A DNA stretch of 64,000 nucleotides from Octopus sinensis (lineage: Eukaryota), in the NCBI RefSeq assembly GCF_006345805.1, contig NC_042997.1, positions 80,352,001 to 80,416,000 on the forward strand, read 5' to 3'. A model generated the notes under the pieces. It did no database searches and had not been told where the DNA came from. It saw nothing but the letters and a program-made list of their open reading frames with translations. Positions within the stretch are counted from its first letter, which is position 1. Each line of letters opens with the position of its first letter. Position numbers and translations under genes: made by a program. Below, piece by piece: positions 1 to 64,000 of the stretch.

Positions 1-37
1 GAAAGAAAAAGTATCTAAATAACTACTATCACTATAA

Positions 38-624
38 TCATGAGTTGTATTGTGAGCAGCAAAAATCCAAACAATACCATATTTATCCACTCTCAATATG
101 TTCTGGCAAGTTCAGATGGAAACATGCTGATCACCGATCCTTTTCATCAGAGAGTATCGCCTACCTTTAGATGATGTATGTTCATAACACACACAAGAGT
201 GCACTTTGCACCAAAAGCCAACATGAGAGATTTTTTCATGGTAACTAATGCAGTAAAGATTGTTCTAACAGAACAACCACTTTTATGTGGGGATAAATAC
301 ACAATTCATTGATATAAGGGTATTTTAAGACTCCATATTTTTCCAGCTTATAGTGTGCCCCCTCAGTCAAATTGCCCCCACCTTGCACCTGCAATCAATG
401 TATCTAACAAGAGTACTGGCTCTTGTTTAAGGAAATCAACAAACAAATTATTTGCTAATGCATGCTGAACAACTGATACTGATTCATGAGATGCATGCAG
501 AACAACAAGAATCCTAACAATAATGTATCCATTCTCATATTCAAGTTTAAATCTGCTAGAATATATTGAGATTGAACAGATATGTTCTTGCTTGGATTTT
601 TGCTGTTCAGTGTGCAACACATGA
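38..624. repeat. Old inverted repeat (arms 38-115 and 547-624), probable MITE relic
   Basis: Ungapped reverse-complement alignment of 78 nt with about 19 mismatches (core CAGCAAAAATCCAA). Confidence 0.7.
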
Positions 625-734
625 ATTAATATAAGTTTGGCAGATATCAGCATGCATCACCAAATAATTGGTTAGCTGATTTCTGTAAATAAAGGGCATG
701 TACTTTTGTTTGATTTATTGATCCAGGGGCAGCT

Positions 735-779
735 TTGACTAAGGAGACACACAATAAGGTTGAAACACTGGTGTCTCAA
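735..779 (+). ncRNA. Degenerate minimal type I hammerhead
   Basis: TTGA-CTAAGGA-GAC(ACACAATAAG)GTT-GAAA-CACTGGTG-TC|TCAA. G5->A mutation in the core; stem I TTGA/TCAA; stem III ACAC/GTGT; GUC triplet. Confidence 0.55.
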
Positions 780-911
780 CGCTCTCTAACGTCAATGAAT
801 TATGTATGTTATGAACACACATTGTCTATAGAGAGGAGGTGTTCTCTGATGAAGGAAAACAATAGTGGTCAGCATATTCATGTTTGAATCTGTCAGAATG
901 TACTGAGAATG

Positions 912-1103
912 TAAGGTGGCGAGCTGGTAGAAACGTTAGCACACCGGGCGAAATGCTTAGTAGTATTTTGTCTGCCATTACATTCTGAGTTCAAATTCCA
1001 TCCTTTCGGGGTTGCACTGGGGGTAGATATAATCGACTTAATCCGTTTGTTTGTCTTTGTTTGTCCCCTCTGTGTGTAGCCCCTTGTGGGTAGTAAAGAA
1101 ATA
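912..1103 (+). mobile_element. tRNA-derived SINE (Meta/MESC-domain type), internally deleted, with a 17-bp TSD
   Basis: A-box-like GAGCTGGTAGAAACGTTAGC and B-box-like GAGTTCAAATTCC; TSD AGAATGTACTGAGAATG at 895-911 and 1104-1120. Confidence 0.9.
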
Positions 1104-1399
1104 AGAATGTACTGAGAATGGGTAGATATATTACTATAACCATTATACTGCTAATTTCGTTTACCATGCTGATTATATATAAACATTTTCCCTATTGGCA
1201 AAAACAACAACAACAATCCATGTTTCTGCATATGTAGTATGTTCTTGTACATAGAGAGGGTTCAACTGCTTGTCCTGGCATTTTAAAAAGTCTGTTTTAT
1301 CTTCATTCTCTTCATTAATCTTATGGACTTCAGATGATTATGAAGAATGATTAGCTAGCATTTCATAGACATTTGTAGTCTAATCTGACATTGTGACAA

Positions 1400-1560
1400 G
1401 GCTAGCTTTTGCACAGTTTCCATTCATTCAATTTCACTCAACAAGACTCAAATCAACACAAGACTATAACAGAAAATACTTGTTCAAGATGTTGTGCAGT
1501 AGGATTGAACTCAGAAACTCGTGCTTTCTAAGCAAACTTAACAAAATGGTCATGCATCTA
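1400..1560 (-). mobile_element. Old CORE-type SINE fragment
   Basis: Reverse complement GAGTTCAATCCTACTGCACAACATCTTGAACAAGTATTTTC. Confidence 0.6.
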
Positions 1561-3589
1561 CAACTATGGGAATGGTAGTCACACCTATACTGCATATCCT
1601 TGCAATTTTAAAGTTTTATATTTGGAAAACTTTTCAGTTTCTGATTAAAATTTTTTTTGTTATTACTTTTTTTCCTTAAAATAAAATCAAGAGTTGCTTC
1701 ATTTCCATATATCAAAATTTTTAAAACAACCAAAATATTCCACATCTCCATAACTTACTCAAAAATATTAACTAAACACAGAATGTATAACTAAAACACA
1801 AAGATAAAAAAAAAACAAATTGCACCAATACAATTTGAAATTTAAAAATAAAAACAAAAAAAAAAATGCACTAATATCCAGACTTTATATACATGGATGT
1901 ATTAAAATATTCCCCAAAAAATTTTCCAAGCATTTTACTTATTTCTTTTAGTACCAGTATAAATGAATTTCGGCTTACCTCTTTTTAACAACTTACGTTC
2001 AGTCTTATCTTATGACCAAGGAGGTAAAAAAAAAAAAATGCCAATTTAAATAAAATTGTGCAACAAAAATAATAATAATAATAAAAACCCAAAAAGACAA
2101 CAGTAAACATATATGGGAAAAACATCATATGGTGAGAATACACACATACCAATATATTAAAGATACTTTTTTTGTTTGTTTGTTTCTTCTGTAAAGCTAT
2201 GCTTTACAAATAGATTTGCTGACATGCATTCACAGAGAGAGAAAACAGTGATATACAATGATATTGGGAGAGTGGGGTCAGGGGGGGGGGTGATCCAGCT
2301 GAAGAACACAATACTGAAAATCAATAACTCTTATGGAAAAAGGTAAATAAATGTCTTTGAATTGGTGAACAACCATATGTTAGAACTCTGTTCCATCTAG
2401 CTATGGTTACATTCTTACAAAATATAAAAGCTGTATTCTCAACAGGAAATTTTCATATCTATTTATATGAATATTTATGTGTGTGTTTCAGCATATATAT
2501 AATATATACACTCTCACATACATGTATACGTACTGACTATTATGCTAAAAGATAGTGAGAAAACTGTTATTTTTTTGCCTAATATATCACATACAGGTTG
2601 GGACAATTAGTTATTACACCAAACATTCAACAAAGCACAAAAAAAGTTGTTTCAAATCTATACTGCTACCCAGTAAAATTTAACATTGACAGTTAGGAAA
2701 GAAAAAAGTGTACATGCATGTTATTAACTAGGGTGAAGACTATGGATAGACAATAAAAATACCTACAGTGCACATCTAATCTAATTGGCTTGATATGACA
2801 ACAAACTAGAGAAGGGTAGGGATCATGAGAAAATAACAGGGGTAGTACAATATGTAATAGGGAGAAGAGAGTGTGTGGCAGGGTAAGAGTCAAAGTAATG
2901 AACATATAATTTAGAAATATATATATATATATGAACACATAGGGAAAATATCCTCTAAAATACAAAATCAAATGAATAAAAAAATACATATAATCTTTAC
3001 GAAATTTAAGAGAATATAAATACATTTTTATCTGTACACAAAATAAATTCTCTTTGAAAGTATGTCAAAATTTCTAAAAGGTTGTGTAGCACATCTAAAA
3101 ATACCAAATACCAGATTACTATTTATAACTAGGGATTAAATGTAACTATAGAAACAGCAGAGATTAATTGCAAGCAGAATCAGTAGCCTAAAACATGAGT
3201 TAGTATTAATATCATACAAGAAGAAAGGAAATATATATTTCTTAAACTATTAAACTTTCAAAGTGTCTACCACAATCAATCCAGGTAGTGAGTCGTTTCA
3301 CCAACTAATTGATCTATTTATTTGAAATAAAAGGCTCGTTAGTATTTTAAAATATCAATAATTTATTTCTTGTTATTGTTTTATAATATTATATTGAACA
3401 TTAAAATCCACCAATATCCCCAAAGAAGAAGAAAACTACAGTGACAACTAATGCAAAAAATTAAAAACTTAACAAAACAAAACAAAAATTAAAGCAAGCA
3501 AAACAAAAATAAGAAGCAAGACATAAAACATCTGAGAAGGGATGCAACAATCCTGTCGATAATATTGATTTCTTCCTTAAGTACAAAGG

Positions 3590-3730
3590 GAAAAGTGAAT
3601 ATAGTTAACTGAACTGACCCCAGCTTCTTAACAGTACTATTTTATTGACTCTAGACAGATGAAAGACACAGCTGATGTCAAAAAGCCTTGAACTCCAATT
3701 GTGGTGACATGCTGATAATGCTAATCCACC
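3590..3730 (-). mobile_element. Very old Meta/MESC-type SINE fragment
   Basis: Reverse complement GAGTTCAAGG..TCTTTCATCTGTCTAGAGTCAATAAAATAGTAC..CTGGGGTC. Confidence 0.55.
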
Positions 3731-4400
3731 CCATACTTACAGGCTACTATTCTAAATGAAAAGCTATCTTAAAAGATATTTGGATTTTGCAGCAGTGTTC
3801 AGTGAAAACTGACATTTTAAACTAGCAAAATACTGAATAGATTTTTGAAAACAATTGCTTGCAGCCTGAGTGTAGTTAAAGAAAGGTAATGATCCAGGAA
3901 GATGAGTCATAACCAGTTCCAGCGAGTGGATGTGGTTATTCAGACTATGGCACTAATGCTCTTTGGAAAGTATGGAACTCATAATATTCAATTCATTCTC
4001 AGGAGTCAATGAGAAAAATAAACCATCAATAGATATCACGAATTATAAGAAGTCAAGCAGAAAATGCAAGAATTTCATTTATAAAAAAAAAATTGAAATT
4101 TAATTGAAATAAACAAGCTTATTAGTATTACTATATTTACATTTTATAAATACACCAATGTTAATAACTACCAAAATTGAAAAAAATAAAACAAAACAAA
4201 AACTTCAAGTCAAGTAATACAGAATGAATGGCACAGAGAGGAGAGGAAAAAGAGTAGAAAAGATAAGGAGACAGTGGGGAGATACACACACACAGAGATA
4301 TAGTAGGTATGAAGTTGGAAGACAAAAAAGGGACACAAAACCAGTCCAACTGGGCATCTTTCCAAGTATGATTATGCACATAAAAATGCAAATCAAATGC

Positions 4401-4441
<41 letters not shown>

Positions 4442-4524
4442 AGTGTGTGCATGTACATATATATATATATATATATACACACATACAAAATATACATACA
4501 CATTAGTGTTTGTGTGTATATATG

Positions 4525-4556
<32 letters not shown>

Positions 4557-5269
4557 TATTATTGGTGAATTGAAGAAATGGAGCTGAACGCAAACTTTTG
4601 ATTAATCTACTACAAGATTATTCATCTTTCTATTTCACATAATATATATATATATATATATATATACATACACACACACCTGAATTCAATTGTGTCATGT
4701 GAAATCTTGGGCAAGTGTCTACTGTAATAGCCTCAGACTAATTATAAACACACACTCACTAGCTCTATGTTATTAGACAACTAGTTAACTAAATTGATTG
4801 TTTGATTAATATTTCGGCTAATCAATAAAACAGCTAGGTTTTTGAAAGTTCTTTCTTCACTATTTCATGACCTTATGAATGACATGCCTTCTCTGTTAGT
4901 CTGCTGCAGAAAGATCTGAAGCTGTCTTTGAGTAGAGAGGGCATATCATTGATGAGGTTGCAAATGACAATGAGAGGTCTTTGATGAACCTAGTTGACTG
5001 ATTGACTGGATGGGTAATCAAACATTTGATGAGTTAATTAACTGGTTAAGTATGTGTTTAATAAGAAGTGAAATAGAACCAGTGTGTTTATTTGTTATTG
5101 GTATAATGACCCTCTCAAGATACAAGAAAACCTCTTTCAACTCACGTATTCACACCAAATGAAATGTATACTTGTGCATCTGTACGTATACATCTATGCA
5201 TATATACTCAAACACACACACCTATAAATACATACATACATATAACATATATATACATACACATATGTA

Positions 5270-5890
5270 AAGGGATGGTTGTATGGTTAAGAAGTTTGTT
5301 TGTCCACCACTTGGCTTCTACAGTGTAAAGCTTACACAAGTGTTGTCTACTATATCCCTACACTGACAAAGTCTTGTGAGGAGACTTAGTAGAGGGGAAA
5401 ACAGAAGACATGTATGGATGTGTGTCTGTTTATGTCTGCAATCACTTGCACAAAAACACTGCAAATTGGTGTCAGTTTGTCTTGCCAACAAACTGTATGG
5501 CACTTTGTGCTTTCAAAGCTGTGTGGAGTACAGGGAAGGGCTAATATAAGGGAAGTGTTCTACTTATGTAAGCATGGAAAACTGAAAGCAAAATGAATGA
5601 ATATACTCACATGCACATAGATAGGTATATACATGAGTGTGGCTTCTTGAGCAAGACACTTTGTTTCATGTTGCTCCAGTTCACTCAGCTGTAGAAATGA
5701 TTTGCGATGTCACTGATGGCAAGTTGTATCGGCCTCTGCCTTTCTTTTGGATAACATCGGTGACATGGAAAGGGGAGGCTGGCATGCATGGGTGACTGCT
5801 GGTCTTCCATAAACAATCTTGCCCAAATTTGTGCTTTGGAGTATAACTTATTAGATGCGATCCCATGGTTGTTCTTGACCAAGGTGGGTC
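5270..5890 (+). mobile_element. Two old CORE-like SINE fragments (about 5270-5420 and 5640-5890)
   Basis: GTATGGTTAAGAAGTTTG..CACAAGTGTTGTCTACTAT and CTTGAGCAAGACACTTTG..GCTCCAGTTCACTCAGCTGTAGAAATG. Confidence 0.55.
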
Positions 5891-5957
5891 TTTACCCATT
5901 TTTAATACATATACGACATGCACACACACACACACACATTTCACATATACCCTTATA

Positions 5958-7253
5958 TATGAGGGGAAGTAAAAAATTATCAGCACTTTCACTATAACAT
6001 ATCTTTATTATTGTCACATTGCCCTCTGTGCATGCATGCTTATAGTTGGTACTATTGTGGTCACGTGATCGGAGTTTGAGCCCGATAACACTATTTTTCT
6101 TTCTGGTTTTACAGTGTAAGCATGACTGCTCCACTAGCAATGTGCACCAAAGAAGAACAAAGAGCAGTGATCTGATTTCTCTGGTTGGAAAGGGTGTCAA
6201 GGGCTGAAATTAATTGGAGGCTTTTAGCACAATACAGGGACAGTTCACTACTGCATAAAAGTGTGTATGGGTGGATTAAGAAGCTTAAAAGTGGCTGGGC
6301 AAGAGTGATGCACAAAGATGGAGCAGGACGCCTGTCGACTTTCACCACTGATGAGAAGATTCAGCAAGCTCAAGAGATAGTAATGGTGAACCGATGAGTT
6401 ATCATTGATGAGGTTGCTCATTCTCTGCAGATTAGACATGATTCTGCCTTTCAAATCATCTACGATGAGCTTGGCTTCTATAAAGTCTGTGCAAAATGGG
6501 TGCCAAGAGAGCTTACTGCAGGGCATAAGTGCAAACGTCTTGAGGTCTGCCAAAGTTTACTCAATTGCTACAACAATGAGAGTGAGGAACTTTTGAGCAG
6601 AATAGTCACAAGAGATGAAACATGGGTCCATCATTATGAAGCAGAATCCAAAAGAGGGAGTATGGAGTGGAAACATCCTGGCTCTCCAGTAACAAAGAAA
6701 TTCAAGACAGTCTTCCACGGAAAAGGTGATGCTAACCTGTTTTTGAGTCTCAAAAGGGCCTATACTGGAAGACTACTGGAAAAGTGTAAGATACAGTGCT
6801 TTGCTGGCCAACAAACTGAAGCCAGCAATTTGCGCCAAACACCAAAGCCTGTTGTTGAAGAAAGTTTTGTTGTTGTATGACAGTGCACGCCCACACACGG
6901 CTGCTCAGACCGTTGAAACCATTAATCAATTGGGTTCTGAAGTGCTGGAACGCTCTGCCTACAGCCCAGATCTCGCCCCTTCTGACTATCATATCTTTGG
7001 ACAGCTCAAAGATGGTTTACAAGGTCATCGATTTCCTATAGATGAAGATTCAAAGGAAGTGGTGCACAAATGGTTGCATGACCAACTGAAAACATTCTTC
7101 TTCGAAGGAATATGCAAGCTTGTGGACCAATGGACCAAGTACATTGAAAAGGGAAGAGAACATGTAGAAAAATGATATACTTGTTTATTCCCTGCTCTGG
7201 TGTAAATACATTGAAAAAACAAGAGTACATAAAATTTTTGACTCTCCCTTGTC
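5958..7253 (+). mobile_element. Mariner (DD34D) transposon, decayed but near full length
   Basis: Frameshifted transposase pieces: HTH (EINWRLLAQYRDSSL..GRLST), WVPRELT, RDETWVHHY, LYDSARPH, YSPDLAPSDY. Degenerate TIRs TATGAGGGGAAGTAAAAAATT / AAAATTTTTGACTCTCCCTTGTC, flanked by TA. Confidence 0.93.
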
Positions 7254-7589
7254 TATCCATAAATGTACATACATAAGTATACATGCATATACATATATAC
7301 ATACACAAGCATACAACTATGCAATATATGTATGTATGCAGTCTCTAGTGGTGGTCTGCACTTAGCTAAGTCCTGTGCATGTGAACTTTTTCCAGCACTC
7401 TCTATCTGACCTGGGAGGGCCTGTACCTTCCCCTGTCACCATTTAGTAGATTACTGGAAGTACCATGACTAGACTTGGGATGAATACCCGAGTGGTTTCC
7501 TGTTGCCTTCTCCAGGCAGATAGGATTTGCACTTAGAATATACAGAGTCAGAAGCTTAAAGCATTTCTGCTGATGTACCAACAATTCTG

Positions 7590-7722
7590 CTACTCTCCCA
7601 CCCACAGAGCAACATGAAATGAAATATTTTGCTCAAGAACACAACATACTACCTAGTCCAGGAATCAAACCGATGATCTAACCGTTGTGAGTGCGACACC
7701 CTAACCACTAGGCCACACACCT
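7590..7722 (-). mobile_element. tRNA-head SINE 5' fragment
   Basis: Reverse complement GTGTGGCCTAGTGGTTAGGGTG..GGTTTGATTCCTGG..TCTTGAGCAAAATATTTC. Confidence 0.65.
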
Positions 7723-10700
7723 TCACATACATCTATCCATATGTACATACACACACACACACATATGCATACACATACACATATGCATATCTTTTGAACA
7801 AATATATAAAAATTTACATGCATATATGCATGTTCCAAGTTGTAGGCATGTTCCAAGTTTTGCACCCACAGTGAAATTTTGGATAGGAGTACAAGTTTTC
7901 AAGAAGATCAAAAACTATTTGACATCTGAATTTCTTTCTTTTTATCTTCTGACAGTATCTTGCATAATCCAAAGTATGGAAACAGATATTCAAAAAATTT
8001 TGCTGATTTGAGAGAGAAATAATAAACACAAAGTACTGATATCAAGTAGTAGATTTGTGTGAAGAAATAAAAAAAAATATGCAGGTTCTACTAGTAAATA
8101 TTAAAAAAAAATAGTGCAAGTATGTTTTCCTTTATATAATTTTTGTGTAGTTCTTGTGCATTTTTGTGACACTTGGCTTGAACCATCATCTGAATTGTTA
8201 GGACGTAACAAATGTGAGTGAATCAACATTTGCAAGCTTACTGAATTCTTTTTGAAGCAATTCATCCAAAACAGTGAATTCATGCATACATTTTAGATAT
8301 CATACCTTGAAATGGATGGGTACCACTGCTAGCATGCACATGTTTGTGTATGCATGCACACACAAATATTCATACATATCAACATCATTACTTTAATGCC
8401 TACTTTTTCATGGGTCAAATGAAAGTACATTGGGGCAGAATTATCTATAGCCAGATGTCCTTCCTGATGCCAATCCCAAAGTGAGACAGTAACCTCTCAG
8501 TTTATCAATCAACAACCCAGACATGGTTCATGGAGAACTGGATACAAATAGTATCATTTGATTGGGTCTTTTATTTACAATGATTGCATAATATATCAAA
8601 ACATGTTAAGAAGCCTGGATATACTTTTATATTGTACTGCAAGCAAATGATACTATCTGTATGAATAGTGACACTATTGTTTATAACTAGTGAACAAGCA
8701 TAATGCTGAGAGCCAACACGAACTCTCACATACATACCCTTCCCCTACATACACACACTCTGAATGAGCTACTCCAAAAGCTTTGGTCACTTGAGAGCTT
8801 TAGTAAAAGATTTGTCCAAGGTGCTGTACAGAGAGACACTTGTCCAAGGAGACATACATGCATATGTATCCACATATATATGTGTCTGTGTGTGTACCTT
8901 ACATAAACATATATATGCACAGCACATAAACACACTCACACACGCATGCATATAGACACACAATCTAGTCTCATCCCAACCTTGCATTGCAGAGTAACAC
9001 ACAGACATTCCAAACACTATTGATCTCTTTCTCATCTCATAACCTAACTTCTACACAACTGTAAATGTCTCTATACCTATTTGTTATCTCACCACTGCTT
9101 CATCATAATTAATATACTTTTAATATACATGTACCTCCATACTACATAGTTCATTGTTAATCAAAACAATATATATTTTAGGCACAACGCATTCCTTCAA
9201 TGCTTTGATGTACTATCAAAAGCACAAAACACTCAAATTAAGCTATTCACTAAGGTGCTAACTTAATTTACAATTGTATTATATAGCAACTAAGTATTCT
9301 ATGCCATTGATTAGGAAAGAAAACAATGTACGTCACTTTGAGGAGTGGTTGACAAACTGAAATCTTTCTCTTTTTCCCATGCATTAAAAGCACAGAAAGG
9401 ATGCATTCACATTCACACACTGCTAGGCTTTGTAATATTTAAATTTCAGTTCTTCCAATTGATACTGTGTTGTGCATAAAATATATATTAATAATTGCCC
9501 ATCAAAAATCTTAATATGCAAATTAAACTTTTTAACAGTTGTTAGACTAATTCATTAGTTTTATAGAACAGTTAAATATTCTGTGCCATGGATTAAGAAA
9601 GGGAACCAGGAATGTTTTCTCAAGTAGTCATTGACAAATCATGAAACAGTCTGCCAAGAAACTCCTTGCTTTTTTCTTCTACACATCAAAGCACAGACGG
9701 AATGTACTTCCTTAGTTCTACAATAAGTAAAATTTGTAATACTTAAATACACACACAGAGTCCTTGAGCAATAATTATTTGAAGGGTTCACAAGACACAA
9801 CTAAGCTAAAGGAGAATACAGAAGAAAGAGGAAGTACAATAGTAAGGAACGAAACAGAGAAGAGGAAAAGAAGGAGTATAGTAAATGAACACAAATAGCA
9901 AGGTAAAGTAAAATTATTAGGCAGAGGAAGATGCTGTGATAATAACTGAAGTGAACTGCCCTCTTAGTGAAAAACTGTAAAAACATGGCCTGCATGCAAT
10001 ACATACTTTGCAACACTGAAAGAAAAAAAACAAAGAAAAAAAAGAAGACTTTAAGAGGGTAAGACCACAAATCTATGATCAACATAATTTGCAAGCTAGC
10101 AAGTTCCAATGACAATAACTTAGATTAAGGAAACAATTTTACTCTCTCTTATTTTTACATACATACTCATTCACACACATTTATATATATATATAAAAAA
10201 AAGGTTATAATCAACCATACACATATACACATATGTATATTGAATTGGCTAAAAGTTCTAAATACTTCAAGATATAAGTAATGAATAAGGTATGCTATTG
10301 GTAATTTTACCAGAAAATATTAATCACAGATTAACACACAACACACACTTAGATGTGTTTTCTAATACTTTTACAATTCATAGGCAAGTAGTTTAATTGC
10401 ATAGCATAAACACTTTACTCTGTTTAATAAGTGAAAATACAGTACAAGTAAAATCTCTTTTCAAATATGATCTATAATTTATGACAATCTATTTTACAAA
10501 ATTCAAATTAAACCTTTAAATACACAACACCCACACACATGTGCATTTATATAATTGCTATATTTGCGCACATGCACATGTAATTTTTAGTAGATACATT
10601 TTACAAAAAAATGATTGTTTAGATTTATTTTACCATACATGGTGGATATGATATCTAAGAATTATTAAGAAAGGAAATAAGGCCTATTTTATCTTATTTG

Positions 10701-11789
10701 TGAGGCACAAACTAATATTAGTACTGAGTTGTCTTCCAGTGATAACCATTCAATGTTGTCTAAGAAAACACTACAGCACCTCTCCTCACAGTACATAAAC
10801 TCACTTTCTTTTATGAATTTCAGACTATTAATTACTTCACATTGTGTATTTTTTGAAAAGCTTAAGTTGACTTGTGTAAGAAATTCATCATTTAAAACAG
10901 TATAACATTGAACTAGGTACTGTAAAGATTTTAGGCTGTACTAACACTGTATGATTGGAAGGTAGACCTAATTCATTTAACACTGCCCTTGGTAGCAAGT
11001 CTTTAGCAGAGTCCACTCTATTATAAACATTTATGCTAGATCTCTGAAGTGTTTCTCCCAACTGTTGCAATGCAGAAGCTTTAATTCTTCTCATCTTTCT
11101 CACATGTTATCTAGTAAAGTTTTCTCCTGTGACTACTTCTGCAGCAGCAGGTCTTCTTTTGTCTAAATGCTAAATACAATTTACCTGAACATATTTTATC
11201 CAATGCTGCTTTCTGTAACTTTAATTCTAGCAAACAATACACACTCAGCATACTAAATGCTGTTCTAATATAGGAATGAATTTACTTTTATCAGGTTGTG
11301 AATGATAGGTTTGACCATTGTAGTTGAGAACACAGAAAAATAGAGAAATGCACGAGTCCTACGATTCATGACATCATTTACAATCCAATATGCTTTTACA
11401 TGTGTTGTCTACAAGGACAATTTTCTTCCATGACTATTTCTACAGCATAAGGTCTTCCCATGTCTGAGTGCATTCAAGCACACACACGCATATTTATGTA
11501 TCATACTTCTTTGCCACACACACACACTTGACCAATATGTTGATAATGAGATGTAATAAATGGAAATAGAGCAGAAGCCTGCCATATATAAACATTCATG
11601 TGGGAGATACAATATACTTAATAGCCAAAAGTATAATAGTTAATACCATATACATTGGAAGATGTACAAAAAATATTTGTAGAAAGTCATGGCAAACAGT
11701 AATATACAGATATTAATGTCATCTTTTTTTTTGTGATTCATTATAATTAAAAAGTTTTTTTTTATTCACTCGTTGGGTCTTGAAGAAAG

Positions 11790-12250
11790 GGCAGTGCCCA
11801 TGGACTTTTCAAGCCCTCTGAGACTAGTGAGACTGACACCATTTATTGTTCCTTTGAACCTTTGTAAGTCAACATCTGCAGGAAAGACATGAGCAGGATG
11901 GGAATTCCTGAAAAGCAAGGGGTGGGGATAATGGTAAGTGTAGGGCTTAGATGGGGTTAGACACAACAAGAGTAACCAGAGGATAAGGAATGAGTAGTAC
12001 ATGGATGCCTAAGTAGGGATCACATAAATCCAGCCAACTCTGAGGGAGCAGAGTCTGTTTCAGAGTTAAAAGTAGAGAGAGAGAGAAAACCCATAGTGCA
12101 TGCCAGAGTTGATGGAATGGTGTAGAAAAAGTGCTCTATCAATAGTGTGATCTTATGCAAAGCTACCAGTCCAAGAGGTGAAAGATGTTTGAAAGCTTTG
12201 CTTAGAGTGACACCATTGCTTTCACCAAATTCTTCCGAAGTATAGAACAA
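11790..12250 (-). mobile_element. Ancient CR1/Jockey-group LINE 3' end
   Basis: Frameshifted ...LA..GSLSLFY..LCSSELA... and SHPAHVFPADVDLQRFKGTIN resemble the C-terminal WNSLP..VFP...DLQ.FK..IN motif of CR1-group ORF2. Confidence 0.6.
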
Positions 12251-12717
12251 ATTTACATAAAGATATTTTTTCTTTTTTATTTATATCTTTTTTTTTTTGC
12301 ATACGTTGCATGTGTGTATATGCATATTCTTTATGTAGAACATTCAGCACATAATAAACATTTGGTTGTTCTCACTCCTTTATTGTGAATCACAATAATA
12401 GTGATTTCTGACAGAGGCACACAGTCATAAACTTTATGGACAAAATATAGTCAACTCGATCTATCCAATAATTTCATTGGTTTTATTTTATTGAGTCATG
12501 TAAAGAAAGTGATGCAAATTTGACCATGAAGGGATATGATCACAAAAACTAAGATAATGTACAGTGTGACATTCTATTTTGTTCCATGATCTACAAGTTC
12601 ATTTGCAAGCTATTCATCACTGTTCTAATAATTATTTCTAATATATGCACATGACCAGAACAACTAAATGGATACTAGTGCTGCCTAAGCAGGTGGCCTC
12701 AATAAAAATGTCTCTAG

Positions 12718-12920
12718 TATAGGCACAAGGCCCAAAATGTTGGAGGAAGGGGTCAGTTGGCACCATTGGCTCCACTACTTAACTAGTACTTATCTCATCA
12801 ACCCTTCAAGGATGAAATGCAAAGTTGACCTTGGTGGGTTTTGAATTCAAGAGAGTAAAGAACTGAAACAAATATTGCAAGGCATTTTTATGATGCTCAA
12901 ACAATTCTGCTGATCTGTCC
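12718..12920 (-). mobile_element. Old Meta/MESC-type SINE
   Basis: Reverse complement of the same head and central domain, diverged. Confidence 0.7.
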
Positions 12921-13232
12921 ACCGCAGCACATATTCCCAAGGTACACTCATGATTTGGTGATGTCAATGTTTATCCTCCAATGGTTACCATAAATAATTT
13001 TCTAAATCCAACATCCAAGTGTATATAAACAATTAACAATTTCTGAAGTTTACAACTTTATGCATAACTTTATATTTTTTAAACTATTTCTATAAAAAAT
13101 GAAAATTTCAACAAACATTTCACATTTTCTAAAACTAATATGTTTTCAATCAATTTGTTTCCATACAAGTATCTCTTACTGGAAATATGCTTTTGACCAA
13201 TATATTTTTGATGAATGATACCAGATTCAGTT

Positions 13233-13268
<36 letters not shown>

Positions 13269-13334
13269 TGCCAGCCTGCCTGCCTGCCCGCCCGCCCGCC
13301 CGCCCGCCCGCCCGCCCGCCCGCCCGCCCGCCCG
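13233..13334. repeat. Compound tetranucleotide microsatellite (AGCC)n-(TGCC)n-(CGCC)n
   Basis: Read directly from the sequence; 12 CCC tracts at 4-nt period from 13287. Confidence 0.97.
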
Positions 13335-14737
13335 AAATATTTTTCTTTTTGTTTTTTATGCCTTGAGAGCCTACTTCGTTTTGGTATAAGCAAACTCTAT
13401 AATTTTCTGAAAGGTTTTAAAGTAAATATGTTTGATCAAAAGTCTCAGATAGACAATCAATTAAAAAGATTTCATAATAACTCAAAAGAAATCTCTTAAC
13501 ATTTTATTCTTTGTATCTATGTATTATTTTTATGTATAACAGAGTAATGTATTACAATGTTGTCATTTAACCCTGGGGTATCATGAGTAGAAGACATCTA
13601 TGACTAAAGATGCTCCAGTCAGGACCATCTCAACTATCTTTCAGAGAATGTACATCTTGGACAACTTTTATGTTCACTCATATCTTAATGTAAAAAGGTG
13701 TGACTTGAGTGAGATTTGGCAGCTTCTATTTTTAGCAGGGTGAGTGACCATATAGATATTCCCTTGTTTGTTAAAGGTCACAGATGCTGTGATCTTAAGG
13801 AAAACAATGGTTAACATATTTAGCTGGGGACCAATTTGTTTACATTTTGAATTTTTTTCTTTTAATTTTACAAACTGAATTATGTTGATGTAAACTAATA
13901 CTTTCCATATTCCATGCTACATTTTAATTGCTTAATCATCCTACGTTACTGTTATTTACAAATCATTAAACTGAATTCAACACCCTCATGCAGTTAATCT
14001 TCTGATAATCATATTTAGAAAAGTAAAGGAAGCACTTGGGAGAAGATAATTGGGATATAGTATTCTCTTGAGATAGGAATCAGCAAATAGAAGATCCTAT
14101 ATTTTAATTTATCTCTTTAACATATATCCAAATCTAAGATAAATTACACAGAAGTTAGTTGGGGTGTTATATTATTTCCAGTGCTAGCACTCTGATAGTT
14201 TAGCATAATAAATATATTCATTTGCGTTAAATGCTGAAATCCATTTTGAGTTTTTCTGACTTCAGTTATTATGTATTGCACAGACTTCATCACTATATGG
14301 CTGCCATTGTTGTAAGTATGTCCATTAGAAGTGAAAGTTCTGAGTTTGAACCTAGCTTTAGCTTGTGTGTGTATTAGTAGGAGGTGGGTGGGGGGAAGAG
14401 ACCTGTTGCAAATAGGTAATAAAAAGGTAACCATTTAACAGACTGACTGAAACATTGGCTAGAATATGGAAACATCAATGATGAAGCAAGTCTAAATATT
14501 TTATATGGCTGCTCATCATATTTATTTAGGTATAATATACACCTTTTTGATGTAAAAAAAAACAACAAAAAAAAAAAACAACACATAACCATGTGATTTC
14601 GAAAATGCTGACTTTGTATATGTATATTTTTACACCTTACACAGATAAAGCTCAAATGTCACTGTTGAATCTGTTTCTATTTGGTTTAGAGTATGTAAAC
14701 TTTTAATGCATTTTACACAGCAAATTAACAAATCTAA

Positions 14738-14947
14738 CCCTTTAGTATTTAAACTGGCCATATCCAGCCCAAATATTTTATCATTTTTATGTTTAACCAG
14801 CAAGATTTGATCTATCACACCTACCCTACAATGTCATTCTAAAAATGCAACAATCACATTATTCAATTCTTAAAGCTACAAAATAATGCCCAATTAATTT
14901 GAAACAATAAGGTTTACATTTGACAGAAAAATCTGAATACTAAAGGG
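14738..14947. mobile_element. piggyBac-like MITE (TTAA|CCCTTTAG...CTAAAGGG|TTAA)
   Basis: Short TIRs with (C/T)TAA target sites; further copies at 17496-17651 (opposite orientation), 26295-28515 (split by a LINE) and a partial at about 28645-28725. Confidence 0.8.
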
Positions 14948-15880
14948 TTAAATACTTCTTTTCCATACATTGTAATATTAAAGAATAGTCTGGGTATGTC
15001 CCCACTAATTTTTAGAAGTCAGTATGTGTAAATGTCTTATTCAATGTAATTAGTTTCTCCTGTGACAAAAAAAATGTATGCAGTGGATATTTGAATACAA
15101 TTATTAATTACCACATTATTTGCGGCAAATAACCTATTATGTGTACATGCACATACCTTAGAGAGAACAGTGCATGACATTTTTCTTCTAGGATTTCATT
15201 GTTCATAATTGTAGGTGAGCATAATACAAGTGCATGTTACATATGAATAAATACAATATTTCAAGCAGCGTAATGTACGGGTTTCTTCAATCCTAAAATT
15301 CAGACCAAAATGAAATAAAAGTAGAAATAATTTCCTTGCTTAAAAATTGAATACATCTTGCAACTAAAGTTTTTATTTTCCTTAGAAGGAGACTTATGAA
15401 AATAAAATGAGAAAAAACTACATAGATCCTAAAGCCTATTATTATGAGTGTACCTTTTTTCTTTCCTTAGGCACAAAACAAGCTTTGTTTAGAGATAGGT
15501 GTATAGATTCATTATACAAAGATTCAAGATGGATGAAATATATTACTGAAATCTATATAATGTTTGAGGGTCTTGAAATAATGATAATCTTAAATTACCA
15601 TTGTAAAACTTACATCATAAATTGCCACAAAGTTGTACTCCATACATGATAAAGTGAATAATGTGTAAGGTATTTTTATAGATGCATCTCAATAACAGAC
15701 ATTCTGCTAACATCTCATCAACGAGGCTATGCAGACATTAACTGGTTCAATACATATATACTTTTTCTTCACTTATTAAATTAAAGCAATACTGAAAACA
15801 AAATTAGCCAAATCTTTTCAGTGATGGTATATTTCATACAACTTCAAGAGCAAAAACAACATTACTTTTACTTTACTTAC

Positions 15881-16130
15881 CATTTGGTATTTTGTTGAAG
15901 ATTCCACCAAAACTTTTCTGTGCTCCTCCACCTCCTCCTCCACCACCACCGCCACCTCTATTGCCACCAGAATCTTGATCACTTCTGCGTATACCATCAG
16001 AGCCACCACACTGTCGACTACTGCCAGCGCAGTCCGTATAATACATAATAAGAAAGACATCTAAAAGGAACCATACCATCGAAGTGGCCAAGATTATTTT
16101 ACAGTACTGTAAACTTAGACGGCTGACCAT
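15881..16130 (-). CDS. GALNT1: First coding exon of a polypeptide N-acetylgalactosaminyltransferase (GALNT1/GALNT13/pgant5-like): cytoplasmic tail, type II TM anchor and Gly-rich stem
   Basis: Translation MVSRLSLQYCKIILATSMVWFLLDVFLIMYYTDC...GGNRG11AQKSFGGIFNKIPN closely resembles the GALNT1/13 N-terminus ([26 protein letters not shown]). The exon is bounded by acceptor ttttgttttgcag|A (16351) and donor AATG|gtaagt (15881), phase 1, just before the expected GPGEMG stem motif. The symbol reflects family similarity; GALNT1 versus GALNT13 orthology is not resolvable. Catalytic-domain exons were not found in the window and presumably lie beyond position 1. Confidence 0.88.
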
Positions 16131-16351
16131 AGCTATAGTTGTCACAACAATCACAAGACTAAACACTAGTTTCAACTGGTATGGAGGTATCCAAAGTGAT
16201 TCTGAGAGTCCCTGCTGCTATCACAGACAGTAACAAATGAGAGGGTAAAAACTCAAGTCCAACTGGATCTGTAACCACACATGGTTTCTTTGAACTGCTT
16301 ACAAAACTTGCACATATCTCACAACTTGGCCCAAATCAAGTAATAGGTTAT
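16131..16351 (-). other. 5' UTR portion of the GALNT start-codon exon
   Basis: Lies between the strong acceptor at 16351 and the ATG at 16130, so at least one upstream non-coding exon is implied. Confidence 0.75.
16253..16315 (-). promoter_or_regulatory. Upstream ORF (MCKFCKQFKETMCGYRSSWT*) in the GALNT 5' UTR
   Basis: ATG at 16315, second in-frame ATG at codon 12, TGA at 16255-16253, ending 122 nt before the main ATG. Confidence 0.6.
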
Positions 16352-16439
16352 CTGCAAAACAAAAATAAAAATACCAGATAAATAAATTGTATAAAAAATT
16401 GTAAATGCAAGTTTACGATATCTTAAGAAAGATTAAACT

Positions 16440-17058
16440 AGTCTCAAGACTAGTGACTGAGACCTTTAAAAATATGGTGTGCTTGAGAAGACCCGGCAAG
16501 CCAAGTGAGACCATAACCCATGGCCTATGCCAGGGGTGTAACCAGCCCACTTATGCATACCTTTCATTCACTGGACACTAAACTCTGCTTCTGAAGACCT
16601 GTTGAGGCAAGTGAAATCGAAATCAAATTCGATGACTAGTGGAGCGCTAAGAGACCATCCGAGTGTGATCATTGCCAGAGTAGCTGACTGGCTTCCATGC
16701 CGGTGGCATGTAAAAAGCACCATTCGAGCGAGATTGTTACCAGCATCGCCTTAAGTATTCAAGCGAGGTTGTTGCTAGTGCCACTGGACTGGCTCCTGTG
16801 CAGGTGGCATGTAAAAAACACCATTTGAGTGTGGCTGTTGCCAGTACCGCCTGACTGGCCCTTGTTCCGGTGGCATGTAAAAGCACCCACTACACTCTCG
16901 GAGTTGTTGGCATTAGGAAGGGCATCCAGTTGTAGAAACTCTGCCAGATCAGATTGGAGCCTGGTGCAGCCATCTGGTTCGCCAGTCCTCAGTCAAATCG
17001 TCCAACCCATGCCAGCATGGAAAGCGGACATTAAACGATGATGATGATGATGATGACA
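16440..17058 (+). mobile_element. 5'-truncated RTE LINE 3' end (diverged subfamily) with (GAT)n tail
   Basis: Shares GGCATGTAAAAAGCACC modules and TTGGCATTAGGAAGGGCATCCAG...CCAACCCATGCCAGCATGGA...AAACGATGATGAT with the 36.2-36.8 kb 3' UTR. Confidence 0.9.
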
Positions 17059-17495
17059 ATAAGCTATAAACAAAAATCCTATCTTGTTAGATTGTAGAGA
17101 CCAGGTTTTTAAATTTTTACATGTAAGTAAATGAGAAGCCAAATTAAAAGCCTCCGTAGTAATGAAGGAAAGTCTATTTAAAAAATGAAGAAAGTAATTA
17201 TGCCACTCTCCCAATGTTTTTTCTTTCTTTTATCCCATGCTTCAACAGGTACAACTTGCAGAGACAAGTATTTGCTCAAATGTTTTTATAGGCAAATGAG
17301 AACAAAAGCTGTTTGCCAAAAATACAAGGCTTCACTTCCTAACTTCCTGATTATTGAATTACATCCTTCTTCTTTCACCAATGCACCCCCATCCCCCCGC
17401 TCTACAACTGCTGCTACTGCTACTACTACAAAAGCCTCTGCTCTTCTGAAATTGTTGTATCTGTATCTTTACTAACTTTATATAAATCCATTTAA

Positions 17496-17651
17496 CCCTT
17501 TAGCATTCAAATTAGTCTGTTAAATATAATCTTTATTTGTTCACTTTGTAAGGTATTTGTAAGGTAGGTGTGAAGGGTTAGATCTGGCCAGTTTGAACAT
17601 AAAACAGGTAGAATATTTGGGCCAGATATGGCCAGTTTAAATACTAAAGAG
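17496..17651. mobile_element. piggyBac-like MITE, second copy
   Basis: TTAA|CCCTTTAGCATTCAAA ... AAATACTAAAGAG|TTAA. Confidence 0.8.
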
Positions 17652-17878
17652 TTAATGAACCTGCTTGTCTTATCCCAATGCCTTTCTCTGTATCATTTCC
17701 TCCATTTGTACTAAATGCTTTATCAAGTCTTCTAAAATTGGAACCCTCTGTCTGACTACACTAACCAGCTGTCCATTAGTTTAATAAGCATAAAAATGGG
17801 TTGAATTCTATCCTTCAGAATTGTTAGATTAGTACCTACTTACATACAAATGATAACATATATAAGAGAGTGAAAGAT

Positions 17879-18090
17879 AAGGCAGTGAGCTGGCAGAATC
17901 ATTTGCATGCTGGGCAAAACGCTGAGTGGCATTTCATATGTTTTTAGGTTCTGAGTTCAAATTCTGCTGAAGTCAACTTTGCCTTTTATCCTTTTGGGTC
18001 CATAAAATAAGTACCTGTTGAGCACTGGGGTCAATGTAATCAACTTACCCCTCCCACCAATTCACTGTCTTTGTGCCAAAATTTGAAACC
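17879..18090 (+). mobile_element. Meta/MESC-type SINE
   Basis: GAGCTGGCAGAATC..GAGTTCAAATTCT..GCCTTTTATCCTTTTGGGTCCATAAAATAAGTACC. Confidence 0.85.
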
Positions 18091-19741
18091 AACATACATA
18101 AGAAAGAGATGTACTATTATGTTACTTATTCTCTATTTTAAAGGAATGGTTAACATTTCATTGTTGTTGTTTTTTTTTTTCATAACAAATAGTTAAATGG
18201 TTTTCAGACTCAAGAAAATTGAAACAGTGGTGTAGGTAGGATAGATAAAGAATAATGTTTAGGTAAAAAGATAAGTAATAAAGTAAGAATGAAAAGCTGA
18301 AATGTATAGATTATGATATTGACTAGATAAAATTATTCATCTTCAATACTTGTAAAGATCAATAGAAATAGCGAGCTAACTGAAGATGTTTAGGAAGTGA
18401 GACTTATCTACTGGTAAAGACATAAATTAAAGCAAAAATATATTATTAAATGATGTGGAAGAAATAGATGACAGGGTAAGAATGACCTACAATCCAGCAT
18501 GCTAAGTACCTATAAAATATTTGGTATTCATGTAGGGATAGCTTGGAAGATTTTACAGGCTGTCCACCGTAACCTACAAGGTAGAGAAATTGTAAACTAT
18601 AGGCCTTTCAAATAATCATTCACGGCTCTAAGTTGAGAAAAATGACTACAGTCAAGGATGGAAATTTTGCTATGGAATCACTACCATCATCGTCTCACAA
18701 GAGAGATAAAAGGAGGGTATAAAATGGTTGTCAAAAAGTGGTTCACAATCAGAAGAATATATGGCTTCTGTTGGTTTTGTCAGCAGAGAAATATATAAGG
18801 AATGAATTAATGTACATGAAAACTCAAAGAGACATAATTTAGTTTGATAACAATTTTTTTGTCAATTTATAAAGTAGATTAGCCCCTAACTTTAAAAAAT
18901 GTTATGCATCAAAAAGATGTATAGTATAGTTCTTGGAGATGCAAAAGACAAATTGTACAGGATAGGAAAAAAAAAGCTTTCAAAAAATTGTCCCTTTCAA
19001 ACCTCAACAATTTTTTTAATCTCTCTTTAGCTATTGATGCAGTTCCACTTTTAACTTATTCATGACATGCCATTATAAAAAAATGAATAAAATAAAAATA
19101 AAAAATAACATTAAAAAATAATGATTAAAACTTATACTATCATGCTTAACTTTCTTTAATCACTTCACTCTTTCATTTCAACAAAATTACACAAAGTAAA
19201 TCCTCTTAGAAAATTCAAGACACATTTAACATGATAGCTAACTCACTTCACATCAGCTTCCATTATGTATGAAATATCAACAATTGTCAGCAATCTTTAT
19301 GTTTTGGAAACTAAGCATTAAATTAGAAGATTATTTCTTTATATCATATTACTGTCAAAGTTACACTTTTCACCACTGCCATTTGAAATGCTGTTAACTA
19401 ATTTAGCTGATGTATTTTCTTGTCAAAAACCACTAAAGTATAATGCTCAAGAGTTGTGTAATAAAATTCATGATTCCTTAGAATGATACGTTACATATTA
19501 TGTATATAATGTTTACATATCAATACTGTATTCAGAAAACACATGTTGAGTATGAGATAAGTCATCTGAAGAGATTTATCATACACTATCAGAATTAAGT
19601 TTTGAAATTAAGAAAGTCTATTTCCTGAACACATACCCTCATGAAATTGGAATTTAACCTCAAAACAATATTTTCAGCAAGTCCACAATAATTTGATACA
19701 TATAACATATGCTTAATTTAATTAGGATCAAACCTCTAGTG

Positions 19742-20349
19742 CCGTGATTCTCAACGTGGGGCGCATGCCCCACCGGTGAGGCATGGTAATATTTTGGTGA
19801 CGTATGCATAGAGTTATTGAGAATGAGTTATTAAAAACAAAATTCTTTACATCTCTTCTGTGAACAATTTTATCCAATTTTTGACACTTTAGAGACAACA
19901 AGGTCGTTTTCATCATATTCATAAGATCTGATGCTACTAAAGAAGGAATAAGATTATTTCCTTTGATTTAGTGGTATGTCAAAACATGTAGGTAATTACA
20001 AACATTTGTGTGTTTGTGTGCGCACATGTAGTATAGAACTGGTCAGTACTGAAAGCAATACAATCTTAATCCCCTATGGAGAAATAAACTGGAGACAGAC
20101 TTATGTGTGCAGGTGTATCTAAGAGTAGCGACTCTTTCGTCTCTGGCAACAAAAAAATCTAGGTACACAAGAAAAATGTGGTGCTGCAGAGTGTTGATAG
20201 AGCAATAAATGGGGTTTGGCAGGGGTGTGTGTGTGTGAAAGAATTGAATGGGCTGAAATGGAGTGGAAGGGGTAGTGTCAGTCAAAGAGAGAGAGAGGAG
20301 AGAGAGGGAGACATAGATAGATAGAGAAAGATTTACGGTACTGGTAACT

Positions 20350-20382
<33 letters not shown>

Positions 20383-22292
20383 GAACAGAGATGAAAATTA
20401 ACAGGTCATTTTATTCCCACCAGTCAGTTTTGTGAATTCAGCAAAAATGTAAGAAAAAACTTCCATCATTGATATAAAGGCTTTTGCAGCTGAGAAGATT
20501 CACAGAATAATTTTTGTTTCTTTTTGAGTATATTTTCCAAAAGTTTATACAGAAATCTTTTTGAAGAAATTGTTGAAAAAAATTTGCTTGAACTGAAATT
20601 GATTCAAAGGCATAACTACAGATTTCTGTCCCCATCCCCACTTTGGATGATCATAACTTTCAGAAAAATGGATATTTTTTAATGAAATTGTCTTCGAATA
20701 TGTGTTACATCATGTAGATTCCAAATATGCAAAATTTTTTTAGGAGGGTAAAGTGTTTTAGGAGGTGTTGGGGTGGGGAATTTCGGAAACTTCACCGGAG
20801 TCCACTTCAATTCGTCTTAATTTTCAAGAAAATGGATATTTTTTAATGAAATTCTCTACAAATATACCTTGGACTATGTAGATTTCGATAACAGGAATTT
20901 TTGGGGAAAACAATTGGGGGCTAGTTTTGAGAAATGTTCCCCACTCGCAGGTGTTTCTCAACAAGTTGTCCATATTTGTTTCATTTTCTCTGTCTTGTGC
21001 GTTTGTGCATCTGTAGATTTCTACTGAAGCAACAAACAGGCAATGAAGCCCTCACCAGAAAACTAGTTATGTTAAAAATAACAGCTAACGGTCTGGTACA
21101 CAGAGACATGTTATTAAGACGACTTATCTGTTGCATATGATTTTTTTTTGCTTTAAGTAAATTCCCAGATAAATGTTTCTAATAGAAAGGCAGAAGACAT
21201 CAGAAGCAAAAATAAGGAATATGCATGCACAATTAAATATAGATGTGTAAAGCATAATTTGTTACATAATCTCTATCGTAAACATGATATTGAATGGAAT
21301 AATCCTCCGTTTGAACTTTTTTCAATTACATGTGTGTGAGTGGTGTGTGTGTATGTAGGAAATCTACAGATGCACAAGTGCACAAAATGGAAAAAATGGA
21401 ACAAATATGGATGACTTATTCAGAAACACTCGCGAGTGGGGAACAATTCTCAAAAATAGCCCCCAAATGTTTTCCCCCCAAATTCCTGTGTCCCGGGAAT
21501 CTACATAGTCCGAGGTATATTTGTAGAGAATTTCATTAAACAATATCCATTTTCTTGAAAGTTTAGATAAATTGAAGTGGACTCCAGTGAATTTACCAAA
21601 ATCTCCCCCCACAACACCTCCTAAAACACCCCCCCCACCAAATTTTGTATACTCGGAATCTACATGATATAACACATATTCGTAGAAAATTTCATTAAAA
21701 AATCCATTTTTCTGAAAGTTATGATCATCCGAAGTCGGGGGTACAGAAATCTGTAGTTATGCTGATTCAAAAATATATAAAAGCAGTGCAAGTAAAAAAA
21801 AACTTTCTTTAATATTCAGGGGAATATTCAAAATTTGGATTTATACCCGCTGTCCATGATAAACTGTCATCAAGTTATGGGTGAAAAACTCAGATCTTGT
21901 GAATTTTCAGAAGTTCTATCCCCACCCCTTGGAAAAGATTTTCATACAAATTTCTTTATAATCATAATCTATGCCGGTTGAAAGGTATTTATATAAAATT
22001 TCATTAAAAAAAAAAAAAACATTTTCCTAAAAGTTATGAGGAAAAAACTCAGACCTTGTGAATTTTCTGAAGTCCTCCCCACCCCTGTTGATTTCCACAC
22101 ATATTTTTCATATTCATTTCCTACAAATTTTTCTTTTGTCCATTGCACTATTTTTTATGTATTTTGTTTCCAGGTAATATTGTAAACATTAACCAAATTT
22201 TGAATAACAAAAATTAAATATCACAAGGGGGCATCAAGATATTTTAGAAATGATCCGATGGGGCATGGCCAAAAGTCGGTTGGGAACCACTG
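19742..22292 (-). mobile_element. hAT/Charlie-type DNA transposon, non-autonomous and decayed
   Basis: TIRs CCGTGATTCTCAAC / GTTGGGAACCACTG with an exact 8-bp TSD CTCTAGTG (19734-19741 and 22293-22300). Minus-strand remnants of the hAT C-terminal dimerisation region (FW..., ENDL) near 19850-19930 and 20390-20600. Confidence 0.85.
20610..21762. repeat. Long inverted repeat (~400-bp arms 20610-21021 and 21359-21762) nested in the hAT element
   Basis: Arms align as reverse complements over their length (e.g. GCATAACTACAGATTTCTGT / ACAGAAATCTGTAGTTATGC; GTGCATCTGTAGATTTC / GAAATCTACAGATGCAC). They are built from internal modules (AATTTCATTAAAAAATCCATTTT) that recur to about 22080. Confidence 0.85.
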
Positions 22293-22864
22293 CTCTAGTG
22301 TATGGTGAAGTGAATGTAGGAACACAACGGATTTTTTTACCAGTTTCTTGAACATTCAAATCTCAGCATAAATAAAGGCAAAGCTTGAGTATGAAAACCT
22401 TTTCTAGAAAGAATTTACTAAAAACAATACTGACTGCATACAAATTATAAGTAGTGAATGAAGTGGGAATTTTTTCACTATCAATTATCAAATTTCTGCA
22501 ACTGTCTTCTTCAGGAAAATGCTTTAACATAACTTTAAAGTCTATATAGTATTGTGATACATGTGCAGGCATGTATCAAAACACAAAGTAATTGCAGAAT
22601 TAATATGAGAATAAAAACATTTTTCAGATCCATTTAAAGAGACTTTCAGATAGAAAACTGTACATGATAACAATTTGTAGTCCAGTTATTTCTTTTTAAA
22701 TGCAGTCAGGGTTGAATTTATCTGACATTCAAATGAAACACATAAAACTAGAAACAAACTATTATAATTCCACACTACATAGATTTGGCAAACCATTTAC
22801 ATAAAGACAAAAATTTAATTCCTTAAAGAACCTTCAAATTTTCATTTTATTACAAAATCTTACA

Positions 22865-23114
22865 AAATTCAAAACTGTCCTAAAAAATTATAACATAACC
22901 CTATACATCCTCTAACATGTAAAAATGGACAAACAAACAGAACAACAATAGATATTCCTAAACTAACTACTCCCCCCAATTTATTAGGAATTGAACGCAA
23001 AATAGCATAAGCAAACAAAAAATACCATTCAGGCTTAATATGAATAGGAGTAACCAAAGGATTCACAGGAATAAAAAAAAAAACTTGTTCTCCAAATAAT
23101 GAGGTTGACAACAA
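22865..23114 (-). pseudogene. cytb: NUMT: nuclear copy of a mitochondrial cytochrome b fragment
   Basis: Translates to ...[39 protein letters not shown]...[10 protein letters not shown], the PEWY/Qo-site region of cytb. The frame ends at TGA (Trp in the invertebrate mitochondrial code). It is an isolated ~250 bp piece in nuclear repeat context. Confidence 0.95.
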
Positions 23115-23168
23115 TTTAGGAAATGACCAACTAGAAAAGAAATACTATATTTGTAAACATCTTGATGC

Positions 23169-23509
23169 AAGACTGAGATGTCTTTAATACCAACAATTTT
23201 TACTTTGAGATTTCACTCAATATTTACTGTAATCAACTTGTGAATCAATTTGCTTATGCTGGTACTGTAGAGGGTTCTGCTGCTTGTCTTTTGGTAGATT
23301 ATCACTTAGGGACAGGTTTCTAATGCATGATCTAACCTTTCAATCATGCTTCTTCCACTTCCTTCATCATCTACCAACAACTTATTGCACTTTTTTAAAC
23401 CAGTTTGCATGCCTCAGTCTTATTAAGCAAGCTTTTGCAAGTTGATTACAGTAAATATCTAGTAAAATGATAAAGTTAAAATTGTTGGTAGAAGACATCC
23501 CCCAGTCTT
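23169..23509. repeat. Old inverted repeat (arms about 23169-23256 and 23424-23509)
   Basis: TACCAACAATTTT..ATATTTACTGTAATCAACTTG mirrored by CAAGTTGATTACAGTAAATAT..AAAATTGTTGGTA. Confidence 0.75.
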
Positions 23510-24439
23510 TCAAAAATATGTTTTCAAGTGGATAAATTAGACAACATATGGAGGTTTTGAAAATATACAATGCTCATGGGCTGCCTTAGTTGCCTATTTC
23601 TGCAACAAAGGTCTACTTGAATACAGATGGCTACAATAACAAGAATGAGTAATAAATGATTTCCTTTCTTTTGAGAACATGAATTTTGCAATTTTGGAAC
23701 ACTCCAAAACTATTATTTCCAGAAATAGAACAGTTTTAATAAACACACCAAAAGTACAAACAAAAATATCATAATGAAAAAAAATACCAAAAATATCTAG
23801 TTACCCCTCATAAACTAATCTGTTCCCTTATAGATAATTTTACTATGTCAATGTAAGTTTATTCAAGTAGCCATTCCCCAACCTGTGTTTAGATTGGCAA
23901 CCATAATCATGTTTCAAGTGTATTGCTTGATTCAATATTGATGTGAGGACACAGGGAGTTGTCAAATGTTAAGTTAAAAAGAAGTTAATGTCAATCAAAA
24001 TGGAAAAAGGGATTGTTCAAAACAGAGGAAGAAGACATCCATGAAAATGGAGAATAATTATAATTTAAATAAAACAGGTAAAAAGAAAACAATAAAACAA
24101 AAAGGGGCATTATTTAAGGTTTTATATATACATTCAATGCATTAGAGGTATAATTGCTTCTTGTTACAAATTTCTAATTGTTTATGTAAAATGTTTTCTT
24201 TCAAGTGCTTTAATATAAATAAAAAAAATAAAAAAAACACCAGACTTTCCCAATAGAATTTAGGAGCCATGAACCAATTGCTACTACATTTCTTGCTTCC
24301 TGATTTACAAATCAAAAATATTGTTTCTAAACGGTGTAACTGATAAACCAACAGTACAGTTCCCCAAATGGATTTCATGATTAATCCTTTTCTTCTTTGT
24401 ATACTACTGATATGCTTTTCACAGTCAGGTAACTGCAAG

Positions 24440-25010
24440 ATGAATTTAGCTAAGAATAAACCATTGTACTTGGCAGTTGTTGATCTGGAGAAAGCCTTCG
24501 ACAGAGTACCTTGCTTTGTGATACAGTGGTCTCTGAAGAAACTAGGGATAGATGAATGGTTTAAGAATGCAGCACAGGCTATGTACTGGGGACCTGTAAG
24601 TAATGTAAGAGTTAGCCATAAATATAGTGATGAATTTAGGTGTACAGGTAGGTGTTCACCAAGGCTCAGTCCTCAGCCCCCACCTATCATCATTGTCCTC
24701 TGGACAATAACTGAAAAATTTAAGACTGGATCCCATTGGAAGTACTACATGCTGATAATCTTGCTCTCATAGCAGAACTAGAAAAGAAATTCCAGGCATA
24801 GAATCAAAATTGAAATTGAAGGGCCTTCAAGTTAACTTAGCAAAAAACCAAGATCCTAGTAAGCAAGAAAATGGACAGGACCCTACTCTCATCAGGTAAA
24901 TGGCCCATCTCAATATGTGGGAAAGGTGTAGGTAGGAACTCCATCCAATGTACTCAGTGCAAGCTATGGACACACAAGCAGAGCCAATGGCCTACAGCCA
25001 GACTGGGCTC
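24440..25010 (+). mobile_element. Old RTE LINE RT fragment
   Basis: KNKPLYLAVVDLEKAFDRVP...KLGIDEW and SGKWPISICGKGVGRNSIQC are homologous to the 33-36 kb element, with many frameshifts. Confidence 0.9.
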
Positions 25011-25734
25011 AAGGGTTTTAGTTCATCAAATCAACCTCAGTACTTACATCTAACACTTTTTCTATCAGTCTCTTTTTAAGCTGAATCACTAAGTCAAGAT
25101 GATAGAAATAAATTAACACAAGTTATTAAGTGGTGAGACATAAACACAAACACCACCTACAATGTTGCATCACACACACAAATGAAAGTAAGTCATCTAA
25201 TTAGCTAAATTTCACTCACCAATACAGTCCATTTTGGAGCTCTCCCAACATACCCATCTTTCCCTCTCTTGTCAACCCTACTGTGCCTCATACCCTTAGA
25301 TCTGGTACACTTTACCTAATCCTTCCACACTCTAAAATTCATTCTTGCTTACAGATGTTAAAAATTTTACAACAGCTGAAGTGATCACATCAATATTTGA
25401 GGAGCAGCAAAGGTTGTGGACACTGCCTCTGCTTCTCGTGTAAGACATAATAAAAAATAAACAAGAATAAAAGTAGGTATTCTGTTAAATTGATCAAAAG
25501 ACAGCTTACTTAAGCTACTCAAAAATCAAGAAATTGATTTACAGTAGCTGCACTTTATATAGTTTCTTTTGTAAACAGGTTGACTTGTTTTGATCTCAGT
25601 GCATTTCTGCTACTTATAAAGGAGAAAGAAATTTTAAATTGCCATTGATTAAATTCCAATGACACCACGACATAACAAAATCATATTTGGTTCCTGAACA
25701 CCTATACTAACAAAGGAGCTAGTAAATGGTCATT

Positions 25735-25923
25735 CAACCTGCTAGAAATAGAAGCCAAATCTCTTCAAAATCCCATCCGACAGGCTTGAAAGCAGAGGGT
25801 GACTTTGGATAATGTAGTCTGAGATACACAACCTGCTAGAAATAGAAGCTGAATCCCTTCAAAAACCCATCCAATAATCTCTTAAAAGCAGAGGGTGACT
25901 TTGGATAATGTGGTCCGAGATAC
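25735..25923. repeat. Tandem duplication of a ~94-bp unit in an interspersed repeat
   Basis: CAACCTGCTAGAAATAGAAGC...GCAGAGGGTGACTTTGGATAATGT..GAGATAC occurs twice. Confidence 0.85.
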
Positions 25924-26390
25924 AGCATGTTTAAAAAAAAAATTGAATGGTCAAAGCTGGAACATCTATAACTGGCCTATTCAATCAGAGCTGACCTTGG
26001 TATAAACTAGCAACCTATCTGCTACAGAATTTCCTATATTTCATCTGACAACAACCATCAAGAAATTATTACTCCCTTTCTCTCTTTCACAAACAAACAC
26101 ATCTTCTCAAATTGTATAACTCTGGACTCCAGTAATTGGATCATCATCTTTTTATCACAGATCTGCATAGATGATGAAGTGAGGATTATAACATTGAATT
26201 ATTTTCAAATTAGAGAGGGGGGAAAGAGAGAGAGAAAGAGAGAGAGAAGGGAAAGACAAACAGAGTTCTGCTGAATAAAAATGAGTAATGTTAACTCTTT
26301 AGCATTCAAATAACTTTGTGTGAATGTAATGCTTATTTATTCATGATGTTATAAATTAATTATGCATTATCTTGTACCTTTAAGATTTGG

Positions 26391-28389
26391 ATCATTGTTC
26401 AACCGTGGTCAAGACAATGGAATTTACCATGCTACGCCAGACTTCACGGTCCATCATAGCATTACGGAGGTCCTGTTGCTGGATGCCTGTATCCCTGGAG
26501 ATTACATCAGGGTAGGAGAGTGTGCGCCCTCTGGTATCGCGAGTAGATGGCTTCCAGAGGAGAAGGGTAGAAGAGTAGAAATTACCTCATTTTCAGCTCT
26601 ACAACAATGTCCAGCAAACTGGACTCTCCTACCTTTCACAAGAGATGACACAGGTGGTAGTTTCCCATATATTTGCATTTTGGTTGGATGACACATCCAC
26701 GAGAGATTTTGAGCTCTCATAAGGAGGCGAGTGTAGGTTCCATCCAACCGCCTCTCAAGCTTCTTTGATAATGTCCAGGTTTCTGAGCTATATAGTAGAA
26801 TTGGTTCAACTGTGGCTTTGAAGATTTTAAGTTTGAAGTCTCTACTTAGACTTGATGATCAGATCTTATGCATATCATTACAGGCTGACTAGGACATACC
26901 CTTTCTAGTTAGAAAATCTTTTCCAGATGATGATATGTATGACCCAAGATATTTGTAATCAGAAATCATATTTAAGGGCATATTGTTGAGAGTATGGATG
27001 ATGCAATCACTGTTGGACAGGCACTTGTTTACATATTCAGTCTTGGCCTCATTGAGGTAAAGATCTACACAATTTGAGGCTTGTTCGAGAGATTGTAAAA
27101 GAGACTGGACATTGGAGAGGGAATCACTGATAAGAAGGTTTTTTAAATGAATTGACCAATTTTCTAAACACTTCTTAGCTGATCCCCCTTTAATTCTAAT
27201 TGATGACCCAGAATTTTTGCCTGATAGGTCTTTGATGGATTTCTAGGCAAGATGGTGTTTTTTTACTAATGTGCTCTTTGGATAGTTTGCTAATTTTGCC
27301 ACTGATAAAGTCAACCTCGGCATTCAAGTAAGCATCATTAAGATTCTTCTTGGCAGTTATGAGTTGGATCTTCAGTGACTGGGATGGAGAACGGTGGTAA
27401 GCTAGTGATATAGACTTTAGGTGGTTTCTGGCTTCGATGACATTTGGAGAATTAGAAGGTTTGCTCTGGTCCCTACTCTTCTTTTTGGGAAGAGTAGCCA
27501 GTGCAACTCCCTTGTTGATTTGATGAGGCTGCTGTAGACTTCTCCAATGTTCTCAGCATCTATTTCAGAAGTAGACAAAGATTAAAATTTGTTATAGACC
27601 TCAATAGTAAATTGCTTGGACATATCGGGGTTAGACGAGACTTCCTCCCAGTCGATCGTTTTCATCGGGTGAGGCTTAGCTTTTTTTGGATGAGTGAAGA
27701 CTAAGCTTAACGGTAGCTGATACAATTCTGTGGTAGGAGCCAACAGAACTAAAGGAAGAGTAGGATCTCGAGTCTGACACTATTGCGACACTTCTTTTGA
27801 AAAATGAGGTAGTCAATTTGTGCCCTATCACCAAATGGGGACTTGAATGTCCAAAGTTGTCCTTTTGGTTTCATAAAATAATTGTTGGAGGTGTAAAGAT
27901 TAAATTCCTCTAAAAAGTCTTTGAGTATTTCCCCGTTCCGATTAGTTTTAGAGTTGAAAGTAAACTTGGTGTCATCGGGTCCTATTTTAACATTCAGATC
28001 ACCAGCTATAACTAGAAAATTATGGAGAGGCACTTGCTCAATGGTTGAACGAAGGGTTGTATAAAAATTCTCAATCTCGTCTGCCACAGACGAATTATGT
28101 GGGCTATACACACATACCAATGTTGTTTTCGGATTTCCATCTATCTCAAGCACCATAATTCTAGGCGAGATTGACTCTATACTCAAGAGAGTATCACTAG
28201 CTTTTGATAAAAGTAGAAAGCCAATACCTCCAACTGTTGAATTAACAGTATTCTTTGTTGCTGAGGAGGTTACAAATTGATAAGAACCGACTTGATGGTA
28301 TTTGAGGATGTCGGCAGGGTGGTAGAACTGGTGTTCTTGGACAGCTATTATACCAATGCCGTGTGATTCTGCATTTGCACCAAGTTCTT
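26391..28389 (-). mobile_element. RTE/RTEX-like LINE, 5'-truncated inside the endonuclease, with an internal RT deletion
   Basis: Endonuclease IIAVQEH..GGIGFLL..VYSPHNS..GDLNVKIG..IDYLI, and C-terminus DGTYTRLLMRAQNLSW..FAGHC. Junction GATAAGA|AGGTTTT at about 27135 joins sequences ~850 bp apart in the 62-64 kb copy. Confidence 0.9.
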
Positions 28390-28744
28390 CTGATGTGATG
28401 GTGTACTTCTAGCATGATAATGTAGGGTACATGTGAGAGGTCAGATCTGTCTGGTCTAAACATAAAACAGGTAGAATATTTGGGCTAGAAATAGCTGGGT
28501 TAAATTCTAAAAGGCTAAATATTGTTTCTTTCCTATGTTTTGTAAAGGAGGTGAAACTCGACTTCAGTATTTTGCTGATTTTCATTTTATTTCTTGACAA
28601 GATATTGTCACTAGACAAAAAACAAAACAGTAATAGTTTTATGACTTAACCTTATAGCATTTAGATTACTGTCGAATGTAATGTTTATTTACTTATGCAT
28701 TATCTTATAACTTCAAGATTCCAATGATACAATTGTTTAATACA

Positions 28745-29065
28745 GTTCAATATTTAAGAGATGAGGAATTATGTACATTATCTACATTATTTACATTTGA
28801 TGGATATTGTCCTTATCTTCTTTGTTGTTAACACAACGTTTCGGCTGATATACCCTCCAGCCTTCATTAGGTGTCTTGGAGAAATTTCGAACCTGGGTTC
28901 ATTCCTAAGGTATTCTTTGATGTTATTATTATTATTCAGGTCACTGCCTGGAATCGATCTCAGAATCTTAGGGTTAGTGGCCCGTGCTCTCAACTACTAC
29001 TCCATATGCCCTATTCAGGTCACTGCCTGGAATCAAACTCGGAATCTTGGGGTTAAAGGCCCAAG
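28745..29065 (-). mobile_element. tRNA-headed SINE-like element with a duplicated head and a Penelope-type hammerhead tail
   Basis: Head GGGCATATGGAGTAGTAGTTGAGAGCACGGGCCACTAACCCTAAGATTCTGAGATCGATTCCAGGCAGTGACC (A/B boxes), present twice in tandem, followed by GACACCTAATGAAGGCTG..CAGCCGAAACGTTGTGTT. Confidence 0.7.
28830..28875 (-). ncRNA. Degenerate minimal type I hammerhead inside a SINE
   Basis: GACAC-CTAATGA-A-GGCTG(GAGGGTATAT)CAGCC-GAAA-CGTT|GTGTT. G5->A mutation; palindromic stem III ACGT. Confidence 0.65.
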
Positions 29066-29169
29066 CTCTTAACCATCCAACTCATGCCAACATGGAAAGC
29101 ATCTGGGGAAATGTATAACTGCAGGTATTCACAGAAAACTATTGCTTTACTGTGAGAAAAGCGTTGTTG

Positions 29170-29342
29170 AAGTCCTCATCATCATCGTTTAACATCCGCT
29201 TTCCATGCTAGCATGGGTTGGACGATCTGACTGAGGACTGGCAAACCAGATGGTTGCACCAGGCTCCAATCTGATCTGGCAGGGTTTCTACAGCTAGATG
29301 CCGTTCCTAACACCAACCACTCTGAGAGTGTAGTGGTCTTAA
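29170..29342 (-). mobile_element. RTE 3' tail fragment
   Basis: Reverse complement of the RTE terminal segment ending in a (GAT)n tail (CATCATCATCGTTTAAC on the + strand). Confidence 0.85.
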
Positions 29343-30172
29343 GTGAAATTTGGCAATTGAGGATTGAATCCATGCTATACCTGCATGAAGCCACTACAAA
29401 TACATTGTGGAATAAAAATTTTATCTACTGTCATGGAAAAAGTGTAACTGTAAAAATGCAGAATTATCGGAGTAATGGGTATTCAAAAAAGTATGTATGT
29501 ATAGAAATGTATGAATGAAGTCTTTAATGTTTAAGATTCAAATTAAGGAAATGCAATAATAATGTTAAGCAGTTTAAAAGTGGGAATAGTGAAATGCAGA
29601 ATTAGGTCAGCTGATTGTGAGAATTTGCTAGAATTTGCTGGTGGTATGGGTTATTTCCCTTGGGTTGCTCAAATAAAATATTGGTAATATATAGTAGATA
29701 GAAGGATCCATTGGAAGTGCCCTGTTATTGACTGTTTTTTTTCAACAATCCATGTATGTCACAAGGTTTCCAGACATGGGTTCTAATCATGTGTCAAAGA
29801 AAGTATAAACGTGATATTTTCTGCAAAATGAGAAATAAGACACTAAAAATCAATATTGAAAGTAACTGAACATAAACAATGAAATGGGTTATTTTCCTTG
29901 AGTGTTTAAAAAAATATTGTACAGGAGCTTTGGGTTATTTCCCTTGGGTGTTTAAAAAAAACTAGTTATATGATGCAGATATAAAGGTCCCTTCCAGGGG
30001 CCATAGTATCGATTTTTTCAACAATCTAAGTATGTCACGAAGTTTCCAGACAGAAGTTCTACTCACATGTCAAGTTTCATCAAAATCAATAAAACGAAAA
30101 AAGGTGTTAGCTAACAATGCCACAAACAAATACACATTGATTTTCCACATATGTTGTAGATTTATGTGGAAA

Positions 30173-30407
30173 GTGTTTATAAGCCATTTAAGAAACACAC
30201 AAAACTGTTAGATTCACTTCAACATATAAATTTAATTTGTCAAAATATTTTCGTTGCTTTGAGACCATGACCTGTTCACTGACAAAGCTTCGTGCTGTCA
30301 GTGAACAGGTCACGGTCTCAAAGCGACGAAAATATTTCGACAAATTAAATTTGCATGATGAAGTGAATCTAACAGTTTTGTGTGTTTCTTACATGGCTTA
30401 TAAACAC
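30173..30407. repeat. Hairpin/MITE-like palindrome: 112-bp arms, 11-nt loop
   Basis: Arms 30173-30284 and 30296-30407, about 7 mismatches by eye, several at CpG positions. Confidence 0.95.
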
Positions 30408-30632
30408 CTCCCGTCGTTGCCGGGTCATAGTGCTAGTGCATGTATATATGTGTACATATTACATGTACATCTATATATATACATCTACACATAAAATACA
30501 AAATACAAAGTTATATCTTGATATCGCTAGTGATAACAATACTCAAAATATATAACAGACTGGAATTGTAAGCCTGTCTCTTGCAATTTCGATACATATA
30601 CACACATATATATATATACATATATATAGTTA

Positions 30633-30670
<38 letters not shown>

Positions 30671-30680
30671 CATACATATA

Positions 30681-30845
30681 CAGGAACACGGGGGATCAAT
30701 CAATAACATAGAGATTAAGATATTGTCCACACATAGAACAGATGCAACAATTAGACAAATTACAGAAGCTACACATATAATAGAAAATAAACCTAGCCTG
30801 AATAGAAAACTAGAATGGAGCAATAGCACACACCACAACATATGA
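30681..30845 (+). mobile_element. Penelope-like element remnant: C-terminus of the GIY-YIG endonuclease
   Basis: Open frame QEHGGSINNIEIKILSTHRTDATIRQITEATHIIENKPSLNRKLEWSNSTHHNI* matches the PLE ...I.IL......R.I.EA.HI...KPSLN...E terminus. Not in the ORF track (no start codon, <60 aa). Confidence 0.75.
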
Positions 30846-31038
30846 CGATAGAGGATCCCGAAAACATAAATAAATACACAGATAAATAAACAAATAGAAA
30901 TGAATAACTATATATATGTATATATATCTATGTATGTATATGTATGTATATATATATATATATTATATATATATATATATTATATATATATATATATGAA
31001 TAACTATATATATGTATATATATCTATGTGTGTATATG

Positions 31039-31094
<56 letters not shown>

Positions 31095-31136
31095 TAACTA
31101 TATATATGTATATATATCTATGTGTGTATATGTATG

Positions 31137-31167
<31 letters not shown>

Positions 31168-31486
31168 TTTCGATTAGATTTATTATTATTATTATTAATA
31201 TTGTTGTTATACATACATACAAGCATATGTAATGATAATAATGGGTGGATGTAAACACATGAACAAAATTAGAACAAAAGCAACAACAACAAAAACAAAA
31301 TACAAATTACATGAATGTATATAAACAGAAGATACAAATATTACAGGCACCCCCCCCCCACACACACACTAAATAAACATAGACGCACATAGAGATATAA
31401 GCATGCGCAAATGAAGACATACAATAGAAATACAAAATGGCTGACGGTTAGTAAGGAGAGACACAAATACGAAAGAAGAAAACAAA

Positions 31487-31531
31487 GGATCACTGATGCG
31501 GTCACAGGAGTGTGACGAAAGAACTCTGGCC
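31487..31531 (+). ncRNA. Degenerate hammerhead-like motif (family shared with 46611-46656)
   Basis: GGATCA-CTGATGC-G-GTCACA(GGAG)TGTGAC-GAAA-GAACTC|TGGCC. A9->C mutation. Confidence 0.5.
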
Positions 31532-31654
31532 GAAATAAGATTAAGATTAATGTAAAAAATAAATATCACTGAAGCAAAATAACACCAAATATATAGTGCG
31601 TGTGTTTTTATTGGCTAAACTGGCAATATGACCATTCCGAAATATAACAATAAT

Positions 31655-31702
<48 letters not shown>

Positions 31703-31991
31703 GTATATATATGTATATAATATATATATGTATATATATGTCAAGTTTCATCAAAATCAATAAAATGACAAAGGAGGTGTTAGCTAACAAGGCCACAAAC
31801 AAATACATATTGATTTTCCACATATGTTGTAGATTTATATTATATAAATATATATATATATATAATATTATATAAATATATGTATATACAAATATGTATA
31901 TAAATATATATATATATTTGGCATCATGTTTTTATTTTGATTAATATACAAATATTTACATAAATATAATATGTATGTTTATACAAATATT

Positions 31992-32925
31992 TCATTATTC
32001 TTCAATTTTTCTCTCATATTATTCTTTCAGCACCCTCTCATCATATTATTCTTTCAGCACCCTCTCATCATAGTATTCTTTCAGTATCCTCTCATCATAG
32101 TATTCTTTCAGTATCCTCTCATCATATTATTCTTTCAGTTTTCAACATGCCATTCATGTAATGTTTTTCGTTTAGTCTTGTCTCCCTGTTGCTCCTGTTT
32201 CATAGCCACTTATCGTTCCCCTAAAATTTGACTTTTCAAACCTACTTTCTTGCTCTCACGATTAACAGAATCCTCTTTCTAGTTTGGTGTCCAGTTTAGA
32301 TTGCCTGACAAACTCAGATTTTACCTTTTTTTTCCAAGTCTATCTTAATTATCAAATAATAAATATTATCGACACTGTCGTCTCGTTTCAACTATGCTAG
32401 TCAAAGCCCCTCACACAGCTTCCGCCCACGTGTCCCTTGACCACTTCTCTCCCCCCTCCCTAACTAACCCTGTCCCTCTCCCTATGTTTCTATATGCCCC
32501 CGTCTTTCGATAACCACCATCGTCATATATAAACTAGCAAACGCAAATTGGGAACCCCACTCGCTTCCAACTCCACTACGAACACACAGCTCATGAACGG
32601 TTAAAGTTAAGATTTCTTCTTTCAACCTCGCTTTTTCCTACCCTTTGCACGTATCATCATTATTCTTCAATTTTTCTCTCATATTATTCTTTCAGCACCC
32701 TCTCATCATATTATTCTTTCAGCACCCTCTCATCATATTATTCTTTCAGTATCCTCTCATCATATTATTCTTTCAGTTTTCAACATGCCATTCATGTAAT
32801 GTTTTTCATTTAGTCTTGTCTCCCTGTTGCTCCCGTTTCATAGCCACTTATCGTTCCCCTAAAATTTGACTTTACAAACCTACTTTCTTGCTCTCACGAT
32901 TAACAGAATCCTCTTTCTAGTTTGG
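31992..32925. repeat. Two ~270-295-bp direct repeats (31992-32287, 32657-32925), each containing a 27-bp minisatellite
   Basis: Unit ATATTATTCTTTCAGCACCCTCTCATC (4 full units versus 3), followed by an almost identical unique tail; separated by ~370 bp. Confidence 0.93.
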
Positions 32926-33109
32926 GGTACACCCGCCCACCCACCCCCTCCACACATGCCGGAAGTTCCTATTCTTTTTCATCCCTGGGTTGCTTCCCTT
33001 GAAGACTGCAAATGCTCTTTCACCATTCCTACCCTAGTTTCGACCTATGTAAGGTAATGTTCATACAGTGCAAAATATGAATGGGTTGTGTTATGCATGT
33101 TGAATTGAA

Positions 33110-36100
33110 GGCTACTGTATTACTTGCTCATGAATTCTGCCAAATGCGAGCTTTCTTTTCAGGTACATGAAGCTACTGTCCACCGTCGCAGGGCCTCTAG
33201 GGCCCATACCTCCCACACCCTCAGGGTTGGCACCCTCAACGTTGGCATACTGAAAGGTAGGTCTGGCGAGATAGTCGAGATGCTTGAACGGAGATGTGTG
33301 GATATATGCTGCATGCAAGAAGTAAGGTGGAGAGGAAGTTCTGCTAGGTTCCTCACAGGCAAGGAACACAGGTACAAGATTTTCTGGGCAGGGAACACTG
33401 ACGGGGTTGGTGGCGTGGGTATACTTATCACTGAGAAATGGGTAGATAAAGTAATTGAGGTAATCAGAGTATGTGACAGAATACTTAAGATTAGATTAGT
33501 GCTTCATCATGGATTAGCAACCATTATGTCAGCCTATGCTCCTCAGCCGGGGTTACCCGATGGACAGAAAGACCGATTCTATGACACTCTGCTGCAGACT
33601 ACTTCGTTGATGAATGACAGAGACCTTCGCTTTGTGGCTGGTGACTTCAATGGTCATGTTGGACGACATGCTGGGGGCTTCCATGGCGTACATGGAGGCT
33701 ATGGCTATGGTTTCCACAACGAGGAGGTTGCTGGAGTTCTGCGATGCAAATAATCTTATGATTTGCAACACTAACTTCAGGAAACCTACCAGCCACCTAG
33801 TCACCTACCGATTGGGCCAACATACCAGCCAAATTGACTACATCCTTGCCAGGCAAAGGGAGAGATGGCTACTTATAAATGCCAAAACCTTCCCAGGCGA
33901 AGAATGTACCCCACAACATAGACTGGTAGTTAGTGACTTTAGGATCAGGACTAGGAGGACAACCAGAAGACGACCAACATGGAGAAGAAGGATCTGGAAG
34001 CTTAAAGATCCTGTGAATGGACAGAGATTTAGGGACATGCTACTTGAAGCCTTTGATGAAGTAGAAGGGGATAGAGTATCACATGGGGTAGAGGGCAACT
34101 GGACGTTTCTAAGGGACAACCTGCTGAGAGCCACTGACCAGATCTGTGGCTGGTGCAAAGTCCCCTCTCGTCCCAAGGTAACGTGGTGGTGGAACAGTGT
34201 TGTAGACAGGTCTATTAGAGAAAAGAGACAGACTTGGAAGCACTGGAAGAATGGTGGTAGCAGGGAATTGTATCAGACTGCTAAAAGGGAAGCTAGGAGA
34301 CAGGTCTATCTAGCCAGAGGGGAAGCAGATAAGAAAAAATTTGCCAATGTTCTGTGGCGTGAGGACCAAAGACTGGAGGTGTTTCGCGTTGCAAGACAGT
34401 GTGTGAGAGAGAATTGTGATGTGGTAGGAGAGAAGTGTGTTCGCATGGAAGATTGTTCACTTGCGCTAAATGAGGATGCAAAGAGAGAGGTTTGGAGACG
34501 CCACTATGAAAGGTTGCTGAATAAAGAGAATGAATGGGATAAAGAGAGTCTGCCGAATGTTGACCCAACAGAGGGACCAGCTATCCGAGTTGATAGTTCC
34601 TTGGTAGTTAAGGCAATTAGAAGCATGAAGACAGGGAAAGCCCCAGGCCCATCAGGTATCACTGCAGAGATGCTCAAAATATCTGGTAGTGTCGGCTATA
34701 GCCTAATCACCCGTATAGTTAATCAGGTGATACACGAAGGAGTCATACGAAGGTGTAGCAGCATAATAGTCAACTGCTACAAAGGTAAAGGTGACGCCCT
34801 AGATACAAATAATTACAGAGGTATCAAGCTGTTGGATCAGGTAATGAAGGTTACAGAGAGGGTCATAGCCCAACTAATTAGAGAGAAAGTTAGTTTAGAT
34901 GAGATGCAGTTTGGGTTCATGCCAGGGAAAAGTACCACTGATGCTATATTCCTGGTAAGGCAGCTGCAGGAGAAATACCTAGCCAAAGATAAGCCCCTGT
35001 ACCTGACTTTTGTTGACATGGAGAAAGCCTTCGACAGGGTCCCCCGATCCCTCATCTGGTGGTCAATGAGGAAACTAGGGATAGATGAATGGTTAGTGAG
35101 AGCTGTGTGAGCCATGTACAGGGACGCTGCTAGTAAGGTGAGGGTTGGCAACGAGTACAGTGAAGAATTCCGGGTAGAGGTAGGGGTCCACCAAGGCTCA
35201 GTCCTCAGCCCCCTCCTATTTATCATATTCCTCCAGGCAATAACGGAGGAATTCAAGACAGGTTGCCCCTGGGAGCTCCTCTATGCTGATGACCTTGCTC
35301 TAATTGCTGAGTCACTATCAGAACTGGAGGAGAAGTTTCAGGTGTGGAAGCAAGGTTTAGAATCGAGGGGCCTTAGAGTCAATCTAGCTAAAACCAAAGT
35401 CGTAATAAGTAGGAAGGTAGACAAATCACAAACGCCTTCAGGTAGATGGCCCTGCTCGATCTGTAGAAAAGGTATAGGTAGAAACTCTATAAGATGCACC
35501 AAGTGTAAGCTATGGACACATAAGAGGTGCAGCAATGTCAAAGGAAGGCTAACTAGGAAGATGGTTTTTGTATGTGGCAGATGCTTGGGAGCATTAACTT
35601 CTGAATATCTGCAGAAGACAACTTCCGTCACTTTCCAGGGGGAAAAACTAGAAGCAGTTGATAGCTTCCGTTATCTTGGTTACCAAGTCAGTAGTGGGGG
35701 TGGGTGTGCTGAAAGTGTAACGGCTAGAGTAAGAATAGCCTGGGCAAAGTTTAGGGAGCTCTTACCTCTGCTGGTGACTAAAGGCCTCTCGCTCAGAGTA
35801 AAAGGCAGACTGTATGATGCATGTGTACGAACAGCCATGCTACATGGCAGTGAAACATGGGCCGTGACTGCTGAGGACATGCGTAAGCTCGCGAGAAATG
35901 AAGCCAGTATGCTCCGATGGATGTGTAATGTCAGTGTGCATGCTCGACAGAGCGTTAGTACCCTGAGAGAAATGTTGGACCTAAGGAACATCAGTTGTGG
36001 TGTGCAAGAGAGACGATTGCACTGGTATGGTCATGTGGCGAGAATGGATGAAGATAGGTGTGTGAAAAAGTGCCAATCCCTAGCAGTGGAGGTAACCCAT

Positions 36101-36838
36101 GGAAGAGGTAGACCTAGGAAAACTTGGGACGAGGTGGTGAAGCATGACCTTCGAACTTTAGGTCTCACTGAGGAAATGACCAGCGACCGAGACCTTTGGA
36201 AATATGCTGTGCGTGAAAAGACCAGGCAGGACAAGTGAGTCCAGCCCACTTATGCATGCCTTTCCTCCCTTGGACACACAAAGACCTGTTGAGGCAAGCA
36301 AAGTCGATATCGAACCTCATCCGACGACAGGCACCTATGCCAACCCCACTTTGCTTGCGAAGACCTGTTGGGGCAAGTGAAATCGAAATCAAAATCGGAA
36401 TCGAAATTGAACCAATCCTATGACTGGCACCTGGCAGATGCCAGGACCCCTGGACTGGAGATACATAAAAAGCACTATCCGAATCGTGGCCGATGCCAGC
36501 GCCGCCTCTACTGGCTTCCGTGTCAGTGGAACGTAAAAGGCACCACCCGAATCGTGGCCGAGCCAGTGCCGCCTCGACTGGCTTCCATGCAGATGGCATG
36601 TAAAATGCACCAATCCGACCGTGGCCGATGCCAGCCTCGCCTGGCACCAGTGCAGGTGGCACGTAAAAAGCACCCACTACACTCACGGAGTGGTTGGCAT
36701 TAGGAAGGGCATCCAGCTGTAGAAACATTGCCAGATAAGACCGCAGCCTGGTGCAGCCTTCTGGCTTTCCAGATCCCCGGTCGAACCGTCCAACCCATGC
36801 TAGTATGGAGAACGGACGTTAAACGATGATGATGATGA

Positions 36839-36842
<4 letters not shown>
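33110..36842 (+). mobile_element. RTE-clade LINE, nearly full length (APE endonuclease + RT + 3' UTR + (GAT)n tail), three ORF segments
   Basis: LRVGTLNV, DICCMQE, AYAPQ, GDFNGHVG and SQIDYIL (endonuclease); GKAPGPSG, NYRGIKLL, QFGFMPG, DMEKAFDRV, QGSVLSP and LYADDL (RT). Frameshift near 33725, TGA at 35108-35110, (GAT)n tail at about 36825-36842. Confidence 0.97.
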
Positions 36843-36878
<36 letters not shown>

Positions 36879-37289
36879 TTATTATATTTCTATACGAAAA
36901 ATATATAGTGTAATGACTAACTCGTCTTTTGTGCTAGGCCACTGGTAATAATAATTTATTTTATTACCCTATTTGATTATGTTTTTATATATATATATAT
37001 GTACATAATTATACATATATAAGCATATATACATATAAGTATCTATACATAAATACATAAGAATAAGTTGTGCTTTAGAAGACTTTTATATATAGAGTCT
37101 ATACTGAGTGATGATATAGTATGGGTGGATTGTTGGAGTCCAATAATACCCTGTACACCTATTTGATTATGAAGATTTACAAACAAACTTTCTCAGTGAA
37201 ACTCAATATACCTACCATTATAAATAATACCAAATGTTCTTTTTCGGACTCTTCATAATGTGATACAAGTCTTTGGTGTAGTAATTGCA

Positions 37290-37383
37290 TGCGGCTGAAG
37301 AGGGCTTTAACCTATCTGTTATGTCGATTATACATTGATGTAAGAATAAGTTGTTTTATAAAGCTCAAAACAGGTATACCACG
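37290..37383 (+). ncRNA. Degenerate long-stem-II type I hammerhead
   Basis: TGCGG-CTGAAGA-GGGCTTTA(~50 nt)TAAAGCTC-AAAA-CAGGTATA|CCACG. G12->A at a CpG; 8-bp stem II. Confidence 0.55.
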
Positions 37384-37482
37384 ACATCCTTTGTGTTCTG
37401 TTTTTTATTTCATTTGATACATATATCCTCTCACCTCTGCTACTAGCTGGCATATACAGGTGCTTATACTTATTAAGTATTC

Positions 37483-37520
<38 letters not shown>

Positions 37521-37532
37521 CATACACACATA

Positions 37533-39059
37533 CAGTTGCGGCCAAAATGTTCAGAACCGCATTGTTTTCGTCAGAAAAGTAGATATAAGTTTTTATCAAA
37601 GTAGTTTTATATTTTATAATTTTCACAGACAATAAATACAATATTAATTGTTATTGTCTGAGATTTTGGTGTAATTTGAGAGGATAATACAAAGGTTATG
37701 GATGATTTAGTGATTTACTGCAAAACCCATGCCGGCCAAAATGATCAGAACAGTTGAAAAAATAACAAAATAATCAAAAATTACAGAGAATACTAGAATT
37801 ATTTAATATTTAGTGTGAAGCCCTTTAGCTTCAATCACACTCTGACATCTTCGACTGCATGAGGAAATTAAATTTTCAATTTCTTGCTGGGTGATCTTAT
37901 TCCATTCTTCCTGAGGGCATTCCATAATTGCTCGGTTGTTTTAGGATTTCTGACTTTCGAACGTTCTCCTAGAATATTCCACACATTTTCAACAGGATTA
38001 AGATCTGGGCTTTGATCAGGCCAATCCATAACAATAACCTTTTCAGCCTTAAGGAAGTTCATGACCACCTTAGCCTTGTGACATGGGGCATTGTCCTGCA
38101 TGAATATGGGTGGTCGCTTAGTTGAATTTCTCAGCACAGGCAAGACATGTTGTTTATAAACTTCTGCATTTACCTTTTCATGTAATCGCACCAAAGGGCC
38201 CACACCATCTCCAGATATCATCCCCCAAACCATGACACTTCCACCGAATTTAACACTAGTCTTAAGGCATTTAGGCAACAATTTTTCACCTACTTTTCTA
38301 CGAATGTACCTTTTCCCATCTGAGCCAAATAGCACTTTTTATTCTTGGAGCTGATCAGTGGCTTCACAGCAGGTGCTCTTGCTTGTAGGTCATGTTCAAC
38401 TAAACGACGAGACACAGTTTTCGAGATAAAGTTTTCTTCAATACAATGCTCATTTTCCGAGAAACAGTAGCAGCAGTTTTAAATCTGTCCTTTTTAACCA
38501 ACTTTACCATAGCACGATCTTCTCTCTTGGTCATTTTTCTTGGCCTACCTGTAAACTTTCTTGCTTCACACGAACCACAATCATCGTAGACCTTAAGAAT
38601 ACCGTGTACAACACTTTTTGACTTGTTAACAATCTTTGCAATAGATCCAATACTTAAATTATCCTTCCTTCCAAACTTAATAATCTACTGATGAATTGGT
38701 AACGGAGTAAGTGGCATTATATTAATAAAGTACACTGCAAATATTCTTACTAATATTTAGTAAACGAACCATCACGTAAACACATTCAAAACATTAGAGT
38801 TCGCCGGTTGAATATACTAAAACACGGAGTAAAAGCAACCGTTCTGATCATTTTGGCCGCCATGGGTTTTGCAGTAAATCACTAAATCATCCATAACTTT
38901 TGTATTATCCTCTCAAATTACACCAAAATCTCAGGCAATAACAAATAATATCGTATTTATTGCCTGTGAAAATTATAGAATATAAAACAACTTTGATAAA
39001 AAATCCTATCTACTTTTCTGACGAAAACAATGCCGTTCTGAACATTTTGGCCGCAACTG
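37533..39059 (-). mobile_element. Tc1-family transposon with ~225-bp IR/DR terminal inverted repeats; defective transposase
   Basis: TA|CAGTTGCGGCCAAAATGTTCAGAAC ... GTTCTGAACATTTTGGCCGCAACTG|TA. GGCCAAAATG(T/A)TCAGAAC is repeated at both ends of each TIR. Transposase from ATG 38717 with GRPRK, SVKFGGSVMVWG, MQDNAPCH and SPDLNPVEN motifs, plus a stop and an internal deletion. Confidence 0.96.
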
Positions 39060-39074
39060 TATATATAAATATAT

Positions 39075-39502
39075 ACTCTTTACTCTTTTACTCTTTTACT
39101 TGTTTCAGTCATTTGACTGCGGCCATGCTGGAGCACCGCCTTTAATCGAGCAACTCGACCCCGGGACTTATTCTTTGTAAGCCCAGTACTTATTCTATCG
39201 GTCTCTTTTGCCGAACCGCTAAGTACGGGGACATAAACACACCAGCATCGGTTGTCAAGTGATGTTGGATGGGACAAACACAGACACACAAACATACACG
39301 CACACATACATATATATATATATATACACACATATATACGATGGGCTTCTTTCAGTTTCCGTCTACCAAATCCACTCACAAGGCTTTGGTTGGCCCGAGG
39401 CTATAGTAGAAGACACTTTCCCAAGGTGCCACGCAGTGGGACTGAACCCGGAACCATGTGGTTGGTAAACAAACTACTTACCACACAGCCACTCCTGCGC
39501 CA
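39075..39502 (-). mobile_element. Full-length young CORE-type tRNA SINE with an internal microsatellite and a CR1-like tail
   Basis: Head GGCGCAGGAGTGGCTGTGTGGTAAG..GGGTTCAGTCCC, CORE-like GCACCTTGGGAAAGTGTC, central (TA/TG)n, and tail GGCGGTGCTCCAGCATGGCCGCAGTCAAATGACTGAAAC(AAGTAAAAGAG)n. Confidence 0.92.
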
Positions 39503-39545
39503 TTTATATGAAAATAAATATATAAAATTATATATATATATAAAT

Positions 39546-39584
<39 letters not shown>

Positions 39585-39589
39585 ATTAT

Positions 39590-42500
39590 AAGCAAGACCA
39601 CCACAGTCAAGACAGAGGATAGCCTCCCCTAACGCCTGCACAGTCATCACCCCAATACTTTTACTAAATATTGGGGGCCTGTTGCATTAAAATAAAAACA
39701 AAATTTCTTTCCTGAGATATCTTACTGCATGCAATCAAGCCCTATGCATAGCACTCGTGGAAACTCACCTCAGCCCTGACATAGAGGACGCAGAAATTCA
39801 CGTACCAAACTATGCCATACTGCAAACAGACAGATGGACAGAAAGGAGCCATGGTGGAATTGCAGTATACATTCGTGATGACCTCACACCCCAGGTGTTA
39901 CTGTCATACTCAAATTCGGTATGTGACTCTAATTGTATACATAAGACAACATAGTATATGTATATGCAATACATATTGCCCACCGGATGCTCCAAACCAC
40001 ATAGGCAAGTTGGAAGGTTGCCTCACAAGAATTAAAGAAATCTTCATGGATCTGGAACACCACGTGACCATATTTCTTATGGGTGATTTCAACTTCCCCA
40101 ACGTCAAATGGCCCGAAGGTCTCATACTCTCAGGAATGACTCATAGCAAGCAAGCACAGGTGGAGTCCCTGCGCAACCTCACCAATGCCTTATTCATGGA
40201 GCAAGTTGTACTTAAACCAACTAGGGCGAATAACATTCTGGATCTCTGCCTCACCAACAATATGGACATCATTCATGATGTGAAAGTGACACCGACATTT
40301 GTCTCGGATCACAACATAACAGAGCTATCTATGCTTGGGCCGAAAGTAATCAGAGACATAGAGCCAAAAGGAAGCACCCGAAATCTCTCCAATCTGAACT
40401 TCCACAAAGCAGATTGGAAATCTATCCAAAAAGAGATCCTCAGAGAGGACTGGCTGAAATGTCTCTCCACACCAGACATTGACATGAAACTAGAATGTTT
40501 CATGTCTTCTGTGCAAGCCATATGCCAGAAATATGTCCTGGAGCACAAGGCCAAAATAAATAGGAGCAACATTCCAAGAGATAGGAAGATCCTCATGAGA
40601 CGACGAATGAAGGTTGCAAATCGTCTCAACCAACATCCCAAAAGCAGCGAAACGTCCCGCCTAAAAACAACACTGATAGAGATCGAAAAAAAGGCTGCAA
40701 CAATCCTATGCGAGGGAGAAAGCAGACACAGAAGCCTGGGTTATAAAAAACATTAAGTCAAACCCAAAGGCCTTCTTTCATTACGTAAAAGAAACAGCCT
40801 CAGTACACTACAAGATAGGACCCCTCCTCCAAAAGGATGGCTCCCTCCACACAGACAGTCCATCTAAGATCAGTGAGATACTGAATGACCAATTCAAAAG
40901 TGTCTTTACCACCCTGTTGGAAGACAGACAAGTGAACGAACCAGTGGACTTCTTTGCCGCCTCACCTATAACCAGCGAGGCAGTTACAATAGAATACATT
41001 GACATTAGCGAAGAAGATGTACTACTAGCCATAGATGAAGTGGACACAAACTCAACTGCTGGTCCTGATGGTTTCCCAGCAATCCTCCTCAAATCATGTA
41101 AACATGCCCTGGCAAAACCCCTCAAGATTCTCTTCCAGATCTTTCTTACAAATGGCAAACTGCCAAGCAAGCTGAAGGAGGGAATAATATGCCAAATACA
41201 TAAAGGGAGTAGAGCAGATGCCAAAAACTATCTCTCTGACTTCACACATCAGCAAAGTCATGGAACAGATAGTCAGAGGGAAACTAATCGCATTCCTTGA
41301 AAAAAATAACTTGCTAAGTGATACCCAACATGGTTTTCGACCAGATAGGAGCTGCCTGACCCAGCTCTTACAACATTATGATTGGGTGTTGAGGCAGTTA
41401 CTCAACAAATCAAATGTGGATGTAATATACCTTGATTTTGCAAAAGCTTTTGACAAGGTGGATCATGATATGATATGCCACAAACTGCATGACCTTGGCA
41501 TAGCTGGAAAACATGGAGTGTGGTTACATGACTTCCTGAAAGATAGGAGTCAGGCAGTAGTGGTTAATGGAGCCACCTCTCTGAACACACAAATAGTGAG
41601 CGGTGTTCCACAGGGCACTGCCTTGGGACCACTGCTTTTTATAGTGGCCCTCTCAGATATGCCCTCAAATGCCCGGATAGCCACTCTGGCAAGCTATGCA
41701 GATGATACGAAAGTCTCACAGAAAATACAGAACCCCAGCGATGTTGCACACCTGCAGTTGGAGTTGGACTCAATTTAAAGATGGGCTGAGGATAATAATA
41801 TGCAGTTTAATGCCGAAAAATTCCAGGCCCTGCACTACCAGCATCCAAAACTGAATATAAAACTTACAGGATACACTGGTCCACAGGGAATTTCAGTCCC
41901 AGAGTCTAAGTCAGTGAGGGACCTGGGTATCGACATGAGTGATGATACCTCTTTCCAAGTGCACATTACCAGGATGGCGACAAAGTACAGACGACTGGCT
42001 GGATGGATCCTAAGAACATTCAGAACCAGAGATAAGGAAATCATGATGGACCTCTGGGGAACATTCGTCCTCAACCGCCTGGATTACTGCTCACAGCTAT
42101 GGTCACCCACCAGTGAAGATTCACAAAGAAGATCGTCTCTTTGCAACTGTTCAGCTATTGGAAAAGGTTGAAACAGCTAAGACTCTACTCCCTGGAGAGA
42201 AGACTGGAGAGGTATGCAGTACTATATATCTGGAAGATCCTGGAAGGAATTGTGCCAAATTTTGGCATTGTAAGCTACACCAATGCCAAAACAGGACGAC
42301 ACTGCATAGTGCCAAAGGTCCCAGCAATGCCATCATGCTTCAGGACCAGTTACTGCAGCAGCCTGGGTTTCAAGGGCCCACAGCTTTTTAATATTCTCCC
42401 AAACAGCCAGAGGAACTTGCACAAAGTAGATGTAGGGGTTTTTAAATCAAAGCTGGACCTCTTCCTGTCAAGAGTCCCAGATGAACCTACCAAATGAGGG

Positions 42501-42625
42501 TAGCTATATCAAACTCCATGCTTCACCAAGTGCCACATATTAGAGGAGGCTCTTAGTAATAAGTGTAGCAAAACGGCAGTGCATCAGCATGGCCACAGCT
42601 CTGAGCTGAAACTAAAAAAAAAAAA
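39590..42625 (+). mobile_element. CR1-clade LINE, endonuclease + RT, multiply frameshifted, with poly(A) end
   Basis: LLNIGGL, VETHL, HGGIAVYI, GDFNFP, NILDLCL (APE); AGPDG, QHGFRPDRSC, DFAKAFDKV, SGVPQG, YADDTK, RDLG, YSLERR (RT/C-terminus). 3' tail GCAGTGCATCAGCATGGCCACAGCTCTGAGCTGAAACT(A)n. Confidence 0.95.
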
Positions 42626-42626
42626 T

Positions 42627-42657
<31 letters not shown>

Positions 42658-43142
42658 TATAATTACAGTGGTGGTGCCCCACCATGGCTGCAGCCTTCGA
42701 ACTAGAACATTTTTAAGGATATATATAATTTTATATATACATATGTAATTAGATATATATATATATAAATTTGTTTAAGAAAAATGGTTTTGTGTTTATG
42801 TTTTCGTTTCTCATTGTGTTCGACGTTTTTTTGGTGTCCTGTACCCATATATGCATGTATATATACATATATATGTAGGTACGTACGTATATGTATGTTT
42901 TATTTATTAATTTGTCTATATATAAGTATATACACATATATAAGTATATATACACATAAATAAGTATATATACATATATATATAAGTATATATACATATA
43001 TATATATAAGTATATATACATATATATATATAAGTATATATACATATATATAAGTATATATACATATATATAAGTATATAAACATATATATTTATAAACA
43101 CACACACATATATACATAAATATATATATATATATATATATC
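42626..43142. repeat. TA-rich array with ATAAGTATATATACAT units
   Basis: Read directly from the sequence. Confidence 0.9.
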
Positions 43143-43269
43143 ATACAGAAATATACACATACACATATTACCTTGGATGTGTCCCTGTCATTGTATTGTG
43201 GCTATGACAGGGCATACTAATCAACACAATAGTTATTTTTTTAAGTCTCGTATTTATTCTATTGTTGTC

Positions 43270-43900
43270 TTTCGCGAACAGCTAAAAGGAAACGTAAGCA
43301 AAGCAAAAGCGTTTGTAAATCTATGTGAATAGGACACGGGACACGTATACATATGTGTATATAGACACGACATGCTTCCACACATTTTCAATCATCGAAA
43401 CTCACAAGTGATTTGTAGTCCAGGGCTTTAGTAGAGGACATTTTGCCAAGGTGTAAAGCGTTATTGAAACCCAAACCCCGCGTTTGCAAAGCAAACTTCT
43501 TAATTGCACAGCCGTGCCTGCAGCTATGAAAAACCGACAACATATATACAAATGAATTACATCTGTATAAATATACATAATTATTCATACATACACGTAC
43601 ACACACACATAACCATACATACATGTATTTCAATCATCATCATTTTAACGCTCACTTTTCCACGCTTGTTTGGTTTGGATAGTGTTTACTGAGGTAGATT
43701 TTCTACCTGGTAATGCTTGTGACATTCATTTAAAACTAACACATGATGTCAAGATAAGGAACACACATAGAAACACACACAAAACGGGTCTTTCAGTTTC
43801 CGTCTAACAAATTCACTCAGAAGGCCCGGAGCTATCGTAGAAGGTATTTGCTCAAGGTGTCACTCAGTGGGGCTGAACCCGAAACCATGTGGTTGTGAGT
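43270..43900 (-). mobile_element. Two partial or old CORE-type SINE copies (about 43270-43520 and 43770-43900)
   Basis: Homology to the SINE head and CORE (CAAGGTGTCACTCAGTGGGGCTGAACCC). Confidence 0.7.
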
Positions 43901-44399
43901 TGTCAGCGGGATTTGAGTGTTTGAACGAATGCCACATAGTATTTTTCTGATGCTCTAACAATTTCGAGAAGTCACAGCTATATTTCTGTTCGAAGAGAAA
44001 TCTATCCCAGTATATTATATTAATTTGACGAAAAGTTAATTTGATTATTGGAAGGAAGAAAGGAAAGGAAAGGAAGACAGAGGGAACAAAAGACAGGAAG
44101 AAGCACAAACAGAAAGATAGAAAGAAAGACAAAACGTAAAGTTGTCACCAGCAGAATTTGAACAAGCAACTGCGATGTGAGAAATTAAATACCGCATTGA
44201 GATGAAAGCTGGACGAAGTCCAGCGCCTAAGTCTTTCTTGTAAGTAATAAAGTGTACATAGAAAACACGTTAATATCACTATGTCGTACATGTATATTTC
44301 TTATCTACCTGCAGGAAGTAAACAAACGCTCATGTTGATGCTCATTAAAATGTTAAATGAAATACTGATGTTAATAACAGTAAGAATCATGCTAATTTA

Positions 44400-44808
44400 A
44401 TGTAACAGTTTGGAACCTTAACCACTATGTTTTTTCCCCACAACTAATTATATACAGTGTTCGCGTATGTATGCAGTAAATGTATATGTGCATGTTGTGG
44501 GCGGAGGTAAAGAATACGCACACAAGTTTTCGGCGTAACAATAACCCTAAACACTGGGTGTGCGCATTCTTTACTTTCGTCCTGTTGTGTGTGGGTATGT
44601 ATGTATGTATGTATATATACACACACACATATGTAGAGAGAGAGAGAGATGAAAAGTGGTATACATACACACACACACAAACAGTGTGTATGCGTGTGTG
44701 CAGTATGTGCATGTGTAATACACAACTCTAGGGGTGACAAGTTCAAAAAGAAGCCATGTCCGGCCCGATGCCCCACAAACGAAACAATATCGGACTTACA
44801 ATTATGGA

Positions 44809-44839
<31 letters not shown>

Positions 44840-46500
44840 GAAAGAAAAGTACACGAAAATAATGTGTATAGGAAAGCAATAGAAGCTGTAGGTAAAATAT
44901 CAGACTAACAGTTTGATCACTGATGACAGAGAATGCGAATTCCGGTGTTGAATTCCATCGTAATACCCAATAAACTTCTTCTCCTAAGTAACACCACATA
45001 CTCTCCTAATAAATAAGTTGTACAGTAGTGGTAGCATCAAAAAGCAGCAGCAGTGACAGCAGCAATAAACACATGTACTCACGTTATTTGTAAAGCATCG
45101 TGGAGAAAGCTCTGCGCCTCAAAACTTTTAAGCTTTGTCAACCTTTCTGAAGATCGCTGGGGTGGTGGACAGGTTTGTCTATATTAAATACTGCGGACAG
45201 AGAATATAAACGTTTCTCATCGGCTACTAAATCTAAGTTTAAGAGAAACGCCTTATCTACTGTACAGGGTGTCGCAAGTTAGCACACGCCCTTGATATAA
45301 GTGGGCATTAAATGACGTGTTGACAGAATTTCGTGTATATAGATTTTTTTTTCTCTTTTGTTATATTTTAAACTTTTTTTCTTTTCTAAGCGTGTTAGTT
45401 GGCTGAGATATAAAATCTACGTGTCGTTCAACTGTTATAGGTAAGACGGTGAGACTGCTGTCGTCACATAAGTCAGACAAAGAGAGATAACTTATTTTCG
45501 TTCCACACTTGAAATAATAATACTCCTAACAACGATTTTTAACATTATAAAAAAACAAAAGTAATCAGGTCTCTAGGAAAGTAAAAATGGAAATATTGGT
45601 GTGTGCGTGATGGCTGGTGCAGATCAGGTTTACACTTACTCTGATCGAGTAGGCTAACAATCAACGACATTCCAACCGTGACCATCCCGAATTTTCCTTA
45701 CATTCTGAGGTTTTCACTCGTCTATGTTAATGCAGCAGAAGGGACACGTAAGATGCGTTTACGTCAGGAGTCGGTAGGTAGGTTTTTGTGCACAGGAGTA
45801 TTGAAAAATGAACCATGTGCTTGTTATTACGCCGCTGTCAAGAAATTATTTTAGAATGTCTAAACAACTTCACAACGTACTTAAGTCTTCAGGAAAAAAC
45901 TACACTTGACTTCACTTGAAGAACTGGGTTGGTATAGTTATAATAAAAAAAATCAAAACTTCTTTTCTCTTTTGTACTTCTCTCTACTTTAGAAACAATA
46001 GAAGTTCCGGCATAGTTTCGGTTGTAGTAGCACAGATTTCCGTCGATTTCCGTAAAAAACTTCTATTTTTTTACATAAGTAATGAGAGCGAAAGAGACTA
46101 AGAGGAAGCGATTTTACGACGAGAAGGTTTCACTTTGAAGTCGGCCTGTGTGTGTTTGATGGGGTGTGGGAGACAGACAGTATGTTGTGTAAGTGAAGTG
46201 CTTCTGTTAGTGTGTGCGAAGAGAAAGAGAGAGATAACTGATTTTTTACTCGGTGTATGTGTATATGTATGTCTGCATGTATGTGTGTGTGTGTATGTAT
46301 CTATGTATGTGTGTGTTTCAAAGAGAAACCTTCTCGTCATAAAATCGCTTCCTCTTAGTCTCTTTCGCTCTCATTACTTATGTAAAAAAATAAAAGTTTT
46401 TTACGGAAATCGACGGAAATCTGAGCTACGACATGCGAAACTTCGCCGAAGTTCCATTTACATTCAGCCATGCAATAGAATTTTTCTGAAAAGTAAACTA
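44400..46500. promoter_or_regulatory. CpG-retaining region; candidate (bidirectional) promoter and first-exon zone
   Basis: Visibly more CG dinucleotides in non-TE sequence than elsewhere in the window (not counted). Divergent donor sites: minus-strand AAC|GTGAGT at 45083/45082 and plus-strand TAG|GTAAGA at 45440/45441. Confidence 0.45.
46001..46455. repeat. Inverted repeat with ~139-bp arms around a ~180-bp TG-rich spacer
   Basis: CAGATTTCCGTCGATTTCCGTAAAAAAC...GAGAAGGTTTC at 46033-46131 is mirrored at 46325-46423. Confidence 0.92.
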
Positions 46501-46599
46501 CCTTAAACCCACGAACTATATATTTGGTCATTACTTCAGCTTTATTATTATTATTATTATTATTATTAATATTATTGTTGTTGTTGTTATTATTATTAT

Positions 46600-47000
46600 T
46601 TTAGTTTCTTTGTCAAAGATCTTTCGTCACACGTCCTGTGACCTCTTCAAAGACTCTCTATCCCACGTGTCTCCTCTTGATCTGTTTGTTCCAATCTTTT
46701 TATTTTTGGAAAATAAATCATTACATGGGAATGGAGAGTTCCACAATCTATTGAAGAGAACTACTTCAAAATTTCTTTCATCATAAGGAAAATTTTGAGC
46801 AGTCTAGCAGAATCTATTCCTTTCTAATCAACATTAAAATAGACCTCAATCCATATAGTATTCCTACAGGAGACAAAAAGTTGCAGTAATAGACGATACC
46901 TAATTACAGCAAAGGGTACATAGGACCAATGGAGAGATAAAGGTTTCTCATGGCTATACTGCAGTATGGAGGATAAAAAAAAAAGACAAAATATCTGATC
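46600..47000 (-). mobile_element. Decayed CR1/L2-like 3' end terminating in a hammerhead-like motif and (AAT)n
   Basis: The minus strand reads FNRLWNSP-like coding remnants, then the hammerhead-like stem and an (AAT/ATT)n tail at 46545-46600. Confidence 0.45.
46611..46656 (-). ncRNA. Degenerate hammerhead-like motif
   Basis: GAGTCT-TTGAAGA-G-GTCACA(GGACG)TGTGAC-GAAA-GATCTT|TGAC. C3->T mutation; palindromic stem III AGATCT. Confidence 0.5.
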
Positions 47001-47214
47001 TGTTAATGTCTCCATCAAAAGCCTACTGTTAACGAAATTAATAAGTATTAGCTTTTATTTGCAAGAAAGAAATTATGTGACCAATGCAAGCAAAGTGAAA
47101 TGATTATGGTTAAATTGATACTGAGTAGTCATCTATAGTCAGCATTCTAATAGTGTGCTTCTCCCTACTCTTTGGGAAGTATCATATTGAATATATTATT
47201 ATTAGTAGTAGTAA

Positions 47215-47820
47215 TAGCAGAATGGCAAACTGGTAGAAACATTAGCATATCAGAAAATATATCTTGTGACATTTGCTTGAGCTCTTTAGACCATGAGTTC
47301 AAATTTTGCTGAGGTCAACTCTGCCTTTCATTGCCCAGTCCCAGGTTGACAAAATGATGTACCAGTCAAATACTAGGGTTGCTGGTATTGATTAAACCCC
47401 TCACTCTCAAAACTGCTGGCCCTGTACCTAAATTAGAAACTATTATTAGTAGCAATAGTAATAGTAGCACTCATGCCATTGTAGACTGCCTTTAGATTAC
47501 CTTGTACCATATTCTTTGCAATAACATGGCATCTAGATTTTTACTTTGATAAATATCAACACTAAGGTAGGGTCTGGCTTGAAACACAAACATTATTAGA
47601 ATCAATGAGATGGAGAGCTCACTGAATTGTTAGCATGCCAGACAAAATGCTAAGTGGCATTTTGTCCACCTTTATGTTTGAACTTCAAATTCCACCAAGG
47701 TTGATTTTGTCTTTCATCCTTTCAGGATCGACGAAATAGGTACCAGTTGAGCACTGGGTCAATATAATCAACTAGCCACCTTCCTAAAAATTTCAGGCTT
47801 TCTGCCTGTGACAAAAAGGA
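47215..47820 (+). mobile_element. Two tandem old Meta/MESC-type SINEs (about 47215-47445 and 47615-47820)
   Basis: Each has an A/B-box-like head and CTTTCATCCTTTC..GACGAAATAGGTACCAGTTGAGCACTGG-like core. Confidence 0.75.
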
Positions 47821-47989
47821 TTATTAGAATCTATGAAACAATTATCATAATAGATAATTATCTAAAGTCAGATGAATTCTAAATAACACAGGAAATCAAA
47901 TGAACATCGTTGAAATTAACTTATAGCAGACTTACATATAAGTCAGGCACTGAGTTGTATAGAAAAATGTGTACTTAAATATCTTTTAT

Positions 47990-48174
47990 TTGTTTCAGTC
48001 ATTAGACTACAGCCATGCTGGGGTACCACCTTGAGGAGTTTAGTTGAACAAATTGAATCCAGTACTAAGATCAGTACTTATTCTTCCAGTCCCTTTTGCC
48101 AAAAGTTACAGGGATATAAAAAAAAACCAACAAAGGTTGTCAAGCAGCAGTTGGGGACAAATGCAACAAAAAAG

Positions 48175-48207
<33 letters not shown>

Positions 48208-48380
48208 ATGAGTTTCATCTAGCCTCAATTTACCAAATCTGCTCACAAGGTTTTGGTCAGCCCAAGGCTATAGTAGAAAACACTAGCCCAATGTATCATG
48301 TAGAAAACATTAGCTCTATATTCAGTGGGACTGAACTCTAAACCATGTGGTTGGGAAACAAATCTTACCATACACCCATT
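47990..48380 (-). mobile_element. Older copy of the CORE-type SINE
   Basis: Colinear with the 39075-39502 element, more diverged. Confidence 0.8.
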
Positions 48381-49899
48381 ACAAAAATACATTCCATAAA
48401 TTCATATACTAAATACTCTAGCAATCTATTCAAGACTTAATTCTAATTTGGTAAAGTTATTAAAAGAAAAGAAAAAATAAGCAAAAAATTCCCATGAGCA
48501 AAATTGAAATCAATGTTAAGCTGATTTATCATAATAGCAGCCCTGCACACAAAACTACTGTTCAAATTTAATGATAGTTAACTATGTTAGAGTAGTTAAG
48601 TAGTTGCTGTAGAGTTACTGAATACAACAACTTACACAGTAAGACAGATAATTACTAGTTAAACCTGTGGCAAATAATTTAACAAAGTGTTATAATATTG
48701 ATAAATAGCTTCTGAAATAATAATGATTGAAATAACTTCACAAAAAATAAACCCATCTACTTTTATTCATATACCATGATGAGAAAGAAAACAAACAATA
48801 CTTTAAAGATAAATAGTATACAACATATTTTCTTTTTCAATTCTGCAAAGCTTGGTACTCAGAGATCTGATATAATAATTTTTTTCAGCATATTTCTGGG
48901 CCATGGGTATCTTTCCCTGTTAGTATATATCACTTTTACAACTTGCCCTCATTATTTTAGTTTAAATAATTAGGAGTTGTGTATTAAGCAGTATTCATCA
49001 TATCAAAATTTTTTTGTTTTGTTTTATCTTTATCCTGTAATTTGTGAAAAATAACCTTGTGTGTTTTAAGTTGCAAACATCAACTACTGACCCAGTGTGT
49101 CTCGGATGGTGTTAGTGACAAGAGGGCACCAAGTGCAACTCTAATAATATAAACATCACAAATCCTGTTTTTGAATTTTCTTCATAATGAACATAAATTT
49201 TATTGATATTCACATTGTCCAACTTATACCAGCATAGAAGATGGACTTCTAGTTTTCTCATAGGAATGAACATAAAATGGATTAACCCATTCCTGGACCC
49301 AAGATGATTGCTTATTTAAACTTTTACAACAGTACTTTGTGCACAAGTTTAGACACAAAACCAATGAAAATCATTAATGTTAATGCAAAAAAAAAAGAAA
49401 AAAGAAAAACAAAAAACTAAACGGATAAAATATAGCCAAAAACTTGATTTAATTTTACTGTACCTGTACGGAGTAGAGTTGATAATTTAAGTGGAAGGTG
49501 GTGAAGAAGGAGAAAGGAAGAGATGTTATTGTTTAAAAACGGAGTCCTCTTCCATGAAATATCAGGTAACTGGCTTTCTAAGGTTTTTTGTTTTTAAACT
49601 TTTTCTTTGTCTCTCAGCAACACTTAAGTCTGAGATTCACTGGGCCTCTACATCACTAAAAATTTGTTCAATTTGTTTTTTTACTACATTTTAATTTGTT
49701 TCTAAAGTGAGACATGATATTATCATTGTCAATGTTTATGCTGAAGCATGCTACAAATTTATCAGGGTGATTTCACACTATAAAACTTTGCACCACACTC
49801 CATTTTGCACAAATTTCATATAGCAGAGAACTACAACATCCTTCTCCTTCCCAGCTGTTGGTACATTTGATGTATAAGTGAGTTTGATTCTGTTGCCCT

Positions 49900-51345
49900 C
49901 ATGTATACCTCATGTTTGCTGTCTAATTCCTTTTTGAAGACATCTACTTCTATCTTATGCAAATTTTAAAATTTTTGTGGCAGGGTATTGAAAAGCTGTG
50001 GGCCTTTGAACACTAGACAATTGCAATACCTAGTCCTCAATTTAGATGGAGTGGACGGCACCTTTGATACAATACAAAGGCAGCAGGTTCTGGCATTTGT
50101 ATAACACTCAATGCTAAAGTTACATACTAGCCCTTCTAGGAATTTTCATATGTATATTATTGTGTATCTGTCACACCTTCACTCCAAGGAGCAGAGCTGT
50201 AGTTTTCTCAGCCTATCTCTATAGCTCATCCACTGCACTGTTTGAATCTTCTTAGTGTAGGGGCATTGGACTGCTCCAAGCTCCACTGTTAGTTTGGCAC
50301 TATGCGGTGACCATAACTGGGAACAGTAGTCCAGGTGGCTGAGAACAAAGGTTCTCCACAGGGTCAACATAATTTCTTGGTCTCTTGTCTTGAGGGACCT
50401 CAGTATCTATCCTGCCAGTTGTTTGCATTTTGCTGTCATCTTGCTTATGTGCATATGAAATGCTGTGTCATTGCACATGCTGATCCCCAAGTCTTTCACT
50501 GCCTGTAACTCTAATATTGTAGTGCTTTCAGGTCCTGTAAATGTACATTGTACTGTATTTGTACTTAGTTTATATTGCAGTACTTGAAATTTTCCAGCAT
50601 TAAACTGCATGTTGTTTATTTTAGTCCACTTGTAAACTGAGTTCAGGTCCTGCTGTAAACTTGTAACATCCTCTTGGTTTTTTTACTGCCTGGAATAATT
50701 ATGTGTCATTGGCATAGCTAATGACAGTGGGCATATCTAACAGGCCTATTATGAACAGTAATGACCCCAGAACAGTTCCTTGGGGGACGAGACGATTTCA
50801 GTTTCTTGAGAAAGGGCACCATTGGTTGCAACTACCTGACTTCTGTTATTAAGCAAGTCATGCAGCCACTCTCCCAGTTTACCAGCGATGCCAAGGTCTT
50901 GTAGCTCATAACTTATCATGTCATGATCTACCTTATCAAAAGTCTTTGCAAAGTCAAGGTATATCACACTGACATCTGAATGGTCAAGCAGCTGTTTCAA
51001 AACCCAGTCATAGTGCTGAAGCAACTATGTGAGGCAGCTTCTTCCTAGGCGGAAGCCATGCTGGGTATTGTTCAGTAGGTAATTTTCTTCTTGGAACATA
51101 AACCAACTACTTTCTGATGAGGCACTCCATGACTTTACTGATATGCGAAGTCAGAGACATTGACCTGTAGATTTTGGCCTCTGCTCTGTTTCCAACTTTG
51201 TGAATAGTGCATATACTACCTTCTTTCAGCTTTTTAGGAAGTATATCACTTGCAAGGAAACCCTGGAAAAGTACCGGAAGTGGTTTCGCTAAAGCCTGCT
51301 TACATGGCTTTATGTAGATATAACTTACTTGGAAGAGGATGTGTG
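49900..51345 (-). mobile_element. Older CR1-clade LINE RT fragment
   Basis: LLQHYDWVLKQL..DFAKTFDKVDH, MQFNAGKFQ, HLDYCSQLWSPH in several broken frames. Confidence 0.92.
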
Positions 51346-51677
51346 GAGTTCAATCATATAATAATATAAATAATAACAAAAAAAGGCTGGTCATTTGCGG
51401 CCTTCATTCTTCAGTCAAGTACTAGAAGTCATGACAATTTCGGGCAGTGATCCTAAAAATGGTTATATAATGTATGTATATATATATACATATATATTTA
51501 CGTATATTTATATACATATATATATATATGTATATATATATACATATATATTTACGTATATTTATATACATATATATATATATGTATATATATATACATA
51601 TATATTTACGTATATTTATATACATATATATATATGTATATATATATATACGTATATATATACATATATATATACGC

Positions 51678-51708
<31 letters not shown>

Positions 51709-51720
51709 CGTATATATATG

Positions 51721-53325
51721 ATGTACCCAGTGTAAGCTATGGACACATAAGAGGTGCAGCAATGTCAAAGGTAGGCTAACTGGGAAGATAGTTTTTGTAT
51801 GTGGCAGATGCTCGGGAGCATTAACCTCCGAAAATCTGCAGAAAACAACTTCCGTCACTTTCCAGGGGGAAAAACTAGAAGTAGTTGATAGCTTCCGTTA
51901 TCTTGGTAACCAAGTCAGTAGTGGGGGTGGGTGCGCTGAAAGAATAGCCTGGGCAAAGTTTAGGGAGCTCTTACCTCTGCTGGTGACTAAAGGCCTCTCG
52001 CTCAGAGTAAAAGGCAGACTGTATGATGCATGTGTACAAACAGCCATGCTACATGGCAGTGAAACATGGGCTGTGACTGCTGAGGACATGCGTAAGCTCG
52101 TGAGGAATGAAGCCAGTATGCTCCGATGGATGTGTAATGTCAGTGTACATACTCGACAGAGCGTTAGTACCTTGAGAGAAATGTACCTAAGAAGCATCAG
52201 TTGTGGTGTGCAAGAGAGACGATTGCGCTGGTATGGTCATGTGGCAAGAATGGATGAAGATAGGTGTGTGAAAAAGTGCCAATCCCAAGCAGTTGAGGGA
52301 ACCCGTGGAAGAGGTAGGCCCAGGAAAACCTGGGACGAGGTGGTGAAGCATGACCTTCGAACTTTAGGCCTCACTGAGGAAATGACCAGCAACCAAGACC
52401 TTTGGAAATATGCTGTACGTGAGAAGACCAGGCAGGACAAGTGAGCTCAGCCCACTTATGAATGCCTTTCCTTCCTTGGACACAAAGACCTGTTGAGGCA
52501 AGCGAAGTTGATATAGAACCTCATCCGACGACAGGCACCCATGCCAACCCCCTTTGCTTGCGAAGACATGTTGGGGCAAGCGAAATCGAAATCGAATTGA
52601 ACCAGCCAGGATCCCTGGTCTGGTGGTACGTAAAAAGCACTATCCGACTCATGGCCGATGCCAGCGCCGCCTCCACTGGCTTCCGTGCCGGTGGCAGGTA
52701 AAATACACCAATCCGACCGTACGACAGGCACCCATGCCAACCCCCTTTGCTTGCGAAGACATGTTGGGGCAAGCAAAATCGAAATCGAATTGAACCAGCC
52801 AGGATCCCTGGTCTGGTGGTACGTAAAAAGCACTATCCGACTCGTGGCCGATGCCAGCGCCGCCTCCACTGGGTCCGTGCTGGTGGCACGTAAAATACAC
52901 CAATCCGACCGTACGACAGGCACCCATGCCAAACCCCTTTGCTTGTGAAGACATGTTGGGGCAAGCAAAATCGAAATCGAATTGAACCAGCCAGGATCCC
53001 TGGTCTGGTGGTACGTAAAAAGCACTATCCGACTCGTGGCCGATGCCAGCGCCGCCTTGACTGGCTTCCGTGCCGGTGGCACATAACATACACCAATCCG
53101 ACCATGGCCGTTGCCAGCCTCGCCTCGCACCTGTGCAGGTGGCATGTAAAAAGCACCCACAACACTCACGGAGTGGTTGGCGTTAGGAAGGGCATCCAGC
53201 TGTAGAAACATTGCCAGATAAAACTGGAGCCTGGTGCAGCCTTCTGGCTTCCCAGATCACCGGTCGAACCGTCCAACCCATGCTAGCATGGAGAACGGAC
53301 GTTAAACAATGATGATGATGATGAT
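51721..53325 (+). mobile_element. RTE LINE 3' portion with an expanded 3' UTR
   Basis: C-terminal ORF (KGRLYDACV..RRLRWYGHVARM..GRGRPRKTW), a triplicated ~192-bp UTR unit and a (GAT)n tail. Confidence 0.95.
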
Positions 53326-53602
53326 ATATATATATACATGTATATATACGCATATATATATACATATATATATACATATATATACGTATATATATATACA
53401 TATATATACGTATATATATATACATATATATACATATATATACATATATATATATATACATATACATATATATATATATACATATATATATACATACATA
53501 TATATATACATATATATACGTATATATATACATATGTATCTGTGTATATATATATATACATATATATATATATACATACATATATATCTGAATATATATA
53601 CG

Positions 53603-53639
<37 letters not shown>

Positions 53640-53786
53640 GGTTAAGTAATTGAGATTCTAGTGAATTCTAAAGAATTCACATGAATATGGTCCTTAACTA
53701 GGATGCACCGGATATCTATATGGTGTTAACCATACGACAAGTGGGATGATTATAAATAGGAAAAAAGCAACAAGAATGGATTAAAA

Positions 53787-53874
53787 TCTCGGTACGATCG
53801 TTTCGTACGAGGACATCTTTAATAAGCTACAAAAAATGCAGTGAATACAGATGGCTCGTACTCGTCAGCCGAAA
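53787..53874 (-). ncRNA. Type I hammerhead ribozyme motif, mirror copy
   Basis: Identical to the + copy except for a fully Watson-Crick stem II GTACGAG/CTCGTAC; predicted cut between 53793 and 53792. Confidence 0.87.
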
Positions 53875-53953
53875 AAATATCAGAGAATTCCCAAACATCA
53901 AAAGGGGTAAGGGGTAGATACCCCTTTTGATGTTTGGGAATTCTCTGATATTT

Positions 53954-54041
53954 TTTCGGCTGACGAGTATGAGCCATCTGTATTCACTGCATTTTTTGTA
54001 GCTTATTAAAGATGTCCTCGTACGAAACGATCGTACCGAGA
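53954..54041 (+). ncRNA. Type I hammerhead ribozyme motif (minimal, PLE-type), canonical core
   Basis: Stem I TTTCGG/CCGAGA; core CTGACGA (53960-53966); stem II GTATGAG/CTCGTAC; GAAA (54024-54027); stem III AC-GATC-GT (palindromic ACGATCGT); GUA cleavage triplet, predicted cut after 54035. Confidence 0.85.
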
Positions 54042-54072
54042 TTTTAATCCATTCTTGTTGCTTTTTTCCTAT

Positions 54073-54453
54073 ATATATATATATATATATATAATACATA
54101 TATATATATATATCTATACATATATATCTGTATATATATACATATATATCTGTATATATATACATATATATCTGTATATATATACATATATATCTGTATA
54201 TATATACATATATATCTGTATATATATATATATATACATACATATATCTGCATATATATATACATATATCTGTATAATATATATATTATACATATATCTG
54301 TATATATATATATACATATATCTGTATATAGATATATATACATATATCTGTATATATATATACATATATCTGTAATATATATATATATATACATATATCT
54401 GTATATATATATATACATACATATATCTGTATATATATATATATATACATATA

Positions 54454-54521
<68 letters not shown>

Positions 54522-55110
54522 TCTGTATATATTATATATATACATATATCTGTATATATATATATATATACATATATCTGTATATATATATATATATATA
54601 TCTATGTATATATATATATATATACATATATCTGTATATATCTATATATATATATCTGTATATATATATATACATATATCTGTATATATATATATACATA
54701 TATCTGTATATATATATATACATATATCTGTATATATATATATATACTATATATCTGTATATATATATATATACATAATCTGTATATATATAATATATAC
54801 ATATATCTGTATATATATATACACATATATAATATATGTATATATATATATATACATATATCTGTATATATATATATATATATACATATATCTGTATATA
54901 TATATATATATATATACATATATATACATATGTATATATATATATAATATATAATATATATACAATATATATACATATGTATATATATATATAGATATAT
55001 ATATATATACATATATATATATATCTGTATATATATATACATATATATATATACATATATACATATATATATATCTATATATATAATATATATATATATT
55101 ATATATATAT
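54073..55110. repeat. Complex (TA)n array with ATATATACATATATCTGT-type units
   Basis: Low complexity; all YI-rich ORFs here are artefacts. Confidence 0.97.
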
Positions 55111-55692
55111 AAAAATCCTTAAAAATGTATCAGCCTGAAGGCTGCAGCCATGCTGGGGCACCACCGCTGAACGAGCTACACTAATATGTGATTCCACCTC
55201 TGATACATGGCACTTGGTCAACAAGGGAGTTTGAAGCCGCTGCCCGCATCTCTGTCTCCTGTCACGAGGTAGGTTAATCTGGGACCCCCGACAAGAAGAG
55301 ATCCAGTTTAGTTTTAAAGATACCCACATCCACACCATGCAAGTCTCTCAGGCATTTAGGGAGGATTTTAAAGAGCTGTGGTCCTCTGAAACCCGAGCTG
55401 TTGCAGTATCTGAACCTGTATTTTGATGGTGATGTGGGAATATTTGGCACCAGGCAGTGCCGCCCCGTTCTGCAGTTTGGGTAACTTTGAATGCCAAAGT
55501 TTGGTACAAGACCCTCCAAGATTTTCCAGATGTATATCACCGCATATCTCGCCCGTCTTCACCGTAGGGAGAAGAGTTTTAATACTTTTAGTCTTTCCCA
55601 GTAGCTGATATGTTGCATTGAGACGATCTTCTTAGTGTAGCTTCTTTGAATTGCTTCGAGTTCTGCTGTTAGCTTTATATTGTTTAGTGACC

Positions 55693-55695
<3 letters not shown>
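55111..55695 (-). mobile_element. CR1-clade LINE 3' fragment
   Basis: IYIWKILEGLVPNFGI..GFRGPQLF..LDLFLSGVPD plus the shared 3' tail. Confidence 0.92.
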
Positions 55696-55750
<55 letters not shown>

Positions 55751-55921
55751 AAATATGTATATATATATATATATATGTATGTATAAATATGTATATATAT
55801 ATATATACCGGAGTAAACACATAAATGTGAAACAAGGTGGAAAAAAGAGTACTCAAATACCAGTGGTAGAGTAATATGCTTTATTTTATGTATGTATAAA
55901 TATGTATATATATATATATAT

Positions 55922-57681
55922 CTGATTTAGATTTTTTTGATTTGATTTTTCCAGTTTCATCTAATGAGCTGTGGCCATGCTGGGGCACTGCCATTTGGTT
56001 TGCTACACGATTTTACCTCACGGATGCTTTTTAGCAAACGCCATCTGATGCATGAGAGAGTTCGATGCAGCTGCCCTCATCTGCACCTCCTGCCGTGAAG
56101 TTGGTTCATCCGGGACACCTGACAGGAAGAGATCCAGTCCTACTTTAAAGACATCCGCATCTACACCATGCCGGTCCCTTAGGTTCTTCGGGAGGATATT
56201 GAAGAGCCATGGGCCTCTGAAACCCAGGCTATCACAATATCTTGTCCTACATCTTGATGGCAAATTTGGAGTCCTTGGTACTACGCAGTGGCGTCCGGTT
56301 CTGGCATTTGTGTGATTCTCGATGCCAAAGTCTGGGACAAGACCTTCCAGGATCTTCCAGATATATATTATGGCATATCTTTCTCGCCTACGCTCCAGGG
56401 AATAGAGCTTTAATCTCTTGAATCTCTCCCAGTAGCTCGTATGCTGCACAGAGGCTATCTTCTTCGTGTAGCTTCGTTGGATCGCCTCAAGTTCTGTGAT
56501 CAGCTTGACACTGGATGGTGACCATAGCTGAGAGCAATAGTCAAAGTGGCTTAGGACAAGTGTCTTCCAGAGGACCATCATGGTTTCTTGTTCTCTTGTT
56601 CTAAAGGTTCTAAGAATCCATCCAGCCAGCCGTCTACATTTCATTGTCAGTTTAGCAACATGTACATGAAAGGTCGCGTCATCACTCATGTGAATACCCA
56701 GGTCACGCACTGATTGTGCCTCCGGGATTGCAATCCTTCCGGGTCCAGTGTATTCATTGGGTATTGCATTCAGTTTTGCATGCTGATAGTGTAAAGCTTG
56801 AAACTTTTCAGCATTGAACTGCATGCTATTCTTTTCAGCCCACTTGTATATTTCGTCCAGCTCACATTGCAGGTGCATAGTGTCTTCAGGGTTCTGTATT
56901 GCCTGTGAAACTTTTGTATCATCTGCATAACTTGTGATCGTGGCTCTCTGCGTGGCTGAGGGCATGTCTGAGAGGGCCATTATGAACAGTAGTGGTCCCA
57001 AAACAGTGCCCTACGGAACACCGCTCACTATTTGCGTGTTAATGGAAGCTGCTACCACCTGACTTCTATTCTTCAGAAAGTCATGAAGCCATTCTCCCAG
57101 TTTTCCAACTATGCCAAGATCACGCAGTTTGTGACATATCATTCCATGATCGACTTTATCGAAGGCCTTTGCAAAATCGAGATACATGACTTCCACATTT
57201 GAGTGGTTGAGCAGTTGTTTCAGCACCCAGTCATAGTGTTGTAGGAGCTGAGTTAAGCAGCTTCTTCCTGGTCGGAAACCATGTTGGGTGTCAGGCAGCA
57301 AGTCATTTTCTTCAAGGAAGGTGATTAGTTTCCTTCTAATTATTCGTTCCATGACCTTGCTGATGTGTGAGGTGAGAGAGATAGGTCTGTAGTTCTTGGC
57401 CTCCGCTCTGCTACCTACTTTATGAATAGGACATATTTGACCTTCCTTCAGTTTTCTTGGAAGTTTGCCAGCTGCAAGGAAGCTCTGAAAGAGGAACTGC
57501 AGTGGTCTTGCTAGGACTCTCTTACATACTTTTAGGAGGATTGCCGGGAATCCATCGGGGCCAATAGCTGAGTCTGTTTTCATTTCATCTATAGCCTTTA
57601 TTACATCGTCTTCCTTTATATCTATCTAATTATCGTCGCCGCCTCTGATTTTATATCTGCAGTGGTAAAGAAGTCAGTTGG

Positions 57682-57682
<1 letters not shown>
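55922..57682 (-). mobile_element. CR1-clade LINE RT and 3' end
   Basis: ORFs 57011-57583 and 56018-57001 with full RT motifs; 3' tail GGCAGTGCCCCAGCATGGCCACAG. Confidence 0.96.
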
Positions 57683-57767
<85 letters not shown>

Positions 57768-57835
57768 ATATATAATGTATATATATATATATATGTATAT
57801 ATGTAATATATATATGTATATATATATATATATCT

Positions 57836-57920
<85 letters not shown>

Positions 57921-57947
57921 ATATATATATATATATATATAATAGTA

Positions 57948-57988
<41 letters not shown>

Positions 57989-58012
57989 ATAAATATTATA
58001 TATATATATTAT

Positions 58013-58044
<32 letters not shown>

Positions 58045-58101
58045 ATATATATATATATATGTGTATAAATATGTATATATATATACATATTTATACATAT
58101 G

Positions 58102-58142
<41 letters not shown>

Positions 58143-58331
58143 TATATATATATACATATTATACATATGTATGTATATATATATATATATATTATATATA
58201 TATATATATATATGTATGTATAATATGTATATATATATTGTATATATATATGTATGTATATATGTATATATATATATGTATATATATAATATATATGTAT
58301 ATATAATATGTATATATATAATATATATATG

Positions 58332-58374
<43 letters not shown>

Positions 58375-58803
58375 TGTATATATATATACATATATATATA
58401 TATTATGTATATATATATAATATATATATATATATGTATATAATATATATATATGTATATATATATATATAAATATGTATATATATATATATATATGTAT
58501 ATATAATATATATATATATGTATGTATAATATGTATATACATATTTATACATATGTATGTATAAATATGTATATACATATTTATACATATGTATGTATAA
58601 ACATGTATATATACATATATATATGTATGTATGTATAAATATGTATATATATATATATGTATAAACATGTATATATACATATATATATGTATGTATGTAT
58701 AAATATGTATATATATATATATGTATAAACATGTATATATACATATATATATGTATATATGTGTATAAATATGTTATATATATACATATTATACATATGT
58801 ATG

Positions 58804-58836
<33 letters not shown>

Positions 58837-58885
58837 AATATGTATATATATATACATATTTATACATATGTATGTATATATATAT

Positions 58886-58929
<44 letters not shown>

Positions 58930-59071
58930 ATATATGTATATATATATATATAATATATATGTATGTATAAATATGTATATATATATATGTATATAATATA
59001 TATGTATGTATAAATATGTATAATATATATGTATATATATATATAATATATATTAATATATATATAAATAG

Positions 59072-59103
<32 letters not shown>

Positions 59104-59458
59104 TATATATATATATATAATATATATATATATGTATGTATAAATATGTATATATATAATGTATATATATATGTATGTATAAATATGTATATATTATACA
59201 TATTTATACTATGTATGTATATATATATATATAATATATATATATAGGTATGTATAAATATGTATATATATATGTATATATATATGTATGTATAAATATG
59301 TATATATAGATATATATATATGTATTATATATATCTATATATGTATATAAATATGTATATTATATATTATATATATGTATGTATAAATATGTATATACAT
59401 ATTTATACATATGTATGTATAAATATGTATATACATATTTATACATATGTATGTATAA

Positions 59459-59496
<38 letters not shown>

Positions 59497-59533
59497 ATAA
59501 ATATGTATATATATATACATATTTATACATATG

Positions 59534-59574
<41 letters not shown>

Positions 59575-59763
59575 TATATATATATACATATTATACATAT
59601 GTATGTATATATATATATATATATTATATATATATATATATATATGTATGTATAATATGTATATATATATTGTATATATATATGTATGTATATATGTATA
59701 TATATATATGTATATATATAATATATATGTATATATAATATGTATATATATAATATATATATG

Positions 59764-59806
<43 letters not shown>

Positions 59807-60037
59807 TGTATATATATATACATATATATATATATTATGTATATATATATAATATATATATATATATGTATATAATATATATATATGTATATATATATAT
59901 ATAAATATGTATATATATATATATATATGTATATATAATATATATATATATGTATGTATAATATGTATATACATATTTATACATATGTATGTATAAATAT
60001 GTATATACATATTTATACATATGTATGTATAAATATG

Positions 60038-60070
<33 letters not shown>

Positions 60071-60107
60071 AAATATGTATATATATATATATGTATGAAT
60101 AAAAATG

Positions 60108-60142
<35 letters not shown>

Positions 60143-60175
60143 AAATATGTATATATAATATATGTATGAATAAAA

Positions 60176-60229
<54 letters not shown>

Positions 60230-60238
60230 AAATATGTA

Positions 60239-60270
<32 letters not shown>
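57683..60270. repeat. 2.6-kb complex (TA)n array with higher-order structure
   Basis: Low complexity with GTATGTATAAATAT variants and an internal duplication at a 1432-bp offset. Confidence 0.97.
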
Positions 60271-62293
60271 GTGGACAGAGATTTAGAGACATGTTACTTG
60301 AAGCCTTTGACGAAGTAGAAGGGGATAGAGTATCACATGGGGTAGAGGACAACTGGACATTTCTAAGGGACAACCTGCTGAGAGCCACTGACCAGATCTG
60401 TGGCTGGTGCAAAGTCCCCTCTCGTCCCAAGGTAACGTGGTGGTGGAACAGTGTCGTAGACAGGGCTATTAGAGAAAAGAGACAGACTTGGAATCACTGG
60501 AAGAATGGTGGTAGCAGGGAATTGTATCAGACTGCTAAAAGGGAAGCTAGGAGACAGGTCTATCTAGCCAGAGGGGAAGCAGATAAGAAAAAATTTGCCA
60601 ATGTTCTGCGCCGTGAGGACCAAAGACTGGAGGTGTTTCGCGTTGCAAGACAGTGTGTGAGAGAGAATTGTGATGTGGTGGGAGAGAAGTGTGTTCGCAT
60701 GGAAGATGGTTCACTTGCGCTAAACGAGGATGCAAAGAGAGAGGCTTGGAGTCGCCACTATGAAAGGTTGCTGAATAAAGAAAATGAATGGGATAAAGAG
60801 AGTCTGCCGAACGTTGACCCAACAGAGGGACCAGCTATCAGGGTTGATAGTTCCTTAGTAGCTAAGGCAATTAGAAGCATGAAGACAGGGAAAGCCCCAG
60901 GACCATCAGGTATCACTGCAGAAATGCTCAAAATATCTGGTAGTGTCGGCTATAGCCTAGTCACCTGTATAGTTAATCAGGTGATACATGAAGGAGTCAT
61001 ACCCAATGACTGGTGTAGCAGCATAATAGTCAACTGCTACAAAGGTAAAGGTGATGCCCTAGATACAAATAATTACAGAGGTATCAAGCTGTTGGATCAG
61101 GTGATGAAGGTTACAGAGAGGGTCATAAGCCAACTAATTAGAGAGAGAGTTAGTTAGATGAGATGCAGTTTGGTTTCATGCCAGGGAAAAGTACCACTGA
61201 TGCTATATTCCTGGTAAGGCAGCTGCAGGAGAAATACCTAGCCAAAGATAAGCCCCTGTACCTGGCTTTTGTTGACATGGAGAAAGCCTTCGACAGGGTA
61301 CCCCGATCCCTCATATGGTGGTCAATGAGGAAACTAGGAATAGATGAATGGTTAGTGAGAGCTGTGCAAGCCATGTACAGGGACGCTGCTAGTAAGGTGA
61401 GGGTTGGAAATGAGTACAGTGAAGAATTCCGGGTAGAGGTAGGGGTCCACCAAGGCTCAGTCCTCAGCCCCCTCCTATTTATCATAGTCCTCCAGGCAAT
61501 AACGGAGGAATTCAAGACAGGATGCCCCTGGGAGCTCCTCTATGCTGATGACCTTGCTCTAATTGCTGAGTTATTATCAGAACTGGAGAAGAAGTTTCAG
61601 GTGTGGAAGCATGGTTTAGAATCGAAGGGCCTTAGAGTCAACCTAGCTAAAACCAAAGTCGTAATAAGTAGGAAGGTAGACAAATCACAAACGCCTTCAG
61701 GTAGATGGCCCTGCTCGATCTGTGGAAAAGGTGTAGGTAGAAACTCTATAAGATGTACCAAGTGTAAGCTATGGACACATAAGAGGTGCAGCAATGTCAT
61801 AGGAAGGCTAACTAGGAAGATGGTTTTTGTATGTGGCAGATGCTCGGGAACATTAACCTCTGAAAATCTGCAGAAAACAACTTCCGTCACTTTCCAGGGG
61901 GAAAAACTAGAAGTAGTTGATAGCTTCCGTTATCTTGGTGACCAAGTCAGTAGTGGGGGTGGGTGTGCTGAAAGTGTAACGGCTAGAGTAAGAATAGCCT
62001 GGGCAAAGTTTAGGGAGCTCTTACCTCTGCTGGTGACTAAAGGCCTCTCGCTCAGAGTAAAAGGCAGACTGTATGATGCATGTGTACGAACAGCCATGCT
62101 ACATGGCAGTGAAACATGGGCCGTGACTGCTGAGGACATGCGTAAGCTCGCGAGAAATGAAGCTAGTATGCTCCGTTGGATGTGCAATGTCAGTGTTCAT
62201 AGTCGACAGAGTGTAAGTACCTTGAGAGAAAAGTTGGACCTAAGAGGAATCAGATGTTGTGTGCAAGAGAGACGATTGCGCTGGTATGGTCAT
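60271..62293 (+). mobile_element. RTE LINE internal (RT) fragment bounded by TA arrays
   Basis: Near-identical to 34018-36030, with complete RT motifs (DMEKAFDRV, QGSVLSP, LYADDL). It starts and ends abruptly in (TA)n. Confidence 0.96.
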
Positions 62294-62370
62294 ATGTATA
62301 TATATATATATATATGTATATATATACATATGTATATATATATATGTAAATATATATATGTATATATATA

Positions 62371-64000
62371 TCATCATCATTGTTCGACCGTGGTCGAGAC
62401 AATGGAATTTACCATGTTGCGCCAGACTTCACGGTCCATCATAGCATTACGGAGGTCCTGTTGCTGGATGCCTGTATCCCTGGAGATTACATCAGGGTAG
62501 GAGAGTGTGTGCCCTCTGGTGTTGCGAGTAGATGGCTTCCAGAGGAGAAGAGTAGAAATTACTTCTTTTTCAGCTCTACAACAATGTCCAGCAAACTGGA
62601 CTCTCCTACCTTTCACAAGAGATGACACAGGTGGTAATTTCCCATATATTTGCATTTTAGTTGGATGGCTCCTCCACGAGAGATTTTGAGCTCTCATAAG
62701 GAGGCGAGTGTAGGTTCCATCCAACCACCTCTCAAGCTTCTTTGATAACGTCCAGGTTTCTGAGCCATATAGTAGAATTGGTTTGACTGTGGCTTTGAAT
62801 ATTTCAAGTTTGAAGTCTCTACTTAGATTTGATGACCAGATCTTATGCATGTCATTACAGGCTGACCAGGCTATACCCTTTCTAGTTAGAAAGTCTTTTC
62901 CAGATGATGATATGTATGACCCAAGATATTTATAATCAGAAACCATATTTAAAGGTGCACTGTTGAGAGTGTGGATGATGCAATCACTGTTGGACAGGCA
63001 CTTGTTCATGTATTCAGTTTTGGTCTCATTAAGGTAAAGACCTACACAATTTGAGGCTTGTTCAAGAGATTGTAAAAGAGACTGGGCATTGGAGAGAGAA
63101 TCACTGATAAGAGCGATGTCGTCAGCAAAGTCAGTGTCTGTCAAGTACTCAGCTGGGTGTCTGGAACTTCTTCTTGGTTTTATTTCAAAGCCCTTGCCAG
63201 AGATGGTATCAACTGACATACGTAGCACATAATCAACAACAATGATGAAAAGAAATGGGGCGAGTGTCTCCCTGCAGTATTCCGGCCTCGATCGAGAAAG
63301 ATGATGTTTCTCCATCAGGGGTTAAGATGGTTGAAGACGTATCTGTGTAGAGGACCTTGATGGCAGAAATAATTTTGTCTGGTATCCCATAGAGCTTAAG
63401 GATTTCAAACATCTTGCACCTATCTACAGAATCGAACGCTTTAGAAAAGTCTACAAATACCATTGCAAGATCGCGATTAAATGCTTTTGATTCTTCAATA
63501 AGTCTGCGCAGGCATAGTATCTGGCTCAGCGTTGAGCGCCCATGTCTGAATCCATTTTGGTTCTTTCGGAGCAAAGGTTCAACAAAAAGGACAAGACGAT
63601 TTAGGATCAGTTTGTTGTACAGTTTTGCAGCAATTGACATTAGAGATATGCCCCTGTAGTTGGTGACGAGGGACAAATCGCCTTTTTTGGGTATTGGAAT
63701 GATTTGAGACTGGTGCCAAATCTTTGGAGCGACAAAGGTGGAAAGTGTGTGGTTGCAGAGGTTAAGCAAAAGTGTGTGAAATCTATCATCCTTCCAAATC
63801 ACAGCCGGAATGTTGTCGGGACCAAATGCTTTCGAGGCTTTTAGTTGCTTGGTGGCTGCTGTTAGTTCAAATATGGTAAAAGGGGAGGTGTTGATGTCCA
63901 GCGTGTCTGATATAGGTACACTTGGGAGAGTGGGGTTATCAGGGATTTTGGCATTCTTCCCAAGGAGGTTTTTAAAATGGGTTGACCAATTTTCTAAACG
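62371..64000 (-). mobile_element. RTE/RTEX-like LINE RT and 3' end, continuing beyond the window
   Basis: NYRGISLMS, QNGFRHGRST, DFSKAFDSV, GILQGD, DFADDIAL, YKYLGS; frameshift near 63290; (TGA)n tail at 62371-62380. Confidence 0.95.

Follow-up and report, generated by a model that had tools for sequence, protein, structure and literature searches.

A near-perfect palindrome of twin type I hammerhead motifs beside (TA)n in Octopus sinensis, probably an inverted remnant of a Penelope-like element

In a 64-kb stretch of Octopus sinensis DNA (the window, contig NC_042997.1), two complete type I hammerhead ribozyme motifs lie on opposite strands, one in each arm of a near-perfect palindrome of 317 bp that adjoins a long (TA)n microsatellite. 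The locus is probably a dead-on-arrival pair of head-to-head 3' ends, each truncated at its 5' side, which was left in (TA)n by a hammerhead-bearing Penelope-like element (PLE) or by a non-autonomous element that depends on PLEs. The attribution to PLEs is drawn from ribozyme class, architecture, target and host and not from direct linkage. Most likely, the twin hammerhead falls within a type of structure that is already known, and is not a novel ribozyme switch.

Geometry of the palindrome and its surroundings

A symmetry scan placed the center of the palindrome at 53914 and returned exactly what an earlier note on this DNA had described, namely arms of 154 bp, a 9-nt spacer and one G/T mismatch (Table 1). 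The arms are fully complementary except at a single pair, G at 53858 versus T at 53970, where a CpG to TpG transition in the right arm has turned a C-G pair of helix II into U-G. A single difference in 154 nt points to either a recent event or homogenization of the arms, and the unit, called young in the same note, is thus young or homogenized. The TA-rich flank may account for the outermost 3 bp of the palindrome (ATA/TAT), in which case the element proper may span 53759-54069 (GGAAAAAAGC...GCTTTTTTCC).

Table 1. Features of the palindrome and its flanks. Positions are those of the window; coordinates on the - strand derive from those on the + strand by p <-> 107828-p.
Feature	Position	Strand	Description or basis
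Left arm	53756-53909	-	5'-truncated element copy; 5' end central, 3' end outward
Spacer	53910-53918		AGGGGTAGA; read directly from sequence
Right arm	53919-54072	+	5'-truncated element copy, + strand reading
Sole inter-arm difference	53970	+	T, versus C in the other copy (+ strand G at 53858)
TA-rich microsatellite, left	53324-53638		ATATATAC-type; TRF
Unique sequence	53640-53755		116 bp, between left microsatellite and palindrome
(TA)n-rich microsatellite, right	54070-55111		presumed insertion target; TRF period 2, 527 copies
Type I hammerhead motif	53954-54041	+	Rfam RF00163 full-length, descriptor match, MFE helices I and II
Helix I	53954-53959 / 54036-54041	+	UUUCGG / CCGAGA, 6 bp, one G.U
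Core	53960-53966	+	CUGACGA; read from sequence
Helix II	53967-53973 / 54017-54023	+	GUAUGAG / CUCGUAC, 7 bp, closed by G10.1-C11.1
Loop 2	53974-54016	+	43 nt; further 5-bp helix CAUCU/AGAUG inside
GAAA	54024-54027	+	read from sequence
Self-complementary block (helix III)	54027-54034	+	ACGAUCGU, palindromic
A17	54035	+	predicted cut after A17
Type I hammerhead motif, mirror image	53787-53874	-	Rfam RF00163 full-length, descriptor match, MFE helices
Core, - strand copy	53868-53862	-	mirror of + copy
Helix II, - strand copy	53861-53855 / 53811-53805	-	all Watson-Crick, GUACGAG
A17, - strand copy	53793	-	predicted cut after A17

The first seven nucleotides of the spacer are a second copy of the final seven of the left arm (AGGGGTA, 53903-53909) and also the reverse complement of the TACCCCT with which the right arm opens (53919-53925). 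The center can be written AGGGGTA-AGGGGTA-GA-TACCCCT and drawn in two registers, combining a mini-palindrome with microhomology at the junction. As read from these letters, the repeated heptamer and the inverted repeat would support an origin by template switching.

This is the only near-perfect palindrome with a short spacer within the window, whose remaining inverted repeats show 79-94% identity and are separated by spacers of 178-2726 bp. That it is a fold-back artefact of assembly or sequencing is highly improbable: chimeric long reads can yield near-perfect palindromes, and the inverted structures of PLEs are known to trouble assemblies (PMC8557442), but here the palindrome is short and internal, its flanks differ from each other and are non-palindromic, the arms are distinguished by the CpG to TpG change, the junction is structured by its 7-nt duplication, and no other such palindrome occurs in the window.

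The right end of the palindrome abuts about 1 kb of (TA)n. On the left, a LINE fragment ends in a SINE-like module, and the TA-rich array comes directly after the (ATG)n tail of this module. The 116-bp stretch between this array and the left arm, 53640-53755, matches nothing else in the window and nothing in the O. vulgaris loci; it could be target DNA that was there beforehand, or it could have arrived with the insertion, for example as a 'tail' or a transduced sequence. Small hairpins are present in it, GTTAAG...CTTAAC around a ATTCTAGTGAATTCT/AGAATTCACATGAAT inverted repeat and TATGGT-GTTA-ACCATA. Because the flanks are TA-rich, a target-site duplication is unreadable. TA-rich simple repeats constitute a sizeable share of the region, comprising the two flanking arrays and an extremely AT-rich block at 58001-60000 (GC 8%) with a TA/TATATAC-type microsatellite.

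The window is transposon-rich animal sequence, including several LINEs with APE and RVT_1 domains and remnants of Tc1/mariner elements (DDE_3). Its LINE reverse transcriptase shares 82-83% identity with Octopus bimaculoides and O. vulgaris proteins, and its repeats match a piece of an O. vulgaris chromosome at 80-97% identity. Two ORFs of the window have no record as called genes. One LINE family, which carries APE, RVT_1 and a PHD-like finger, is represented by three copies or fragments (33124-36238, 60234-62500 and 51715-52445) with about 90% identity to a copy at 9012-11272 of a 20.9-kb O. vulgaris locus. The 3' regions of this family contain a 192-bp tandem repeat (52528-53103, three copies, 96%) and terminate in the SINE-like module with its (ATG)n tail, which extends to about 53325.

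The hammerhead motifs and their predicted folds

Read on its own strand, each arm holds three helices around the core, with helix I open, as in type I, and helix II closed by G10.1-C11.1. The signature CUGACGA ... GAAA ... U-A is found on each strand, and all conserved positions are present on both, including C3 U4 G5 A6 N7 G8 A9, G12 A13 A14, A15.1-U16.1 and an H17 that is not G. A9 runs directly into G10.1, which pairs with C11.1 both as read from the sequence and in the Rfam alignment, and the triplet at the cut site is GUA in both arms. A distance of 28-31 nt separates the end of the ribozyme from the outer end of the arm. The arm-to-arm change from C-G to U-G, a single event, is compatible with helix II pairing.

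A relaxed type I descriptor was composed after the motif had been seen, with thresholds well under the values of the motif itself: it asks for 4 bp or more in each of helices I and II, with G10.1-C11.1 in the latter, and for a palindromic helix III and an H17 other than G. Scanned over both strands of the window, it matches at exactly two sites, which are the two arms, and it has no match on either strand of 300 dinucleotide-preserving shuffles of the 64 kb. The hammerhead motif is beyond chance expectation.

When each arm was searched alone, the Rfam model Hammerhead_1 (RF00163) aligned over its full length (1-45 of 45), with 19.7 bits (E=0.01) for the + arm and 21.4 bits (E=0.003) for the - arm, both below the gathering score of 34 bits. 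Every core letter of the model consensus (CUGAcGAGU...ACGAAACG..CGU) is matched, and the alignment carries an insertion of 47-53 nt in helix II, where the model expects 4-10 nt. The earlier note had claimed a complete type I hammerhead in each arm with every core base present, which the descriptor and this alignment confirm, and the cuts that it predicted, after 54035 and after 53793, agree in position with the A17 assigned from the sequence on each strand. The covariance-model check that it proposed succeeded as to full-length alignment of both arms and fell short as to score.

The hammerhead surfaces in the Rfam search only when a single arm is the query. At gathering thresholds the whole window gave no Rfam match, and a 441-nt piece searched at E<=10 gave no hammerhead and only matches to plant miRNA families of the generic kind that long hairpins attract. 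Among the latter, the models MIR8562, MIR5048, MIR847, MIR1120 and MIR821 matched 53778-54050 on both strands with E down to 1e-23, all far under their gathering scores. Labels of this kind (MIR8562, MIR1120 and others) were rejected, with 118.6 versus 211 bits and 60.9 versus 86 bits needed for gathering; any long perfect hairpin can draw plant MITE-derived miRNA labels in permissive searches.

In unconstrained minimum-free-energy folds of the isolated ribozyme regions (-25.4 kcal/mol for + and -27.2 kcal/mol for -), helices I and II form with pair probabilities of 0.80-0.99. In the predicted monomer, ACGA of the core is paired to UCGU from the helix III block, and such a fold is inactive. 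The cofold of two copies, in turn, is a classical double hammerhead with an intermolecular helix III of 8 bp and an energy of -56.8 kcal/mol, versus -50.8 kcal/mol for two monomers, such that the dimer lies 6 kcal/mol lower. Taken together, the core, the helices and the dimer cofold argue for a genuine hammerhead by sequence and predicted fold, whose helix III would form only as a dimer. The entire palindrome is predicted to fold into a single hairpin with a 154-bp duplex at about -277 kcal/mol, as expected from the suggestion in the earlier note that a read-through RNA would form a long dsRNA hairpin.

An 80-aa stop-free frame that spans the palindrome, compared with 1.84 billion protein representatives, gave spurious matches only, these being two leucine-rich-repeat proteins hit through a short NI.EFP motif. 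An ATG-initiated ORF of 52 aa (53819-53977, -) lies wholly within the palindrome, running from the antisense of one ribozyme through the center into the other ribozyme and ending at a TAA in loop 2. This ORF is probably spurious; it would nevertheless be of use as a query for sister copies of the palindromic form in collections of ORFs.

Origin from a Penelope-like element and the alternatives

In every PLE that Cervera & de la Pena examined (2014, PMC4209133), the terminal repeats carry type I hammerheads. These are characterized by a helix II of 7-8 bp (enlarged, 6-8 bp), a poorly defined loop 1, a conserved G10.1-C11.1 pair, and a very short helix III that is palindromic at 15.2-16.2/loop 3 and permits dimers (PMC4209133). 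This short palindromic helix III class is tied to PLEs and thought to act as dimers (PMC4209133, PMC6765202), as the earlier note had stated. The motifs described here resemble it in being of type I with a full core, G10.1-C11.1, a 7-bp helix II and an open helix I without loop 1, and in a helix III made of the self-complementary ACGAUCGU, which is stable only between two copies. They differ in the 43-nt loop 2, with its second helix of 5 bp, and in having no linked PLE ORF. Relative to RF00163, the likeness is the full alignment and the difference is the sub-gathering score with the long helix II insertion.

The arrangement also has precedents. Thousands of solo hammerhead motifs per genome have been ascribed to truncated PLEs, as have dual minimal hammerheads on opposite strands about 100-700 bp apart (PMC4209133); compared with these dual motifs, the present pair forms an exact palindrome and is not merely placed on opposite strands. 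PLE insertions are heavily truncated at the 5' side, where an inverted copy, itself 5'-truncated, is often adjacent; hammerheads lie close to the 3' end, a tail of 30-40 bp is often present, and some PLE clades show an insertion bias towards (TA)n (Craig et al. 2021, PMC8557442). The octopus locus shares the head-to-head orientation with 3' ends outward, the position of the ribozyme near the 3' end, the 5' truncation and the adjoining (TA)n, and the earlier note's view that PLE termini are often inverted fits this published architecture. In contrast to the PLE insertions described, both copies end at the same nucleotide with no longer copy attached, and a 30-40 bp tail is not identifiable. Nothing observed relates the 116-bp stretch on the left to the element. 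As for the host, PLEs are abundant in Octopus, and 30 Penelope families with recent insertions have been reported in O. vulgaris (PMC13282606).

The following course of events would account for the structure. The 3' part of an element RNA, with the ribozyme about 35 nt from its end, would have been reverse-transcribed at a broken (TA)n target, and synthesis would have halted after about 154-163 nt at the short internal inverted repeat AGGGGTA-GA-TACCCCT. At this repeat the growing cDNA would have folded back on itself, or else two cDNAs primed in opposite orientation would have annealed to each other; both routes would leave arms of equal length with the same outer end, joined by 9 nt that include a 7-nt duplication. 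The outward 3' ends and central 5' ends may be explained by target-primed reverse transcription from both sides or by snap-back of the first cDNA, and the stop of both arms at the same nucleotide, as the letters of the junction suggest, by a short inverted repeat that lets a cDNA fold back or two cDNAs anneal. Unlike R2 or L1, a PLE protein in purified form cuts both strands of DNA and extends them, and ribozyme cleavage is dispensable for insertion in vitro (Frangieh et al., PMC11167929). The ribozyme motifs would then be passengers from the parent element, in which they would have been carried on tandem RNA copies and acted as dimers through the palindromic helix III.

Several observations speak against a PLE. 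No PLE coding sequence (reverse transcriptase with GIY-YIG) was found in the window: among ORFs of at least 120 aa, all reverse transcriptase domains belong to APE+RVT_1 LINEs, and there is no GIY-YIG or other PLE signature, so the association with a PLE reverse transcriptase that the earlier note proposed to look for did not appear within these 64 kb. However, the absence of a PLE ORF is expected for a solo truncated copy and leaves a PLE origin standing. Further points are the sub-gathering Rfam score and the long 43-nt loop 2, the exactly equal arms, more symmetric than the published inverted truncated copy beside a longer one, and the 116 bp on the left (53640-53755), which the PLE origin does not account for.

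In addition, there is no second copy of the arm in the window, in the O. vulgaris DNA or in the collections searched. The O. vulgaris sequence, about 24 kb, consists of the 20.9-kb locus, which was reached through a LINE protein, and 3 kb added by walking, and it contains neither the arm nor any hammerhead, and has no match to the descriptor. Two metagenome scans for copies of the arm or the motif gave no matches. A scan of viral contigs with a generic core pattern gave two matches, one of which was inspected and dismissed as chance, as its position 17 is a G and its helix II is weak.

An alternative, which is unlikely though to be reckoned with, is that the locus derives not from a PLE fragment but from a non-autonomous hammerhead element, SINE-like or of the retrozyme type, that was mobilized in trans and became inverted as it inserted. 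Hammerheads of type I whose helix III is short and palindromic define animal non-LTR retrozymes (de la Pena lab 2020, PMC7229834) and are also carried by SINE-like elements of schistosomes (PMC6765202), and no PLE ORF is nearby. On the other hand, retrozymes are direct tandem repeats that give rise to circular RNAs, whereas the octopus pair is inverted, such that no tandem dimeric transcript is possible, and no direct tandem copy of the hammerhead unit was found in the window, which holds a single inverted pair. Given that animal retrozymes are reported to derive from PLE pLTRs (2026 preprint, bioRxiv 10.64898/2026.07.22.740005), their evolutionary source is probably the same, and this alternative largely merges with an origin from a PLE or a PLE-dependent element.

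Little credence can be given to the reading that the locus is a palindromic MITE, or a DNA transposon of the foldback type, flanked by a duplicated TA target, and that its likeness to a hammerhead is accidental. Palindromic MITEs and hairpin-RNA loci are likewise near-perfect inverted repeats of about 300 bp that give a long dsRNA hairpin if transcribed, the ends of the palindrome can be read as TA|GGAAAAAAGC...GCTTTTTTCC|TA, the window does hold Tc1/mariner elements and MITE-like inverted repeats, and the only Rfam matches over the whole hairpin are the MITE-derived miRNA models. These matches, however, are far under gathering, and a TA duplication is meaningless inside TA-rich flanks. The termini show no similarity above shuffles to the three elements with terminal inverted repeats in the window, the resident mariner ends in TA|CAGT, unlike the palindrome, and a MITE has no need for helices I and II within each arm plus 13 fixed core letters, a complete ribozyme whose motif is absent from all 300 shuffles.

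Three other inverted-repeat elements of the window may be described here. A Tc1/mariner element at 37530-39062 has 227-bp terminal inverted repeats that are 94% identical, with canonical TA|CAGTTGCGG ends on both sides, and encloses a remnant of a DDE_3 transposase (37868-38335, -). The elements at 45997-46458 (143-bp arms, 91.6% identity, 178-bp spacer) and 20610-21762 (414-bp arms, 85% identity, 338-bp spacer) are probably DNA transposons of the MITE or foldback type, unrelated to the hammerhead palindrome.

Function of the inverted pair and what the locus records

In a transcript of either strand, the 5' arm would hold the antisense copy, and the only sense ribozyme would lie in the 3' arm. 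For its helix III this class requires a second sense copy. An architecture that supplies one per transcript therefore works against ribozyme function, and the inversion amounts to a loss of the tandem partner that functional PLE arrays supply. The single sense ribozyme, paired with its own antisense in the modeled 154-bp duplex, would be expected to show no catalytic activity. Rather than as a regulatory device, the palindrome is more simply explained as having been left behind by the insertion, although, like any long inverted repeat, the locus may be a source of dsRNA for Dicer or ADAR.

The earlier note had proposed a self-masking ribozyme switch, a proposal that finds no support in a locus with one sense ribozyme per transcript. 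That the palindrome functions as a self-masking ribozyme, or as a gene for a hairpin RNA, with its hairpin edited, diced or opened to release the hammerhead, is scarcely probable. The predicted duplex of a read-through RNA and the intactness of both copies, whose single substitution keeps helix II paired, would suit such a gene, but the intactness is accounted for by youth, helix III requires a second sense copy, and activity in this class is low in vitro, being seen in dimeric or trimeric constructs only (PMC4209133). Moreover, the locus lies within a microsatellite and has dead transposons around it. Other proposals also carry a very small probability, namely that the palindrome is transcribed in this coleoid cephalopod as a long perfect hairpin RNA, diced or heavily A-to-I edited so as to free a hammerhead that cleaves in trans-dimers, or that the palindromic form is itself what moves in a new non-autonomous element, hairpin-shaped and carrying hammerheads; if the transcribed hairpin were real, ribozyme activity would be gated by dsRNA processing, through unwinding or central cutting. 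The self-masking switch is an unnecessary hypothesis, and a new class of ribozyme regulation is not opened by the present evidence.

For annotation, the locus illustrates that a real hammerhead with a long insertion in helix II escapes the Rfam gathering threshold and standard filters, and that such loci may receive MITE or miRNA-like hairpin labels instead. As a young and clean example it unites two features already known from PLEs, namely hammerheads with a dimer-only helix III and twin insertions into (TA)n that are inverted and truncated at the 5' side. The locus is most valuable for its junction, where the equal arms, the 7-nt duplication and the mini-palindrome record how inverted PLE structures may form, through the snap-back of one cDNA or the annealing of two at a short inverted repeat.
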